Shown piece after piece: positions 1 to 64,000 of a DNA stretch of 64,000 bases. Within the stretch, counting starts at the first letter, position 1. Each line of letters starts with the position of its first letter. Made by a program: the position numbers and the translations under genes. This stretch comes from an uncultured Candidatus Rokubacteria bacterium (GTDB taxonomy: Bacteria; Methylomirabilota; Methylomirabilia; Rokubacteriales; DASRDR01), in the NCBI GenBank assembly GCA_963805625.1, contig CAWDVE010000010.1, positions 640,001 to 704,000 of the forward strand, in the 5' to 3' direction. The notes under the pieces are model-generated. The model was not told the DNA's origin. It saw nothing but the letters and a program-made list of their open reading frames with translations, and searched no databases.

Positions 1-711
1 CGGCGCGTTCTGCCGGTGGCGGGCGCCCTGGCGCGTCGGCTCCCGGCCGTCGACGAGCCACGCGGCGCCGGTCCAACCCGAGAAGCCGAGGGCCGTCTCG
101 AGGAGGGAGCAGTCGACCTTCTGGCCGTGGCCCGTACGCTCCCGGTCGTAGAGTGCGGCCAGGATTCCCTGCACTCCCCACATGCCGGTGCCGAGGTCGC
201 AGATCGGCTGGCCAACGGACGTCGGGGGCCCGTCCGCCTCGCCGGTGACGTGCATGAGACCGCCCATCCCCTGGGCAATCAGATCCAGCCCTCCCTTGTC
301 CCGGTACGGGCCGTCTGCCCCGAAGCCACTCAGCTGGGCGTAGACGAGCCGCGGGTTCTCGGCAGCCAGCACAGCGTATCCGAGACCGGCTCGTTCCATG
401 ACGGTTGCCCGGTAGTTCTCGACGAGCACGTCGACGCTTCGCACGAGCCGCAGGAACACCTCGCGCCCGACGGGCCCCTTGTAGTCGAGCGTGACGCTCT
501 TCTTGTTCCGGTTGATGTAGCGGAAGAAGGGATTCCGCTGGGCCCCATCCCCCATCGACCGGGACGAGTCGCCCTTGCCGGGCCGCTCCACCTTCAGCAC
601 CTCGGCGCCCATGTCGGCGAGGATCATGGTGCAGAATGGCCCCGCCATGTGCTCGGTCAGGTCAAGGACCCGGAGTCCGGCGAGAGGACCCCGCGTATCG
701 GATGCGGCCAT
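1..711 (-). CDS. CoA-transferase family III (CaiB/BaiF), runs off window edge
   Basis: Manual minus-strand translation from ATG at 711: MAASDTRGPLAGLRVLDLTEHMAGPFCTMILADMGAEVLKVERPGKGD...NRNKKSVTLD. The listed + ORF 16..774 is its antisense shadow. Confidence 0.9.
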   Translation of the reverse strand, partial: MAASDTRGPLAGLRVLDLTEHMAGPFCTMILADMGAEVLKVERPGKGDSSRSMGDGAQRNPFFRYINRNKKSVTLDYKGPVGREVFLRLVRSVDVLVENYRATVMERAGLGYAVLAAENPRLVYAQLSGFGADGPYRDKGGLDLIAQGMGGLMHVTGEADGPPTSVGQPICDLGTGMWGVQGILAALYDRERTGHGQKVDCSLLETALGFSGWTGAAWLVDGREPTRQGARHRQNAP

Positions 712-725
712 GTCACGATCCCCCG

Positions 726-1505
726 TCAGCGCCCGACGAACCGGGGCGTCGTCTTCGCGAGGAACGCCCGATAGCCGATCTGGAAGTCCTCGGTATCGAA
801 GCAGTGATAGGCGACGTCCCGCTCCTCGTCCGTCAGCGCCCGCCGCGCGACGAGGTCGTACACGAAACGCTTGTGCCAGCGGGCCGCCAGGGGCGCCCCC
901 TCGACGATCTTGCGGGCGGCCGCGTAGGCTTCCTCCTCGACCCTGTCGTCAGGGACGATACGGTTCACGAAGCCGATCCGCAGCGCGCTCGGGGCGTCGA
1001 GCAGGTCTCCGGTCAGCAGGATCTCGAGCGTCGGCCCCGCGCCGACCGTCCGCACGACCGCTTCCAGCTCCTCGTGGCTCTCGACTAGCCCCAGGCGCTT
1101 GATCGGAACGCCGAAGCGGCTCGACTCTCCGCAGATCTTGATGTCGCACAGCGCCGCCAGCCCGAATCCGCCGCCCACGCAGAGGCCCTGGATCAGCGCG
1201 ACGACCGGGTGTCGACACGCGCGGACCGAGTGGAAGGCGGGGCTCCCCAGGCGCGCGTACTCGCGCGCCTTCGCCGCCGAGCTGCGTGTCGCCTCGAACT
1301 CCGAGATGTCGGCGCCCACGGAGAAGGCACGCCCCCCCGCGCCCCGGAGCACGACGCACCGAAGGTCGGCGTCCTGGTCGCAGGCCTCCATGATCTCCCG
1401 CAGCCGGCGGTTCATTGCGCCCGACATCGCGTTGAGCTTCTCGGGCCGGTTCAGGACCACCGTCGCGATCGGCCCGTCCTGCGTCACGTAGATCGGCTCG
1501 GTCAT
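726..1505 (-). CDS. Enoyl-CoA hydratase/isomerase family
   Basis: LNRPEKLNAM, AFSVGADISEF, GLCVGGG crotonase motifs. Confidence 0.92.
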   Translation of the reverse strand: MTEPIYVTQDGPIATVVLNRPEKLNAMSGAMNRRLREIMEACDQDADLRCVVLRGAGGRAFSVGADISEFEATRSSAAKAREYARLGSPAFHSVRACRHPVVALIQGLCVGGGFGLAALCDIKICGESSRFGVPIKRLGLVESHEELEAVVRTVGAGPTLEILLTGDLLDAPSALRIGFVNRIVPDDRVEEEAYAAARKIVEGAPLAARWHKRFVYDLVARRALTDEERDVAYHCFDTEDFQIGYRAFLAKTTPRFVGR

Positions 1506-1520
1506 GCGTCACTCCTTGGA

Positions 1521-2426
1521 TCAGGGTGGCGAGGAAGATGGCGGGCGGATCAGGATCGATCGCGCCCGCTCCCGGAGAGCATCGGGAATCGCCGTCGGGC
1601 GCCGGGCGTCCACGTCCAGGTGCACGCCGAACTGGTCGAGGCTCGCGACGAGCTCCCCTGTCCGCCCGTTGAACATCCGGTGGAGGACCCGGATCGACGA
1701 ATTTCCCAGGTGGAGCAAACCGGTCTTCACGTGGACCGGATCCCCGGCGTGGAGTTCCCCCCGGAACTCCAGCTGGAACTCGAACGTGGACATCCCGCGG
1801 CGCTGCTCCCGCATGTAGGCCGGCGTCATGCCAAATGCAGCGAACGTCTGGATCCCGCCTGCCGAGAACCGGTGAATGTAGAACGGGAAGGCGCTCTGCC
1901 CGAACACGTCGATCTCCCACGGCTTCACCGTATCGCGGGCCGACTCGAGAAAGCCTTTCGCGCCCTCGGGCTGCCACCGCACCTCCCGGGCGGCCCCGTC
2001 CCACACCACCTGTCGGCTCTCGGCGGCGCGGCGCTGGCGTGGCGGCAGCGCCGCCGCCGCGCGTGCCCCGAGCTCCATGTGCACCGTCCGCTGCTCCATG
2101 GTCGCGCACAGGACGCCGGTGTCCGAGTTGAACACGCGATGGCCCAGCCGGAGCCCCCGCTCGTCGACCCCGATCACCGCGCTCGAGATGTGCAGGATGT
2201 CGCCCACACGAAGCTCGTGCATGTAACGCACGTAGCAGTCCACGGTCACGCAGCCGCGGCGCTCGGCCCTCATGTAGTCGGCGCCGAGAGCCAGGCCGTC
2301 GAGCAGATTCAGCGTGGCGTCGGCGAACCGCTCGAAGTAGTAGGCAACCGTCAGGTGCTCGACAATGTCGGTTTCCCATGGAAACACGGTGCCGCGGTAC
2401 GTGTCGACCCAGGTCGCTCGGTCCAC
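1521..2426 (-). CDS. Double hotdog-fold acyl-CoA thioesterase
   Basis: Two 4HBT-like repeats (VFPWETDIVEHL...; VKPWEIDVFGQ...). GTG at 2426 chosen over the ORF start 2573. Confidence 0.8.
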   Translation of the reverse strand: MDRATWVDTYRGTVFPWETDIVEHLTVAYYFERFADATLNLLDGLALGADYMRAERRGCVTVDCYVRYMHELRVGDILHISSAVIGVDERGLRLGHRVFNSDTGVLCATMEQRTVHMELGARAAAALPPRQRRAAESRQVVWDGAAREVRWQPEGAKGFLESARDTVKPWEIDVFGQSAFPFYIHRFSAGGIQTFAAFGMTPAYMREQRRGMSTFEFQLEFRGELHAGDPVHVKTGLLHLGNSSIRVLHRMFNGRTGELVASLDQFGVHLDVDARRPTAIPDALRERARSILIRPPSSSPP

Positions 2427-2893
2427 GGGGACGGACTCTAGCCCGGGGCCGGAGCGCGCGTCAACCGCGGCCGCGTCTACGGCGTGAGGCGACTTGCCAG
2501 CGCGGCAGCGGCAAGAGATTCGACCCGCGACCCCGAGGCCGCGGTCTAGACACCTCGTCGCAGCCCGGGACATCTCGCCCTGCCGGGCACCCTATCCCGG
2601 CCCCGTACTCGTCGCTCGACATGAAATAGACCTTCATGGCAGCGTCGGCACGCGCTGCATGCCGCTCTCCGTGGACTGGAGCGAGTGTACCCCAGGACCC
2701 CCGTCGAAGGTCTGCACCGAGCTTGCACCCCGCGCGAGCCCGGCGCGCCGCGCCAGCTGTTCGGCACACGAGTAGCGAGAATCGACGGACCCCTCCGCCC
2801 TCTTCGAAATCGCCAGGATCCATCATGCTATCCTGGCCGCGACGGCGGGCGCCGGGGCAGATCTGCCGGTCTCGGAGATGGAGGGCGGAGACG

Positions 2894-5170
2894 GTGTCGT
2901 TTCGCGCGCGAGCATGGCAGGCGAGCGTCGTCGGCTTCGCGCTGTCATGCGTGGTGATTGCAGGGCTCGCCTGGGTCTCCTTGAGCCGGATGGCCCGTCT
3001 CCAGGAAGAAACAGGGCGTGTTCGACACACGCTGGCGGTTCGCGAGGAGACGCAATCCGTTCTCTCGCTCTTGAAGGACGCGGAGACCGGCCAGCGCGGC
3101 TACGTCATCACCGGCGACCCGGGCTATCTCGCGCCGTTTGCCCGCGCAGTCGTCGACATCCGGGATCGTCTAGCGGCGCTCAAGCGGCTCACCCAGGACG
3201 ATCCCGCCCAGCGCGAGCGTCTCGCGCGTCTCGATGATCTGATCGTCCAGAAGGTCGCAGAGCTCGAGCGGACCATCCGCGCGCGCACTGACCAGGGGTT
3301 CGACGCCGCGGCCCTCATCGTCGCCACCGACCAGGGCAAGCGACTCATGGACGAGATTCGTTCCCTGACAGGGTCGATGCTGCAGGACGAGGACCGTCTC
3401 CACGCCCTGCGGACCGCTCGCGAAGAGAGGGAGAGCCGCGCCGCGATCCGGGCAAACATCGGCGGCTTCGCCGTCGCGCTGCTCCTGATCGGTATCGCAA
3501 TGGCGTTGCTCCACTGGGTCACGCGAGAGCGAGAGCGAGAGCAGGCGGCCCGAGCGACCGCCGAGGCGGTCGCCGCCACCACGACGAGGTCGGAGGCGTG
3601 GCTCCGCACGACGCTCGCGAGCATCGGGGACGCGGTCATCGCTACTGACGAGACGGGGCGTGTGAGAACGATGAACGCCGTGGCCGAGAGCCTCACGGGC
3701 TGGACCGAGTCCGAGGCACGGGCGCGCCCTCTGGATGAGGTGTTCCGGATCGTCAACGAGGACTCCCGCAGCCCCGTCGAGAACCCCGTCGCCAGGGTGC
3801 TCAGGGAGGGACGGGCCGTCGGCCTCGCCAACCACATGGCCCTCCTGTCCCGAGACGGGCGCGCCATTCCGATCGACGACAGTGCGGCACCCATCCGGAC
3901 GCCGCAGGGCGGGGCCATCGGCGCGGTGCTGGTCTTCCGCGACATCACCGCGCGGCGCCAGGCCGAGCGCGAGCAAGCGCTCGCGTTCGAGCGGGAGAAG
4001 GCGGCGCGGCGCGAGTCGGAGGCCATCGCCCGGAGCAAGGACGAGTTCGTCACGACGCTCTCCCACGAGCTCCGGACCCCGCTCAACGCCATCTTCGGCT
4101 GGGTCCAGCTGCTGCGGTCCGGCGCCCTCGACGATGCAGCTCGCGCGCACGCTCTCGACGTGATCGATCGAAACACGCGCACGCAGACCCGCATGGTCGA
4201 GGACCTCCTGGACATCTCCCGGATCATGACCGGGAACTTCCGGATCGAGCCTCGCCCGGTCGACCTCGAGGCCGTGATCGGGGCCGCGGTGGACGCTGTC
4301 AGGCCGGCGCTCGACGCGAAAGGCCTCCATCTCGTCACCCACCTGGACGCCGCAGCCGGGCCCGTGTCCGGCGATCCGGACCGACTCCAGCAGGTCGTCT
4401 GGAACCTGCTCACGAACGCCATCAAGTTCACCCCCCGCGGCGGCGGCGTCGAGATCCGCCTGGAACGCCACGGGTCTCAGGTGGAGGTGGAGGTCTCCGA
4501 CACGGGTCGCGGCATCGCCGCCGACTTCCTGCCGCACGTGTTCGAACGATTCACGCAGGCCGAAGCGTCGAGCTCGCGTGCCCAGCCCGGTCTCGGTATC
4601 GGGCTGGCACTCGTACGCCATCTCGTCGAGCTGCACGGCGGCACGGTCGGGGTGTCGAGCGACGGCGATGGACTGGGCACCACGTTCACGATCCGGCTGC
4701 CGGTGCCCGTCAGCCTCGAGCGCCTCCGGGCCGACGACGTGACGGGATACCGCCCCCCCGTGCCGGAAGCCGATCCCCTGCGGCCACTCGCGGGCGTCCA
4801 CGTCCTGGCGGTGGACGACGATCCCGATGCTCGGGAGCTTCTGCGCATCGCCTTCGGGCGGGCGGGGGCCCAGGTGACGGTGGCCGACTCGGCGCGCGCC
4901 GCGCTGGCTGCGCTCGAGGCCGTCAGCCCGGACGTGCTCGTGTCCGACATCGGGATGCCGGACGGCAACGGCTACGAGCTCCTGCAGAGCGTCAGGGCCG
5001 CCGAACGTGGCAGTCGGCTCCCGGCAGTGGCCCTCACGGCGTACGCGCGTGCCGAGGACCGCGACCGGGCGATCAGGGCCGGCTTCCAGCTCCACGTCGC
5101 GAAACCGATTGACCCGGCTGCACTGGTGCGTGCCGTCGCTCTCGTGTGCGGCCGGATCAAGGCAACGTGA
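2894..5170 (+). CDS. Hybrid sensor histidine kinase (TM-CHASE3-TM-PAS-HisKA-HATPase-REC)
   Basis: DAETGQRGY (CHASE3), LASIGDAVIATD (PAS), SHELRTPL, NLLTNAIKF, DTGRG, GLGIGL, receiver VDDD...SDIGMP...KP. Start uncertain (2825 or 2894). Confidence 0.93.
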   Translation: MSFRARAWQASVVGFALSCVVIAGLAWVSLSRMARLQEETGRVRHTLAVREETQSVLSLLKDAETGQRGYVITGDPGYLAPFARAVVDIRDRLAALKRLTQDDPAQRERLARLDDLIVQKVAELERTIRARTDQGFDAAALIVATDQGKRLMDEIRSLTGSMLQDEDRLHALRTAREERESRAAIRANIGGFAVALLLIGIAMALLHWVTREREREQAARATAEAVAATTTRSEAWLRTTLASIGDAVIATDETGRVRTMNAVAESLTGWTESEARARPLDEVFRIVNEDSRSPVENPVARVLREGRAVGLANHMALLSRDGRAIPIDDSAAPIRTPQGGAIGAVLVFRDITARRQAEREQALAFEREKAARRESEAIARSKDEFVTTLSHELRTPLNAIFGWVQLLRSGALDDAARAHALDVIDRNTRTQTRMVEDLLDISRIMTGNFRIEPRPVDLEAVIGAAVDAVRPALDAKGLHLVTHLDAAAGPVSGDPDRLQQVVWNLLTNAIKFTPRGGGVEIRLERHGSQVEVEVSDTGRGIAADFLPHVFERFTQAEASSSRAQPGLGIGLALVRHLVELHGGTVGVSSDGDGLGTTFTIRLPVPVSLERLRADDVTGYRPPVPEADPLRPLAGVHVLAVDDDPDARELLRIAFGRAGAQVTVADSARAALAALEAVSPDVLVSDIGMPDGNGYELLQSVRAAERGSRLPAVALTAYARAEDRDRAIRAGFQLHVAKPIDPAALVRAVALVCGRIKAT

Positions 5171-5584
5171 TCTGGAGCGTCGCGAATGGCGGCGCGCCCA
5201 GCGGGGCGCCGACTCACTGATGTCTCACCGACACCAACCGACTGCATCAGAGAACCCGGCCGAAGGCATCGCGGCCTGTCGTGCCCACCTGACGCCGCTG
5301 CTCGAGGACTATCTGCAACACTCTCCGCACAGTGCTTCTCCCTGGCGCTCCAGCCGGCAGGAATCGATCGCCGGCGCCGCCACCCTCTCGGACACCCTTT
5401 CGGGCACTTGACGGGAGGAGCCTTTCGGCCGATTCTCGGGCGCGTCGCGACTCGCGTGTGCCATCGGCCGCGACATCTGATCGAGCACCACCTCGGAAGG
5501 CCCGTGTGATCAGGAGTGCTGACGAGGCGAGGTGCCGCGGCCGGAAGGCCAGGAGCGGGCAACCCGCGAGTAGTCGAGGAGGCA

Positions 5585-6838
5585 ATGGCGCCAGGTCAAC
5601 GCTCCCGGGGCAGTACCGTCGCGTCCCCCAACATCAGGTTCGTCGGTCATTCCGACCAGGGCGGCCGCAGCGACGGCGTCCAGGTCATGGTCCATCGCGG
5701 CTATGCCTACATCGGCCAGACCTTCAGCAACGGAATCACGATCGTGGACGTCCGCGATCCGGCCCACCCGCGGACGGTCGAGTTCATCGCCTGTCCGCCC
5801 AATACGCGGACCGTCCACCTCCAGACCCACGACGACCTGCTCCTGGCAGTCAACGGTCCGAGCGTCTGGCACATGCAGGAGTTCCAGAACCTCCAGGACT
5901 ACTTCGAGGGGTCTCCGGCCGACAAGCTCCGCGACCGCGCTGGGAGCTTTGCCTCCGGGATCCGCGTCTTCGACATCTCCCGACCCGAGAAGCCGGCCGA
6001 GATCGGGTTTATGCCGGTCGACGGGATCGGACCGCACCGCATCTGGTATACGGGCGGCCGCTACGCCTATGCGTCCATCCACTTCGCGGATTTCACTGAC
6101 CACATCCTCGCCGTTGTCGACATGTCCAACCCGCGCCGTCCCGAGATCGCCGGGCGCTGGTGGCTCCCCGGCATGTGGCGCGGCGGCACCGAGACGCCGA
6201 CTTGGCGCAAGGGCCGGCGCTACGCGCTCCACCACGCCCTCGTCGCCGGGAACCTCGCGTACGCCGCCTGGCGCGACGGGGGCTTGACCGTCCTCGACGT
6301 TGCCGACCCGTCCCGTCCCAGACTCCTCGCGCACCGGAATTGGGACCCGCCGTTCGGCGGCGGCACGCACTCGCCGCTCCCCTTGCCCGACCGGAACCTT
6401 CTCGTGGTCGCCGACGAGCCCACCACGATGAACTGCAGCCAGGGTCTTCGCTACGTCTGGATGTTCGACGTGCGGGAGCCGAGCAACCCCATCAGCATCG
6501 CCACCTTCCCCTCGCCGTCCGAGGCGGACTACTGCCAGAAGGGCGGGAACTTCGGCCCGCACAACCTCCACGAGAACCGGCCTGGTGCCTTCCAGAGCTC
6601 GCGCCTGATCTTCGCCACCTACTACAACGCCGGCGTGCGCGTCTACGACATCGAGAATCCGTTTCAGCCGCGCGAGGTGGGCTACTACGTACCGCCCGAT
6701 CCCGAGCGTCTGATCGATCCCCGGCCGAACCGGCCGCTGGTGACCCAATCCAACGACTGCTACGTCGATACGAACGGTCTGATGTACGTGACCGACAGCA
6801 ACGGCGGCCTCAACATCCTCGAGTTCAAGGGCCCCTGA
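5585..6838 (+). CDS. LVIVD-repeat beta-propeller protein
   Basis: Repeated ITIVDVRDP / IRVFDISRP / LAVVDMSNP / LTVLDVADP blades; GAGGAGG RBS before ATG 5585. Confidence 0.8.
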   Translation: MAPGQRSRGSTVASPNIRFVGHSDQGGRSDGVQVMVHRGYAYIGQTFSNGITIVDVRDPAHPRTVEFIACPPNTRTVHLQTHDDLLLAVNGPSVWHMQEFQNLQDYFEGSPADKLRDRAGSFASGIRVFDISRPEKPAEIGFMPVDGIGPHRIWYTGGRYAYASIHFADFTDHILAVVDMSNPRRPEIAGRWWLPGMWRGGTETPTWRKGRRYALHHALVAGNLAYAAWRDGGLTVLDVADPSRPRLLAHRNWDPPFGGGTHSPLPLPDRNLLVVADEPTTMNCSQGLRYVWMFDVREPSNPISIATFPSPSEADYCQKGGNFGPHNLHENRPGAFQSSRLIFATYYNAGVRVYDIENPFQPREVGYYVPPDPERLIDPRPNRPLVTQSNDCYVDTNGLMYVTDSNGGLNILEFKGP

Positions 6839-6888
6839 GCATCCCGAAGCCGATGGACGGGGGCCTGCGACGCCCCCAGGAGGACTGC

Positions 6889-8064
6889 ATGCAATCGCGA
6901 CGTTTCCTGCTCGTGTTCGTCGCTGTCCTGGTCGCCGCGGCGGCGCTCGCGCCCCCGGCATCGGCCCAGAACCCGGTGAAGCTCGCCATCGTGGCCGAGA
7001 TCACGGGCGGCGGCGCGCCGTCAGGCACGATGTGGCGTGACGGGGTGATCCTGGCCGTGGAGGAGATCAACAAGAAGAGCGGCGGCGTACTGGGCCGACC
7101 GCTCGAGTCTTTCGTCATGGACACCCAGTCCGATCCTCCGACCTCGGTGGCGGTCATCCGACGGGCCATCAACGAGCGCCCCTTCGCCATCATGGGCACC
7201 GTATATAGTGGCTCCACCGTGGCCAACATGGAGTTCGCGCGGCAAGCTGGCATTCCGCAGATCAGCGGCTCCGAGTCCGTGCTGGTCGTCACCAAAGGCA
7301 ACCCGAACATCTTCCTGACGTCCTTCAGCCAGCAGGTCGGCTTCGCCAAGCTCGTGAAGTGGGTCGTGGAAGACCTGAAGGCCGAGAAGATCGCCCTCAT
7401 CTACGTCAACGACGCCTTTGGCCGGGGCGGGCGTGACGCGTTCCTCGGATTTCTCAAGGACCGGGGGCGGTCCGTCATGGCCGACATCTCCACGGAGGTG
7501 CAGCAGGCGGATTTCACGGCCGAGCTCACCCAGGTGCGGGCCTCCGGCGCCACGCACCTCATGATCTACAGCCACGAGGAGGAGAACGCCCGTATCATGA
7601 TCCAAATGCGCAAGCTCGGCCTCAAGGTCGAGCCGGTCGGGGACAATCTTTGCGCCCAGACTACGATCGACGCCGGCGGGGAAGCGATGAACGGGGCCCG
7701 CTGCCACGTGCCGATGACGGCTCTCTCACCGATACCCAGCATGCTGGAGGTGGGCAAGCGCTTCCAGGAGCGATTCGGGCGGGTCCCTGATCACAACGGA
7801 TTCAAGGGGTACATCGGCGCTCATTTGATGAAGGCCGCCGTGGAGCGCGTGGGCGGGTTCGACCAGGCCAAGGTTCGCGACTGCCTCCACAACAACTTCT
7901 TTACGACCGCCGACGAGCCCGGCCTCCTCATGGACACCTATGTTGACGACAAGGGCGACGCCGACCGGCCGAGCTTCATCGTGGAGGTCAAGGGGCAGAA
8001 GTCGCAGGTGGTGAAGGTCCTGCCCTTGCTCGCGGGGCCGTACACCAAGCGGGCCTGCCGCTAG
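6889..8064 (+). CDS. Branched-chain amino acid-type ABC substrate-binding protein
   Basis: Signal peptide, LAVEEIN, DTQSDP, YVNDAFGRG; AGGAGG RBS. Confidence 0.9.
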   Translation: MQSRRFLLVFVAVLVAAAALAPPASAQNPVKLAIVAEITGGGAPSGTMWRDGVILAVEEINKKSGGVLGRPLESFVMDTQSDPPTSVAVIRRAINERPFAIMGTVYSGSTVANMEFARQAGIPQISGSESVLVVTKGNPNIFLTSFSQQVGFAKLVKWVVEDLKAEKIALIYVNDAFGRGGRDAFLGFLKDRGRSVMADISTEVQQADFTAELTQVRASGATHLMIYSHEEENARIMIQMRKLGLKVEPVGDNLCAQTTIDAGGEAMNGARCHVPMTALSPIPSMLEVGKRFQERFGRVPDHNGFKGYIGAHLMKAAVERVGGFDQAKVRDCLHNNFFTTADEPGLLMDTYVDDKGDADRPSFIVEVKGQKSQVVKVLPLLAGPYTKRACR

Positions 8065-8248
8065 GCCTGATTGAACGACAGACCGGCGCCCGGCGGCGGC
8101 CGGCGCGCCGATCCGGGGCCCGTGCCGCGAGGGGTCGTTCTCGGCCCATCCCGGGGCCGACCCCTCGCGCCGCGATCCGCGCGCCCGACCATCCACACCC
8201 GCGGGGGCCCCGTCGCCGGCGTCCCGCTAAAGGCCGCGCGCGCCTGAC

Positions 8249-9127
8249 ATGACGGACTTCCTCCAGCTCATGGCGGCGGGCATCTCCATCGGGTCCATCT
8301 ACGCGATGACCGCCATTGGCTTCGTCCTGCTCTGGCAGACGTCGAACACCATCAACTTCGCCCAGGGCGAGTTCGTAGTCCTGCCCGCGTTCGCGATGGT
8401 GCTCTTCTGGGTGGTGCTGCGATGGCCGTTCGTCGCCGCCCTGCTTGCGACCGTCCTCGTGTCCACGTTCCTCCTGGGGTTCGTCGTCCGGAAGCTCCTC
8501 GTGGCCCGGCTACTCCAGGCCGGCGTCCTGCCCCTGGTCATCGCCACCATCGGCCTCAGTCTCCTGATCCGCTACTCCATCCAGCAGTTCTGGACCCCGC
8601 TGGCGCTGCCGTTCCCGCCCCTCTTCTCACGCGTCCCGATGCGGCTCGGCGGGGTCGTCCTCGCGTGGGAGGAGCTGATGAACGTGGTGTTCGCGGGCGC
8701 GGTGATCGGCGCGCTCCAGCTGTTCATCACGCGCACGAAGCTCGGATGGGCCATGCAGGCCGTCGCCCAGAACCGCACGCTGGCGACGGTGCTCGGCATC
8801 GACGTGGGCCGGCTCGTCACCATCACCTTCGTCCTCAACGCTGCCCTGACCGCAGTGGCCGCGATCCTCATCGCCCCCGTGTACCTCGTCAAGTACGACA
8901 TCGGCATCGGTCTCGGGCTCAAGGCCTTCTACGCGGCCATCATCGGCGGCTTCAACCAGATGCGGGGGGCGCTTCTCGGCGGGCTCCTGGTGGGCGTGGT
9001 GGAGACGCTCTCGGCCGCCTACCTTTCCGGCCAGTTCCGAGACGCGGTGGTGCTCGTGATCCTCATCGCCGTCCTCCTCTGGAAGCCGGAGGGCCTCTGG
9101 GGAGTCAAGGAGGAGTGGGCGTCGTGA
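8249..9127 (+). CDS. livH: Branched-chain amino acid ABC permease
   Basis: GSIYAMTAIGFVL, INFAQGE, TKLGWAMQAVAQN. Confidence 0.9.
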   Translation: MTDFLQLMAAGISIGSIYAMTAIGFVLLWQTSNTINFAQGEFVVLPAFAMVLFWVVLRWPFVAALLATVLVSTFLLGFVVRKLLVARLLQAGVLPLVIATIGLSLLIRYSIQQFWTPLALPFPPLFSRVPMRLGGVVLAWEELMNVVFAGAVIGALQLFITRTKLGWAMQAVAQNRTLATVLGIDVGRLVTITFVLNAALTAVAAILIAPVYLVKYDIGIGLGLKAFYAAIIGGFNQMRGALLGGLLVGVVETLSAAYLSGQFRDAVVLVILIAVLLWKPEGLWGVKEEWAS

Positions 9128-10122
9128 CGGCTGAGCGCGGGCCGCTCCGGTGCCTCCTGCCGGTCGGCTTGCTGGCCCTCCTCGCGCTCCTGCCGCTCGG
9201 GTTCGAGCAGTACAAGCTCTACGTGGCGAGCCTCACGCTCGTCTACCTCGTGATGGCCATCGGACTCAATCTCACCCTGGGCTACGCCGGGCAGATCTCG
9301 CTGGCGCATGGCGCCTTCATGGCGTTCGGGGCGTACGCCGTGGCGATCCTCGGCCAGCGTCGGCTGCCCTTCGAGCTCGGGCTCGCGCTCGGCGCGGCGC
9401 TCGGCTTCGGCTGGGGGCTCATCGTCGGCTTCCCCGCGCTGAAGGTCAAGCACCACTTCCTCGCCATGGTCACGCTCGGGTTCAACATCATGGTGTTCCT
9501 GGTGCTCCGGAACTGGGAGTCGCTGACAGGGGGATCCTTCGGGATCTCGGGCATCGCCCGTCCCGCCTGGGGCGCGATCACGTTCCGGTCCGACCGCGCG
9601 TACTACGTCTACATGCTGGTATGGGCGGCGGTGGTGGTGTCCTCGGCGTACTGGATCCTGGGGTCCCGCTGGGGCCGGGCCTTCCGGGCGATCCGCGAGA
9701 ACGAGATGCGAGCGGAGACGCTCGGAGTGAGCTTGCGAAACTACAAGCTCATGGCCTTCGCCATCGGCGCCGCCTACGCCGGGGTCGGCGGGGCTCTCTT
9801 CGCTCCCCTCGTCGGGTACATCGACCCCGGGGCCTTCACGCTCGACCGGTCGATCCAGTTCCTGATGATGGTTGTCATGGGCGGACTCGGGCGCTTCGAG
9901 GGGCCCTTCATCGGCGCCATCCTGGTGACGGTGCTGCCCGAGGTGCTGCGCGCCTCGGAGGGCCTCTATCTCGTCATCTACGCGCTGGCCGTCATCCTCA
10001 TGATGCTGTTCATGCCGAAGGGCCTGGTCGGGGTGTGGGACCGGATCATCGATCTGCTCGGGGCGAGTCGAATGGGACGCGGGCCCCTCGCCGCACCGCC
10101 GGACGCTCCCCGGTCAGGCTGA
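9124..10122 (+). CDS. livM: Branched-chain amino acid ABC permease
   Basis: GYAGQISLAHGAF, SRWGRAFRAIRENE; GTG overlaps the livH stop. Confidence 0.9.
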   Translation: MTAERGPLRCLLPVGLLALLALLPLGFEQYKLYVASLTLVYLVMAIGLNLTLGYAGQISLAHGAFMAFGAYAVAILGQRRLPFELGLALGAALGFGWGLIVGFPALKVKHHFLAMVTLGFNIMVFLVLRNWESLTGGSFGISGIARPAWGAITFRSDRAYYVYMLVWAAVVVSSAYWILGSRWGRAFRAIRENEMRAETLGVSLRNYKLMAFAIGAAYAGVGGALFAPLVGYIDPGAFTLDRSIQFLMMVVMGGLGRFEGPFIGAILVTVLPEVLRASEGLYLVIYALAVILMMLFMPKGLVGVWDRIIDLLGASRMGRGPLAAPPDAPRSG

Positions 10123-10134
10123 GCGCGGCGAGCA

Positions 10135-10872
10135 ATGGCTCTCCTCGAGATCCGTGACCTGACCAAGAACTTCTTCCGGCTCCCCGCCCTGAGCCGGGTG
10201 AGCCTCAGCGTCGAGCCCGGCGAGCTCCTGGGTGTGATCGGGCCGAATGGCTCGGGGAAGACCACCCTGTTCAACTGCGTCACCGGAGTCCTTCGGCCGT
10301 CCGGCGGACACGTCCGATTCAAGGGCGACGACATCACGGGACTCAACGCCGATCTCGTCTACCGCCGCGGGATCGCCCGCACGTTTCAGCTCATCCAGCT
10401 GTTTCCGGAGATGACGGTGCTCGAGAACATGCTGCTCGCGCTCCAGGAGCGCCACGGCACGCTCCTGGGACGCCTGGCCCGCCGCGAGGGCGCGGCGGCC
10501 GCTACCCGGGCACTCGAGCTTCTCGAGTACCTCGGCATCGCCGGCCTCCGGGATCACCTCGCCTCGAATCTATCGTACGGACAGCAGAAGCTCCTCGACT
10601 TCGGCATGGCGCTCATGTCCAAACCCGAGGTGATCCTCCTCGACGAGCCCCTGGCCGGCGTGAACCCCACCATGATCAAGAAGCTCGTCGGGCACATCGA
10701 GGCGCTCAACGCCCAGGGCCACACGTTCGTCGTCATCGAGCACAACATGGAGGTGGTCATGTCTCTCTGCCGGCGCATCGTCGTCCTCAGCCAGGGCGAG
10801 TGCATCGCGGAAGGCACGCCGGCCGACGTCGCCGACAATCCGCTGGTGCTGGACGCGTACTTCGGGAGGTAG
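10135..10872 (+). CDS. livG: ABC ATP-binding protein
   Basis: GPNGSGKT, IARTFQ, LSYGQQK, LLDEP, AYFG. Confidence 0.92.
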   Translation: MALLEIRDLTKNFFRLPALSRVSLSVEPGELLGVIGPNGSGKTTLFNCVTGVLRPSGGHVRFKGDDITGLNADLVYRRGIARTFQLIQLFPEMTVLENMLLALQERHGTLLGRLARREGAAAATRALELLEYLGIAGLRDHLASNLSYGQQKLLDFGMALMSKPEVILLDEPLAGVNPTMIKKLVGHIEALNAQGHTFVVIEHNMEVVMSLCRRIVVLSQGECIAEGTPADVADNPLVLDAYFGR

Positions 10873-10875
10873 CGC

Positions 10876-11586
10876 GTGGCCTTGCTCGAGGTCGAGAATA
10901 TCCACGCGGGCTACGGGAAACTCGAGATCCTCAGGGGCGTATCCCTCCGGGTCGAGGCCGGGCAGGTCGTGTCCATCATCGGCCCCAACGGAGCGGGCAA
11001 GTCCACCGTCTTCAAGACGCTCTTCGGGCTCCTGCCCGCCCGCCAGGGGCGCGTCCGCTTCGCCGGCGAGGACATCACTAACCAGGCCCCGGCGGACCTC
11101 CTGCGCCGCGGCATCACCTACGTCCCCCAGGGCCGGAACGTCTTTCCCCTGATGACGGTGGACGAGAACCTCCGGCTCGGCGCCTACATCCGACGGCACT
11201 CGGCCGACCTGGATCGCGAGGTCGAGCGGGTCTACGAGACTTTCCCGATGCTCCTGGCGGCGCGACGGAAGCGTGCCGCGGAGCTGTCAGGCGGTCAGCA
11301 GCAAATGCTGGAGATGGGACGGGCGCTGCTCCTGCGTCCCCGGCTGATGCTCCTCGACGAGCCGACGCTCGGGCTCGCGCCCCTGGTCTTCCGGGAGATC
11401 TTCCGCATCATCGAGGATCTCCGACGCGGCGGGCAGACAATCCTCATGGTCGAGCAGAACGCGGCCAAGGCTCTCGAGATCTCGGACTACGCCTATGTGC
11501 TGGAGCTTGGGAAGAACCGCTTCGACGGCTCTGGTGAGGCGATCCGGAACGACAACCGGATACGCCGCCTGTATCTCGGCCGCTGA
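10876..11586 (+). CDS. livF: ABC ATP-binding protein
   Basis: GPNGAGKST, LSGGQQQML, LDEPTLGLAP, VEQNA. Confidence 0.92.
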   Translation: MALLEVENIHAGYGKLEILRGVSLRVEAGQVVSIIGPNGAGKSTVFKTLFGLLPARQGRVRFAGEDITNQAPADLLRRGITYVPQGRNVFPLMTVDENLRLGAYIRRHSADLDREVERVYETFPMLLAARRKRAAELSGGQQQMLEMGRALLLRPRLMLLDEPTLGLAPLVFREIFRIIEDLRRGGQTILMVEQNAAKALEISDYAYVLELGKNRFDGSGEAIRNDNRIRRLYLGR

Positions 11587-11619
11587 GCGCGGCATGCCGG
11601 CACGCTGCGCGAGTGTCGG

Positions 11620-12885
11620 ATGACGAACGTCGACCTCTCGGTCCTTTTCTTCCTACAGCTGGCCGTCATCCTGGCCGCATGCCGCGTCGTGGGCGCACTC
11701 GCGCCGAGAGTCGGCCAGCCGCCCGTGGTGAGCGAGATGCTCGCCGGCGTGGTGCTGGGCCCCTCGCTCTTCGGGGCCCTCCTGCCCGGGTGGCACGCCG
11801 CCCTCTTCCCCAAGCCCTCGATGACCATCCTTTTTGCCGTCGCCCAGCTTGGGCTTGCCATGTACATGTTCCTGGTGGGAGTCGAGTTCCGGGCGGACCT
11901 CATCCGGCCGCGGGTGCGAAGCGCCGTGTCGGTCTCGGTGGCAGGCATCGTGGTGCCGTTCCTCTTCGGCGGTCTCATCGCGCTCGCCATCCACGCCGAG
12001 GGCACGATGTTCCGCGAGACGGTGACCACCAGCCAGGCCGTCCTGTACCTCGGGGCCGCCATGTCGATCACGGCCTTTCCCATGCTGGCGCGCATCGTCC
12101 ACGAGCGCGGTCTCTCGGGAACCTCGCTGGGTACCTTGGCGCTCGCCGCGGGGTCGATCGACGACGCGGCCGCGTGGTGCGTGCTCGCCATCGTCCTGGC
12201 GAGCTTCGGGAACGCACCGATCATTGCCGTGGCCGCGATCGGTGGCGGCATCCTGTACACGCTCGCGGTCCTGTTCGGGCTGCGTCCGGCCCTCGTCCCG
12301 CTGGCGCAACGGGTCGAGCGCGGCGGTGCCATGAGCTTCCCGGTGCTGAGCTTTGTCCTCATGCTGGTCGTGCTCGGATCCTGGTACACGGATCGCATTG
12401 GCATCTACGCCGTCTATGGTGCCTTCATTCTCGGCACGGCCATTCCTCGCGGGAAGTTCGCCGATGAGCTTCAGCGGCTGATGGCGCCGCTCACGACTGG
12501 GCTGCTGCTCCCGCTCTTCTTCGTCTACTCGGGCCTGAACACCAGGATCGGGCTCGTCAACACCTGGTATCTCGTGGGGATCGCGGCCCTGGTGCTGATC
12601 GCGGCGTGCGTCGGCAAGGGCGTGGCCTGCTGGCTGGCGGCGCGGCTCAATGGAGAGCCGCGCGATCAGGCGCTGGCCATCGGGGCGCTGATGAACACGC
12701 GGGGCCTCATGGAGCTGATCATCCTCAACATCGGCTACGAGCGTGGCATCATCACCCAGACGCTGTTCTCGATCATGGTGATGATGGCGCTCGTGACGAC
12801 GTTGATGGCGACGCCGCTATTCGAGCTCGTCTACGGACGGCGCGGCCGACTCGCCGGGACCGTGGGAGCCGTGCGCACCGGCTAG
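11620..12885 (+). CDS. Cation:proton antiporter (CPA2-type)
   Basis: GQPPVVSEMLAGVVLGPS, SITAFPMLARI, GSIDD, MNTRGLMELI. Confidence 0.9.
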   Translation: MTNVDLSVLFFLQLAVILAACRVVGALAPRVGQPPVVSEMLAGVVLGPSLFGALLPGWHAALFPKPSMTILFAVAQLGLAMYMFLVGVEFRADLIRPRVRSAVSVSVAGIVVPFLFGGLIALAIHAEGTMFRETVTTSQAVLYLGAAMSITAFPMLARIVHERGLSGTSLGTLALAAGSIDDAAAWCVLAIVLASFGNAPIIAVAAIGGGILYTLAVLFGLRPALVPLAQRVERGGAMSFPVLSFVLMLVVLGSWYTDRIGIYAVYGAFILGTAIPRGKFADELQRLMAPLTTGLLLPLFFVYSGLNTRIGLVNTWYLVGIAALVLIAACVGKGVACWLAARLNGEPRDQALAIGALMNTRGLMELIILNIGYERGIITQTLFSIMVMMALVTTLMATPLFELVYGRRGRLAGTVGAVRTG

Positions 12886-12928
12886 CGGACGGCGTTCCTC
12901 GGTCCACGGCACCCGGCCCACCGCGCTC

Positions 12929-13489
12929 CTACTTGCTGCGGCCGTACTTTCCGGTCAGGGTCGCCTTGCCGAGCGAATTGGCATTCACCATGAACCCTGC
13001 CAGCGACGCGGTCGCGTTCGCCGGGATCTCCAGCTTCTGGACCTTGAGCGCGTGCAGCGAGAAGTTGTACCGGTGGGGCTTGTCCCCGGCTGGCGGGCAC
13101 GGGCCGCCCCAGCCCGGGCTTCCGAAGTCCGTGTTGACCTGCGTCGAGCCCGCCGGCAGGTTCGCCCCGTCGGTCTTCCCAGCGTCCTTCTTGAGCTCGG
13201 TCGCTTCGGCCGGAATGTTGATCACCACCCAGTGCCACCAGCCGGCGCCGCCCGTCGGAGCATCCGGGTCGTGCACCAGCAGCGCGAAGCTCTTGGTGCC
13301 CTTCGGCGCGCCCGACCACTTGAGCGCCGGCGACACGTTCTTGCCGGCGCAGCCGAATCCGTTGAACACCTGCTCCTCGGCGAGGGTGGCGTTCGGCTTG
13401 ACGTCAGGGCTCTCGACCTTGAAGCCCTGCGCGAATGCGGGACCCGTGCACACGAGCGCGATGGCCACTGTCAGCGCGGCCCGGACCAT
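12929..13489 (-). CDS. YbhB/YbcL family (PEBP) secreted protein
   Basis: GKNVSPALKW, HDPDAPTG..WWHW, GPCPP..HRY; signal peptide. Confidence 0.92.
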   Translation of the reverse strand: MVRAALTVAIALVCTGPAFAQGFKVESPDVKPNATLAEEQVFNGFGCAGKNVSPALKWSGAPKGTKSFALLVHDPDAPTGGAGWWHWVVINIPAEATELKKDAGKTDGANLPAGSTQVNTDFGSPGWGGPCPPAGDKPHRYNFSLHALKVQKLEIPANATASLAGFMVNANSLGKATLTGKYGRSK

Positions 13490-13525
13490 GTCTCCCTCCA
13501 GTCTCCGGCGCCCGATCCGGGCGCC

Positions 13526-14572
13526 TCAGCTCTCGGCAATGGCGGCCAGGATTTCCGCCCCCTCGTCGCACTGCTTCCGCGACACGTCCAGGTGCGTGAC
13601 GACCCGGATCACGCGGGAGCCGATGCCAAATATGAGCACGCCGCGCTCCCGTGCCCGCGCAACCAGGGTGGGCGCATCGGGCGCGTCGTCGGCCAGGCGG
13701 AAGACGATGATGTTCGTCTGCACCAGGACGAGGTCGAGGATGATCCGCGGGCTCGCGGCAAGCCGCTCCGCGATCCGCCGCGCGTTCGCGTGGTCCTCGG
13801 CGAGCCGCTCGACGTTGTGGTCGAGCGCGTAGAGGCAGGCCGCTCCGAGGATCCCGATCTGCCTCATCGCGCCACCGAACATCCGGCGGTACCGCACCGC
13901 CCGCTGGACGACGTCGCGCGCGCCGGCGAGGACCGACCCCCCCGGCGCTCCGAGGCCCTTCGAGAAGGCCACGCCGATCAGGTCGAATGGCCGCGCCAGC
14001 TCGGCCAGGGATCGGCGGCTGGCGACGGACGCGTTCCAGAGGCGCGCGCCGTCCAGGTAGGTGGCGATCCCGTGCTCCCGCGCCGCGGCGCAGATCCGCT
14101 CGGCCTCGGCCTGCGGAAAGACGATGCCGCCCGCGCGGTTGTGCGTGTTCTCCACCTCGACGAGCGTCGTGGGCGGGTACATGGGGTGGCCGCCCGGCCT
14201 CCGCGCGGCGAGGAACTCGTCCCGGGTGAAGACGCCGCCCGACCCGATCTCCGTGAGCTGCACCCCAGAATTGGCCGCCGCACCGCCGGTTTCGTGCCAG
14301 CCGGTGTGGCTCTCCCGGCTGACAATGACGTCGTCGCCAGGCCGCGTCCACACCCGGAGCGCGACCTGGTTCGCCATCGTCCCGCTCGGCAGCCAGAGGG
14401 CCGCCTCCTTGCCGAGGAGCGCCGCCGTCCGCTCCTGGAGGCGATTCATCGTGGGATCCTCACCGTACTCGTCGTTGCCGACCGGGGCGGCCGACATCGC
14501 GGACCGCATCGCGGCCGAGGGCAGCGTGACGGTGTCGGAGCGCAGGTCGATGACGGTGGCGGGATCGGTCAC
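13526..14572 (-). CDS. ltaE: Low-specificity threonine aldolase (PLP)
   Basis: [42 protein letters not shown]. Confidence 0.9.
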
Positions 14573-14825
14573 GGGCCAGCCTCCCGGCAATGGGCGAATG
14601 TCGCGTTCCTCAATTCCCGGCGAGGATATCGCAGACGCGATCCGGATAGCCAGGGGCCCTGTGGCGAGTCCCACATCTCGGTGGGGCGCTCTTGTCAGCC
14701 GCAGGACGCTGAAAGACAGTGAACCTGCGGGGCCGAATCGCCTTGGAAGGCGCGGTGATCCGGGCACTGATCCTGCATGGTATCGACGTCGGGGACGGCC
14801 AGTGTTCTCGCCGGTCGACGTCAGG

Positions 14826-14984
14826 CGAGTTCCATTCCCCGGACGATCATGCTGATCACCGCAGGATCTCTGTCCGACCCCGCACGCGATAAACGGTGCC
14901 GATGCGTGGATCGTCATTGCCCTGGCCGCGGCTGGAACCGCGGTCGGCGACCACGCCTGGTACCTGCTGGGGCGGCTGACGGGG
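14826..14984 (+). pseudogene. DedA/SNARE-associated family remnant
   Basis: Frame-broken pieces VPFPGR / IMLITAGSL / [25 protein letters not shown] match the DedA N-terminal pattern. Confidence 0.55.
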
Positions 14985-15080
14985 TGGAGTCCGAGAGTAT
15001 CCTGGTCAGCGTCATGACCCAGCGCTGGCTCGCCAAGCGCGCCAGGGTGTCGTGATCATGACCCGTTGTCGCCTTCGGCC

Positions 15081-17732
15081 ATGAGTCCAGCCGCCCGAGG
15101 AAAACGCTCACGGCCCAAGGGGTCGCCGCTTGCCCCGTACCAGGCCAAGCGGGACTTCGCCAAGACGCCGGAGCCCCGTGGAGGCTCGCCCCCGAGCCGT
15201 CGGGGCTCGACATTCGTGGTCCAGAAGCACGCCGCCAGTCGCCTCCACTACGACTTCCGCCTCGAGATCGGCGGCGTGCTCGTGAGCTGGGCTGTTCCGA
15301 AGGGGCCGAGCCTCGATCCCGCCGACAAGCGCCTCGCCATGCAGACCGAGGACCACCCGCTCGAGTATGGCGGCTTCGAGGGCATCATCCCCGCGGGCGA
15401 GTACGGTGGCGGAACGGTTCTCGTGTGGGACCGGGGCACCTGGATGCCCGCCGGCGATCCAGTCACCGGGCTGCGTGAAGGCCGGCTGAAGTTCGCCCTC
15501 GCCGGCGAGAAGCTTCGGGGGGGCTGGACCCTGGTGCGCCTCCGGGGGCGCAACCGGCGCGACGCCGACGGCCGGAGCTGGCTCCTGATCAAGGAGCGGG
15601 ACGAGCACGCCCGATCGGCGAGCAAGCTCAGCATCACCGAGGCGCGGCCAGAAAGCGTCCTCAGCGGCCACGGCCTCGAAGACATCGCGCAGACGAGCGA
15701 TCGGACGTGGCATTCGAGTCCGGCGACGAAGACCCGTCGCCGCACCCCCTCGACCAGACCCGCCCCACGGCGCAGAGACGCGGGCCCCGTCCACGGGCCC
15801 ATTCCGGGCGCCCGCCCCGGCCGGCTGCCCGACTTCGTCTCGCCGCAGCTGGCGACCCTCGTCGCGAGCCCGCCCGCAGGCGACGAATGGCTCCACGAGA
15901 TGAAGTTCGACGGCTACCGGATCCTCTGCCGGATCGAGAAGGGACGGGCGACCCTCTGGAGCCGCAACGCCCGGGACTGGACCGCTCAGTTCCCCGCCCT
16001 CGCGACGGCGGCCGCCCGCCTCCCGGCGCGACAGGCGTTCCTCGACGGCGAGATCGCCATGCTCCTTCCGAACGGGACCACAAGCTTTCAGGCGCTCCAG
16101 AATGCTCTCTCGACCAATCGCCAGGAGCAGCTCGTGTACTTCGTCTTCGATCTCCTCCATCTGGATGGGCAGGATCTGACCGGCGCCACGCTTGAGGCCC
16201 GGCAGAGCGCGCTCGAGGCGCTCATCGGGACCGGGCGGAACGGCGCCATCCGCTACAGTACGCACGTCGTGGGCCACGGTGATGAGTTCTTCCGTCAAGC
16301 CTGCCGGCTCTCGCTGGAGGGGGTGGTCTCGAAGCGCCGCGACCGTCCGTACGAGCCCGGACGGGGGCGGAGCTGGCTCAAGGTCAAGTGCGTCCAGGAG
16401 CAGGAGTTCGTGGTGGGTGGCTTCACGGAGCCCAAGGGAGCGCGCACCGGCCTCGGCGCCCTCCTCCTCGGCGTCAACGGGGAGAACGGTGCTCTCGCGT
16501 ACGCGGGCAAGGTCGGCACCGGCTTCACCGGGCCTGTGGCCAAGCGCCTTCGCGAGCGGCTCGACCGGATCCAGATCTCGCAGTCTCCCTTCGAGCGCCG
16601 TCCGCCCGGCGCGACGGAAGCCCACTGGGTGAAGCCCGAGTTGGTCGCCGAGGTCGAGTTCACCGAATGGACCGAGGACGGGCGTCTCCGCCATCCTTCG
16701 TTCAAGGGCATTCGCGAGGACAAGGCGGCGGCGGACGTCGTCCGGGAGCGGCCCACGAAGCCGGTGGCCACGCCGCGGCGCGCGGGGTCCAGGGCACCGA
16801 AGACCACCCCGCCACCGAGCGAGAAGACGTCCACGGCGAGGGGCGAGGACGCCGTCGTCGCTGGCGTCCGGATCACCCATCCGGATCGCGTCGTCTATCC
16901 GGAGGAGGGCGTGACGAAGGCGAGGCTAGCACGCTACTACGCGGCAATCGCCGAGCACATCCTGCCCCACTTCCGCTCGCGACCGACCGCGCTGGTCCGC
17001 TGTCCCGACGGCGTCGGCCACGAGTGCTTCTACCAGAAGCATCCGGGTCCCTGGACGCCTCCCTCGCTCCGCCGGGTCCGGATCCGCGAGAAGAGCAAGA
17101 CCGACGAGTACCTCGTCATCGAGGACGTGGCCGGGCTGGTGGGCCTCGTCCAGATGGGCGTCCTCGAGATCCACACGTGGAATGCGCAGGCCGACCGGCT
17201 CGAGACGCCGGACCGCCTCGTCTTCGACCTCGATCCAGGCCCGGATGTCCCCTGGCGTGCCGTCGTCACGGCCGCGCGCCTCGTCCGGGCGGCCCTGGAG
17301 GCCCAGGGGCTCGAGAGCTTCGTGAAAACCACGGGTGGCAAGGGGCTCCACATCGTCACCCCCATCAAGCCTGGACCGACATGGCCGGCCTGTGTCGCGT
17401 TCGCGCGCCACGTCGTCGACGGTCTCGTGACGGAGACTCCGAGGGCGTTCACTGCCACCATGGCGAAGTCCGCCCGCACGGGCAAGATCTTCATCGACTA
17501 CTTCCGGAACCAGCGGGGGGCCACGTCCGTCGCTGCCTACTCCACCCGGGCGCGTCCGGGCGCGCCGGTCTCGACGCCGGTCGCGTGGGAGGAGCTTGAC
17601 GCCGTCCCGAGCGGCAGCCACTTCACGATCGCCGCCGTCGAGAGCCGTCTCGCCAGGCCCGCCGCCAATCCGTGGGCGCGCTACGCGACGCTGAGACAGT
17701 CGCTGCCTGCCTTGAGGCGCGACGCGACGTAA
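15081..17732 (+). CDS. ligD: NHEJ DNA ligase D (phosphoesterase-ligase-polymerase)
   Basis: FVVQKHAASRLHYDFRLE (PE), EMKFDGYR (KxDG ligase), CFYQKH, VFDLDP, TTGGKGLH (POL). Confidence 0.95.
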   Translation: MSPAARGKRSRPKGSPLAPYQAKRDFAKTPEPRGGSPPSRRGSTFVVQKHAASRLHYDFRLEIGGVLVSWAVPKGPSLDPADKRLAMQTEDHPLEYGGFEGIIPAGEYGGGTVLVWDRGTWMPAGDPVTGLREGRLKFALAGEKLRGGWTLVRLRGRNRRDADGRSWLLIKERDEHARSASKLSITEARPESVLSGHGLEDIAQTSDRTWHSSPATKTRRRTPSTRPAPRRRDAGPVHGPIPGARPGRLPDFVSPQLATLVASPPAGDEWLHEMKFDGYRILCRIEKGRATLWSRNARDWTAQFPALATAAARLPARQAFLDGEIAMLLPNGTTSFQALQNALSTNRQEQLVYFVFDLLHLDGQDLTGATLEARQSALEALIGTGRNGAIRYSTHVVGHGDEFFRQACRLSLEGVVSKRRDRPYEPGRGRSWLKVKCVQEQEFVVGGFTEPKGARTGLGALLLGVNGENGALAYAGKVGTGFTGPVAKRLRERLDRIQISQSPFERRPPGATEAHWVKPELVAEVEFTEWTEDGRLRHPSFKGIREDKAAADVVRERPTKPVATPRRAGSRAPKTTPPPSEKTSTARGEDAVVAGVRITHPDRVVYPEEGVTKARLARYYAAIAEHILPHFRSRPTALVRCPDGVGHECFYQKHPGPWTPPSLRRVRIREKSKTDEYLVIEDVAGLVGLVQMGVLEIHTWNAQADRLETPDRLVFDLDPGPDVPWRAVVTAARLVRAALEAQGLESFVKTTGGKGLHIVTPIKPGPTWPACVAFARHVVDGLVTETPRAFTATMAKSARTGKIFIDYFRNQRGATSVAAYSTRARPGAPVSTPVAWEELDAVPSGSHFTIAAVESRLARPAANPWARYATLRQSLPALRRDAT

Positions 17733-17882
17733 TTCACCCTGCCGCGTTTAGGCGTGTCAGAACGTCGCCCTCACGACGAGATGACGCGGCCGGGTCCTGG
17801 TTGGAGTTCGCGCGAGGGCGCGTGAGGCCTCCGTGTCCGAAGTGACGAGTCCTTTGCCAACGGTCCTTCCTCTCGCCGTCAT

Positions 17883-17898
17883 CGGCAGCGGGATTGCA
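17883..17898 (+). promoter_or_regulatory. Putative sigma54 promoter
   Basis: CGGCAGCGGGATTGCA, GG-N10-GC spacing, ~100 bp upstream of the 18001 gene. Confidence 0.45.
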
Positions 17899-18000
17899 CC
17901 CCATGGTTTCCAAGGCTCCGGCCTGAGGCTGGCGCCCCGTGAATCGTCAATCAGTGTTGGGGGCGTCGTCAGGCTCGGCTGCGGCGACCGGGAGGGCTCC

Positions 18001-18177
18001 ATGGCCAGATACAGCAAGGGCGCAGGCAAGGCGGTCAAGTCCGCCATGCGCCGACGCAAGAAGGGCACGCTGCGAAGCGGAAGCGGGAAGCGGGTGACGA
18101 GCCGGAAACAGGCCATCGCGATCGGTTTGTCCGAGGCACGTGAGAAGGGCGCCAGGGTTCCGAGAAGGTCGAAGTGA
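18001..18177 (+). CDS. Small basic DUF6496-like protein
   Basis: KGTLRSGSGKRVTSRKQAIAIGLSEAR; GGGAGG RBS. Confidence 0.8.
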   Translation: MARYSKGAGKAVKSAMRRRKKGTLRSGSGKRVTSRKQAIAIGLSEAREKGARVPRRSK

Positions 18178-19463
18178 GTGTCGCTCTCAACGCGCGACCC
18201 GGTCGTTTCCGGTCGCGCACGACCGATCCGACGGCCCTCCTACTCTTCATTGTCATGGCGGCCAGCGCCTGCTCTACCGTCCCGGTGCACCGGACGCTAC
18301 CGCCCATGAATCTCGGAGAGCCCTCGTTCTTCCCGACCCTCGAAGCGCACGCCCAGGCACCCATCGTCGGCGGCAACCGGCTCACGCTCCTGCTCAACGG
18401 GGAGCAGATCTACCCGGCCATCCTCGGCGCGATCCGGCGAGCCAAGTCCACGATCACGTATGCCCAGTACAGCTACGAGGACGGGCAGATCGCCCGGGAC
18501 TTCGCCGAGGCGCTGGCCGAGCGCTGCCGCGCCGGTGTCAAGGTGCACGTCCTGCTCGACCACGTCGGAACCCTCTCCATGCCCCGGGAATACGTGGACC
18601 TCATGTCCAAGGACGGCTGCCAGGTGGTCTCGTTCCGACCGATCGGGCCTCTGGGCCTCAGACGGGCCAACAACCGGAATCACCGGCGCATCCTCGTCGT
18701 CGACGGTCGCGTCGGCTTCACCGGCGGCTCAGGCGTCAGCAGCAAGTGGATGGGCAACGGCCGGGTCGCGGACCACTGGCGTGACACCGACGTCCAGATC
18801 GAAGGGCCGGTGGTCGAGTATCTCCAGGGGGCATTTGCCGAAAACTGGGTCGAGGCCACCGGGACGGTCCTCGGGGGCGCGGAATACTTTCCGGCTCCGG
18901 CGGGGGTCAAGGGCCGGACCCATGCGCAGATCATCCGCAGCGGCCCCCTGGGCGGAAGCTATGCCATGTACACCACCTTCCTCCTCGCCCTGTCGTCGGC
19001 CCGTCGCTCCGTCAAGATCACCAACCCGTACGTTCTCCTCGACGACCAGATGATCGACACGCTCGTCCAAGCCGCCCGCCGCGGGGTCCAGATCAGCTTT
19101 CTCGTGCCCGGCGTGAGCGACCACCCGCTCGTGCGCCACGCCGGACGGCGGCAGTTCGGCCGGCTGCTCGAGGCGGGCATCGAGATCCACGAGTACTCGG
19201 CGGCGCTGCTTCACGCCAAGACGATGGTGATCGACGGAACTTGGGCCACCGTGGGCAGCACCAACCTCGACTATCGCTCCTTCAGGCTGAACGACGAGCT
19301 GAACGTGGTGGCCTACGACACGGAGTTCGCCGCGAAGCTGGAGAAGGTCTTCCTGGAAGACCTCAAGTACGCGAAGCGGATCGACCTCGACGCGTGGAAC
19401 GATCGGGGCGTCCGGGGTCGCATGTTCGAGGTGCTGGCTATTCCCTTCGAGAGCAACTTCTGA
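18174..19463 (+). CDS. cls: Cardiolipin synthase / phospholipase D family
   Basis: Two HKD-type motifs (NHRRILVVDG, LHAKTMVIDG), WRDTD, GSTNLD. The first motif has R in place of K. Confidence 0.88.
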   Translation: MSVALNARPGRFRSRTTDPTALLLFIVMAASACSTVPVHRTLPPMNLGEPSFFPTLEAHAQAPIVGGNRLTLLLNGEQIYPAILGAIRRAKSTITYAQYSYEDGQIARDFAEALAERCRAGVKVHVLLDHVGTLSMPREYVDLMSKDGCQVVSFRPIGPLGLRRANNRNHRRILVVDGRVGFTGGSGVSSKWMGNGRVADHWRDTDVQIEGPVVEYLQGAFAENWVEATGTVLGGAEYFPAPAGVKGRTHAQIIRSGPLGGSYAMYTTFLLALSSARRSVKITNPYVLLDDQMIDTLVQAARRGVQISFLVPGVSDHPLVRHAGRRQFGRLLEAGIEIHEYSAALLHAKTMVIDGTWATVGSTNLDYRSFRLNDELNVVAYDTEFAAKLEKVFLEDLKYAKRIDLDAWNDRGVRGRMFEVLAIPFESNF

Positions 19464-19508
19464 GACGGCCCCATCCGTCCGAGTAGGCGGCGACGGGCCT
19501 CGGCGAGA

Positions 19509-20555
19509 CTACCAGGGAATCGTCTGGCCCGGGCTCAGGATCGCGACTTGCTCCTCGACCCCACGCCGCAACGCCTCGCGGAGGAGCCGGTCGGGTGGCT
19601 CCCGGAATGGCTCGCGGTTCATCGCGAAGGTTCCCCAGTGCATCGGCACTAGGAGGCGCCCTCCCAGGTCCTCGAAAAGCTGGACGGCCTCCTCCGGGTT
19701 CAGGTGGTTGGGGTGACCCGTCCGGAATGTGTCGTAGCCGCCGATCGGGATGGCGGTCAGGTCGAAGGGGCCGAACCGATCGCCGATCTTCCGGAGCCGG
19801 GAGTCGTAGCCCGTGTCACCCGCAAAAAAGAAGCGCTTGGTGGGCCCGAGGACCGTCCACGACGACCAGAGACGCAGGTACTGGTCGGCGAGGGTGCGCC
19901 CGGAGGCGTGTTGCGCCGGGGTGCAGACGAAGGTCAGCCCCCGGAACTCCGCCTTGTCCCACCAGTCCAGCTCGACCACGTTCGTGATTCCCCGCTCCCC
20001 GAGCCATGTGCGGAGTCCCAGGGGCACGAAAAAGCGCGGCCGGTGCTCGCGCGCGAGTCGCGCCACGCTCTCGGTGTCGAGGTGGTCATAGTGATCGTGG
20101 GAGATGACCACGGCATGGATGGGCGGGAGGTCGGCGAACGCCAGGCCGGGCGCCACGAGCCGGCGTGGCCCGGCAAAGCCGACCGGGCTCGCCCGCTCGC
20201 CCCAGTGGGGATCCGTCAGGATGTTCACCCCATCGAGCTGCACGAGGAACGTGGAATGCCCTACCCACGTGACGGTGGGATGGTTCCCGTTCGCACGCAG
20301 GTCAGCACCGTCGTTCTGGAGCACCGCTGTCGCGGTGCCCCTCGGGCGGTGCGGCGCGAGGCTGCCCAGGACGAAGTGTCGCATCCGGACACCGATGGTG
20401 TAGTCATAGCCATCGTCGAGGTTCCGGAAGCCGCGCCGGAGATGGTGAGCGGGCCTCCACTCCACGCCGGCGGACTCCACGTCCACGGTGACCGTCGGAG
20501 CCAGGTTGAGCAGGAGCAACGCGACGAACGAGGCAAGGCGGATGAATCGGGACAC
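19509..20555 (-). CDS. MBL-fold metallo-hydrolase (NAPE-PLD/RomA-like)
   Basis: TWVGHST, ILTDP, SHDHYDHLD, AGDTGY, PMHWGTF. Confidence 0.9.
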   Translation of the reverse strand: MSRFIRLASFVALLLLNLAPTVTVDVESAGVEWRPAHHLRRGFRNLDDGYDYTIGVRMRHFVLGSLAPHRPRGTATAVLQNDGADLRANGNHPTVTWVGHSTFLVQLDGVNILTDPHWGERASPVGFAGPRRLVAPGLAFADLPPIHAVVISHDHYDHLDTESVARLAREHRPRFFVPLGLRTWLGERGITNVVELDWWDKAEFRGLTFVCTPAQHASGRTLADQYLRLWSSWTVLGPTKRFFFAGDTGYDSRLRKIGDRFGPFDLTAIPIGGYDTFRTGHPNHLNPEEAVQLFEDLGGRLLVPMHWGTFAMNREPFREPPDRLLREALRRGVEEQVAILSPGQTIPW

Positions 20556-20685
20556 GCGAGTCAGACCTCCAGCCGGTGAGCTCGAGCTCCCGTCGATGGG
20601 AGCTCCTCCACAAGTTCAGCGTAGCACACGGGTTTCGGGGGCCTGTCCCAGGGCGCTCCACCGGACACAGCGACGGGGTTCACGT

Positions 20686-20701
20686 TGGCATCCTCGTTGC
20701 T
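20686..20701 (+). promoter_or_regulatory. Putative sigma54 promoter
   Basis: TGGCATCCTCGTTGCT matches TGGCA-N6-TTGC, 40 bp before ATG 20741. Confidence 0.55.
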
Positions 20702-20740
20702 CGAATCGACAGCACGATGACCTCCCCTCGGACTCGGCGT

Positions 20741-20986
20741 ATGCGTGCAGGAAAGGATCCAAGCCCCGTGGTGAGGCAGGTGCGATCGGTCGGCGGCGTA
20801 CTGCTGGTCGTGGTGGGATTGCTCGGTCTCGTGCTGCCGGTTATTCCCGGCGTGCCCTTGCTGATTGCTGGTGTGGCCGTTCTGGGCCGGGAGCACCCGC
20901 TCGTCCGACCCGCTCTCGAGCGGTTGAGTCGGCTCCGCGAGAACTGGCGAGGCCGCCGGCGGATCCGGAAAGACCACCAGAAGTGA
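20741..20986 (+). CDS. Small membrane protein, PGPGW-like
   Basis: GGVLLVVVGLLGLVLPVIPGVPLLIAGVAVL helical hairpin with basic tail. Confidence 0.7.
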   Translation: MRAGKDPSPVVRQVRSVGGVLLVVVGLLGLVLPVIPGVPLLIAGVAVLGREHPLVRPALERLSRLRENWRGRRRIRKDHQK

Positions 20987-21150
20987 CGAGGCAGACCGTA
21001 GAGGCCCGAGGCAGGCCCGTCTCGGTCGGTCGTGGCACAACGGACGCCAGCTACCGAGGTGCGTGCCTGCGTTGCCGGCGTCGCGACCCCCCTCGGGGAG
21101 CCGACGTGGCTGCGAGCACCCCGATGGCCCGGCAACACCATGACAGGAGA

Positions 21151-21831
21151 CTACGACCGTCCGGACTCCCCGGCCCCTTGGGCTATCCGTCCGGCGCTCG
21201 TGAGGATTCCTCGCCGAGGGGTGAGCTTGGCCGGCCGCGGCCCGTGACGGCGAGCGCCCACCAACGGAACGTAGTCCAGCTCGCGGCCGTCGGCCACGCT
21301 CCGGAGCAGCAATCCACCCCGGCTCATGTCGCCCCGACCGACGAACTCAGCCGGGAAGACGAGCCGCTCCCCGAAAACCTCTACCAGCGGCTCGATGTAC
21401 TTACCGCTTGCCACGCTTCCGAGGAGCACGACCTGCCACCCGGCGGCGCCAGCGAGGGCAGCGGCAAGGGCGCGCGCGTCCCGCACGAGCGGCCGCCGGT
21501 ACCGCGGGTCAGCGGGATCGATGTCGACCCGGCCGTACCGGCGGAGCAGCGGCGCGCCGACCTGGATCCCAGGGGACCGCAACCCCTGGCAAGGCGTGAT
21601 CACCAGCGTGCCGTCCAGGCCCGACGGCGGACGCGCGAAGGACAGCGCGTAGGCGAGCTTGCCGCGAAAGTAGAGGCCGCTCATGAAGCTGAAGACCTCC
21701 CCCAGGGGGGCCCCCTTCGGGCTCCGGAGCCGGCAAGCCAGGTCAAAGCGAGCCTGCTCGCGGAGCACCAGCCTCGCCCGCTGGCCGCCGCAATGCGCCG
21801 GCGAGAGAAGGAAGACGCGCGGTTCAATCAC
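21151..21831 (-). CDS. Conserved hypothetical protein
   Basis: Globular-looking 226 aa (VFLLSPAHCGG, SGLYFRGKLAYA, VVLLGSVASGKY, GRGDMSRGGLLLR). Confidence 0.7.
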   Translation of the reverse strand: MIEPRVFLLSPAHCGGQRARLVLREQARFDLACRLRSPKGAPLGEVFSFMSGLYFRGKLAYALSFARPPSGLDGTLVITPCQGLRSPGIQVGAPLLRRYGRVDIDPADPRYRRPLVRDARALAAALAGAAGWQVVLLGSVASGKYIEPLVEVFGERLVFPAEFVGRGDMSRGGLLLRSVADGRELDYVPLVGARRHGPRPAKLTPRRGILTSAGRIAQGAGESGRS

Positions 21832-21932
21832 ACTCGTCAGTGTAGAGGGCGCGCGCCGGGCGCACTAGACCTTGCCCACGTCGCGCACCGATGTCGGCGC
21901 GATGGCTCGAGTCTCGGGCCAGGGACCTTCGT

Positions 21933-23009
21933 TCAGGGTCGCCCGGCGAGCTGCCAGCCGCCGTAAAGGGGATGGGCGGCGTCCAACGGCAGCCTGACCG
22001 GCGCCTCCGTCCGCGCGGAATGGTAGATCGCCGTGATCAACTCGATCGAGGCGCGCGCATCGTCGAGCGTGACCGGGAGCTCGGCCCCGGACCGAAGCGC
22101 CCGGTGGTACCGGGCGAACTGGCCGGCATACCCCTCGAGCCCGGGCTCGAAGGCGGCCAGCGCCTCCTGGATGCGGTCGTCGATCTCCGGGGTGTCACCT
22201 CTGAAGGTCCAGGGGTCGTGCGAGCTCCGGTAGGGCTCCGTGTTGCTCTCGGCGGACAGATTCGCCAAGCAGAATCGATGCCGGCTGATTTCGTGGGCCG
22301 AGCCGGTCGTGGCCGCGAGCGTGCAGAGCGACCCGTCGGCCATCTCGATCGAGACCGCGACGCAGTCCTCCGTCTCGATCGGATTCACTAGGGTGGTGAG
22401 ATGCGCTGACAGGCTCCTCGCGGGCCCCAGCACATAGTAGACGAGGTCGTGGGCGTGAATGGCGAGGTTGACCAGGGGGCCGCCGAGCTCCGTCGCCCAG
22501 CGCGACCGCCAGGGCACCGCGTAGTAGGCCGGCCGCCGTCGCCACGCCGTCTCCACCGTAGTCAGGTACGCACGGCCCGCGATCCCCCGCTCGACGAGAA
22601 GCTTGAGCTTCTGGATCCCGTGGCCGAAGCGGTACTGGAAGATCGGCATCACGCGCCGGCTCGACCGCTTCTCGGCGGCTGCCACCCGGTCGGCGTCCTC
22701 CAGCGAGCCGCAGAGCGGCTTCTCGCAGATCACGTGCTTCCCGGCTTCCAGGGCCTGGAGGGTCTGCCGCACGTGGAGGTACGGCGGCGTGCAGAGGTCG
22801 ACGACGTCCAGATCGTCCTGCTGGCAGAGCGCCGTGACGTCGGTCAGCACCCGTCCGATCCCGTAGGCGGCCGCGACCTCCCGAGCCTTCGCCTCGTCGA
22901 CGTCACAGATCGCCGTCACCTCGAACACATCCGGCAGGCTCCGGTAGGCGTCGAGGTGCTGGCGGCCGATCCCGCAGCCGACGACGGCGACCTTTAGCGC
23001 CGCGCCCAT
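21933..23009 (-). CDS. Gfo/Idh/MocA oxidoreductase
   Basis: VAVVGCGIG, HVICEKP, GGPLVNLAIH. Confidence 0.92.
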   Translation of the reverse strand: MGAALKVAVVGCGIGRQHLDAYRSLPDVFEVTAICDVDEAKAREVAAAYGIGRVLTDVTALCQQDDLDVVDLCTPPYLHVRQTLQALEAGKHVICEKPLCGSLEDADRVAAAEKRSSRRVMPIFQYRFGHGIQKLKLLVERGIAGRAYLTTVETAWRRRPAYYAVPWRSRWATELGGPLVNLAIHAHDLVYYVLGPARSLSAHLTTLVNPIETEDCVAVSIEMADGSLCTLAATTGSAHEISRHRFCLANLSAESNTEPYRSSHDPWTFRGDTPEIDDRIQEALAAFEPGLEGYAGQFARYHRALRSGAELPVTLDDARASIELITAIYHSARTEAPVRLPLDAAHPLYGGWQLAGRP

Positions 23010-23012
23010 CGC

Positions 23013-24113
23013 TCAGCCGCGCCGAGGGGTGCGGCGGCGGGGCGACGGCTGCCCGGGCGTACGATCACCGCGTGCGTCCAGCCTCACGGCCTTCGCTTGG
23101 GCCTCCAGCGCGAGCCGACAGGCGAGGAAGCAGTGGGCCTGGGGCATCGCCGTCTCCGTCCGGTCCACGATGTCGGCGAGGAGCTGCCGACCATACGGCA
23201 GGTCGCCGGCGCTCGCGTCCACATGGCGGGCAGCCTTCCCGTCGACCAGGAACAGATGGTTGGCGCCAGACCGCCCGGCGATGTCCACGTACTTCCGCAG
23301 CTCGATGAAGCCTTCGGTGCCCAGCACGACGAGGCGGCCGTCGCCCCACGAGCCGAGACCATCCGGCGTGTACCAGTCGACCCGCGCGTAGCCGCTTCCT
23401 CCGTTGCCTCGGAGGAGGACGTCCCCGAAGTCCTCGAGCTCCGGCCACTGGGGGAAGTTCCAGTTGGCCACCTGGGCGGCCACCACCTCCGCCTCGGTCG
23501 AGCCCGTCATGAACAGGAACTGGTCCATCTGGTGCGATGCGATGTCCGCGAGGATGCCGCCGGTCTGCGCGCGCTTGAAGAACCACGCGGGGCGCGTGGG
23601 CGCGTTGATCCGGTGGGGACCGAGTCCCACCGTCTGAACGACCTTCCCGATGGCCCCCGCCTTGACGAGCTCGCCCGCTCGCACCGTGGCCGCGTTCTCG
23701 AACCGCTCGCTGAAGCAGACGGAGTAGATCCGTCCGGTCTCGGCCTGGACGCGGCGGGCCTCGGCCAGCTGGTCCAGCGCCGTGAACGCGGGCTTGTCGC
23801 TCATGTAGTCCTTTCCGTGGCGCATCACCTCGACACCCAGCGGACCCCGCTCGCGCGGGACGGCCGCGCTCACCACGAGCTGGAGGCTCCCATCCTCCAG
23901 GATCTCCCGCCGGCTCCGGACCTGCCGCGCCTGCGGGTACCGGTGACCGTACTCGGCAGCCAGGGGGGCCTCCTCCGCGAAGAACGACACAAGGTTCGCC
24001 CCTGCCCGGAGGAGGAGATCCGTCTGGGCGTAGATGTGGTTGTGATTCACCCCGATGACCGCGAACCGCACGGGCGGTGGCATGGTGTCCCTCGTGGGTT
24101 CGTTCCCGGTCAC
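23013..24113 (-). CDS. Gfo/Idh/MocA oxidoreductase
   Basis: FAVIGVNHNH, YMSDKP, GGILADIASHQMD. Confidence 0.9.
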   Translation of the reverse strand: MTGNEPTRDTMPPPVRFAVIGVNHNHIYAQTDLLLRAGANLVSFFAEEAPLAAEYGHRYPQARQVRSRREILEDGSLQLVVSAAVPRERGPLGVEVMRHGKDYMSDKPAFTALDQLAEARRVQAETGRIYSVCFSERFENAATVRAGELVKAGAIGKVVQTVGLGPHRINAPTRPAWFFKRAQTGGILADIASHQMDQFLFMTGSTEAEVVAAQVANWNFPQWPELEDFGDVLLRGNGGSGYARVDWYTPDGLGSWGDGRLVVLGTEGFIELRKYVDIAGRSGANHLFLVDGKAARHVDASAGDLPYGRQLLADIVDRTETAMPQAHCFLACRLALEAQAKAVRLDARGDRTPGQPSPRRRTPRRG

Positions 24114-24129
24114 CCGGCGAGAGGCCGGG

Positions 24130-25020
24130 CTAGCCCTTCATCCCGGTGGTGCTGATGCCCTGGACCAGGTACCGCTGGAACACGACGAACACTACGAGCA
24201 CCGGCACCAGCGACAGGGCGGACATCGCAAAGATCGCGCCCCAGTCGGTCGCTCCCGACGCGTCGGCGAACGATCTCAGCGCCACCGAGATAGTGTAGAG
24301 CTTCGGCTCGTTGAGATACACAAGCGGCGTGAGGAAGTCCTCCCACGTCCAGTAGAACGAGAAGATCGCCGCCGTGATCAGCGCGGGCCTGATGAGCGGC
24401 AGGATGATCCGGAAGAAAATCCCGAAGTGGCTGCAACCATCGATCTCCGCCGCCTCGTCCAGCTCCTTGGGAATGCCTCGGATGAACTGCATGATCATGA
24501 ATATGAAGAAGGCCATCCCGAAGAATCGCGGCAGGAGGAGGGGGTAGAATGTGTTCACCAGATTGAGCTTCGTGAAGAAGACGTACTGCGGGATGATGAT
24601 GACCTGCACCGGCAGCATCAGCGTCAGCAGCATGCAGGCGAACCAGAACCCCCGACCGGCGAATCGGATGCGCGCGAACCCGTAGGCCACCACCGCGGAC
24701 GACACGACCGCGGCCACCGTCCCCACGCCCGCGTAGATCAGCGAGTTCTTGTAGAAGGTCGCGAAGGTGATCCCACCGAAGCCCGCCCAGCCGCTGACGT
24801 AGTTCTGCGGAGTGAAGTGTCGCGGAACCAGCGACATCACCTCGGCCCAGATCTCCGACGGTCCCTTGAACGAGCTGGCAAAGAGCCACAGGATCGGGTA
24901 GAGCATCACGAAGCCGAACGTCCCGACCGCCGCATGGTAGATGACGGTCCGGACCAGCTCGCGGCGCCGACGGATCGAGGTCACCGGCAACGGGCTCACC
25001 TGGCGCAACTCCGTGGTCAC
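24130..25020 (-). CDS. Carbohydrate ABC permease (MalG-type)
   Basis: IPKELDEAAEIDGC EAA motif; GTG overlaps the upstream stop. Confidence 0.9.
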   Translation of the reverse strand: MTTELRQVSPLPVTSIRRRRELVRTVIYHAAVGTFGFVMLYPILWLFASSFKGPSEIWAEVMSLVPRHFTPQNYVSGWAGFGGITFATFYKNSLIYAGVGTVAAVVSSAVVAYGFARIRFAGRGFWFACMLLTLMLPVQVIIIPQYVFFTKLNLVNTFYPLLLPRFFGMAFFIFMIMQFIRGIPKELDEAAEIDGCSHFGIFFRIILPLIRPALITAAIFSFYWTWEDFLTPLVYLNEPKLYTISVALRSFADASGATDWGAIFAMSALSLVPVLVVFVVFQRYLVQGISTTGMKG

Positions 25021-25988
25021 CGGCCCTCCTTCGCCTCGTAGAAGACCCAGCGTCCGGAGGTCTTGAAGAGAACCGCCGTGCAGAGGGCCACCGCGACGAG
25101 AAGCACCCAGGCCATGGCTGAGGCATAGCCCATCTGGAAGCTCTCGAACGCCCGCCGGTACAGGTAGAGCGCGTAGAAGAGTGTGGTGTCCATCGGCCCC
25201 CCGCCCGTCACGATGAACGCCTGGGTGAAGACCATGAACCCGGTGATGGTCTGCATCACCAGGTTGAAGAACGTGACGGGCGAGAGGAGCGGCAGGGTGA
25301 TCCGGAAGAATCGGGCCCATGCCCCGGCACCGTCGATCGCCGCCGCCTCGTGGAGCTCCGCGGGGATCTGCCGGAGCCCGGCCAGGAAGATCAGCATCGG
25401 CGAGCCGAACTGCCAGACGGCGAGGGTGATCAGGGTCCAGATGGCGAAGTCAGGACTGCCGAGCCAGCTCACGCGAGGGACGCCGAGAAGCGCGAGGACG
25501 GCGTTGACCACCCCCTGGGTCCCGAACACTTGCCGCCACATGAGGGCCACCGCCACGCTGCCGGCCACGATCGACGGGGCGTAGTAGGCGGCCCGGTACA
25601 CGCTCATTCCCCGGCGCTGGGTGTTCAGTAGCATCGCGAGCCCGAGCGCGAACGCGAGCCGGAGGGGAACGGCGACGGCCACGTAGAAGAGGGTCACCGT
25701 CACCGACTGGAGGTAGCGCCGGTCCTGCAGAAACATCCGCTGGAAGTTCTCGAGCCCCACCCAGCGAGGCGCCGTGAGGATGTCGTAGTCCGTGAAGGCG
25801 AGATACAGCGAGGCGCCCATGGGGAGCAGGGTCAGACCGAGGAATCCGAGCAGCCATGGGGCGATGAACGCATACCCGGCGATGTTGCGCGCGCGGGCTC
25901 GGGCGCGGCGTTCCGCGACACGCCCGGCCCGGACATCGACGCGAATGAGATCCTCACCCGGGAGCGAGGACACGCGCGCGCGGCTCAT
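25017..25988 (-). CDS. Carbohydrate ABC permease (MalF-type)
   Basis: WVGLENF, IPAELHEAAAIDGAG, MGYASAMAW. Confidence 0.92.
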   Translation of the reverse strand: MSRARVSSLPGEDLIRVDVRAGRVAERRARARARNIAGYAFIAPWLLGFLGLTLLPMGASLYLAFTDYDILTAPRWVGLENFQRMFLQDRRYLQSVTVTLFYVAVAVPLRLAFALGLAMLLNTQRRGMSVYRAAYYAPSIVAGSVAVALMWRQVFGTQGVVNAVLALLGVPRVSWLGSPDFAIWTLITLAVWQFGSPMLIFLAGLRQIPAELHEAAAIDGAGAWARFFRITLPLLSPVTFFNLVMQTITGFMVFTQAFIVTGGGPMDTTLFYALYLYRRAFESFQMGYASAMAWVLLVAVALCTAVLFKTSGRWVFYEAKEGR

Positions 25989-26075
25989 CGCCGGCCACCG
26001 AGCGCGCGCATCGGCCCGGCGATCCTTACCTCGCTCGCCGCGCCCGGATCCCTGCCCGACACGCTTCCCGCCCGG

Positions 26076-27404
26076 CTAGCGCTTCGCCTTGGCGAGGATC
26101 GCGTTCGCCTCTTGCCGCAGGAGGGCGGCGGCTTTCTCCGGATCGAGCCGCCCGTACGCCACCGGGTCGATCACTTGCGGATTGAAGACGTTCTTGACGA
26201 TCTCGGTGTGCCCCGGCGGGTCAGGCGGCGGGATGGGCTGGACGTCCTTGCTCAGCCGCTCGAGGTACGCGAACATCTCGGCCTGAGAGCGCCCGAGCTT
26301 CGGCTTGAGCGCCTGCTGCACCTTGCTCGAGATCGGCACCCCTCGTTCCGCCAGCAGCACCTCGTTCGCCTCGATTGAGTTCGTGACGAAATCGATGAAC
26401 ATCGCCGCTTCCTTGGGCTGCTTGGCTTGGGTGGTGACGCTGAAGAACTGGGACGGCTTCAGGAAGTTGGCCGACTTCCCGCCCACGACGCGCGGCAGCG
26501 GCGCGAGCACGAAATTGCGCTCGTCGCCGCCCGCCGCCTTCCAGACGGCCACGATCTGATTGCTCCAGAAGTAGGCCATGGCCGCCTTTCGGCTGACGAT
26601 TGGAGCGAGCTCCACGCTCGTTTCCTGGTTGAAGCTAGCCAGTTCATCGGCCCGCGGCGTCAGAGCATTGGCCTTCTGGAGCCGCAGCAGCATGTTGAAA
26701 TGCTCCACCAGCGGCTTGTCGCTCTCGTAGCCGATCCGGCTTCCGTCGACGGAGTAGCGCCACTGCCCCGCCGAGAGGTAGAGCGCTCCCCAGATCTGGT
26801 TGTCCCATGTCTGCGAGCCCATGCCCCAGATGCCGAGCTTCCCCTGCAAGGCCAGGGCAGTCTTCTCGAAATCGGCCCACGTCCAGTTCGGCGGAGGCAG
26901 CTCCACGCCCGCCTTCTTGAAAGCGTCCACGTCGAGCACCCAGCACTGGGAGTTGGACCCGAGGTTGACCGCGACCAGCTTGCCGTTGACCACGCCGCCC
27001 TTGATCGCCGCGTCGGCCACGTCCCGCGTGTCGATGACCCCGGCCTTGACGTAGTCGTCGAGTGACGCCAGGAGGCCTCGGGACGACCACTCGGCGATGT
27101 AGGCGTAGTCCTGCTGCATCACGTCCGGCAGGTTGCGTCCCGCTGCCTGGGTGGTCATCTTGGTCCAGTAGTCGCTCCAGCCGGCGAACTCGTAGGTGAC
27201 CTTGATGTTCGGGTACTTCTTCTGGAAGAGCTCGATCGCCTTGATCGTCCGGTTGTGCCGGTCCTGCGAGCCCCACCACGCCACCCGCAGCTCGACGGGC
27301 GCGCCACCCGACTGGGCGGCGGCAGGGGTGTGGGCCGCTCCAGCCATCCAGAGGCCGACGATCACGGTCATCCACGCGACTGTCCGGCCGACGTGCCCAC
27401 GCAT
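26076..27404 (-). CDS. Sugar ABC substrate-binding protein (YesO-like)
   Basis: Signal peptide, LRVAWWGSQDRH, YWTKMTTQAAG, LKPSQFFSV. Confidence 0.88.
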   Translation of the reverse strand: MRGHVGRTVAWMTVIVGLWMAGAAHTPAAAQSGGAPVELRVAWWGSQDRHNRTIKAIELFQKKYPNIKVTYEFAGWSDYWTKMTTQAAGRNLPDVMQQDYAYIAEWSSRGLLASLDDYVKAGVIDTRDVADAAIKGGVVNGKLVAVNLGSNSQCWVLDVDAFKKAGVELPPPNWTWADFEKTALALQGKLGIWGMGSQTWDNQIWGALYLSAGQWRYSVDGSRIGYESDKPLVEHFNMLLRLQKANALTPRADELASFNQETSVELAPIVSRKAAMAYFWSNQIVAVWKAAGGDERNFVLAPLPRVVGGKSANFLKPSQFFSVTTQAKQPKEAAMFIDFVTNSIEANEVLLAERGVPISSKVQQALKPKLGRSQAEMFAYLERLSKDVQPIPPPDPPGHTEIVKNVFNPQVIDPVAYGRLDPEKAAALLRQEANAILAKAKR

Positions 27405-27511
27405 GGCGATGGCCTCGCTTTCTATGGCGCTCGAAAAGAGGTTGGCGGGGTCCGGGCTCACGTCCCTACTCGGTCACCTCGGGCCACGCCTGTCAAGGGG
27501 GATCCCGACCA

Positions 27512-28840
27512 TCATCGCGGGACGGCATGCGCCCCGCCCGGCAGGCGGAACAGATCGTCCACGTGCACCAGCCGCTCGGTGCGGATCGACTCGTTGGCGG
27601 CGAAACCCACGAGTAGGGACGCCGCCCCGTCGACGTGGGAAGCCGCCCGGTCGTAGGGGTCCGGCGGCGGCGATGGCGAGAAGAGCTGCTCCAGCATGAC
27701 CGGGTCCGCTCCGCCGTGGCCCCCCTCCCCGGAGGGAACCTCTACCTCGTACGCCGCGCCGAACAGGGGCTGCACTGTGATGCGCGCCGCCCTGAACGCC
27801 CCCTTGCTGGCCTTGGCTCGCTCGGCGCCCTGCATCAGGTGGGTGACGTTTTCGACGATGTCCATCTCGAGCCGCCCCCGGTCGCCCGTGATGGCCACAC
27901 GCAGGCCCTCCCAGGGGGCGTAGGCAACCAGGCAGTAGGAGAGCAGCGCCCCGTTCCGGTAGCGCGCCGTCACCGTCATGGTGTCGTCGATCGTGATGGG
28001 TTCCCCGAACACGTTCCGGTCGCGGATGTAGCCGCTCTCCGCCTCGGCCTCCAGGTACAGTCCGCGGAGCGCCGCGCTCCGGTCCAGGAACAGCGCGAAC
28101 GGATCGCTCCGCGCCGCCTCGCTGCCGGTGTAGCGCGTGTACGGGTACGACTCGCCGCGCGCCTCGGCATTCGCCCGCCCGTAGAAGCCCAGGGCCGCGA
28201 GCGCGAACACGTCCCGCGGATACGAGTCGATCCACCAGTTGACGAGGTCGAAGTGGTGGGTCGCCTTGTGCACCAGGAGCCCGCCGGAATTCTCCCGCTC
28301 GCGGTGCCACCGCCGGAAGTAGTCCGCGCCGTGCCGGGTGTCGAGAAGCCAGGAGAAGTCGACGCACAGCGGCCGGCCCACCACCCCGTCCATCATCAGG
28401 CGGCGGAAGACCGTGTAAGCCGGAGCATAGCGATAGTTGAAGGTGACGCGGAGCGATCGCCCGGTCCGCGCGATGGCGTCGAAAATCGCCCGCATCTTCT
28501 CGGCATCGGTCGTCATCGGCTTCTCGGTGATCACGTCGCAGCCGAGATCCATGGCCCGCGTGATGTACCGGTGGTGAGTCGCGTCCACCGTCGCGACGAT
28601 GACGGTGTCGGGTCGTGTCTCGGTGACCATCCGGTCGAACGCGTCGACCCGATACGTGGGGAGGGGCGCGCCGCCCGCCATCGCCGCCAGTCGCCGGTTG
28701 TGCCAGTCCATCCGCGTCTGGCTCAGGTCGCAGAGTCCCACCAACTCGGCCGTCTCCCGGTAGACCCCGGCGATCGCGTCGATGAACATGCCGGCCCGGG
28801 AGCCGGTTCCCACGATGGCATAGCGTCTCCGTCGGCTCAT
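27512..28840 (-). CDS. Gfo/Idh/MocA oxidoreductase (YteT-like)
   Basis: [32 protein letters not shown]. Confidence 0.9.
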
Positions 28841-28871
28841 CCGGCCCTGATGCCGATTTCGAGCCTGCCGG

Positions 28872-29057
28872 CTAGCGCTTGCCGCCTGCCCGTCCGGCAG
28901 GCTGCCACTGCGGGGGCACGATGAGAAGAGTGGCGTCAGCATCCACTGTCACGGCGATCGCAAAGACACCGTACGACGGCCGTGCATACACGGCGCTGAA
29001 CGCCTCGATCCGGGCGAGCCGAAGCTCTCTCTGTCGGAACCGGCTCAGGAGTCGCAT
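28872..29057 (-). pseudogene. Possible N-terminal remnant of an enolase-superfamily (mandelate racemase-like) enzyme
   Basis: GAAGGGAG RBS, then ...[36 protein letters not shown], then loses similarity. Confidence 0.35.
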
Positions 29058-29152
29058 GCCGCTCGCGCTCCCTTCACGAGCACCCTTGCTGCCTCTTCAG
29101 CATATACATGAGCATATTCAATCTGTTACACATACTCACCTGACATGGAACT

Positions 29153-29824
29153 TCAGACCGATTCGCCGTGCGGGACAAGCGGCTCCCAAATCACCACCCG
29201 GATGGGCGTGGGCTCGAGCCCCGCACAGGGATTGTTGACCTGAGGGCAGTTCGAGATCAGCGCGAGCGCGTCCATCTCGGCCCGAAGGTCGACGAAGTCG
29301 CCCGCCTTCGAGAGGCCGTCGACGAACACAGTGTCCGTCAACTTCCCGTCCGGGCCCACCGGCACGTTGGAGAAGAAGTTGAGGTTGGCCACGATGTCGC
29401 GCCGCCCCAGGCCGTATTGGCCGAGCAGCCGGAGGAAGGCTTCGCGGCAGCCGGGAACGTCCTTCACCCCGTACATCATGAAGTTGCTGGGAGCGCTACA
29501 GCAGCCGCCGATGGTGTCGTGCCGGCCACAGGTGTCCTCCACGATCGTGAACATGGGCCGCGCCACATCGGAGTACAGCACGTGCCCGGTGGTGAGCAGG
29601 ATGCTCCGGGCCTTCTTCATGGTGTTGGCTGCGTGATACCGCTCCTCGGGCTGGGTGGCGTGATAGCAGAGAAAGTCCACCCCCTGCTTGCCAGCCTGGT
29701 CCACGATCCGGAGGATCTGGCCTCGCCTCACGACATCAGCCCACCCCTCGCCCGGCGGAACCACGTCGTCGCGGACCACGTGTCCGGGAGGTGAGGAGGT
29801 CGTCACTCCTGATTCACCGATCAT
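29153..29824 (-). CDS. DUF1989 urea/guanidine carboxylase-associated protein
   Basis: RGQILRIVD, GKQGVDF, HDTIGGCCS, NFFSNVP, SNCPQVNNPC. Confidence 0.88.
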   Translation of the reverse strand: MIGESGVTTSSPPGHVVRDDVVPPGEGWADVVRRGQILRIVDQAGKQGVDFLCYHATQPEERYHAANTMKKARSILLTTGHVLYSDVARPMFTIVEDTCGRHDTIGGCCSAPSNFMMYGVKDVPGCREAFLRLLGQYGLGRRDIVANLNFFSNVPVGPDGKLTDTVFVDGLSKAGDFVDLRAEMDALALISNCPQVNNPCAGLEPTPIRVVIWEPLVPHGESV

Positions 29825-29926
29825 CAGGCTTCTCGCTCTCTGGCTGGCTAGAGGACATTCGCTCGGAATCTCGACACAGCCAGGACCTTAGCACGGGTTG
29901 GAGTCTTCGGACTCGCGGCCGAGCGC

Positions 29927-29955
29927 TTGACTGCTCCCGGCGCCGCCCGTACCGT
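29927..29955 (+). promoter_or_regulatory. Sigma70-type promoter of the cysteine synthase leader
   Basis: TTGACT (29927-32), 17-bp spacer, TACCGT (29950-55); predicted TSS at or near the A of ATG 29962. Confidence 0.65.
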
Positions 29956-29961
29956 GGGATC

Positions 29962-30033
29962 ATGAGATGCTCTCGGCCGGATCGCTGTCGGTGTCGAGCG
30001 CGTGGGCCCGTGGGGGCTCGGGGCGCCTGGTAG
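29962..30033 (+). CDS. Putative Cys-sensing leader peptide MRCSRPDRCRCRARGPVGARGAW
   Basis: 23-aa ORF with Cys codons at positions 3, 9 and 11, lying between the promoter and the terminator upstream of cysteine synthase. Confidence 0.7.
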   Translation: MRCSRPDRCRCRARGPVGARGAW

Positions 30034-30059
30034 AGACGCCGCCGCGGACCGCACCACTT

Positions 30060-30090
30060 GGCCCACCGCCGCCGGGCGGTGGGCCTTTTT
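30060..30090 (+). terminator. Intrinsic terminator (attenuator) upstream of cysteine synthase
   Basis: Perfect 11-bp stem GGCCCACCGCC-gccg-GGCGGTGGGCC followed by TTTTTGCTTT. Confidence 0.85.
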
Positions 30091-30115
30091 GCTTTCGGCA
30101 GATGGGGAGGCTCCA

Positions 30116-31066
30116 GTGACGTCAGGCAGGCGGTCGGCGACGCCCGCCGACCGCTTCGAGCGCGCCCTCGAGCACCCGCTGCTCCAGCGCATCGGGCGGA
30201 CGCCGCTGACGGAGCTGCGCCACCTTCCGCCACCCGGCCTCTCGTTGTACGCGAAGCTGGAGGCCCAGAATCCCGGCGGCAGCGTCAAGGATCGCGCGGC
30301 CCGTGCAATCGTGCTCGACGCCTTCGAGCGCGGCCTCCTGCCGCATCGACGGCTCCTCGACTCCACGAGTGGCAATACAGGCATCGCCTACGCCATGCTG
30401 GGCGCGGCGCTCGGCTTCGGGGTGACGCTCTGCGTGCCCGTGTCGGCCGGCCCGGAGCGCAAGCGTATCCTTCACGCGTACGGGGCGGAGGTCATCGATA
30501 CCGACGCCGGTGAAGGCTCGGACGGCGCGCGTCTCCGGGCGCGAGAGCTGGCCGACCTCCATCCGAACCGCTTCCACTACGTCGACCAGTACGCCAATCC
30601 TGCGAACCCCAGGGCCCACGAGACGGGCACGGGGCCGGAGATCCTCGGGCAGCTCGGCGAGCGCCCGCTGGACCTCTTCGTGGCCGGGCTCGGCACAAGC
30701 GGCACCTTCGTGGGCGTCGCCCGATTCCTACGCCGGGCGAGCGCCGCCACGACGTGCGTGGCCGTCGAGCCCGATGACGGCCTACACGGCATCGAAGGTC
30801 TGAAGCACATGGCAACGGCCGTCGTCCCGCCCATCTTCGAGCCGGCACTCGCCGGACGGCGCGAGCAGGTCACGACGGAGGCCGCGTATGAGATGACTCG
30901 GCGCCTGGCCCGCGAGGAGGGCCTGCTAGCCGGCGTGTCGTCCGGAGCCGCGCTGGTGGCGGCGCTCCGCGTCGCCCGCGAGATGGCGGCGCGCACGGTC
31001 GTGGTCGTCTTTCCGGACGGCGGCGAGCGCTATCTCTCGGAGCGCTTCTGGGAAGAGGCTCGCTGA
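30116..31066 (+). CDS. cysM: PLP-dependent cysteine synthase (CysM/CysK family)
   Basis: IGRTPL, KLEAQNPGGSVKDR, TSGNTG, GLGTSGT, HGIEG, GVSSGA; GGGGAGG RBS before GTG 30116. Confidence 0.9.
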   Translation: MTSGRRSATPADRFERALEHPLLQRIGRTPLTELRHLPPPGLSLYAKLEAQNPGGSVKDRAARAIVLDAFERGLLPHRRLLDSTSGNTGIAYAMLGAALGFGVTLCVPVSAGPERKRILHAYGAEVIDTDAGEGSDGARLRARELADLHPNRFHYVDQYANPANPRAHETGTGPEILGQLGERPLDLFVAGLGTSGTFVGVARFLRRASAATTCVAVEPDDGLHGIEGLKHMATAVVPPIFEPALAGRREQVTTEAAYEMTRRLAREEGLLAGVSSGAALVAALRVAREMAARTVVVVFPDGGERYLSERFWEEAR

Positions 31067-31251
31067 GCGGGAGGCTGCCGGCCTCCGCTCCGACCCCCCG
31101 GACCGAGACGAGCCGCTGGTCTCACCCCCCGTCGTATCCCGACGCGGGACGGAGGCTTGGACACGTTCGCGACGGGTCTCGTGTGCGCTCGCTGTGGCGC
31201 GCGTCGCGTGCTCCGACGCCGTCCGGCGCGTCGCGGCCCGCTAGATCCTAC

Positions 31252-32472
31252 TCACTGGGCTTTCGTGTACTTTCGCGCGTAGGCGCGCACGCAGGCCGCT
31301 CGCAGCGCGACCTCGTCCAGGTCACGGCCCCGGAAACGCTCGACCGACATGCGGCCCAGGTCCGGCTGGCTGGATCCATCCACGATCAGGTCGGCGAGGG
31401 CCCGGCCGACCGAGGCGGAGATGGACAGTCCTCCCACGTTGCAGGCCGAGGCGATGTAGAAGCCAGCCAGGCTCTCTACCGGGCCCACGATGTGCTCGCC
31501 GTCCGGTGAGATGGTGGGGAGTCCGCCGCGATGCTCGCGAAGCTTCGCGCCTCGCAGCGCGGGGAAATGGGCGGCCACCTCGCCGGCGAGGCCCCAGAGC
31601 ACACCGACGTCGAGCGGCATGTCCCGCACCTGGAAGCCCGCCGGCTCCTTCCCCATGTCGATCTGGAGCGGATGGTCCTCGTAGCCCCCGAGCATCAGCC
31701 CGCCCTGCTCCGGCCGGGTGTACACGCTTGGCTCGTGGATGCGGACGATCGGGTGATGAGGCTCGACCCCCGCGATCGGCTCGGTGATGAAGAGCTGGTG
31801 ACGCGTCGGGACCATGGGAACGCGGATGCCCACCTCGTCCGCCAGGAGCCCCGACCACGCGCCCGCGGCGTCGACGACCACCGGGCTCTCGATCACGCCG
31901 CCCGAGGTTCGGACTCCACGGATCCGCCCGGCCTCATGGAGGAACCCGGTCACCGCCGTCCCCGGCGCGAGGGTCACGCCCATCTCCCCGGCGGCGGCCG
32001 CGAACTCTCGGGCGACAAGCGGCGGATGGAAGTAGCCGTCCTCCGGGGAAAACAGGATGGCGCGGGCGCCGGCGGCGCGGAAGTGTGGCGCCCGCCGCTC
32101 GGCCTCGTCGGCCGACAAGAACTCGATCTTCACCCCGAAGGACTGCGCGAGCGCCGCGTCGCGACGCATGCGCGACTCTCCTTCCGGGGTGAGCAGAACG
32201 CGCATGGCGCCAACGCGATGGAACGCGATCGAACGTCCCGTCACGCTCTCGAACGCGGCCAGCGTCTCCACCGCTTCGTTGACGAGCTTCACCATGAGCT
32301 CGGACGCGGCCACCTTGGACGTGAGCCCCGCCGCTCGAGGCGAGGTCTGCGACCCGAGGTCGTAGCGGTCGAGCAGGATGACGTCACGGGTGCCGCGCCG
32401 GGCCAGGTGGTAGGCCGTGCTGGCACCGAAGCCCCCCGACCCGATGATCACGACCTCCGCTCGATTCCGCAT
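31252..32472 (-). CDS. FAD-dependent amino acid/amine oxidoreductase (DAO / sarcosine oxidase beta-like)
   Basis: IIGSGGFG, TSPRAAG, VVDAAGAWS, ISPDG. Confidence 0.88.
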   Translation of the reverse strand: MRNRAEVVIIGSGGFGASTAYHLARRGTRDVILLDRYDLGSQTSPRAAGLTSKVAASELMVKLVNEAVETLAAFESVTGRSIAFHRVGAMRVLLTPEGESRMRRDAALAQSFGVKIEFLSADEAERRAPHFRAAGARAILFSPEDGYFHPPLVAREFAAAAGEMGVTLAPGTAVTGFLHEAGRIRGVRTSGGVIESPVVVDAAGAWSGLLADEVGIRVPMVPTRHQLFITEPIAGVEPHHPIVRIHEPSVYTRPEQGGLMLGGYEDHPLQIDMGKEPAGFQVRDMPLDVGVLWGLAGEVAAHFPALRGAKLREHRGGLPTISPDGEHIVGPVESLAGFYIASACNVGGLSISASVGRALADLIVDGSSQPDLGRMSVERFRGRDLDEVALRAACVRAYARKYTKAQ

Positions 32473-32543
32473 GCTCGCCGCTCCGTTTCTCCGCACGCCA
32501 GGCTCTTGTCGGACCATGCCCGGCCCAGGCGGTCTCGACGTGC

Positions 32544-32572
32544 ATGCTAGAGACCGACGGCCGCGGTGTCAA
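32544..32572 (-). promoter_or_regulatory. Sigma70-type promoter for the FAD oxidoreductase
   Basis: Minus strand TTGACA, 17-bp spacer, TAGCAT. Confidence 0.55.
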
Positions 32573-32669
32573 ACTGTCCGGTCACACTGTCCGGTCACAC
32601 AATGTCGACACGACGCGCGAGGGCCCTCGCCCATGTGGCCTTGACACGTCGCCGTCGCCGGCCGATTCT

Positions 32670-33340
32670 GGGCTCCCAGGGATTCACGAACATCTTCCGG
32701 ACGGTCTCCACGAACGACTTCCAGGCGATCGGCGGCGAGGCGTACCTGGTCGGGGAGCTCAAAAAGAAGCGGATCGCGATCATCCACGACAATACGATCC
32801 CCGGCGTGACCATCTCCGAGATCTTCCGGGATCTCGTCACGAAGGACAAAGCGGAGACGGTCCTGTTCCAGGGGGTCAACTGGGGTGAGCGCGACTGGAG
32901 CCCCGTGCTGACGACGGTCAAGCAGAAGAACCCCGACGCCCTCTACCTCGTCACGGTGTTCGCTGACGCCGCGCTGGCCCTGAAGCAGATGAAGGACCTC
33001 GGGATCAAGGTCACGGTACTGGGGCCGGATGGCATGTACTCGGACGACCTGGTGAAGCTCGCCGGGCCGGCGGCCGAGGGCGCGTGCGCCACCGCGCTGG
33101 GCGCCGATGTGAACAAGCTTTCGACGGCGTCCAAGTTTGTGAACGCCTTCAAGGCCAAGTACAACGAGAGCCCGCAGCAGTACAGCGTGTTCGCCTACGA
33201 GGACATGCACATCATCATCAAGGCGGTCGAGAAGGCCGGCAAGAAGGACCGCGCGGAGATCCTGAAGGCCGTGCGCGCTGTCACGCCCTACCAGGGCGCG
33301 CTCGGAAAGACCGCCTTCAACGAGCGGGGCGACACGGTCC
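32670..33340 (+). pseudogene. Truncated LivK-type substrate-binding protein (no signal peptide or N-terminal lobe)
   Basis: Similarity begins at QGFTNIFRTVSTNDFQ, includes IAIIHDNT, ends at AFNERGDT. Confidence 0.75.
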
Positions 33341-33362
33341 TACCTCGGCAAGATGGCAAGCG

Positions 33363-34070
33363 GTGCTCAGGCTTAGGGACGTCGACACCAGCTACGGGCG
33401 CATCCGCGTGCTCCGGCGCGTGAATCTCGAGGTCGGGGAAGGCGAGATCGTCTGCCTCCTCGGAGGCAACGCGTCGGGCAAGTCGACGACCATGAAGACC
33501 ATCCTCGGCGTCGTGCGGCCGACGGCCGGCACCGTCGAGTTCGACGGCAAGGTCATCAACGACGTCAGAACCGCGCAGCGAATCGAGCGGGGGCTGGCCA
33601 TCGTTCCAGAGAACCGGCGCGTCTTTTCCCGCATGACCGTCCGCGAGAACCTCGAGATGGGGGCCTTCCTCCGGCGCGATCGTCTCAGCGTCGAAGGCGA
33701 CATGGAGCGCGTCCTCGGCCTCTTCCCACGCCTGCGCGAGCGCCTCGGGCAGCGGGCCGGCACGCTCTCGGGCGGCGAGCAGCAAATGCTCGCGATGGCT
33801 CGTGCCCTCATGGCCCGACCCCGCCTTCTCCTCATGGACGAGCCGTCGATGGGGCTCTCGCCCCGCCTGGTCCAGCAGAACTTCGAGCTGATCCAAGAGA
33901 TCAACCGGGGCGGCGTAACCGTCTTCGTGGTCGAGCAGAATGCCGCGATGGCCCTCGCCATCGCCCACCGCGGCTACGTGCTCCGAACCGGCGAGATCGT
34001 GATGTCCGGATCGGCCTCGGAGCTTCTCCGGAGCCAGGGCATCCGTCAGGCCTACCTCGGGGAGATGTAG
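33363..34070 (+). CDS. livF: ABC ATP-binding protein, orphaned from its permeases
   Basis: GGNASGKST, LSGGEQQML, MDEPSMGLSP, VEQNA, AYLG. Confidence 0.88.
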   Translation: MLRLRDVDTSYGRIRVLRRVNLEVGEGEIVCLLGGNASGKSTTMKTILGVVRPTAGTVEFDGKVINDVRTAQRIERGLAIVPENRRVFSRMTVRENLEMGAFLRRDRLSVEGDMERVLGLFPRLRERLGQRAGTLSGGEQQMLAMARALMARPRLLLMDEPSMGLSPRLVQQNFELIQEINRGGVTVFVVEQNAAMALAIAHRGYVLRTGEIVMSGSASELLRSQGIRQAYLGEM

Positions 34071-34162
34071 CCGGGACTCACTCCACTCTCGGGTGGCGCG
34101 GATAGGGGTCCGGATGGGTGACGGCGGCGATCGCGTTCAGGGGACGCTCCATGCACCCGACG

Positions 34163-34987
34163 CTAGGCCTCCATGAGCGCATTCAGGTCCGACGTCGGCA
34201 CGGAGTGGTCGAGATAGCCGAAGGTGCCCTGGCCTTTCACCTCGCGCGCGGCGGTGATCAGGCCGGTCATGGCCATCCGATAGAGCGACGTGGCAAGGCT
34301 GATCCGCCTGACCCCGGCTGCCTCGAGCTCCGCCACCGTGAACGACTTGCCCTTGATCCCGACCATGAAGTTGACCGGCTTCGAGACCGCGGTGCAGACG
34401 GCTCGCACCGCCGCCAGGTCCGGGAGACCCGGGGCAAACAGCACGTCCGCACCCGCGCGCTCGAAGGCCTGAAGCCGGGCGATCGTGTCGTCCAGGCTCG
34501 GGTTCCCGCGAAGGAAGTTCTCGGCCCGCGCGGTCAGGGTGAACGGAAACGGGAGCGCCCGCGCCGCCTGCACCGCCGCCGCCACGCGCGCCGTGGCCTG
34601 TCCGATGTCAAAGAGGGGCCGGGCCGGGTCGCCCGTGGCGTCCTCGATCGAGCCCCCGACCAGCCCCACCTCCGCGGCCAGCCGGATGGTCTCCGCGGCG
34701 GCGCCCGGCGTGTCGCCGAAGCCCTTCTCCAGATCGGCCGAGACCGGCAGGTCGGTCGCCTCCACGATGGCCTGCGCATGCGCCAGCGCTTCCGCGCGCG
34801 TCACCTTGCCGTCCCGGCGACCGAGGATGCCCGCGGAAGCGCCGCTCGACGTCGCCAGCGCCGCGAAGCCGAGCCCCGCCAGGATGCGCGCCGAGCCCGC
34901 ATCCCATGGATTCGGGATCACGAACGCGCCTGGGCCCTGGTGGAGCGCCCGGAATTGCGCGGCCTTGTCGCCCTGACTCACCGTCAT
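34163..34987 (-). CDS. Isocitrate lyase/PEP mutase family
   Basis: PNPWDAGSAR, ALATSS, SADLEKGFG, GGSIED, TARAE; AGGAGG RBS. Confidence 0.9.
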   Translation of the reverse strand: MTVSQGDKAAQFRALHQGPGAFVIPNPWDAGSARILAGLGFAALATSSGASAGILGRRDGKVTRAEALAHAQAIVEATDLPVSADLEKGFGDTPGAAAETIRLAAEVGLVGGSIEDATGDPARPLFDIGQATARVAAAVQAARALPFPFTLTARAENFLRGNPSLDDTIARLQAFERAGADVLFAPGLPDLAAVRAVCTAVSKPVNFMVGIKGKSFTVAELEAAGVRRISLATSLYRMAMTGLITAAREVKGQGTFGYLDHSVPTSDLNALMEA

Positions 34988-35050
34988 GGCACTCCTCCTG
35001 TCTGGATCGTGGCCATCCGACCTCACCTCTGGTGGAGCGGGAGGAGGGCC

Positions 35051-36082
35051 TCAGCAGCGGGTGACGTGCGCGGAGACCGCGAGCCACCGGCCCTGCCGGC
35101 GAGCCCAGACGTCGGTGTAGCGGCCGGACCCGACACCTCCATCCGGGCGGACGAACGTGGTGCGAGCGTGGATGATCGCGAAATCCCCCATGAGGCGGAC
35201 CTTGACGTCCTGAGCCTCGAGGCCCGAGATCGAGACCGGTCGCGCGGTCTGGGCGAGGAACGCGGCCCGATCGATGAGCGATCCGTCGGGGTTGCTGCAG
35301 AGGAAGTCGTCAGCCAGGATCTCGTCGAAGCGGCGGACATCCGAGGTTTGCACCGATCTGATGTAGTCGCGATTGAGCTCCAGGAGGGTGTCCAGGTCAT
35401 GCTTCGAACCGATGTCGACGTGCGTCTTCATGTGGTCTCTCTCCTCATCCCGCCCGTCCACGGCGAGGCGCCCCTCGATCTTGACCCGGCTTCGCGTCAG
35501 CAGATCGGCCGGGGTGATGCCACAGGCGACACACAGGCGCGTCCAGTAGCGCCACACGTCGCCCAGCTCCCCGGCCAGGCGCTCGCGCTGGCCATCACCC
35601 TCCGGCGTGAGCCTCCGGAGACACTCGGTGACCTCGCCGGCGTCCCCTATCAGGGCGAGGCCGACGTCCCACAACCAGTGGTCGTCAGGCCGATCCGCCG
35701 GCCCGACACCGTCCGCTTCCACCGCCCACGCCGCGAATTCTTCGAGTGTCATCGCGGCGGCCCCCGCTGCCGGTCCACCTGCCGGGCCGCCCGCTCGCCG
35801 CCATTCGACATGCGCCCGGCTGCGCGCCAGGAGCGTCGACGGCGCCATCCCGGTGACCCCGCATAGCCGCGCCCAGTAATACGCCACGTCGCCCAGCTCG
35901 TCGGCCAGCTGATCCCGCCGCCACTCGTCGTCGCGCAGCCACCGCGTGAGTACCCCGGCGACCTCACCGATCTCGCTGGCGAAGCCGAGGCCGATCTCGA
36001 GCAGCACGCGATCCTCACGCCCGCCCGCGTGATGGTTCACGCCGATGCCCGCCGCCCAGGCGACATACTCGTCGAGCGTCAT
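35051..36082 (-). CDS. Tandem MazG-like domains in frame with a DUF4440/NTF2-like domain
   Basis: Two repeats MTL(D/E)E..AWA...GEV...LA(D/G)ELGDV..YW.RLC, then an internal RBS with ATG (35431) and an NTF2-like domain (ILADDF...GRYTDVWARR..W..VSAH). Confidence 0.7.
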   Translation of the reverse strand: MTLDEYVAWAAGIGVNHHAGGREDRVLLEIGLGFASEIGEVAGVLTRWLRDDEWRRDQLADELGDVAYYWARLCGVTGMAPSTLLARSRAHVEWRRAGGPAGGPAAGAAAMTLEEFAAWAVEADGVGPADRPDDHWLWDVGLALIGDAGEVTECLRRLTPEGDGQRERLAGELGDVWRYWTRLCVACGITPADLLTRSRVKIEGRLAVDGRDEERDHMKTHVDIGSKHDLDTLLELNRDYIRSVQTSDVRRFDEILADDFLCSNPDGSLIDRAAFLAQTARPVSISGLEAQDVKVRLMGDFAIIHARTTFVRPDGGVGSGRYTDVWARRQGRWLAVSAHVTRC

Positions 36083-36251
36083 GACCGCCTCCCCGGCCGG
36101 GTCGCCAGCGTGACAACGGCCCGCGCGCCTCCACGGCAGTATGCCTGAAGCGATGCGTGGAGCGGGGCGCCCACATCCGGTCATCCATCCAGGCGCTGGC
36201 GTCCCGAGCCCCGTGTTGATCCCGCACGCCCGACGAGCCGATCATAGGGCC

Positions 36252-37874
36252 GTGCCAGGCCGTCCGAAGGTCCCAGCCTCAACGTACTCCACCCTCAGCC
36301 GTCGCGCCCTCCTTCGCGGGGCGCTCGCCGGCGCCCTGGCCGCGCCGGGGCTCACGGGCTGCGCCGCCCCGGCCCGCCCGGAGGTCGCCGGCCGCGACCC
36401 CTTCACCCTCGGCGTGGCCGCGGGCGAGCCCGGGCCGGACGGCTTCGTGCTCTGGACCCGCTTGGCGCCCGAGCCGCTCTGGGCCGATCCTGCCGCCCCG
36501 GGCGGGCTGACGACGGGGGACGTCACCCTCACCTACGAGATCGCAACGGATCCCGGGATGGGAACGATCGTCCAGTCCGGCCCGGCAGTCGCGGAGGCGG
36601 CGTTCGCCCATTCGGTGCACCTCGAGGTGCGGGGCCTCCCATCGGACCGGCCGTACTGGTACCGCTTCACGAGCGGGGCCGCCCGGAGCCGCATCGGGCA
36701 CGCGTGGACCGCGTCGCCGCCCGGCCACCCGCTGCGTGAGCTCCGCTTCGGCTTCGTCTCCTGCGCCAACTACGAGCACGGGTACTTCGCGGCCTACCGG
36801 CACCTCGCCGACGAGTCGCCGGACCTCGTGATCTTCCTCGGGGACTACATCTACGAGCATGTCGATCGGCTGCGGCCCACCGTCCGCCGGCACAGCGATG
36901 ACGCCGAGGCGGCGACGCTGCCCGCCTATCGCAATCGGTACGCCCAGTACCGGCTCGACCCCGACCTGCAGCGGCTCCACGCCGAGGTGCCGGCGCTCGT
37001 GACATGGGACGACCACGAGGTCCAGAACGACTACGCCGACCAGTGGTCACCGACGGTCGATCGTCCGGAGGCCTTCCTGGCGCGGCGGGCCGCCGCGTAT
37101 CAGGCTTTCTACGAGCACATGCCGCTCCGGCCGAGGCGATCGCGACCGCAAGGGCCCGCGCTCCGTCTCTACGACCGCTTCACCTACGGGGACCTGGTCG
37201 AGTTCTCGGTGCTCGACGGGCGGCAGTATCGCAGCCGTCAAGCCTGCGCCCGGCTGCCAAACTACGGGGGCGGCCATTTCGAGACCGATGCCTGGTGTCC
37301 GAAGCGGCGGGACCCTGTGCGGTCCATCCTCGGCCCGGCGCAAGAAGCCTGGCTCTTCGACGGCCTCGCGCGCTCATCGGCGCGCTGGAACGTCCTGGCT
37401 CAGGACGTGCTGATGGCGCAGCTCCGGCAGCGAGTGCCCCTCGTGGGCATGGGCCACTGGACCGACGCGTGGGACGGCTATCCGGCGAGCCGGACCCGAC
37501 TCCTCCGGCACGTGGAGGCAAGCCGCGTCTCGAATCCCGTCGTGATCACCGGCGATCTCCACTCCTTCTGGGTCAACGATCTGAAGCGGGACTTCGACGA
37601 CCCCGGCTCTCCGACCGTGGCGACGGAGTTCGTCGGAACGTCCGTCGCCTCGCTCGGCCCGTCCTACTCTCAGTTCATGGGCTGGATGCCAGACAACCCG
37701 CACGTGCGGTACTTCGAGAGCCGCCAGCGGGGATACGTCTCCGTGGAGCTGACGCCCGAGCGGATGACCACGCGGCTCCGCGCCCTGTCGGACGCCCGCG
37801 ACCCCTGGGCCACGGTCTCGACCCTGCGGAGCTTCGTCGTCGAATCCGGCCGCCCGGGCGCGATCCCGGCGTAG
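36252..37874 (+). CDS. phoD: Alkaline phosphatase D family, Tat-exported
   Basis: SRRALL Tat motif, PFTLGVA, LGDYIYE, WDDHEV, LDGRQYR, WDGY, TGDLH. Confidence 0.93.
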   Translation: MPGRPKVPASTYSTLSRRALLRGALAGALAAPGLTGCAAPARPEVAGRDPFTLGVAAGEPGPDGFVLWTRLAPEPLWADPAAPGGLTTGDVTLTYEIATDPGMGTIVQSGPAVAEAAFAHSVHLEVRGLPSDRPYWYRFTSGAARSRIGHAWTASPPGHPLRELRFGFVSCANYEHGYFAAYRHLADESPDLVIFLGDYIYEHVDRLRPTVRRHSDDAEAATLPAYRNRYAQYRLDPDLQRLHAEVPALVTWDDHEVQNDYADQWSPTVDRPEAFLARRAAAYQAFYEHMPLRPRRSRPQGPALRLYDRFTYGDLVEFSVLDGRQYRSRQACARLPNYGGGHFETDAWCPKRRDPVRSILGPAQEAWLFDGLARSSARWNVLAQDVLMAQLRQRVPLVGMGHWTDAWDGYPASRTRLLRHVEASRVSNPVVITGDLHSFWVNDLKRDFDDPGSPTVATEFVGTSVASLGPSYSQFMGWMPDNPHVRYFESRQRGYVSVELTPERMTTRLRALSDARDPWATVSTLRSFVVESGRPGAIPA

Positions 37875-37935
37875 CCGGCTCCGGCTGGCGCCCGGTCCCG
37901 GCAGCGCTTGCCCCTCCCGCTTCACGGATCGCGCG

Positions 37936-38898
37936 TCACGGGATCAGCACGATCTTGCCGAAGGCGCCGGACGTCATGATGTCCTTGTGCGCCTGGGCGG
38001 CCTGCGCGAGGGGGAGCTCCTTCCCCACCACGGGGCGCAGCGTGCCATTCTCGAGACCGGTGGCCATGGCCGCGTGAGTCTCTCGCTCTTCAGTCTCCGT
38101 TATCGCCCACAGGGTGAAGGCGCGCACGGACGCACGGCGCGTCATGAGGTCGCGCGGAGTGATCGTGACGTCGCCTCGGCTGCCGATGACGATGACGCGG
38201 CCGCTGCGCGCGAGGAGCTTCAAGTCGGCGCTGAGATTCACATTGGCGAGCATCTCCAGGATCACGTCCACCCCGCGGCCGGCGGTGGCCTTCAGAATGG
38301 CGTCCTGGTAGCCGGACTGACCATGGTCGAATGCCTGATGCGCCCCCTCGCGCATGACGAGCTCGAGCCCCTTGGCTGTCCCGGCAGTGCCGAAGACGAC
38401 GAGACCCATGGCGCGAGCGATCTGCACCGCCGCGATGCCGACGCCGCCGCTGGCGCCATGGATCAGGACACTCTCGCCAGCCCGGGCATCGGCGAAGTGA
38501 CGCAGCGCATGATAGGCCGTGCCATACGGGACCCAGACGCTCGCGCCCTGGGCGAAGGACGCGCGGTCCGCCAGCGGATGCACCTGGGATTCGACAGCGA
38601 GGGCGTACTCGGCATAGGTCCCGCTGAGCGTGTTCGCGGTGTAGACGCGATCGCCAGGCCTCACCTTGGAGACGCCCGCTCCGATGGACTCGATCGTCCC
38701 AGCGGCGTCGCTGCCCGGGGTATACGGGAGAGGCGGCTTGATGGCGTAGGTGCCATTGCGCATGTAGGTGTCATACGGGTTGATGCCCACGGCCTTCACG
38801 CGGACGAGAACCTGGCCCGCGACGGGCCGGGGCGTGGGAATCTCTTCGAGCTTGAGGACCTCGGGTCCGCCGAATTCACGGACCAGAATGGCCTTCAT
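37936..38898 (-). CDS. qor: NADPH:quinone reductase (zeta-crystallin MDR family)
   Basis: FGGPEVL, GINPYD, PGSDAAG, HGASGGVG, GKIVL. Confidence 0.9.
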   Translation of the reverse strand: MKAILVREFGGPEVLKLEEIPTPRPVAGQVLVRVKAVGINPYDTYMRNGTYAIKPPLPYTPGSDAAGTIESIGAGVSKVRPGDRVYTANTLSGTYAEYALAVESQVHPLADRASFAQGASVWVPYGTAYHALRHFADARAGESVLIHGASGGVGIAAVQIARAMGLVVFGTAGTAKGLELVMREGAHQAFDHGQSGYQDAILKATAGRGVDVILEMLANVNLSADLKLLARSGRVIVIGSRGDVTITPRDLMTRRASVRAFTLWAITETEERETHAAMATGLENGTLRPVVGKELPLAQAAQAHKDIMTSGAFGKIVLIP

Positions 38899-38968
38899 CG
38901 CATATCCCCCTTCGTGACGCCGAGTGAGGTCAATGATTCACCTCCGAGCGGTGACGGATGTCTCAGCC

Positions 38969-39049
38969 TCGAGCTTGAGGACCTAAATGAAATTAGGGTC
39001 CGCCGAACTCACGGAGGAGGCTAGCCTTCGTCGAGTATCCCCCTTCGTG
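38969..39049 (-). repeat. Degenerate direct copy of the RBS and first ~18 codons of qor
   Basis: Aligns to 38846-38916 with ATG>ACG and an AT-rich insertion. Confidence 0.8.
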
Positions 39050-39095
39050 GCGGGCACCGTGCTGGCCCCCGGTTCGGCGTTCCGCATCCGCGAGG

Positions 39096-40223
39096 CTAGT
39101 GCCCGCGCCGTCGATGGGCACCGAGCAGGTCCATGCCGAAGTCGCCGACCGGATCACGCCACACGGTGTGCACGTGGTTGGCGTTCCGGGTGGTGTTGTC
39201 GTACTCCACGAGAAGGCGGTGCCCTTGGAGACGGTAGTAGTGTGGTCGAGAAGGCTTGAGGCTCCCGGCCCACGCCAGATGCAGGGCCGGAAACGACGGC
39301 CCGCTGACCTTGGCCATCTCAGGCCCGGCGATCTCCTCCGGTAGACGCCCCACGTACGTGTCGAGCAGCGCCTTCAGGAGTTCGTGCTGCGATGAAGTCA
39401 TCGCCGACGCGGGCAGTCCCTTCGGCACGGTCGTGAAGCGCAGGAGGTCGACGTGCGCGCCCGTCAGCCCGACCTTCGCCTCCTCGGCGTCCTGGAACCG
39501 CTCGAGATAGTCCAGGAGCTCGCCACGCCACTCGTCACGCCACACCCTCGCCAGCCGAAGTGGGCCATCGCCCTCGCTCAGAACCGTGCGATTCGCCCCG
39601 ACCAGGTCGATCGGTGGCACCGGCGAGAGCACCGCAACCTGTCGCTGCTCGTCACTCAGCGAGTGGAGAAGCTCGAATGCAAGGTCGGTGCAGGCCCCGA
39701 GCGGGCGCAGCTGATGCGGCCCCAGCAGCGGGGACGAGGCGGGGTCGGCGCCCAGGAAGCATGGCGTGAAGGCACGCAGCTCTCCACCAACCACCGTGTG
39801 GTGCACCGACACGTGATGGCCGCCGAAGCGCCAGGACCACGTGTCGGCGCCAGGCGTGCCGAAGATGCGCAGGTAGTAGCGGCCGGAGTCCCGCCCGCGC
39901 GCCTGTCCGAAGGACGCCCGCCAGCTCTCGAGCTCATCGAGGACGTTCTCGAGTCCCATGATGGTCGCGGCCGTCACGTAACCGGCCCGGCTCAGTCCCG
40001 TCGCCACAAGACGCATGGCGAGCCGCTGCTGCGCCGGCTCCATCTCCCCCAGGGTGAGACCGCCATGGTCGGTCGGCGTGTAGAACCAGCGAAGGCGCTC
40101 CTCGTCTGAGGGGAATTCCCAGCAAGCCTGCCGTCGCTGGTCCGAGGACAGTGAGTCGAGCAGCGTCTGGGCCGCCTCGGCCATCCGGTCAGCGAGAGCT
40201 CCGTTGTCACGCGAGGGGCTCAC
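39096..40223 (-). CDS. DUF3500 family protein
   Basis: WFYTP, LSRAGY, WRFGGHHVSVH, TPCFLGADP, YYRLQG..LLVEYDN..NHVHTVWRD. Confidence 0.85.
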   Translation of the reverse strand: MSPSRDNGALADRMAEAAQTLLDSLSSDQRRQACWEFPSDEERLRWFYTPTDHGGLTLGEMEPAQQRLAMRLVATGLSRAGYVTAATIMGLENVLDELESWRASFGQARGRDSGRYYLRIFGTPGADTWSWRFGGHHVSVHHTVVGGELRAFTPCFLGADPASSPLLGPHQLRPLGACTDLAFELLHSLSDEQRQVAVLSPVPPIDLVGANRTVLSEGDGPLRLARVWRDEWRGELLDYLERFQDAEEAKVGLTGAHVDLLRFTTVPKGLPASAMTSSQHELLKALLDTYVGRLPEEIAGPEMAKVSGPSFPALHLAWAGSLKPSRPHYYRLQGHRLLVEYDNTTRNANHVHTVWRDPVGDFGMDLLGAHRRRGH

Positions 40224-41392
40224 AGGCCTGGTCCACGCAGCCCGAAGATCAGCTCCGGATCGCCGGGCACCCAGGTGCCATCGAACTGGGACCGGCGGCC
40301 GATGCGTCGAGTGCGCTCGAGGAGTCGAGCGCCGAGCGCGACCTGCTCCGGCTCCCACCGGGCGAGCGCGGCCGGCACGTCGCGCTCGTGTCCGATCGCC
40401 TCGGACAGGCCCCAGGCATCGGCGGCCGCCTTCGCGGTTCCCGCCGCCGCGTGCGGTCTGACCACGAACGCGGCATCACCGATGAGACACACACGGCCGA
40501 AGGCCATACGCGGCACCTCGATGTCATAGACGACCTGGAGGAACGGTTGCGTGGTCTCACCGATAAGCCGCGCCATCGCGGAAGGAAGGCGCGCCCGGGC
40601 GACCGCCCGCATCTCGGCCACATGCCGTTCACTGGCCGCGCCCGGTGGGACCGAGATCTCCCGCTGCAGCCCGCTGTCGTCAGTGAGCACGTCGTCCAGG
40701 TCGCTGCCCTCAAGATAGTTTCGGTACCAGACGAAGTTGAGGAGCCGGTCCCCGGGCGCCACCGACCCATCCGGCCCGGGTATGGGGTACACCAGGATGT
40801 GGCTGTTCGCGTACACGTAGTAGGTGATGGCGCCGTCGAACATCGCGCGGGTCGCTCCGTCCAGGCAGGCCTCCGCCACCATGCCGCGCCACGCCACGTA
40901 GCCGGAGTAGGACGGCTGGACGCCGGGCAAGAGACGCGCCCGTGCGATCGAGCCCACCCCGTCCGCGCACACGAGGAGGTCAACGCGCCGTGGCGGTCGC
41001 CCAGCGAGGTGGACCTCCACGGTGTCGCCATCATCGGCCCATCCGGTCATCTCGTGGCCGAGGTGATACCGTGATGGCTGGATCCGCGTCAACAGCTCCC
41101 GGTACACCGTATTCCACGAGCTGAACCGATACGAGTGCCGCCCGTCGTAGATCGGCTCACCGCGACGGCCCAGGTACCGGATGTGCGACGTGGCGACGCT
41201 GATGCGATCGAGGGCCACGCCGGCCCGCTCGACGAGATAGCGTGCGCTCTCCGGCAAGAAGCCGATGCCCGCGCCGCGCTGCACCAACTCGCCGGGGGAC
41301 CGCTCGTAGACGTCGACCTCGGCTCCGAGGTCAGTGAGTAGCAGTGCCGCGTGAAGCCCCCCGAGCGAACCGCCAACTACCGCCGCGCGCAT
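40220..41392 (-). CDS. FAD-dependent monooxygenase, 2,6-dihydroxypyridine hydroxylase-like
   Basis: VVGGSLGGL, RGAGI, ADGVGS, YSGYVAWRG, NFVWY, LIGDAAFVVRPHAAAGTAKA. Confidence 0.88.
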   Translation of the reverse strand: MRAAVVGGSLGGLHAALLLTDLGAEVDVYERSPGELVQRGAGIGFLPESARYLVERAGVALDRISVATSHIRYLGRRGEPIYDGRHSYRFSSWNTVYRELLTRIQPSRYHLGHEMTGWADDGDTVEVHLAGRPPRRVDLLVCADGVGSIARARLLPGVQPSYSGYVAWRGMVAEACLDGATRAMFDGAITYYVYANSHILVYPIPGPDGSVAPGDRLLNFVWYRNYLEGSDLDDVLTDDSGLQREISVPPGAASERHVAEMRAVARARLPSAMARLIGETTQPFLQVVYDIEVPRMAFGRVCLIGDAAFVVRPHAAAGTAKAAADAWGLSEAIGHERDVPAALARWEPEQVALGARLLERTRRIGRRSQFDGTWVPGDPELIFGLRGPGL

Positions 41393-41404
41393 GCCGCGCG
41401 ACGG

Positions 41405-41926
41405 TCAGGGCTTGCCGAAGGTGGCCACCTTGTCGACCGCGCACTCGAAGAGCACCCGCCGCTCGTTGCGTGATGGGTCGCGCAGACCGTATGGCGGGGG
41501 CTGCTTGGTGTATTTGGTCCAGATCTTGTCGACCTGGGCGGTGACGCGAGAGCCTTCTCGCGGGTCGTCCTCCGAGACCTCGCGCGTGACCGTGCACTTG
41601 ATGCTGACCCAGTGGTAGGGGTTTGCCGGGTTCATCAGCAGGATCGTGAGTCGCGGATTCGTCCGGATCCACTGGACCTTCTTCCGGTGAGAGGCGACGT
41701 TCACGAGGACCGTCGAGCCGGAATAGTCGAACCACATGGGCGTCAGGTTCGGGCGGCCATCCTTCCCCTGCACCGCGAACACCGCTGTCACCGGCTCGTC
41801 CAGCAAGCGCTTGTACATCGGGTCGAGATGCTCGAGCGAGCCGATCCTGTCGTGCGACCCCACCGAGAACTGGTTCGGCTGCAGGCCGCTGGCCACATCG
41901 AGGAACCGCGCCACCGTGATCGCCAT
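41405..41926 (-). CDS. PPOX-class (probable F420/FMN split-barrel) protein
   Basis: DGRPNLTPMWF, RKKVQWIRTNPRLTILL..PANPYHWV. Confidence 0.8.
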   Translation of the reverse strand: MAITVARFLDVASGLQPNQFSVGSHDRIGSLEHLDPMYKRLLDEPVTAVFAVQGKDGRPNLTPMWFDYSGSTVLVNVASHRKKVQWIRTNPRLTILLMNPANPYHWVSIKCTVTREVSEDDPREGSRVTAQVDKIWTKYTKQPPPYGLRDPSRNERRVLFECAVDKVATFGKP

Positions 41927-42254
41927 GGGCTTCTCCCTCTCCCCGTGCGACGGGTCCGTAATGAGCATCACGTTACCACCGAACTTCCGATCCTTCCGCC
42001 CTCCGCTCGACGAACACCCGCGCAAGCTCGCTTCGGCCGGAGAATGCCTTCACCGGGTCGTTCCCAGCCCGACCCCGAGCTTCGCTGTCCGGTCGGCCGG
42101 ATCCAAGCGCTCGCCGTGGCTCCAAAAGGTTGCGGCCAAGGTCCACCTGACTGGCTATGTGGTCGGAGTGCCACCGGAAAAGGCCGATGCTCCGGCCCAG
42201 ATCCTCGCCACATTCGGCGGCGGCGTCGACGCTTTCCGAAAGATCGCCCTCGCG

Positions 42255-42582
42255 ACGAGCTGATGACATCGCCCGGCTTGTACTGCTTCATGTCGCCGCT
42301 TTCCCGCAACTCCGTCAGCGTCCCTTCCAGGATGTACGCGAACTCCGGCCGGTTCTTGTGGCTGTGAAGGCCGGGCACGCCGGCGGGCTCGATCGTGATG
42401 GTTCGCAACCGAAGCTGGTAGCCCGGCATGTCAGGCGCTAGATCGATCGTGCTCACCACCTTCGCGTCCAGCCCTTTGTTGTCCTTCGGCGGGCTCTGCT
42501 GGCCGATGGCCGTCCCGAGCCCGATCCCGGCTACCAGCGTAAGCAACAAGGCCCCTAAGCGGAGAGACCGTCTTGCCGTCAT
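42255..42582 (-). pseudogene. Secreted cupin, C-terminally truncated
   Basis: Signal peptide, LRTITIEPAG..LHSH..PEFAYILEGTL...PGD; the second cupin His motif is missing and sequence then diverges. Confidence 0.65.
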
Positions 42583-42927
42583 GAGCGTCCTCCTTTGAGA
42601 TAGTTGGGTGGCGCCCACGCCTTCAACAAGGTTCGGGGGCCGTGGGGGAGAGGAATGGTGTCGTCATAGGGGGACACCTCGCCGGCGGTTGAATGCTGGC
42701 CTGGCTCGGGCGGCACTGGAGCGGATGCCACGGCGGCACATTCCCCGCGCGGGCCGCCCCGAAAGCGTGTCCCGAGGTCCGAAGTCTATCGCTCCCGACG
42801 TTCCGTCGAGAGCCCGGCTGGCGCCTCGGCCCCGGGCGCGGTAGGGTCGGGGGCGGTCCCCGCCCGGGTCACGACGGCCCCGGCGCCGCTCTTGATCCGA
42901 GCGGATCTGCGGAACGAGCAATAGGGC

Positions 42928-43215
42928 ATGGTTGCTGAGCCGGAACAGCTAGGATGGGAGTTCTGGCTACAGTGGTTCGTGGCCACGCCGGTCGGCGTCG
43001 CAGTGGGTGCGGTAATGGCCGGAGTTCGCGATCTGAGTACGGTTCTAGCGACGGGCTCTGACTTCGGTCATTTGGTGTTCGGGGCTGGGCGGTGACTCGG
43101 CTGGGACTCGGGATCGGAGTTTGCCAGCGGTGGGTACTGCGGCGAGAGATCCCGACAATTCGCTTTTGGGTGTGGGCGGGCGCCAGTGGCCAGGCCATCG
43201 GCTTGTTCGCGAGGA
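42928..43215 (+). pseudogene. Frameshifted Trp/Gly-rich membrane protein remnant
   Basis: MVAEPEQLGWEFWLQWFVATPVG..., stop, then other frame GLGIGVCQRWVLRREIP..FWVWAGASGQAIG. Confidence 0.5.
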
Positions 43216-43219
43216 ATGC

Positions 43220-43263
43220 ATCCCGCCCTCGGTGCTGGCGCGGGCGGACGAGGTGATCAGTAG
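43220..43263 (+). pseudogene. 3' tip of an ABC substrate-binding protein gene (PF04392-like)
   Basis: ATCCCGCCCTCGGTGCTGGCGCGGGCGGACGAGGTGATC(C)AGTAG = IPPSVLARADEVI(Q)*. Confidence 0.7.
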
Positions 43264-43586
43264 TGCCTAACCGTGCCGAGTTGCCTCGCTGGGTGATCAT
43301 CGTGCGGTGTGACAAGCCTGGGCTCTGCGAACACCTACGCAACAGCTACGAGGGAGATGCCCGAGCGGAGGTGATCTTCGACCGGCGTCTGGCGGCCTCG
43401 ACGGAGATGCCCGTCGAGGCGGATGCGCGACGATCGGAGCGCAGAATTCGCGACCGGCGCGCTGCTGCGCAAGGCGATCGGCGCCAGGCGGCGCGACGTC
43501 AGCCCCTAACGCCCTCGCAGCATGCATTCTGGGTCACCGAGGGGTTCTTCATGGTCCGACGTGCGCCGGATGTACCGAGCGCATGA
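43263..43586 (+). CDS. Hypothetical protein with DRR/ERR Arg repeats
   Basis: VIIVRCDKPGLCEHLR...EVIFDRR...ERRIRDRR...DRRQAARR...WVTEGFFMV. Confidence 0.6.
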   Translation: MPNRAELPRWVIIVRCDKPGLCEHLRNSYEGDARAEVIFDRRLAASTEMPVEADARRSERRIRDRRAAAQGDRRQAARRQPLTPSQHAFWVTEGFFMVRRAPDVPSA

Positions 43587-43864
43587 CTCCGCGGATCTGG
43601 CTTGACGCCGCCGGCCGACCTCGGCCGACTCTCGCCTGCTGGACCTGTGGCTGGGAGGTCGCGCCGATGCGATTCCGGGCCGACGACCCCCGGCCGTATG
43701 GGGGGCGGCCGCTCCAGACGCTTCACGTCCCCGACTGGTGCGGGTGCACGACGGAGTATCTCCCTGTGCCCGACGGTGCCGGCTGGTGGTGGCTCGTGTC
43801 GATGTGGGAACCTGGCCAGACGGTCAATCCTCTTCGCCGATACGAGCCGGCGGAGTCCCGGTGA
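43583..43864 (+). CDS. Small Cys/Trp-rich hypothetical protein
   Basis: CWTC and WCGC motifs; start and stop overlap both neighbours. Confidence 0.55.
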   Translation: MTPRIWLDAAGRPRPTLACWTCGWEVAPMRFRADDPRPYGGRPLQTLHVPDWCGCTTEYLPVPDGAGWWWLVSMWEPGQTVNPLRRYEPAESR

Positions 43865-45012
43865 CGGCGACGACCCCCGGGACGCCCTTGCGCGTCGGAA
43901 TTTCGTTCGGCGCGCTCTACGGCGACCCGGCAGAGGTGGCTGCGCTGGGTGCCGAGGCAGAGGCCGGGGGGATCGAGATCCTTTGGGTCCCTGACTCCCC
44001 GATGATCTACCGGGACCCGTACGCCACGCTCGGGCTCCTTGCCGGGCAGACCCGACGGGTGGCGCTCGGGACGCTCGCGACGAACCCCGTGACCCGACAC
44101 CCGGCGGTCACGGCGACCGCAATCCTCACCATTCAGGAACTCTCGGGCGGCCGAGCCCGGCTCGGCATCGCCACCGGGGACTCGGCGGTGCGCCGGCTCG
44201 GCGTGCCGCCCGTCCCCGTCGCCGAGCTCGAGGGGGCTGTCCGCACGATCCGCGCCCTGCTGCGGGGCGGCCCGGCGCCGGGCGACGAGGGTGGCTTTTC
44301 GCTGCGCTTCGCGCGTCCGGCGGCGGCGCCCCCCGTCTACATCGTGGCGAGCGGCTCGCGGGCCCTCGAGGCGGCGGGCCGGGTCGCAGACGGGGTCGTG
44401 CTCAACGTGGGCGTCCACCCCGTGGTGCTCCGGGCCGCGCTCGAGCACGTCCGAGCGGGGGCTCGCTCGGCCGGCCGAAGGCCCGAGGAGGTGGCCGTCG
44501 TCGTCTTCGCGTTCTGTGCGATCGCGGACGACCGGACGACGGCGCGAATGCGGCTCAAGCCGAGCGTATCGTGGTTCTGTCAGCGGGTTCCATCGCTCAC
44601 TGAGGTCGCCGGCCTGCCGCTCGCGGAGCCGGTCCGGGCCGGGCTCCGCCGCTTTGACGCCGACTACGCGCGGTACGATCTCGTGCACGCGGAGGGGTGG
44701 GCCCTGGCGATGCGCGACGCGAGCTTCCTGCCGGACCCCTACGTGGACGCCTTCGCGCTTGGCGGCACCCCCGCCGATGTCACGGCCCAACTCCGCGGCC
44801 TTCAGACCCTGGGGATCCCCGAGATCGCGATCCGCCCGACCTGCCGCGAGGATTGGATGCCCACAGTGCGGGCCCTCGCGGCGTCGGTGGTCCCGGCCCT
44901 GCGCCGCCTCATCCCGAGCGCGGCCCCCGCGGCGTCATCTTCGGTCAGCGGAACCGCCAGGGATCACGCGCCAAGGACGGAACCAAAGGGTCCGAGCTCT
45001 TCCACTGCCTGA
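43861..45012 (+). CDS. LLM-class flavin/F420-dependent oxidoreductase
   Basis: LWVPDS, ATNPVTRHPAVTA, SGGRARLGIATGDS, AGRVADGV. The tail after ~44915 looks like read-through. Confidence 0.85.
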   Translation: MTATTPGTPLRVGISFGALYGDPAEVAALGAEAEAGGIEILWVPDSPMIYRDPYATLGLLAGQTRRVALGTLATNPVTRHPAVTATAILTIQELSGGRARLGIATGDSAVRRLGVPPVPVAELEGAVRTIRALLRGGPAPGDEGGFSLRFARPAAAPPVYIVASGSRALEAAGRVADGVVLNVGVHPVVLRAALEHVRAGARSAGRRPEEVAVVVFAFCAIADDRTTARMRLKPSVSWFCQRVPSLTEVAGLPLAEPVRAGLRRFDADYARYDLVHAEGWALAMRDASFLPDPYVDAFALGGTPADVTAQLRGLQTLGIPEIAIRPTCREDWMPTVRALAASVVPALRRLIPSAAPAASSSVSGTARDHAPRTEPKGPSSSTA

Positions 45013-45054
45013 TCGCCCTTCGCTACTTCGGGGATGCGCGCCGAGAAGGTCTGC

Positions 45055-45160
45055 GTGAGGAGGCCGACTTCACCTAGGATCAGGATCGCGTGGCTGGCGC
45101 CAGTGCGCGACAGGAGGCCAGCGATCAGGACATCGGCGTCGAGGCAGACCGCGACCGGCT
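45055..45160 (-). pseudogene. PIN-domain (VapC-like) toxin N-terminal fragment
   Basis: VAVCLDADVLIAGLLSRTGASHAILILGE. Confidence 0.6.
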
Positions 45161-45801
45161 CAGTCTTCCCGGTCGGGGCCACCAAGATCTTTCAGCGACA
45201 GCTTCCGGGCTCGCCGCAAACGCTCCATCTCCGCGGCAAGCCGTGGCACGACCAGGAACCGTGGGCTGAGTAGGACGGCGCCGTGCTGGATCTCATCCGG
45301 GGCGTTCGGGTCGACCTCGCGTGCCGAGTCCCAGTAGGCGCGGAGCATGGTCATGCCGCCCGTGAAATCCCACACGCACGCGGCGACCGTGCCTCCATCG
45401 CGTGTGACGCGCATCATCTCTCCCAAAGCGGCGGCCGGATCGTCGACGAAGTGGAAGACGAGCTGCGCCAGCGCACGGTCGAAGCTCCGGTCGGCGAAGG
45501 GGAGCGCCTCGGCGGGCCCGACCCGGACGTCCGCGCCGGGAACATTCGCACGGCACTGGGCAACGAACGGCTCGGACGGGTCGGCGGCGGCAACGTGATC
45601 AGGGCCGATGAGCTCGGCCAGGACCGAGGTCAGCGCACCCGTCCCGCAGCCGACGTCGACGACCCGCTCGCCCGCTGCGACACCCGTGGCCCGGGCGAAC
45701 TCGTGCGCGAGCGGCCGGCTGTAGCGGCCCATGAAGCGCTCGTAGGCGTCGGCTTTCTGGAAGAGAACCTGATCAGAGCCGGGCGAGGTCATCGGGTGCA
45801 T
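45160..45801 (-). pseudogene. Class I SAM methyltransferase N-terminus fused to an AbrB-like antitoxin C-terminus
   Basis: YERFMGRYS, VDVGCGTG, AEALPF, WDFTGGM; after PDEIQ (~45285) switches to GAVLLSPRFLVVPRLAAEMERLRRARKLSLKDL. Confidence 0.6.
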
Positions 45802-45834
45802 GAGCCCACCTCTCGGATATCCATGCGATAGAAC

Positions 45835-46520
45835 CTACGCCTTGATGGGGGGCCGGACAGGCAGAACCGCAAGGTCTTTCCAGCCGATCGGAGCCCCCGC
45901 CTCCTGCGACGCCACCTCGGCCGGCTTTGTGGCGTCCCACCGGATGCCGAGGAAGCGACGTCCCGTGACATCATTCGCTTCGTCCGAACACAGCCAGTAC
46001 ACCGGGGGCAGTATCACATCGGGAGGCAGGAGTTCCTCGCGGCGGAAGGGAGCTTGCGAAGGAATCATCGGCGTGTTGACGACGCCCCCCGGGATCACCA
46101 CGTTTGTGGTGACACCCGTCCCTTCGAGGTCGGCCGCCATCACCGCGCTGAGTGCTTCCGCGGAGGCCTTGCTTGGGCCATACGGCGTCCAGCCGCCCCT
46201 GAGCATGGTTCCCAAGCTCGTCGTGAGGTTGATAATTCGGCCCCAGCGTCTCTCGATCATCGGCATTACCAGTTCACGGCTCAACAGGAAGACGGCCGTC
46301 GCATTGACGGCGATCGCGCGCTGCCACTGCTGTGGCGTGACCTCGTAGAACTTCGGAGAGTGTATGTGGTAGTCGGGGCACTTGGCCCTGGCCGATGCCG
46401 GCATTGTTGATCAGGATGTCGACATGTCCGAACGGCTCGAGGACTTGTGACGAGAGCGCGGCTGCGTCGAAGTGAGTGAGATCTGCCCGCACGGTGGCCA
46501 GACTGGTTCCATGCGGCCAC
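45835..46520 (-). pseudogene. SDR oxidoreductase, frameshifted, N-terminus lost
   Basis: DILINNAG and YGPSK in different frames (shift ~46378); no TGxxxGxG motif seen. Confidence 0.75.
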
Positions 46521-46670
46521 GGGCGTCGAGGTGCTCGCCCGGGATCGATCGGGCTCGCTCGGCTCGGTTCATCACAACCCACCCCGACGCTTGAGCCGAG
46601 CCGTCTTGACGTCGACTCCCGACATCACCATGCTGGCCACATCGGCCCAGATCATACAAGGAGCCCCGCG

Positions 46671-47297
46671 ATGAATCAGCAGCGGCTGTCCATGCACCTC
46701 GGCGAGGCGATCTTCTCCCAGCGGTCGGTGCGGAACTTCAGGCCCGACCCCATCCCTGTGGAGGACCTGCACTTGATCATGGAAGCCGCGGTCAGGGCGC
46801 CCAACGGGGGGAACAGCCAGCCAGGCCGGTTCCTCATCGTCACCGACCGGCGGAAGATCCAGGAGTTCGGCAAGCTCTACCACGAGGCGTGGTGGGCCAA
46901 GCGCCGTGACGAGAAGCGAGGCTGGACGAAGCGGGAGGATATCCCGCCGGAGGAGAAGAGCTACCGCGCGGCGGCAGAGCTCGCCGACACCATCGGGCAG
47001 GTGCCGGCCGTCGTGTTTGCCTTCACGCAGCCGCCCGGCGGGGCCAACTCGGTCCTTCCCGCCTGCCAGAACCTCATGCTGGCCGCGGGCGCGCTTGGCA
47101 TCGGCTCCATCCCCACCACGCTGCATCCCCAGGTCATGGAGCGCTTCCACTCGCTGTTCGACATCCCGAAGGAGATGGCCTTCCACTTCTGCATCCCGCT
47201 CGGCTACCCGGCGGTGAAGTACGGGCCGTCGAGGCGCCGACCGACAGCGGAAACGACGTATCTGGACCGATGGGGCGGCCAGGTGCCGTGGGCCTGA
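46671..47297 (+). CDS. Nitroreductase family
   Basis: SQRSVRNF, RAPNGGNSQP, CQNLMLAA, IPLGYP. Confidence 0.9.
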   Translation: MNQQRLSMHLGEAIFSQRSVRNFRPDPIPVEDLHLIMEAAVRAPNGGNSQPGRFLIVTDRRKIQEFGKLYHEAWWAKRRDEKRGWTKREDIPPEEKSYRAAAELADTIGQVPAVVFAFTQPPGGANSVLPACQNLMLAAGALGIGSIPTTLHPQVMERFHSLFDIPKEMAFHFCIPLGYPAVKYGPSRRRPTAETTYLDRWGGQVPWA

Positions 47298-47344
47298 TCG
47301 GGCACGACGCCCGGCCGGAGGGCTGACCGGGCTCGTCGCCCCTG

Positions 47345-48355
47345 TTACGCGAGCGGCAGGATCGACTGGACTTGGGGCAGCCCACGGGCCAGCCGCGTCC
47401 ACTGCGCGTCGGGCCGCACGCGCCAGAGCTCGCCGGTGTCGGTGCCCACCAGCACGCCGCCCTTCATCTCGGGATCGGCGGTGACGGCGTGGATCTGGGC
47501 TGCCGACGGCGAGTGATCGGCGTCGCCCAGCGAACGCCAGCTCTCGCCGCCGTCAGTCGACTGGAGCAGCATGGCGCGGGCGCCGCCGGCGTCCTTGTAG
47601 CTCGAGAAAGCCGTGGGCGACGCGCCGACAGTCACCGCGTGCGGCGGCCGCGGGTCGATGCAGAGAGGACGCGTGTAGGGCGGGGTCATGCCGGACCATT
47701 GGTAGCGCCAGGTCTTGCCATGGTCGTCAGAGCGAAACATCCCGGCGATGCGCTTCGCCATCGGCTCGCTCTGGTCGATGCGCCCGAACCCGGTGGACGC
47801 AAACAGCACGCCAGGCTCATCGGGCTTGGCCACGATGTTGTGGAGATCGGGATTGCCGCCGGGCAGGGTGAACGTCCACGAGCGGCCGCCGTCCTCCGTG
47901 AGCATCATGCCGCCCACCTCGACGCCGACGCACCAGCGGTCGGGATTCTGGCGATCGATCACGATCGTCCGCGCGCGGGCGGGCCGCGGCGGATTGAGCG
48001 GCACGCACCACTGGTCGAATCCCGGCGCCCGCCGAAACGCGGCGATCTCGGTCCACGACGCTCCGGCGTCGCGCGAGAGGAAGATGCCGGCGGGCTCGGT
48101 GACCGCATAGAGCGTCTCCGCATCGCCGGGAGCCGCCGTCACATCCCAGACCTCGCGGTCGCCGATCCCGCTTCCCTGCCAGGTTCGCCCACCGTCCGCC
48201 GAGCGGAAGATTCCGGCGGTCGACCCGGCCAGGCACTGTTCTTTCACGCGCGAAAGGTGACGGACGCTCGGGCCCGTCAGGCTCGGCGACGATCCGCTGT
48301 CAGCCGCGTCCACCACAAAGATCCCCTGCGCCGTCCCGACGATCGCGATCTTCAT
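47345..48355 (-). CDS. BNR/Asp-box beta-propeller protein
   Basis: Repeated S.DGG.(T/S)W Asp-boxes. Confidence 0.85.
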   Translation of the reverse strand: MKIAIVGTAQGIFVVDAADSGSSPSLTGPSVRHLSRVKEQCLAGSTAGIFRSADGGRTWQGSGIGDREVWDVTAAPGDAETLYAVTEPAGIFLSRDAGASWTEIAAFRRAPGFDQWCVPLNPPRPARARTIVIDRQNPDRWCVGVEVGGMMLTEDGGRSWTFTLPGGNPDLHNIVAKPDEPGVLFASTGFGRIDQSEPMAKRIAGMFRSDDHGKTWRYQWSGMTPPYTRPLCIDPRPPHAVTVGASPTAFSSYKDAGGARAMLLQSTDGGESWRSLGDADHSPSAAQIHAVTADPEMKGGVLVGTDTGELWRVRPDAQWTRLARGLPQVQSILPLA

Positions 48356-48504
48356 GCGATACCTCCGATGAGCGAGACGTCCACGCCACTTCGCAACCCC
48401 TGGGCTGGCGGACGAAGCCACTCGTGGCCACTCGAATCGAGACTACGCGGCCGGCTTGTCCGGCGTCAAGGACGTTTGCGGTGAGCGGCGCCATCGCCCA
48501 CGAA

Positions 48505-48538
48505 TCGATACACCGTGACGCTCGATACACCGTGACGC
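48505..48538. repeat. Perfect 17-bp tandem repeat
   Basis: TCGATACACCGTGACGC twice (48505-21, 48522-38). Confidence 0.9.
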
Positions 48539-48577
48539 GGGCCGGCGCGTCCGCCGGCCACGATGCGCAGGCTTCCT

Positions 48578-48693
48578 CTCACCCCACGCCCAGCATCGGC
48601 TCCGGAACGGGCAGTCCTTGCAGTACCAGCCCGGATTCGGGTGGAAGACCCCAGCCTCGATCGCGCGGAGGACCTCAGCGACCATCCGGAAGG
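48578..48693 (-). pseudogene. C-terminal remnant of a PD-(D/E)XK (RecB/Cas4-like) nuclease
   Basis: RMVAEVLRAIEAGVFHPNPGWYCKDCPFRSRCWAW (P..CxxCPFxxxC Fe-S staple). Confidence 0.65.
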
Positions 48694-48743
48694 AACATTC
48701 CCAACACAAAAGGCACCCTGTGTGGTGCCTTCCAATTTCATGC

Positions 48744-49283
48744 TCAACATGAGCGGCCTCTGCACCTGAAGGCCTCGGCGTATTGCGGGTCGCGCTTGAT
48801 TGCTTCGTCGTAGTCTGCAAGCGCGCGAGTGTAATCACCTATGTCTCGATACGCGTTGCCGCGATTCGTATAGATCAGGGCATGCGTGGAATCGAGTCGA
48901 AGGGCTTCGTCAAAGTCGGCGATCGCACGGTCCCACTGGCCCCTGGCACGATAGACGTTGCCGCGGTTGTTATGGGCCTTGAAATCGGTCGGATTGAGAC
49001 GAATCGCCACGGTGTAATCTGCGAGCGCCGAATCGAAGTCATTCCTGTCTTGGTAAGCGAGGCCTCGATTGTAATGGGCGTGGGCGACGTGTGGGTCACC
49101 ACTTCGCGCGTGGTTGATGTACACCGTACAGCCTCGGATGGCGCGATCCGGATCTCTCGGTTTTGTCTGGATGCAATCGGTTCGCGCTCTTCTGACGGTT
49201 GAGTCCTCACACGCCGCCGCCAGGCACAGCGCTGCGCCGAGCGTCAGCAGCCGATGCGTCGACCGCTTCAATCTCACCATCAT
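48744..49283 (-). CDS. TPR-repeat putative lipoprotein, probably 3'-truncated
   Basis: LAAAC lipobox-like motif, AHYNRGLAY / AHNNRGNVY / IYTNRGNAY repeats; ends mid-repeat; visibly lower GC. Confidence 0.8.
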   Translation of the reverse strand: MMVRLKRSTHRLLTLGAALCLAAACEDSTVRRARTDCIQTKPRDPDRAIRGCTVYINHARSGDPHVAHAHYNRGLAYQDRNDFDSALADYTVAIRLNPTDFKAHNNRGNVYRARGQWDRAIADFDEALRLDSTHALIYTNRGNAYRDIGDYTRALADYDEAIKRDPQYAEAFRCRGRSC

Positions 49284-49712
49284 ATTGACCTGTCATCAAC
49301 CAGCGCCCCCTCACACCTCACGAGTGTGGCTGTAGGCGGCGTACCGGGCGTGGCGGCCAGCCCGGTCGACGTAGCGCGATGCGGCCGGTGGAGATCGGCC
49401 CGGGCTGGCCCGTCGGGGCCGCCACCGTCGCCGTGCTCACCGGACCGGACACATCCCGGACGCTGGCGAAGGCATCTGCCCGGCCCCACGCCTCGGGCGT
49501 GGTCGCTGCTACCGTGTAGCCGGGAAACCGCGTCTCCGCATACAGGTGTCGTACAGTGCCTGCCGCTGTTTTTGAATCCTAGGTCTTTTGAGGAGGGCGT
49601 ATGCCTGCACGCCGGCGCTTCGCGGGGCGTACACACCGCGATCGGCATCGACGGAAGACGGCCCCCGAAGGAGATCAGCCGGCCAGGAGGGATACCCGGG
49701 TGGAGTCGGTCC

Positions 49713-49752
49713 TTGACAGATTGCTGTAGTGTACTAGTATAGCCATACAGTA
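49713..49752 (+). promoter_or_regulatory. Promoter with YtrA/GntR-like operator
   Basis: TTGACA..TAGTAT overlapped by TGTA-N12-TACA, directly before the GntR remnant. Confidence 0.6.
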
Positions 49753-49766
49753 TGGGAGTGGCATCG

Positions 49767-49965
49767 ATGCACCAGCGAGTGGACACGCATAGCCCAATCC
49801 CGATCCGCTGGCAATTGACGGCGCCGCGCAACCACGGCACCGAGGGCGGCCGCGCCACGCGAAACCCGGCCCTGCCGAGCATCCGGGAGCTGGCCGGCCT
49901 CCTCGACATCACTCCCAATACGCGCGTGCGCGCCATCGAGGATCTCAAGCGGAGTGGGTACCGGC
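49767..49965 (+). pseudogene. GntR (YtrA-subfamily) regulator, degenerate wHTH only
   Basis: VDTHSPIPIRWQL...LPSIRELAGLLDITPNT..RAIEDLKRSGY. Confidence 0.7.
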
Positions 49966-50158
49966 CGCTTCTCCCCCTGACGGCCGCCGCGCCCTCCTCC
50001 ATCCCGAGGGTGCCCGGGCCCAGGGCGCCGCGTGGGAGACGCTGGCTTCCGTCAACGGGTCGGGGAGGCTCCGCGGGCTGATCAAGAGTCCGTTCGCGGC
50101 GCGCCATGAGGGCGGACATCGGGCCCTATCGGAAATCCCGACTCAGGAGGTCCTGTCC

Positions 50159-50509
50159 ATGAAACTCGAGACTGCAGCGAAGATCAAGTATGGCGTGTGG
50201 GGTCTGATTTGTGGGGCAGTCCTCGCCATGATCATCGGCTTTGCGTGGGGTGGCTGGACCACCTTCAGCACGACCAAAACGAGGACCCAAGAGGCGGTCG
50301 TGGCCAGTCAGGCGGCGATCTGCGTCGCCCAATTCATGAAGGAACCGAACCATGAAGCGAAACTCAAGGAGCTCTCGGACCTCGGGAGCTGGCAGAGAGC
50401 GGAAGCCATCGAAAAGGGGGGCTGGGACAAGATGCCTGGGCAAGACAAGGGTGATTATGCGGTCGCCCGGGGATGTGCCGATGGGCTTGAGCTGCTCTTC
50501 AAGAAATGA
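50159..50509 (+). CDS. Conserved hypothetical membrane-anchored protein
   Basis: AGGAGG RBS, TM segment ending IGFAWGGW, ICVAQF...GGWDKMPG...VARGCA. Confidence 0.75.
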   Translation: MKLETAAKIKYGVWGLICGAVLAMIIGFAWGGWTTFSTTKTRTQEAVVASQAAICVAQFMKEPNHEAKLKELSDLGSWQRAEAIEKGGWDKMPGQDKGDYAVARGCADGLELLFKK

Positions 50510-50558
50510 GCGCGTCGACCGCACCATGGTATCGGCGCCGTCTGCATCGCTGACGTGT

Positions 50559-51208
50559 TCAGGGTCGCCTCGCGACGTCACTCCCCGCGCGATCTTTCGC
50601 GATCGAGATGCCTTCGATATAGAGAACAAAGCCGAGTGCTCGAGCTTTCTCCAAGTCTGACGTCTTGATCCGATACACGTTCATCGTGCCCGTCGACGCG
50701 CCGCACATCCGCGGGTGTTGAATTCCGTCCGATTTCTTCGCCTGTGCCTCGACGGCGATGCTCGCGGCACGCAACTCCTTCTCCATTTGCTCCAGGGACA
50801 CGGGTTGACCCATTTCACATTGCAGGCTCCCGTCATACTTCGCGACGTCGATTGAGGGACTGTCATACACCCAGGACTGAAATCTCTTGACTCCCTGTGG
50901 GTCACCCGGTATTCGCGGCAAATCATCCTTCGCAATCTCATAGACGTTCGCGATGCCGGTCGGGGCTCCACACAGGGCCATGATGAAACCCGGCACGACT
51001 CGCTTCTCGCTTGAGAGGACTGTGATTGTTGACGGCCGTGAGCTCCTTCGCCATGTCATCCAGGGGCACGGCCTGCCCCATTCCGCATTGAAGGCCGCCA
51101 TCGTACCGGAATACCCGGACGGTGTCGGCCGACAATCCCGGCCCAGTCATCACGACCGTGAATCCTGCCGCCAGGGTAGCGAGTCGCCAGGTTCGCTTCG
51201 CGTTCCAT
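50559..51208 (-). pseudogene. Frameshifted secreted protein with a duplicated Cys-pair domain
   Basis: Two copies of YDG.LQC.MGQ.V.L..M.KEL...CGA.TG..NVY.I split across frames. Confidence 0.65.
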
Positions 51209-51488
51209 CCTCCCGGTGAAGTTGTCGACGAACTCTTGCAATGCCCCCACGGCATCCTCAGGTCCAACGGGATACGAATCCATGTTCGCAGACCAGCACC
51301 ATGATCGACCGCCCTGGGAGCCGAGACGAACCGGTCGCGCCGACCGGCGAAGTCCGCCGGGCCCGGGCCGCCACCTTATGCCGTCTTGGCTCCATCGCGT
51401 GGGTCGCTAGCCCGCGTGCGCCGGTGCGGGGCCGGGGGATCCATGCCCGCTGTCCCTCACGATCCGGTAGAGGACCCACCCGCTGGCG

Positions 51489-51674
51489 TCATGACCGCCG
51501 GAGGCGCTCCGCCCGCTCGAACAAGCTCAGGCGGCTTCTTCGCGGAATCGATGGATGCTCCGCGAGCACCGCCTTCCGCCCGAGCCGGACGGCCTCCGTG
51601 GGTAACGGCGCCTCGATGCGGTAACGCGCCAGGATCCCTCGCCTCTCGTTGTAGAACTGCATCACCCAATTCAT
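51489..51674 (-). CDS. Small hypothetical protein
   Basis: GAGGGGG RBS; MNWVMQFYNERRGILARYRIEA...; tail may be frameshifted. Confidence 0.45.
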   Translation of the reverse strand: MNWVMQFYNERRGILARYRIEAPLPTEAVRLGRKAVLAEHPSIPRRSRLSLFERAERLRRS

Positions 51675-51908
51675 CGCCGACCCCCTCGTGCGACCCTGCG
51701 GCGTCCGCGGGCCGTGACCGCCGGTGACTCCACCGCCGTCCTCAGATGCGACCCGTCATGAACAGGACAATGCGCACCAACAGCACGAGGCCGACGCCTC
51801 CGCTCGGGCCATACGGAGAGTTCTGGCCAGGTCCTCGGCGACTCCCAAGGAGCGCGAAGGCCGAGGCGCGTCCCGGTCGACACCGGCACGGGCCTCGACC
51901 TCCGTGGA

Positions 51909-52355
51909 TCAGGCGGCCTTGACGGCGATCATCTTCCGCGTCGTCACTTGCGGCGCGGGAATCCTCACCTCGAGCATCCCGTTCGCATGCTTCGCCTCCA
52001 CGTGGGCGACGTCGACGCCCTCGGGGAGCTGGAAGCTCCGCTGGAACGCGCCGTATGCGAGCTCGCGGACGAAGTAGTCCTGGCCCGCGGTATCGTGATC
52101 GGCCTTGCGCTCACCCTTGACGGTGAGGACGTTGTCCATCCAGGACACCTCGACGTCCTTCGGATCCACGCCCGGCATGGCGAGCTGGATGACGTAGGCG
52201 CCGTCGTCGATCCGCCCCTCAGCGGCGGGAAGCCACGCGGGGGCACGCGGGGCGGCCTCGTCCGTGGCGCCGTTGAAGAACTCCGGGAACAGCGCGTCAA
52301 CGTCGTGGTGGAAGTGGAACTTCCGAGCGGGGGACCAGCGAAGCATGGTGGTCAT
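51909..52355 (-). CDS. Hsp20/alpha-crystallin small heat shock protein
   Basis: WLPAAE, MPGVDPKDVEV, LTVKGER, YGAFQRSFQLP, NGMLEVRIP. Confidence 0.93.
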   Translation of the reverse strand: MTTMLRWSPARKFHFHHDVDALFPEFFNGATDEAAPRAPAWLPAAEGRIDDGAYVIQLAMPGVDPKDVEVSWMDNVLTVKGERKADHDTAGQDYFVRELAYGAFQRSFQLPEGVDVAHVEAKHANGMLEVRIPAPQVTTRKMIAVKAA

Positions 52356-52445
52356 GGTGCTCTCCTCTCAAATACCTCAGTACCCAAAGACTCAAACTAA
52401 CTTAGCCGCGGATGAAACACTTCTGCACGGAACGCCCCACGGACT

Positions 52446-52604
52446 TCATACCATCCCCGATGGACTGCCGAAACCCTGGGCGCTTTTTTCCAGCTTCTCG
52501 ACGACGGGCCTGGACTGCGCGCCTGCGGGGCCGGCGCTTCCGGCGAGGGCCAGGAGGATCATTGCAGCCGTCAGGTTCGAAGTCCCCGTCCCTTTGGCAT
52601 TCAT
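52446..52604 (-). pseudogene. 52-aa signal-peptide ORF, probably truncated
   Basis: GAAGGGAG RBS; MNAKGTGTSNLTAAMILLALAGSAGPAGAQSRPVVEKLEKSAQGFG...; below the ORF-track cutoff. Confidence 0.5.
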
Positions 52605-52641
52605 CGCGTGTGTCTCCCTTCCCAAAAAGCTCTCACTATCC

Positions 52642-52682
52642 TACTGTCCTAGTACAGTAATACACATACCCGATTCTGTCAA
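52642..52682 (-). promoter_or_regulatory. Promoter with palindromic operator, paralogous to 49713-49752
   Basis: TTGACA, 17-bp spacer, TACTGT; palindrome TACTGT-N6-ACAGTA. Confidence 0.6.
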
Positions 52683-52769
52683 TGAGCCGCTCCCCCGTGG
52701 AGTCCTGAGTCGATAACCGCGAGCGGATCAGCACATCGCCCGCCGGTACCAGTGCGGGGAAGACGTCGT

Positions 52770-52926
52770 CGGTGAGTCCCTGCCCCGCGTCGAAGGCGAA
52801 GAGCGTCAGATTGCCCCCAGAGGTTTTGCCAGCACTCGGCTCGCGATTCCCTGCTCGGTGAGCGCGATGACCGAGTGGAGTTGCAGCGCCTTTGCCGGGG
52901 GAATCGTCGCCAGTGCTGGAGGACAT
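52770..52926 (-). pseudogene. Cupin remnant
   Basis: EQGIASRVLAK / SGGNLTLFAFDAGQGLT in shifted frames, truncated before the metal-binding His. Confidence 0.6.
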
Positions 52927-53667
52927 GCGGATCTCCTGTTCCGCTCAAGTCGGACGCCGCGCGACGGCCTATGACGACAGACGACAGTCTATCCTGTGGC
53001 GGCCCGCCGTCAGACTCCGGAAGTGGGCGCCGGATAATCACCTCCCTCCGGTGTCTGAGACGGGCATGGCCCCGGGGCGGAGCGCGGGATCATCCCGTCA
53101 TCCGTTTCTCACGCTGCGACCGCATGGTAGGGTTCGAGCATGGACCCGCTCGCGAGCTCGCCGTGGACCGTGCCCGAGACGGTCGGTCCTCGCGCCTTGT
53201 TGGGCCGCCGTGACCTGCGCCCGAGCGGCGACGTCCACGCGGTCCCGGATGAGCGGCGGCGCCACCGCTCCTGATGGGCAGGAAGAGCCGGGGACAGGGC
53301 CACGAGACCGCGTTCAGGTCGCAGCCCGGCGGGCGGCGGCCGCACCATGGGCTGGCCTCCGCCACGCCCTTCGCAGGCTCCTTCCCCTCGAGAGCCCACT
53401 CAGTTCGGGCCGGGAAGCGACGGGGATCAACGCTCCTGCCGCCCAAGGGCGTCATCGTGGGGGTGCTCGCGACCGCCGCGGACGGCTATTCGTCATCTTC
53501 GCCGAGCAGTTCTAGCGCCTCGCGCGAAATCAGCCCAGGCGTTTCAGGCGAGAGCGGTCATGGCCTCCAGGGTCTTCCCCGCGCCCACGCCGATCCTAGC
53601 GACCCGCGCCATCAATGCTGTCTCGGAGTTCACGCGACCCCTCTTCCATGGGATCATCGCTCAGTAA

Positions 53668-53970
53668 ATGCCGTTGATCAGCCTGACCATCCAGCACGGT
53701 CAGACCCAGGACGAGGCCAGACGCCGTCTTGAAACAGCGGTTCACGACATCTCCACGAAGTTCGGACCAATGCTTCGGCGGGTCGAGTGGGCAGCCGACC
53801 GCAATCGGGTGAGACTCGAAGGCGTCGGGTTTTGGATTGAACTGTGGGTCGACGCCCACGCCGTCAATGTGACCGGTGACGCTCCGATGCTCGGCCGACT
53901 ACTCGGCAGTCCACTGGTCTTGCGACTCAAGCAAATTGTCGAGCGGACTTTTCAAAAACAGCTACCATGA
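53668..53970 (+). CDS. Polyhydroxyalkanoic-acid system family-like protein
   Basis: MPLISLTIQHGQTQDEARRRLE...VEW..D..RV. Confidence 0.6.
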   Translation: MPLISLTIQHGQTQDEARRRLETAVHDISTKFGPMLRRVEWAADRNRVRLEGVGFWIELWVDAHAVNVTGDAPMLGRLLGSPLVLRLKQIVERTFQKQLP

Positions 53971-54334
53971 ATCGGCACTGCGGCCCCGTCCCCGCACGCC
54001 GTCCCTAGATCGCGCCTGCCCTAACTGGAAGACTTTCTTCCCGCGATTGCCATCGACTGGAAACATCCATTTTCCATTTCGCGTATCCTCAGACCCTCGC
54101 GCCCTGGCACTTTGCGGCCAGGGTGATATTCCGAACGCCTGTCGATGGGGCTCGCCGGGCTTCAGCGGCGCTCGGCCTCCGGCGTGCGGGCGTCCCGTCG
54201 ATAGGGACGTCAAACCAGTGAGCCGAACTCGACGTCGACCGGCGTGGGAGTATGGACGAGCGCGCTGAACTTCAGGTTGCCATTCGAGAGGTGGATGCGA
54301 AAGACTGCGATGCTGTCGGTGTTTGGGTTGGCCG

Positions 54335-54560
54335 ATCTCCGCGCGCTCGGACAACTGGTCGCCTGGGCGCGGACTGAGTCGCCGGCCGAGCTCGCACGAC
54401 AGTACGCCGAGGGGCTCTTCGCCGGGCTCCGCGTAAAGGCCACGACGCGGAAGCAGACGAACGTGCTCCAGCACATCGCTGGCTCCCTCCGTGAGGCCCT
54501 GGACCGGCGAGACCGGGAGGAGCTTCACGGGACGATTCGCCGATTACCACCGGGGGCTCG
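54335..54560 (+). pseudogene. YbgA/DUF1722 C-terminal fragment
   Basis: LRALGQLVA...Y..GLFAGLRVKATTRKQTNVLQHIAG.LR..LD..DREEL. Confidence 0.7.
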
Positions 54561-54649
54561 CGCGGAAGTAGCGAGATTCTAAGAGCCCGCTAGCAGCGGG
54601 CGAAACTTCCAGAAGCACTTGGCCCCCACGCGCGTGCTCGGAAATCCGG

Positions 54650-55467
54650 CACGTTACACGCGCGGGCGTTCCCCACCGCGCACTTCGGTACGGGGGCGCC
54701 GACCTGGGCGGCCGTGACCGCGGAGGCGATCACGGACTTCGTCCGCATCCACGCCGCGACACTCACGCCGTCGGAATGCCGTGCCCCGGCCACGGCCACC
54801 CGGGCGTTCCTCCGGTTCCTCTCGACCACGGGAGTGATCCGCCCAGGTCTGGACGGAGCGGTGCCGACGGTCCGACAGTGGACGCTGGCGACCTTGCCGC
54901 GCGCCCTGACGGCGGACGAACTCGAGCGGGTGTTGGCAGCGTGTGACGACGCGCGTGCCACGGGGCCGCGCGATCGAGCGGTGCTGCTCCCGCTCGGACG
55001 TCTGGGGTTACGCGCCTCGGAGGTCGCGGCACTTCAGCGGACAGACATCGACTGGCGTGAGGGTCAGGTCCGCATCCGAGCCGGGAAGTCTGGCTGCGAA
55101 CGGCACCTGCCGTTACCCGAGGACGTGGGGGGCCGCTCTCGTGGTGTCGTTGCGCCGGCCGCGTCCAGCGCCGGAATGCCGGACCGTGTTCATGCGGGCC
55201 CGTCCCCCCTATGGTCCGCTGACCGCCGCGGCTATCGGCGACCTCGCCCACCGAGCCGTGCGCCGGGCGGGCGTGGTCACTCATCGGGCCGGAGCGCACA
55301 CGTTCCGGCACACCGCGGCGACTCAGATGGTGCAGTATGGCGTCTCGTTCAAGGCGATCGCCGACGTGCTCGGACATGCGCGTCTGCAGACGACCGCGAT
55401 TTACGCCAAGCTCGATGTGCACACGCTCGCGGCCGTCGCGCTGCCATGGCCGGGAGGCGGGCGATGA
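54650..55467 (+). pseudogene. RitA-like tyrosine recombinase, 5'-truncated, frameshift at G-run 55127-32
   Basis: RDRAVL..LGLRASEV; HTFRHTAA, LGH...TTAIYAK in the second frame. Confidence 0.85.
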
Positions 55468-56412
55468 CGGCGACGGAGCTGCGCGACCGGCTGGACTCAT
55501 ATCTCGCCCTCCGCCGGGCGCTCGGTTTTGCGATGCGTCCTGACGAGCGACTCCTGCGCAGCTTCATCGCGTTCCTCGAACAGTGTGGCCTGGATGGCCC
55601 GCTGCGTGCCCAGTCCGTTCTCGAGTGGGCGACAGGGATCCGGTCTGGGCCCGGCCATCAGGCGCACCGCCTGACGGTGGCCCGCGGATTCCTCACCCAC
55701 CTGCGGGCGCTGGATTCACAGGTGGAAGTGCCGGGCCCGGGGTTGCTCGGTCTGGCCAAACGACCCGTGCCCCACATCTACACGGCCGCCGACATCGCCG
55801 CGCTTCTCTGCGCGGCGCGGGCTCTCGGGCCGCAAGACTCGTTGCGTCCGCACACGATGGCGACCCTCATCGGTCTGCTGGCCAGCTGCGGGCTGCGCGC
55901 CCGGGAAGCGCTCCGCTTGCGGTTTGACCGACGTCGACCTCGACGCGCAGCCTCCGCGCCTGCTCATTCGGCAGACCAAGTTTCGGAAGTCGCGCATCGT
56001 GCCGCTCCATGCCACGACGGCGGCTGGCCTGCGAGACTACGCGGCGCATCGCACGACTCTCGGCTATGACGACCGCTGCGACACGTTCTTTGTCTCGCCC
56101 GGCGGCGCTCCGCTCACGCACCGCGCGGCCAGCTGGACGTTCGCGGGCCTCGCACGCCGCCTGGGCCTCCGTGGACCTGTGGGGGTGCGAGGCGTCAGCG
56201 TGCGTCACCTGCGCCACACGTTTGCGGTGGAGCGCTTGGCCGCCTGGTCCCGGGCGGGAGCCGAGGTGCGGGCCCGCCTCCCGGAGCTCTCCGTGTACCT
56301 CGGTCACACCAAGCCCCAGAACACCTACTGGCACCTGACGGCGACCCTGCCTCTGCTCGAACCTGCGGCCGCCCGTTTCGACGCCTACGCCAGCGGGGAA
56401 AGTGCGCGATGA
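55464..56412 (+). pseudogene. RitB-like tyrosine recombinase, frameshift ~55924
   Basis: YLALRRALGF, PHIYT, GLRAREA; TKFRKSR, HLRHTFAV, YLGH...TYWH (His at the usual TYWY Tyr). Confidence 0.85.
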
Positions 56413-57406
56413 GCGCCGCGGGGTCCGCTGGCGCGCTCATTCAGGGCTTCTTCGTGGACCACCTCGTGCGCCACAAACGTGTCAGTGCCCAGACCATCAG
56501 CGCGTACCGTGATACGTTCCGGCTCCTGCTTGGGTTCCTCCAGAACACGCACGGCATTGCGCCCGCCGCCGTGCGGCTCGCCGACCTCGATGTCGCCCGC
56601 ATCCTCGCGTTCCTGGACCACCCGGAGCAGCAGCGCCACAACACCGTCCGCACCCGGAACGCGCGCCTGGCGGCCGTCCGCTCGTTCTTCCGGTATGTGG
56701 CCCTGCGCGAACCCGATTCCCTCGACCTGATCACTCGGACTTTGGCGATCCCGACCAAGCGCACGGACCGTCAGCTCGTCGGCTACGTCACCCGCGCCGA
56801 GATGGCCGCGCTGCTGGGGCCCCCGACCGCACCCGGCGGGCGGGGCGGCGGGACCACGCCCTGTTGCTCACGCTGTATAACTCGGGAGCCCGCGTCTCGG
56901 AGATCACGGCCCTGCGGCGCACTCAGGTCAGCCTCGGCGTCAGCCCCTCGATCGAGCTGCACGGCAAGGGCCGGAAAGAGCGCGTGGTTCCGCTCTGGAC
57001 TCGGACCGCTCGCGTGTTGCGCGGGTGGTTCTCCGAACTCGGGGACGGGACGGATGGAGTGGCGTTCCCGAACGCGCGCGGCGGGCCCCTGACGCGCCAC
57101 GGCGTCATGTACCTCCTGGACCAGGCTGTCAACCGAGCCCGCGCGACCTGCCCCAGCCTGGCTGCCAAGCCGATGTCGCCCCACATCATCCGACACACGA
57201 CGGCGATGCACTTGCTCCAGGCTGGCGTCGATCCCGCCACCATCGCGCTGTGGCTCGGCCACGAGAGCCTGGAGACCACGCACATGTACGTCGAAGCTGA
57301 TCTCGCCATGAAGGAGCGAGCCCTCGAGCGCCTGGCGCCGCTCGGTCCCGGCGCCCACCGCTTTCGGGCCGACGACGCGCTCCTGGGCTTCCTCGCCGCG
57401 CTCTGA
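56409..57406 (+). pseudogene. RitC-like tyrosine recombinase, frameshift ~56818
   Basis: TISAYRDTFRLLL, TRNARLAAVRSFF; GARVSE, GKGRKER, HIIRHTTAMHLL, WLGHES..TTHMY. Confidence 0.88.
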
Positions 57407-57580
57407 TTATGTTGAGTCACCTCGCCCGCCGAGGCCGTTCCCCGCCCTCATGCCCGGCGGGCTCACCATAATCCGGCGCTCAACATGACGGCCAGTCGTG
57501 GACACCTGAAAACCGGCCAGTGAGGTAGCCGCGCCCCAAGACGTTGACGGCGGCGGGGAGGCTGTGGTCTCCCGGCCGAC

Positions 57581-57870
57581 ATGACCAATATCTTGGGCGA
57601 CGACACGCAGCAGCAAGTCCTGGCGTTGGGCCGGCTCGGCTGGCCGCTCCGCCGCATCGAGGCGGCGACGGGGGTCCGGCGCGAGACGGCCAGTGCGTAT
57701 CTGAAGGCGGCCGGGATCCCGGTCCGCCTGCCCCGCCGGCGCCGCCCGCCGGTGCCAAAACCGGCCAGTAAAGTGTCCACCGACTTTGGCGGGCCCCCGG
57801 CGACCCCGGACCCCCTCCCCACCTGGCCCCCGCCGACGAGCCGCGCCCCGACCGCCAGCCCCTGTGAGGT
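57581..57870 (+). pseudogene. istA: IstA-like transposase N-terminal HTH fragment
   Basis: QQVLALGRLGWPLRRIEAATGVRRETASAYLKAAG...ASPCE; no DDE core. Confidence 0.7.
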
Positions 57871-57872
57871 CT

Positions 57873-58685
57873 CTAAGCCGTCGCGACGATCACGTGCGCT
57901 TGGATCTTTCCCGCCACCGAGCCGTTGCCGCAGCGGCGGGCGATTGCCTCCGTCGCCAGGTCGGTGGCGCGCTGAAGCAGGCTCGCGTCGCGCGCCTCGA
58001 TCTCGTTGCGCAGCGGCGTCCCCTGGCAATAGGCCGTTGCCGCGTGGCCGGCGGAGCGGGCGCGACTGACCTCCTCGATCGTCCGAATGTCGATGTTCGA
58101 AAATCCCGCGCTCCGCAATTCGTCGCGGATCAGGGCGGTGTCATGGTAGCCGTGGGGCGTGCGGGCAAGGAACCGGGGCGGGTCGGCAGGAAAGAGCGAC
58201 GCCACGGCTTCGGTGACGTCCATGGCGAACCCGTTCTCCTCGATCCTGTCCCAGACATTGAAGACGAACCGGCCGCCGGGCTTCAGCACACGGTGCGCCT
58301 CCGCGTAACCCGCGAGTTTGTCGGGAAAGAACATCACGCCGAACTGGCAGCAGACCGCGTCGAACGCGGCGTCCTCGAACGGCAGGTCGAGGGCGTCCGC
58401 CTGCCGCCACTCGATGCGCGGGTCCGGGCCCTGCCTGCCGGCGGCGTAGTCGAGCATGGGCTGGTTCAGGTCGGTCACCACGTAGCGGGAATTTTCCGGA
58501 AGCCGCGGTGCGACGGCGCGCGTGACCACGCCGCTGCCAGCCGCCGTCTCGAGAACCGAGCGTGGCGAGCCCGAGGCGACGCGCTCGGCGAGGTCGAGCG
58601 CATAGGCCTCGAAGATCAGGGGAACCATCAATGTGTCGTAGAATTCCGGGATCGATCCCGCGAACACGGTGTCGCTTCTCGACAT
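57873..58685 (-). CDS. Class I SAM-dependent methyltransferase (UbiE-like)
   Basis: FAGSIPEFYD, LETAAGSG, TDLNQPML, ADALDLPF, CQFGVMFFPD; GGGAGG RBS. Confidence 0.9.
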   Translation of the reverse strand: MSRSDTVFAGSIPEFYDTLMVPLIFEAYALDLAERVASGSPRSVLETAAGSGVVTRAVAPRLPENSRYVVTDLNQPMLDYAAGRQGPDPRIEWRQADALDLPFEDAAFDAVCCQFGVMFFPDKLAGYAEAHRVLKPGGRFVFNVWDRIEENGFAMDVTEAVASLFPADPPRFLARTPHGYHDTALIRDELRSAGFSNIDIRTIEEVSRARSAGHAATAYCQGTPLRNEIEARDASLLQRATDLATEAIARRCGNGSVAGKIQAHVIVATA

Positions 58686-58862
58686 CCAATCCTCCCGAGA
58701 GATAAGTCCGACACAGGCGATGCACTCTGCCGTATTTCACGGCGCAGGAACACTCAGCCCATCCCCTCCGGCCTCGGATGCAGGAAGCGCCACGGTAGAA
58801 CCCTCGTGCTGGGGGCGCTCACGCCACTGGCCGGTTTTGACCTGTCCACCACTGGCCGGTCT

Positions 58863-59072
58863 TCAGGTGTCCACCGAGGAGGAGACGCCGGGACTACTTG
58901 CCATCGCGGCGCGCGCACGCCGTTCGATCTCGGCGATCCACTCGGCCTCGGTACGCTGCTCGCTTGGCGTATCAGGCTCCAGCGTGGCCAGCAACTCCCC
59001 GGCCAGTTCGGCCCGCTGGTCCAGCGGCAGCCGTAGAGCTTCTTCGAGAAGCCGTTCCTTGGCGCTCGCCAT
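58863..59072 (-). pseudogene. Addiction-module antitoxin component, 3' end interrupted by IS end
   Basis: LLEEALRLPLDQRAELAGELLATLE...EWIAEIERRA; last codons read into the IS21 repeat. Confidence 0.75.
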
Positions 59073-59116
59073 GGTGCGATTCTACTCTCCCCGTCCACGT
59101 AGGCCACAGTGAGCTT

Positions 59117-59455
59117 CTAAAGGCGCCGCACGGTCGTCCAAGCAGCCTCGGGAGGGGCCACTCCGAGCCTGGCCAGTTTGTGCACATTTTGCACACGCTC
59201 CCCGGGGGACCCGACCACCCTCAACGATTCGGCCTGCCGCTCGCTGGCCAATACGGCCTCCGCCACTGGGCGCAGCACAAGACAAACCTGCCCTCCCTCG
59301 GATCGAACCGTTGCAGATTCTGCAACAGTTGCCCAGGAGGCCACCTCCCATCCGGGCAGGGGTCGGTTCCTGCGGGAAAACACGAGTGTTCCATCCTCCC
59401 GGTCAGGGTCCAGGTTATTCAGGCACAGAAGACCGACCTCGAGGTCCAGGCCCAT
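59117..59455 (-). CDS. Hypothetical protein (lower GC), uncertain
   Basis: MGLDLEVGLLCLNN... begins just after the dGTPase remnant stop; no motif recognised. Confidence 0.3.
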   Translation of the reverse strand: MGLDLEVGLLCLNNLDPDREDGTLVFSRRNRPLPGWEVASWATVAESATVRSEGGQVCLVLRPVAEAVLASERQAESLRVVGSPGERVQNVHKLARLGVAPPEAAWTTVRRL

Positions 59456-59462
59456 CCCTTCC

Positions 59463-59697
59463 TCACAGCTCGTCGCGGCTCGATCCGAATCCCGGCACAA
59501 ATAGCCTTTGATAAACTTTCTCGGCAAAGCGGTCAGTCATGCCGGCCAGATAGTCACATACACTACGCGCCTTCGAGTCCTTCTCATCTAACCACTTCCA
59601 GGCCTCCTTCGGAACAAGCCGCTCGGGATCGGAAGCCAGCGCCTCAATAGTTGTCTAACAATCAGATGGCCTCTCCGCTCAAAGTGCTGGACCTCGG
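59463..59697 (-). pseudogene. dGTP triphosphohydrolase C-terminal remnant
   Basis: Manual translation: EVQHFERRGHLIVRQL/EALASDPERLVPKEAW...RSVCDYLAGMTDRFAEKVYQRLFVPGFGSSRDEL*. Confidence 0.8.
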
Positions 59698-60979
59698 CCG
59701 CGCCCGCCGCCCTCGAGGTCCGCCGCCACCATGACGGTCGGTGGGTCGGGCGAGGGCACCAGGTGGTCCTTCGTGAACGTGAAGATGCGGCCGCGGCACG
59801 AGAGGCGCTGCTCCCCGAGCTCCTTCCCCGAGCACTGCCAGCAGACGTGCCGGCGCGGATACTGGACGGCGCCGCACGCCACGCAGCGCTGGCCGTAGAG
59901 CCGGAGATCCTGGCGCTCCTCACGCTCCATCACCGGAAGCCCCGTGAAGGCCCGGACCGGCTCCGTCTCGACGAGCCGCCGGAACAGGAGGAACTTCCCA
60001 TAGTGCTGGAGCGCCCGGCCGGCCGCCACCTGGGCGGCCACCCCCCGCGTTCCGTCGAGCGCCCGGATCCGGCCGGTCGCCTCGAAGAGCAGCGCGTCGA
60101 CTCCCGAGCCGTAGCCGAGGACGAGGATGCGGTCGCCCGGCTCCGCTTCCTCGAGGCATGAGGCAAGGGCGAGGAGTGGCGAGGCCACGCCCGTGTTCCC
60201 GATCCAGGTGAGCGGCGGTACCTTCGCGAGGACGCCCTCTCCCAGGCCGAGGCTCCGGAGGATCGGCAGGGCGAGCCGCGCGTCCGGCGCGTAGACCGCC
60301 GCGAGCCGAATCCTTCCGGCGCGACGCCGGTCTCGGCGAGGAGGCGGCGCGCCGCCTCGGCCATCAGCCGCTCGTACCCGTAAGCGCGGACGAACGTTGG
60401 GTCGCCCTGCTCGGGAAAGCGCGCGCCGGCGAGGCGCCAGACGTCGGAGAACTCGTGCGTGTGCGATGCAGCGCCCAGCAGCTGGGCGACGACGCCATCC
60501 CCCCAGCCCACACGCACGGCCGCCGCGCCGTCACCCCAGGTGGCCTCGACATCGCTGCCCGGCGGGGCGAGACGGACGTCCGCCCCCGCGACCAGAGCCT
60601 CGCGGGCGGAGCGGGCGCGGACCGCGTCGAGCGCCAGCCGGAGCGCGGTCGTGCCGGCACGAAGGCTCCCGCCGAGGTCGGCCACGCTCACGGCGGGTCC
60701 GCAATCCAGGACGGCAGCGAGGACCGTGGCCGACGACTTCTCGGCCTACGGGGGCGTCGTGCTGGCGAAGCAGACGAGGTCGAGGCTACCGCCGCCATCG
60801 TCGCCGAGGGCCGTGAGGGCGGCCTCCACCGCCATCGTGAGGCTGTCCTCGTCGTAGCTGGCGACGGCCCGCGTCCCGCTTCCCGCAGTGCCCCAGACGG
60901 CGCCGAGGGTCGCGGCGGACAGCCGATAGCGGGGGACGTGAATGCCGACCCCGGTAATGCCGACGGCAGGCTCGCCCAT
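59698..60979 (-). pseudogene. HMG-CoA synthase-like / DUF35 (Zn ribbon-OB) fusion, multiply disrupted
   Basis: HVPRYRL, DEDSLTMAVEAA, ASTTPP then TAG (60746-48), GDGAAA, YGSG, CVAC..YPRRHVCWQC in different frames; OB fold cut short. Confidence 0.8.
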
Positions 60980-61019
60980 TGTCAGCGGGTCCTTCCCGTG
61001 TGTCCCTCGGCGGGCGGCG

Positions 61020-61820
61020 TCAGCGGGGCGGCGCGATCGTCGCCGCCGTCGCCGAGAGCGTCACGCTGACCGCGCTCTCTCGGGGCGCGCCGCCGCCAGC
61101 CTCGGGCACCTGCTTCACGATGTAGCCGTCGCGCGGGCCGGCGACGGGCCCGAGGCGGAGGCCCGCCGTCTCGAGATCGCGCACCGCCGCGTCCAGGCGC
61201 GCCCCGATCAGATTCGGCACGATGGCATCGCCGCGCCGCGTACTGTCCGGCGTGGTCTCGACGCTCCCCCGGCCAGCCGGGGCGCCCGAGGCGCTCCGCG
61301 CGCCGCGCACGGCGCCGCCGCCCTCGGACGTGGCCAGCCGCGCCTCGGCCAGGATCGCCCGGAGCCGCTCGGCCTCGGCCCGAGTCCGCGCGGCCATGAC
61401 GGCCGCCTCGTGGGCGGCGAGGAGCGCGTGCTGCTCGAGGGTGTCGCGGCGCACGAGATCGGGCGCGGGAACCACCGGAAGCTTCGCGACGTCGGCCAGA
61501 AGCCTCAGCGCGTCCGTCGAGCTCGCCTGGGCGAGACGTCGGTACCCTCCGAGGGCCTGGTGTGCTGCATCCCCTTCGTCCAGGAAGGGCTTGAGGGCCG
61601 GTGACGCCACCTCGCGCTCCGGGGCAAGGGCCTTGATGAGGGCGACGGTCTTCTCCCCCTCCTCGAGCGCGGCGGCGGCGCCATCATCCGCATTGCGCGC
61701 CGTCTCGTAGGCGCGCCGGCCGGTTTCGGTGAGAGGCGCCGCCAGGACCCAGGTCGCGCCCAGCACGAGCGCCATCCCGGCCAGGAGGAGGCTGGGATGG
61801 CGACCCGCGCGATTCCTCAC
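61020..61820 (-). CDS. Secreted helical protein with C-terminal PASTA domain
   Basis: Signal peptide, Ala-rich helices, VPNLIGARLDAAVRDLETAGL...IVKQVPEAG. Confidence 0.75.
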   Translation of the reverse strand: MRNRAGRHPSLLLAGMALVLGATWVLAAPLTETGRRAYETARNADDGAAAALEEGEKTVALIKALAPEREVASPALKPFLDEGDAAHQALGGYRRLAQASSTDALRLLADVAKLPVVPAPDLVRRDTLEQHALLAAHEAAVMAARTRAEAERLRAILAEARLATSEGGGAVRGARSASGAPAGRGSVETTPDSTRRGDAIVPNLIGARLDAAVRDLETAGLRLGPVAGPRDGYIVKQVPEAGGGAPRESAVSVTLSATAATIAPPR

Positions 61821-61863
61821 CGCGTCGTTTCCGCCGCCCGGCGTCCGAGTCGTGCGGGCCGCG

Positions 61864-63879
61864 TCACTCCAGTGCCTCGGCCACTAGCTCGGCGATGTCC
61901 TTCACCTGCAGCTTGTCCTCGGCGCCCTTGACCTTACGACCGAGGTCGACCATGGCAAGGCAGAAGGGACAGGCGGTCCCGACGGTCCCGGCCTTCGTCT
62001 CGAGGAGCTCCGCGACGCGGATCTCGTTCACGCGCTCCTTGCCCCGGATTTCCATCCACATGTGGCCACCCCCGCCGCCGCAGCAGAGCCCCTTGCTCCG
62101 GCTGCGCGGCGGATCGATCACCTCGAGACCCGGGATCGCGCGGAGGCTCGCCCGCGGCGAGTCGTAGATGTCGTTGTAGCGGCCGATGTAGCAGGAGTCG
62201 TGATAGGCGAGGAGCTCCTCACGCGGCCGGGTGAGCCGGAGCCGGCCCTCGCGCACCAGCTGGGCGATCAGGACCGAATGGTGGACCACCTCGAACTCGC
62301 CGCCGAACTGGCGATACTCGTTCCCGATCGTGTTGAAGCAGTGGGGGCACGCGGCCAGCACCTTCCGGAACCGGTAACGCTTGAGGTTCTCGACATTCTC
62401 GTTGGCGAGCGTCTGGTAGAGGTACTCCTCGCCGAGCCGCCGGGCGGCGTCGCCGCTGCAGCGTTCCCCAGGCATGACCGCGAACGAGACGCCCGCCGCC
62501 CGGAGCACCTTCACGACCGCCCGGGCGATGCTCTGGTTCCGGCGATCGTAGGACGCGGAGCACCCCACCCAGTAGAGATACTCGACCTCCTGGCCCTCCT
62601 GGATGCGCGGCACGTCGAGCCCCTCCGCCCACGCGAGACGGTCCTCGGCCGCGAGGCCCCACGGGTTCCCGGCGCGCTGCATGTTCTGTAGACTCATGCC
62701 CGCCGTCCCCGGGAGCGCCCCCTCGGAGAGCGCGAGGTACCGCCGGAGGTCGACGATCGTGTCCACGATGTCGATGAACGCTGGGCACGCCTCCACGCAC
62801 GCCATGCAGGTCGTGCACGCCCAGAGCTCCTGAGCGGAGATCGTCTCCCCGTGGATGGCGCGCCCGTTCCCCTCGTGCATGAGCCCGCGCAGCTTCAGGA
62901 TTACCTGCTTCGGCGAGAGCGGGGTCCCCGCGAGGTACGCCGGGCAGACGTCCTGGCAGCGGCCGCACAGGGTGCACGCGTCGAAGTCGAGGCGCCGCTT
63001 CCAGGAGAACTCCTCGAGCTTCGAGACGCCGAGCGTCTCCGCCTCCTCGATGTTCAGAATCGGCTTGAGGGCGCCCGGCGGGGTGAGCTTCACCAGGAAC
63101 GTGTTCAGCGGCGTCGTGATCAGGTGGACGAAGTAGGAGTGCGGGATCAGCGCGATGAACCCGAAGGAGATCGTGAAGTGGAACAGCCAGGTCCCGAGGT
63201 GGAGGCCGCGGAGCGCGCCCTCCCCCATCCCGGCGGCGAGGAACGCCTGCCCCAGTGCCCAGCCGACCGGCGACCACGGTGCCCACCACGGCTTCACCAC
63301 CGCGAGCCGGCACGCCTCCAGCACGAACCCCGTCACGTTGATGGCGAAGAGCAGGGCGAGGATCCAGGCGAAGTGAGGCGTCGAGTCGATCCGGGTCGGG
63401 CGCACGACGAACCGCCGGTAGAGCGCGAGCCCCAGCCCCACCACGAAGAAGAGCCCGAACAGGTCGAGTGACACCTCGTAGAAGAGGTAGAACGGCCCCT
63501 GGAGGAGCTTGAAGTCCAGCCCCAGCGGGAGCCTGAGCGTCACGTCGTAGTCGATCGTGGCGAGGATGGTTCCCAGGAACAGGGCGCAGAACCCCCAGAA
63601 CATGAGGGCGTGCATCACCCCGGGGTACCGCTGCGTGAGGATCCGGCCCTGGAGGAGCCCGTGGCGGACGAGGAACCGGATCCGCTCCGGGATGCGGTCC
63701 AGGCGCGCCTCGGGCTTTCCTTCCCGCCACAGCGCGATGCGCTGCCACATGCCGAGCGCGAACACGCCGATCGCGACGAACGACAGCGCGTAGAGGAGGA
63801 ACTGCGCCCAGGGGGGGACGTTCCAGAACGTGTCGCGGAACGGAACGTCGGAGAGGGACGCCATCGCGGTGGGGTTCAC
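61864..63879 (-). CDS. Membrane Fe-S oxidoreductase (FadF/HdrD-like: NarI-like TM, 2x4Fe-4S, 2xCCG)
   Basis: CTLCGRCQDVCP, CTTCMACVEACP, ACPHC, YHDSCYIGR, CCGGGGG, TACPFC. Confidence 0.9.
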   Translation of the reverse strand: MNPTAMASLSDVPFRDTFWNVPPWAQFLLYALSFVAIGVFALGMWQRIALWREGKPEARLDRIPERIRFLVRHGLLQGRILTQRYPGVMHALMFWGFCALFLGTILATIDYDVTLRLPLGLDFKLLQGPFYLFYEVSLDLFGLFFVVGLGLALYRRFVVRPTRIDSTPHFAWILALLFAINVTGFVLEACRLAVVKPWWAPWSPVGWALGQAFLAAGMGEGALRGLHLGTWLFHFTISFGFIALIPHSYFVHLITTPLNTFLVKLTPPGALKPILNIEEAETLGVSKLEEFSWKRRLDFDACTLCGRCQDVCPAYLAGTPLSPKQVILKLRGLMHEGNGRAIHGETISAQELWACTTCMACVEACPAFIDIVDTIVDLRRYLALSEGALPGTAGMSLQNMQRAGNPWGLAAEDRLAWAEGLDVPRIQEGQEVEYLYWVGCSASYDRRNQSIARAVVKVLRAAGVSFAVMPGERCSGDAARRLGEEYLYQTLANENVENLKRYRFRKVLAACPHCFNTIGNEYRQFGGEFEVVHHSVLIAQLVREGRLRLTRPREELLAYHDSCYIGRYNDIYDSPRASLRAIPGLEVIDPPRSRSKGLCCGGGGGHMWMEIRGKERVNEIRVAELLETKAGTVGTACPFCLAMVDLGRKVKGAEDKLQVKDIAELVAEALE

Positions 63880-64000
63880 GCTCGGAGATTACAGCACGCC
63901 GTCTCGACGAGGGTCAAGGCGCGCGGCACTCCCCGCGGCTCAGGGGGCTGGAGTCGGACCGAGTCGCAGGCGCGCCGCGATCGTGCGAATGGCCGTGTAG

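Follow-up and report, generated by a model that had tools for sequence, protein, structure and literature searches.

The trpL leader of Escherichia coli and the hisL leader of Salmonella are the classical transcription attenuators that act through a leader peptide, and cysteine was long absent from the amino acids under this kind of control. According to the portions of the sources available to us, a further attenuator of the classical kind governs ilvB1 of Mycobacterium tuberculosis (PMC13236596), and attenuation by an upstream ORF was stated to be undescribed for cysteine before a translational form of it was shown: mycobacterial leaderless polycysteine sORFs (Ms5788A) act on translation by masking the Shine-Dalgarno sequence (Canestrari et al., 10.1101/834739). 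Actinobacterial Cys leaders without terminators are presented in the available text of Seliverstov et al. 2005 (PMC1262725). The uORFC-8-2 motif, as described in the part of Brewer et al. 2021 at hand (PMC8632094), is a Cys uORF followed by a terminator, predicted before cysS of Rhodobacterales and with its Cys codons at positions 14-15. Finally, the accessible part of de Groot et al. 2014 (PMC4007540) reports a leaderless cysS leader peptide of Deinococcus deserti, with 10 amino acids, two Cys and a mapped start, for which transcription attenuation was proposed.

Here we describe a leader that precedes a cysM-like gene in the window, the 64,000-nt stretch of DNA under analysis. We put at roughly 85% the probability that it is a ribosome-mediated, cysteine-sensing transcription attenuator, with a transcript that starts at the AUG of the mini-gene and with a stalled ribosome that spares the antiterminator. 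A preliminary description had read the locus as a probably leaderless attenuator of this kind, and the promoter position, the Cys codons, the terminator and the rival helix, conserved in 16 leaders, support that reading. This support is strong because of conservation, not because of the single sequence in the window.

Leader and cysM in the window

The features that we read in the leader region are collected in Table 1. The promoter-like hexamers, their spacing and the Cys codons at 29968, 29986 and 29992 lie where the preliminary description had placed them, and the perfect 11-bp terminator with its U-tract (30060-30090 in that description) was likewise confirmed, with 10 G-C pairs and T5. 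From the position of the -10-like hexamer, the transcript is predicted to start at or beside 29962. The downstream gene had been called a cysteine synthase, and its product agrees with this assignment (NCBIfam cysKM E 4e-89 and cysM E 3e-85, both under the curated cut-offs), with cysteine synthase B as its best PDB match.

Table 1. Elements of the leader region and of cysM, in window coordinates
Feature	Position	Strand	Remarks
-35-like hexamer TTGACT	29927..29932	+	Direct reading; TTGAC-type hexamer in 16/16 aligned leaders
-10-like hexamer TACCGT	29950..29955	+	3/6 consensus match; 17-nt spacer; 6 nt to ATG 29962
Likely leaderless leader ORF MRCSRPDRCRCRARGPVGARGAW	29962..30033	+	23 aa; stop TAG 30031-30033; homologous 21-24 aa ORFs at 15 other loci
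Cys3 (TGC 29968, codon 3), probably not regulatory	29968..29970	+	Codon 3 Cys absent in the other 15 leaders; weak sequestration, -6.2 kcal/mol
Cys9 (TGT 29986, codon 9) and Cys11 (TGT 29992, codon 11), predicted sensing codons	29986..29994	+	Counterpart of the CC/CCC run of relatives
Predicted antiterminator rod, 72 nt	29998..30069	+	Outer helix GGGCC 30004-30008 with GGCCC 30060-30064; stop codon in apical loop
Intrinsic terminator	30060..30095	+	11-bp stem 30060-30085, 10 G-C pairs; U-tract TTTTT-GC-TTT
cysM Shine-Dalgarno GGGGAGG	30104..30110	+	Direct reading; outside terminator stem, 18 nt past stem
Cysteine synthase family gene, cysM-like	30116..31066	+	316 aa, GTG start 30116; solo copy

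The host genome measures 7.27 Mb with a GC content of 69.4%, values consistent with Rokubacteriales. Its scan returned 189 sites at which a promoter is followed by RTG, 40 of them opening a short ORF. Among these 40, none but the window leader has a terminator behind it, and no other reaches three Cys codons. A consensus promoter scan did not report the leader promoter because its -10 hexamer matches at only three of six positions. Taken as a whole, the window leader folds no more stably than its shuffles (z -0.56). We set aside an out-of-frame ORF of 50 codons (29967-30119, + strand), whose TGA overlaps the cysM GTG, because its ATG is absent from the other 15 leaders. A divergent DUF1989 / urea amidolyase-associated gene (29153-29824, - strand) shares the intergenic region, and no Rfam riboswitch was found before it.

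Conservation of the leader among cysM loci

For comparison we used 191 non-redundant cysM loci with at least 200 nt of upstream DNA, drawn from genome and metagenome collections and from two class searches, which recovered cysM in 9 of 251 genomes of the window's own class (E 1e-80) and in 50 of 301 genomes of the class of a Vicinamibacteria genome (E 1e-95). A true orthologue was present in only one of 61 relatives, and it has no leader. By hand count, a Cys mini-ORF with a terminator stands at 17 of the 19 non-redundant loci that are at least 65% identical and have at least 200 nt upstream, related genomes not being independent samples. L002 (77%) and L210 are close homologues without the leader, and L113, L114 and L117 fall outside the 19 for too short an upstream region. 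A loose detector of Cys ORF plus terminator flagged 38 of the 191 loci, against 12 of 1200 random genes of the own genome as a control. Thirty-two of these were folded; the six left aside were L122, L069, L084, L095 and L068, which look chance-like, and L048, in which the wrong ORF had been flagged. Sixteen leaders were aligned, with L035 omitted because its leader is built differently.

All 16 aligned leaders carry a TTGAC hexamer, a spacer of 16-18 nt and a -10 box 6-7 nt ahead of the start codon (6 nt in four, 7 nt in 12), and from this last distance a leaderless mRNA is predicted. The ORFs have 21-24 codons and a TAG stop, and the last Cys of the cluster lies at codon 10-13 in each of them. 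The relatives carry CC or CCC, while the window and L220 both show C-R-C; L193, the closest leader, comes from a genome of the same order and reads MTRHVALRCCCRHTGEPVGVRGAT. The preliminary description had seen in the dispersed Cys codons of the window a new type of leader, a view we do not retain because, given the runs of its relatives, C-R-C is a local variant of them.

Cys accounts for 51 of 343 residues in the 16 leaders, an 18.8-fold enrichment over the long ORFs of the genome, and no other residue exceeds 1.9-fold; most other positions of the peptides vary. We asked of these data whether the leader might be coupled to translation yet sense something other than the supply of Cys-tRNA, such as a general slowing of ribosomes, tRNA-Cys modification, oxidative state, or an arrest peptide around R-x-x-G-P. 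The rare codon TGT is preferred (TGT:TGC is 32:19 in the leaders, against 0.13%:0.71% in the genome), many leaders have Gly-Pro after the Cys run, and at L289 a homologous leader stands before a 1-Cys peroxiredoxin. However, Cys is the sole strongly enriched residue, most homologues precede cysM, and Gly-Pro is a reading of the GGGCC pairing arm, which lies 6-9 nt past the last Cys in 13 of the 16 leaders in two codon registers, and GL, GE or GS take the place of Gly-Pro in some leaders. We therefore regard sensing of another signal as improbable.

A covariance-model search of the host genome found no second copy of the leader (best other match E 0.039), and by eye none stands upstream of the genome's two cysM paralogues or of thrS. 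A sequence-pattern search for the leader in five genomes was unspecific and was dropped.

Many Vicinamibacteria leaders (L211, L212, L216, L217, L218, L221, L115 and L116) have a palindrome like TTGAC-N6-GTCAAG overlapping the -10 box and the start, which the window promoter does not have, and a GAC-N-GTCGGA(T/C)ATG site lies upstream of cysM copies that have no leader (L223, L225, L227, L228, L231, L235, L238 and L143). The palindrome resembles an operator of Rrf2-family regulators (IscR/CymR).

Terminator, predicted antiterminator and the modelled switch

In the alignment of 16 leaders, 96.3% of the 160 terminator cells are paired, and three pairs show two-sided changes, in 11 cells. None of 500 shuffles reached the observed paired fraction, two-sided cell count or covariation score; two of the five measures, those counting pairs or types, failed to beat the shuffles (121/500 and 177/500). 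The covarying stem with its U-tract speaks against the idea that control is translational, through masking of the cysM Shine-Dalgarno as at Ms5788A, or that the RNA binds a protein or metabolite. Leaderless poly-Cys ORFs do act by such masking in mycobacteria, by the available text of 10.1101/834739, which bears out what the preliminary description had said of their regulating cys genes. Here, however, the Shine-Dalgarno lies clear of the stem, the Cys9/Cys11 tract does not pair with it in the fold, and a search with Rfam covariance models of the window and 15 homologous loci gave no match at gathering score (T-box, SAM riboswitches and leaders included), its one match being at chance level (E 8). 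We give these explanations almost no weight.

As for the rival helix, the segment GCG-c-GTGGGCC-c-GTGG (29998-30013) pairs with 30054-30069 when the transcript is cut before the 3' arm of the terminator. The antiterminator of the preliminary description is thus recovered in its pairing and is too small in extent, the predicted form being the 72-nt rod. With the ribosome placed on Cys9, the window RNA downstream of it forms this rod at -41.8 to -42.8 kcal/mol, and the same rod appears in the folds of 15 of the 16 leaders.

To model the ribosome we folded only the RNA downstream of it and took as the metric the energy holding the terminator arm. A pairing-probability metric gave no discrimination in this GC-rich RNA, and masks that permitted pairs across the ribosome gave unrealistic folds. 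Over the 16 leaders this energy has a median of -9.6 kcal/mol for a ribosome on the last Cys. The median is -5.1, -2.3 and -1.6 one, two and three codons further, and -4.0 once the ribosome is on the stop. The corresponding values for the window are -12.3 (Cys9), -7.8 (Cys11) and -4.7 (codon 12 onward), and sequestration of the arm peaks with the ribosome at codons 8-10; it is weak at Cys3, which is why this codon is probably no sensor. By these energies the antiterminator is predicted to collapse 1-3 codons after the last Cys, so that the switch would be set just behind the Cys codons and not at the stop, where the preliminary description had the antiterminator melt.

With the ribosome on the last Cys, the antiterminator beats its shuffles (at most 3 of 50 matching) in 10 of the 16 close leaders and in 11 of the 16 further ones; that of the window was matched by 29 of 50 shuffles and that of L193 by 20 of 50. 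Ribosome-masked folding, which the preliminary description had proposed as a check, predicts a switch placed behind the last Cys, while leaving the antiterminator of the window within the range of its shuffles. The rod was missed by RNAalifold, run on sequence-only MAFFT alignments, and its outer helix, nearly invariant as it is, cannot covary. A swap test weakly favoured the cognate halves (-34.8 versus -32.3 kcal/mol, 95 of 100000 permutations), with the cognate partner first in none of 16 rows. The alignment upstream of cysM orthologues, also proposed earlier, has in this way yielded conserved Cys codons and covariation in the terminator, and weak covariation in the antiterminator.

At equilibrium the terminator wins every full-length fold (-58.9 versus -42.8, or about 16 kcal/mol), and read-through must therefore be kinetic. 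The equilibrium preference for the terminator in every model, and an antiterminator of the window that by itself does not exceed its shuffles, would also suit a leader that stands alone. It would be a small RNA, or a small peptide rich in Cys, ending at a constitutive terminator, with cysM expressed by leak-through or from another promoter. Against this, the U-tract and the cysM start lie only 20 nt apart and no promoter-like site was found between them, the peptide is poorly conserved apart from its Cys, and the rival helix is conserved together with its spacing from the Cys codons. A stand-alone leader appears very unlikely to us.

We infer the start site, translation of the ORF, stalling when Cys-tRNA is low and kinetic control, and with the computed rod they give the following scheme for a cysteine-sensing attenuator. 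RNA polymerase would start at or next to the AUG of the leader ORF, and a ribosome would load on the 5' end. With little Cys-tRNA, the ribosome would wait on codons 9-11 while the RNA downstream zips into the rod and captures the 5' arm of the terminator, which would let polymerase pass the U-tract into cysM. With enough Cys-tRNA, it would move across GGGCC and on toward the tip of the rod, the terminator would form, and a transcript of about 130 nt would be released with its end near 30090. In the folding model the antiterminator arm can be caught early in a local hairpin (30003-30020), and a candidate for the RNA polymerase pause that couples translation to transcription is a hairpin formed locally within 29998-30025. 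For a leader that lacks its AUG, the model predicts an antiterminator that forms in part (-8.7 kcal/mol), and the response to cysteine would be lost. The one sequencing run consulted, a small-share run, matched scattered parts of cysM and none of the leader, which has no bearing on expression.

Origin, wider family and comparison with known systems

In a midpoint-rooted tree, the window cysM groups with two genes of the same order and two metagenome loci (support 98/96), and this group sits within a clade of 22 rows, mostly Vicinamibacteria-class genomes (100/99). The 150 genomes sampled from the phylum of the window lie only in families of its own class; the host is therefore not actinobacterial, in line with the preliminary description, and not acidobacterial. 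We infer from the tree that the gene and its leader were likely transferred from Vicinamibacteria. The simplest reading is a transfer of gene plus leader, after which L002, a sister copy from the same order, lost the leader that L193, from a second genome of the order, keeps.

Of the 13 other loci of the close clade for which the downstream DNA was read, 11 show by eye a JAMM-like gene behind cysM, and most of these have MoaD- and MoeB-like frames next. The window cysM stands without mec-cysO-moeB partners, and a native rrf2-cysM-moaD-JAMM-like locus (rrf2 read by eye) lies elsewhere on the contig (G000:C10:571513-573500, - strand); this cluster, with its rrf2-like gene, cysM paralogue and MoaD-like and JAMM-like genes, could supply the partners in trans. 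The solo gene, the native locus, a weak -10, the reduction of CCC to C-R-C and the loss of the leader in L002 might together indicate that the family consists of true attenuators in Vicinamibacteria while the transferred copy in the window is decaying and poorly regulated. Yet the terminator is perfect, the frame and cysM are intact, the rod is intact with a sharp modelled switch, and the same leader is kept in L193, so that we hold decay to have a very small probability and prefer a working attenuator in the window as well.

A covariance model of the leader matched in 41 of the 59 genomes searched of the Vicinamibacteria family, and we inspected 20 of these matches, all outside the training set of the model. 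They comprise two more cysM leaders, one Cys leader before a 1-Cys peroxiredoxin, six leaders with Met/Ile codons before a threonine-synthase-like start (L294, L296, L297, L303, L304 and L308), one with Phe codons before prephenate dehydratase (L307), one before a glutamine amidotransferase domain (L299), three plain terminators, and six members of a second Cys group without an adjacent gene. Weak matches occur in 16 of 150 genomes of the window's own phylum, including Thr-rich leaders before thrS-like genes (L264 and L274). What the matches share is mainly the terminator.

At slightly better than even odds, we lean toward a portable and undescribed family of leaderless attenuators shared by Vicinamibacteria and the phylum of the window. 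One scaffold of leaderless ORF, rod antiterminator and GGCCC terminator would have its sensing codons exchanged to suit the gene behind it: Cys before cysM and peroxiredoxin, Phe before pheA, Thr before thrS and Met/Ile before thrC. It would move between phyla along with that gene, and cysteine biosynthesis would through it have a true transcription attenuator.

Several observations adjoin this family. Similar scaffolds stand before a dapA-like gene (L266) and a GNAT gene (L271). The peroxiredoxin leader, nearly identical to the cysM type, is a second copy in its genome (G279, L289:1500-2308). The second group of leaderless Cys leaders with a terminator (L292, L293, L295, L298, L302 and L306, in G357, G360, G345, G321, G399 and G381) has no gene behind it; the next 90 nt or so contain the conserved GGAGGTGCG and CGTGCGGCG as well as one more hairpin, and frames in them are not conserved. 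The group is possibly a cysteine-attenuated small RNA, and four members searched had no Rfam match. Longer poly-Cys leaders with terminators precede distant cysM genes (L048, L151, L189, L110, L067, L092, L039, L138 and L135) in Blastocatellia-like and Vicinamibacterales records and one Bacteroidota record; they are unlike in sequence and possibly of independent origins.

The mechanism proposed here is that of textbook attenuation and will not surprise a specialist; what is new is a family of cysM leaders absent from the databases and papers that we searched. Full-text searches of the literature turned up neither this family nor a Cys attenuator of the terminator type upstream of a cysteine synthase, a motif that the supplements of RNA-motif surveys or subscription papers could hold, and the available text of PMC8079986, PMC2965389 and PMC13236596 contains no case of a Cys terminator-type attenuator. 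The novelty claimed in the preliminary description holds to the extent that no match to the family was found, and not for the combination of a Cys uORF and terminator outside Actinobacteria, which the available part of PMC8632094 already predicts before cysS; it was overstated also in view of the leaderless Cys leader before cysS in Deinococcus (PMC4007540, as far as available). The family supplies a compact, fully specified terminator-type candidate of 130 nt before a biosynthetic gene, from soil lineages with almost no regulatory annotation, and the leader could serve as a cysteine biosensor. If the portable family is real, it is a true transcription attenuator of cysteine biosynthesis, none having been experimentally demonstrated in the papers searched.

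Among the described cysteine systems, judged by the available parts of their descriptions, the D. deserti cysS leader is, like ours, a non-actinobacterial ORF with Cys codons, and it is leaderless with a mapped start where ours is predicted to be so; it has 10 amino acids before cysS where the window leader has 23 before cysM. The Ms5788A-type sORFs are leaderless, Cys-rich ORFs that sense Cys-tRNA before cysteine genes, as is predicted for the cysM leader (leaderless by its -10 spacing), but are described as having no conserved terminators, whereas the cysM leader has an intrinsic one. With uORFC-8-2, in which the Cys codons are in tandem, the cysM leader has in common a Cys-codon uORF, an intrinsic terminator and predicted ribosome-mediated attenuation outside Actinobacteria. 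By its description that motif differs in gene (cysS, not cysM), in lineage and in the position of the last Cys, at codon 10-13 in our leaders; it is also dominated by UGC where the cysM leaders are dominated by UGU, and its first stem holds the Cys codons. The cysM leader is outside both the mycobacterial translational class and uORFC-8-2. Like trpL, hisL and ilvB1, it has a short ORF with codons for the end product, a predicted antiterminator overlapping the 5' arm of the terminator, and an intrinsic terminator before a biosynthetic gene; unlike in them, its signal would be cysteine, its antiterminator is a single long rod with the stop codon at the tip, and its modelled switch would fall just past the last sensing codon. 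It shows every testable feature of the classical leader-peptide transcription attenuators: the ORF of end-product codons, the intrinsic terminator, the mutually exclusive antiterminator and, in the masked-folding model, the switch by the ribosome.
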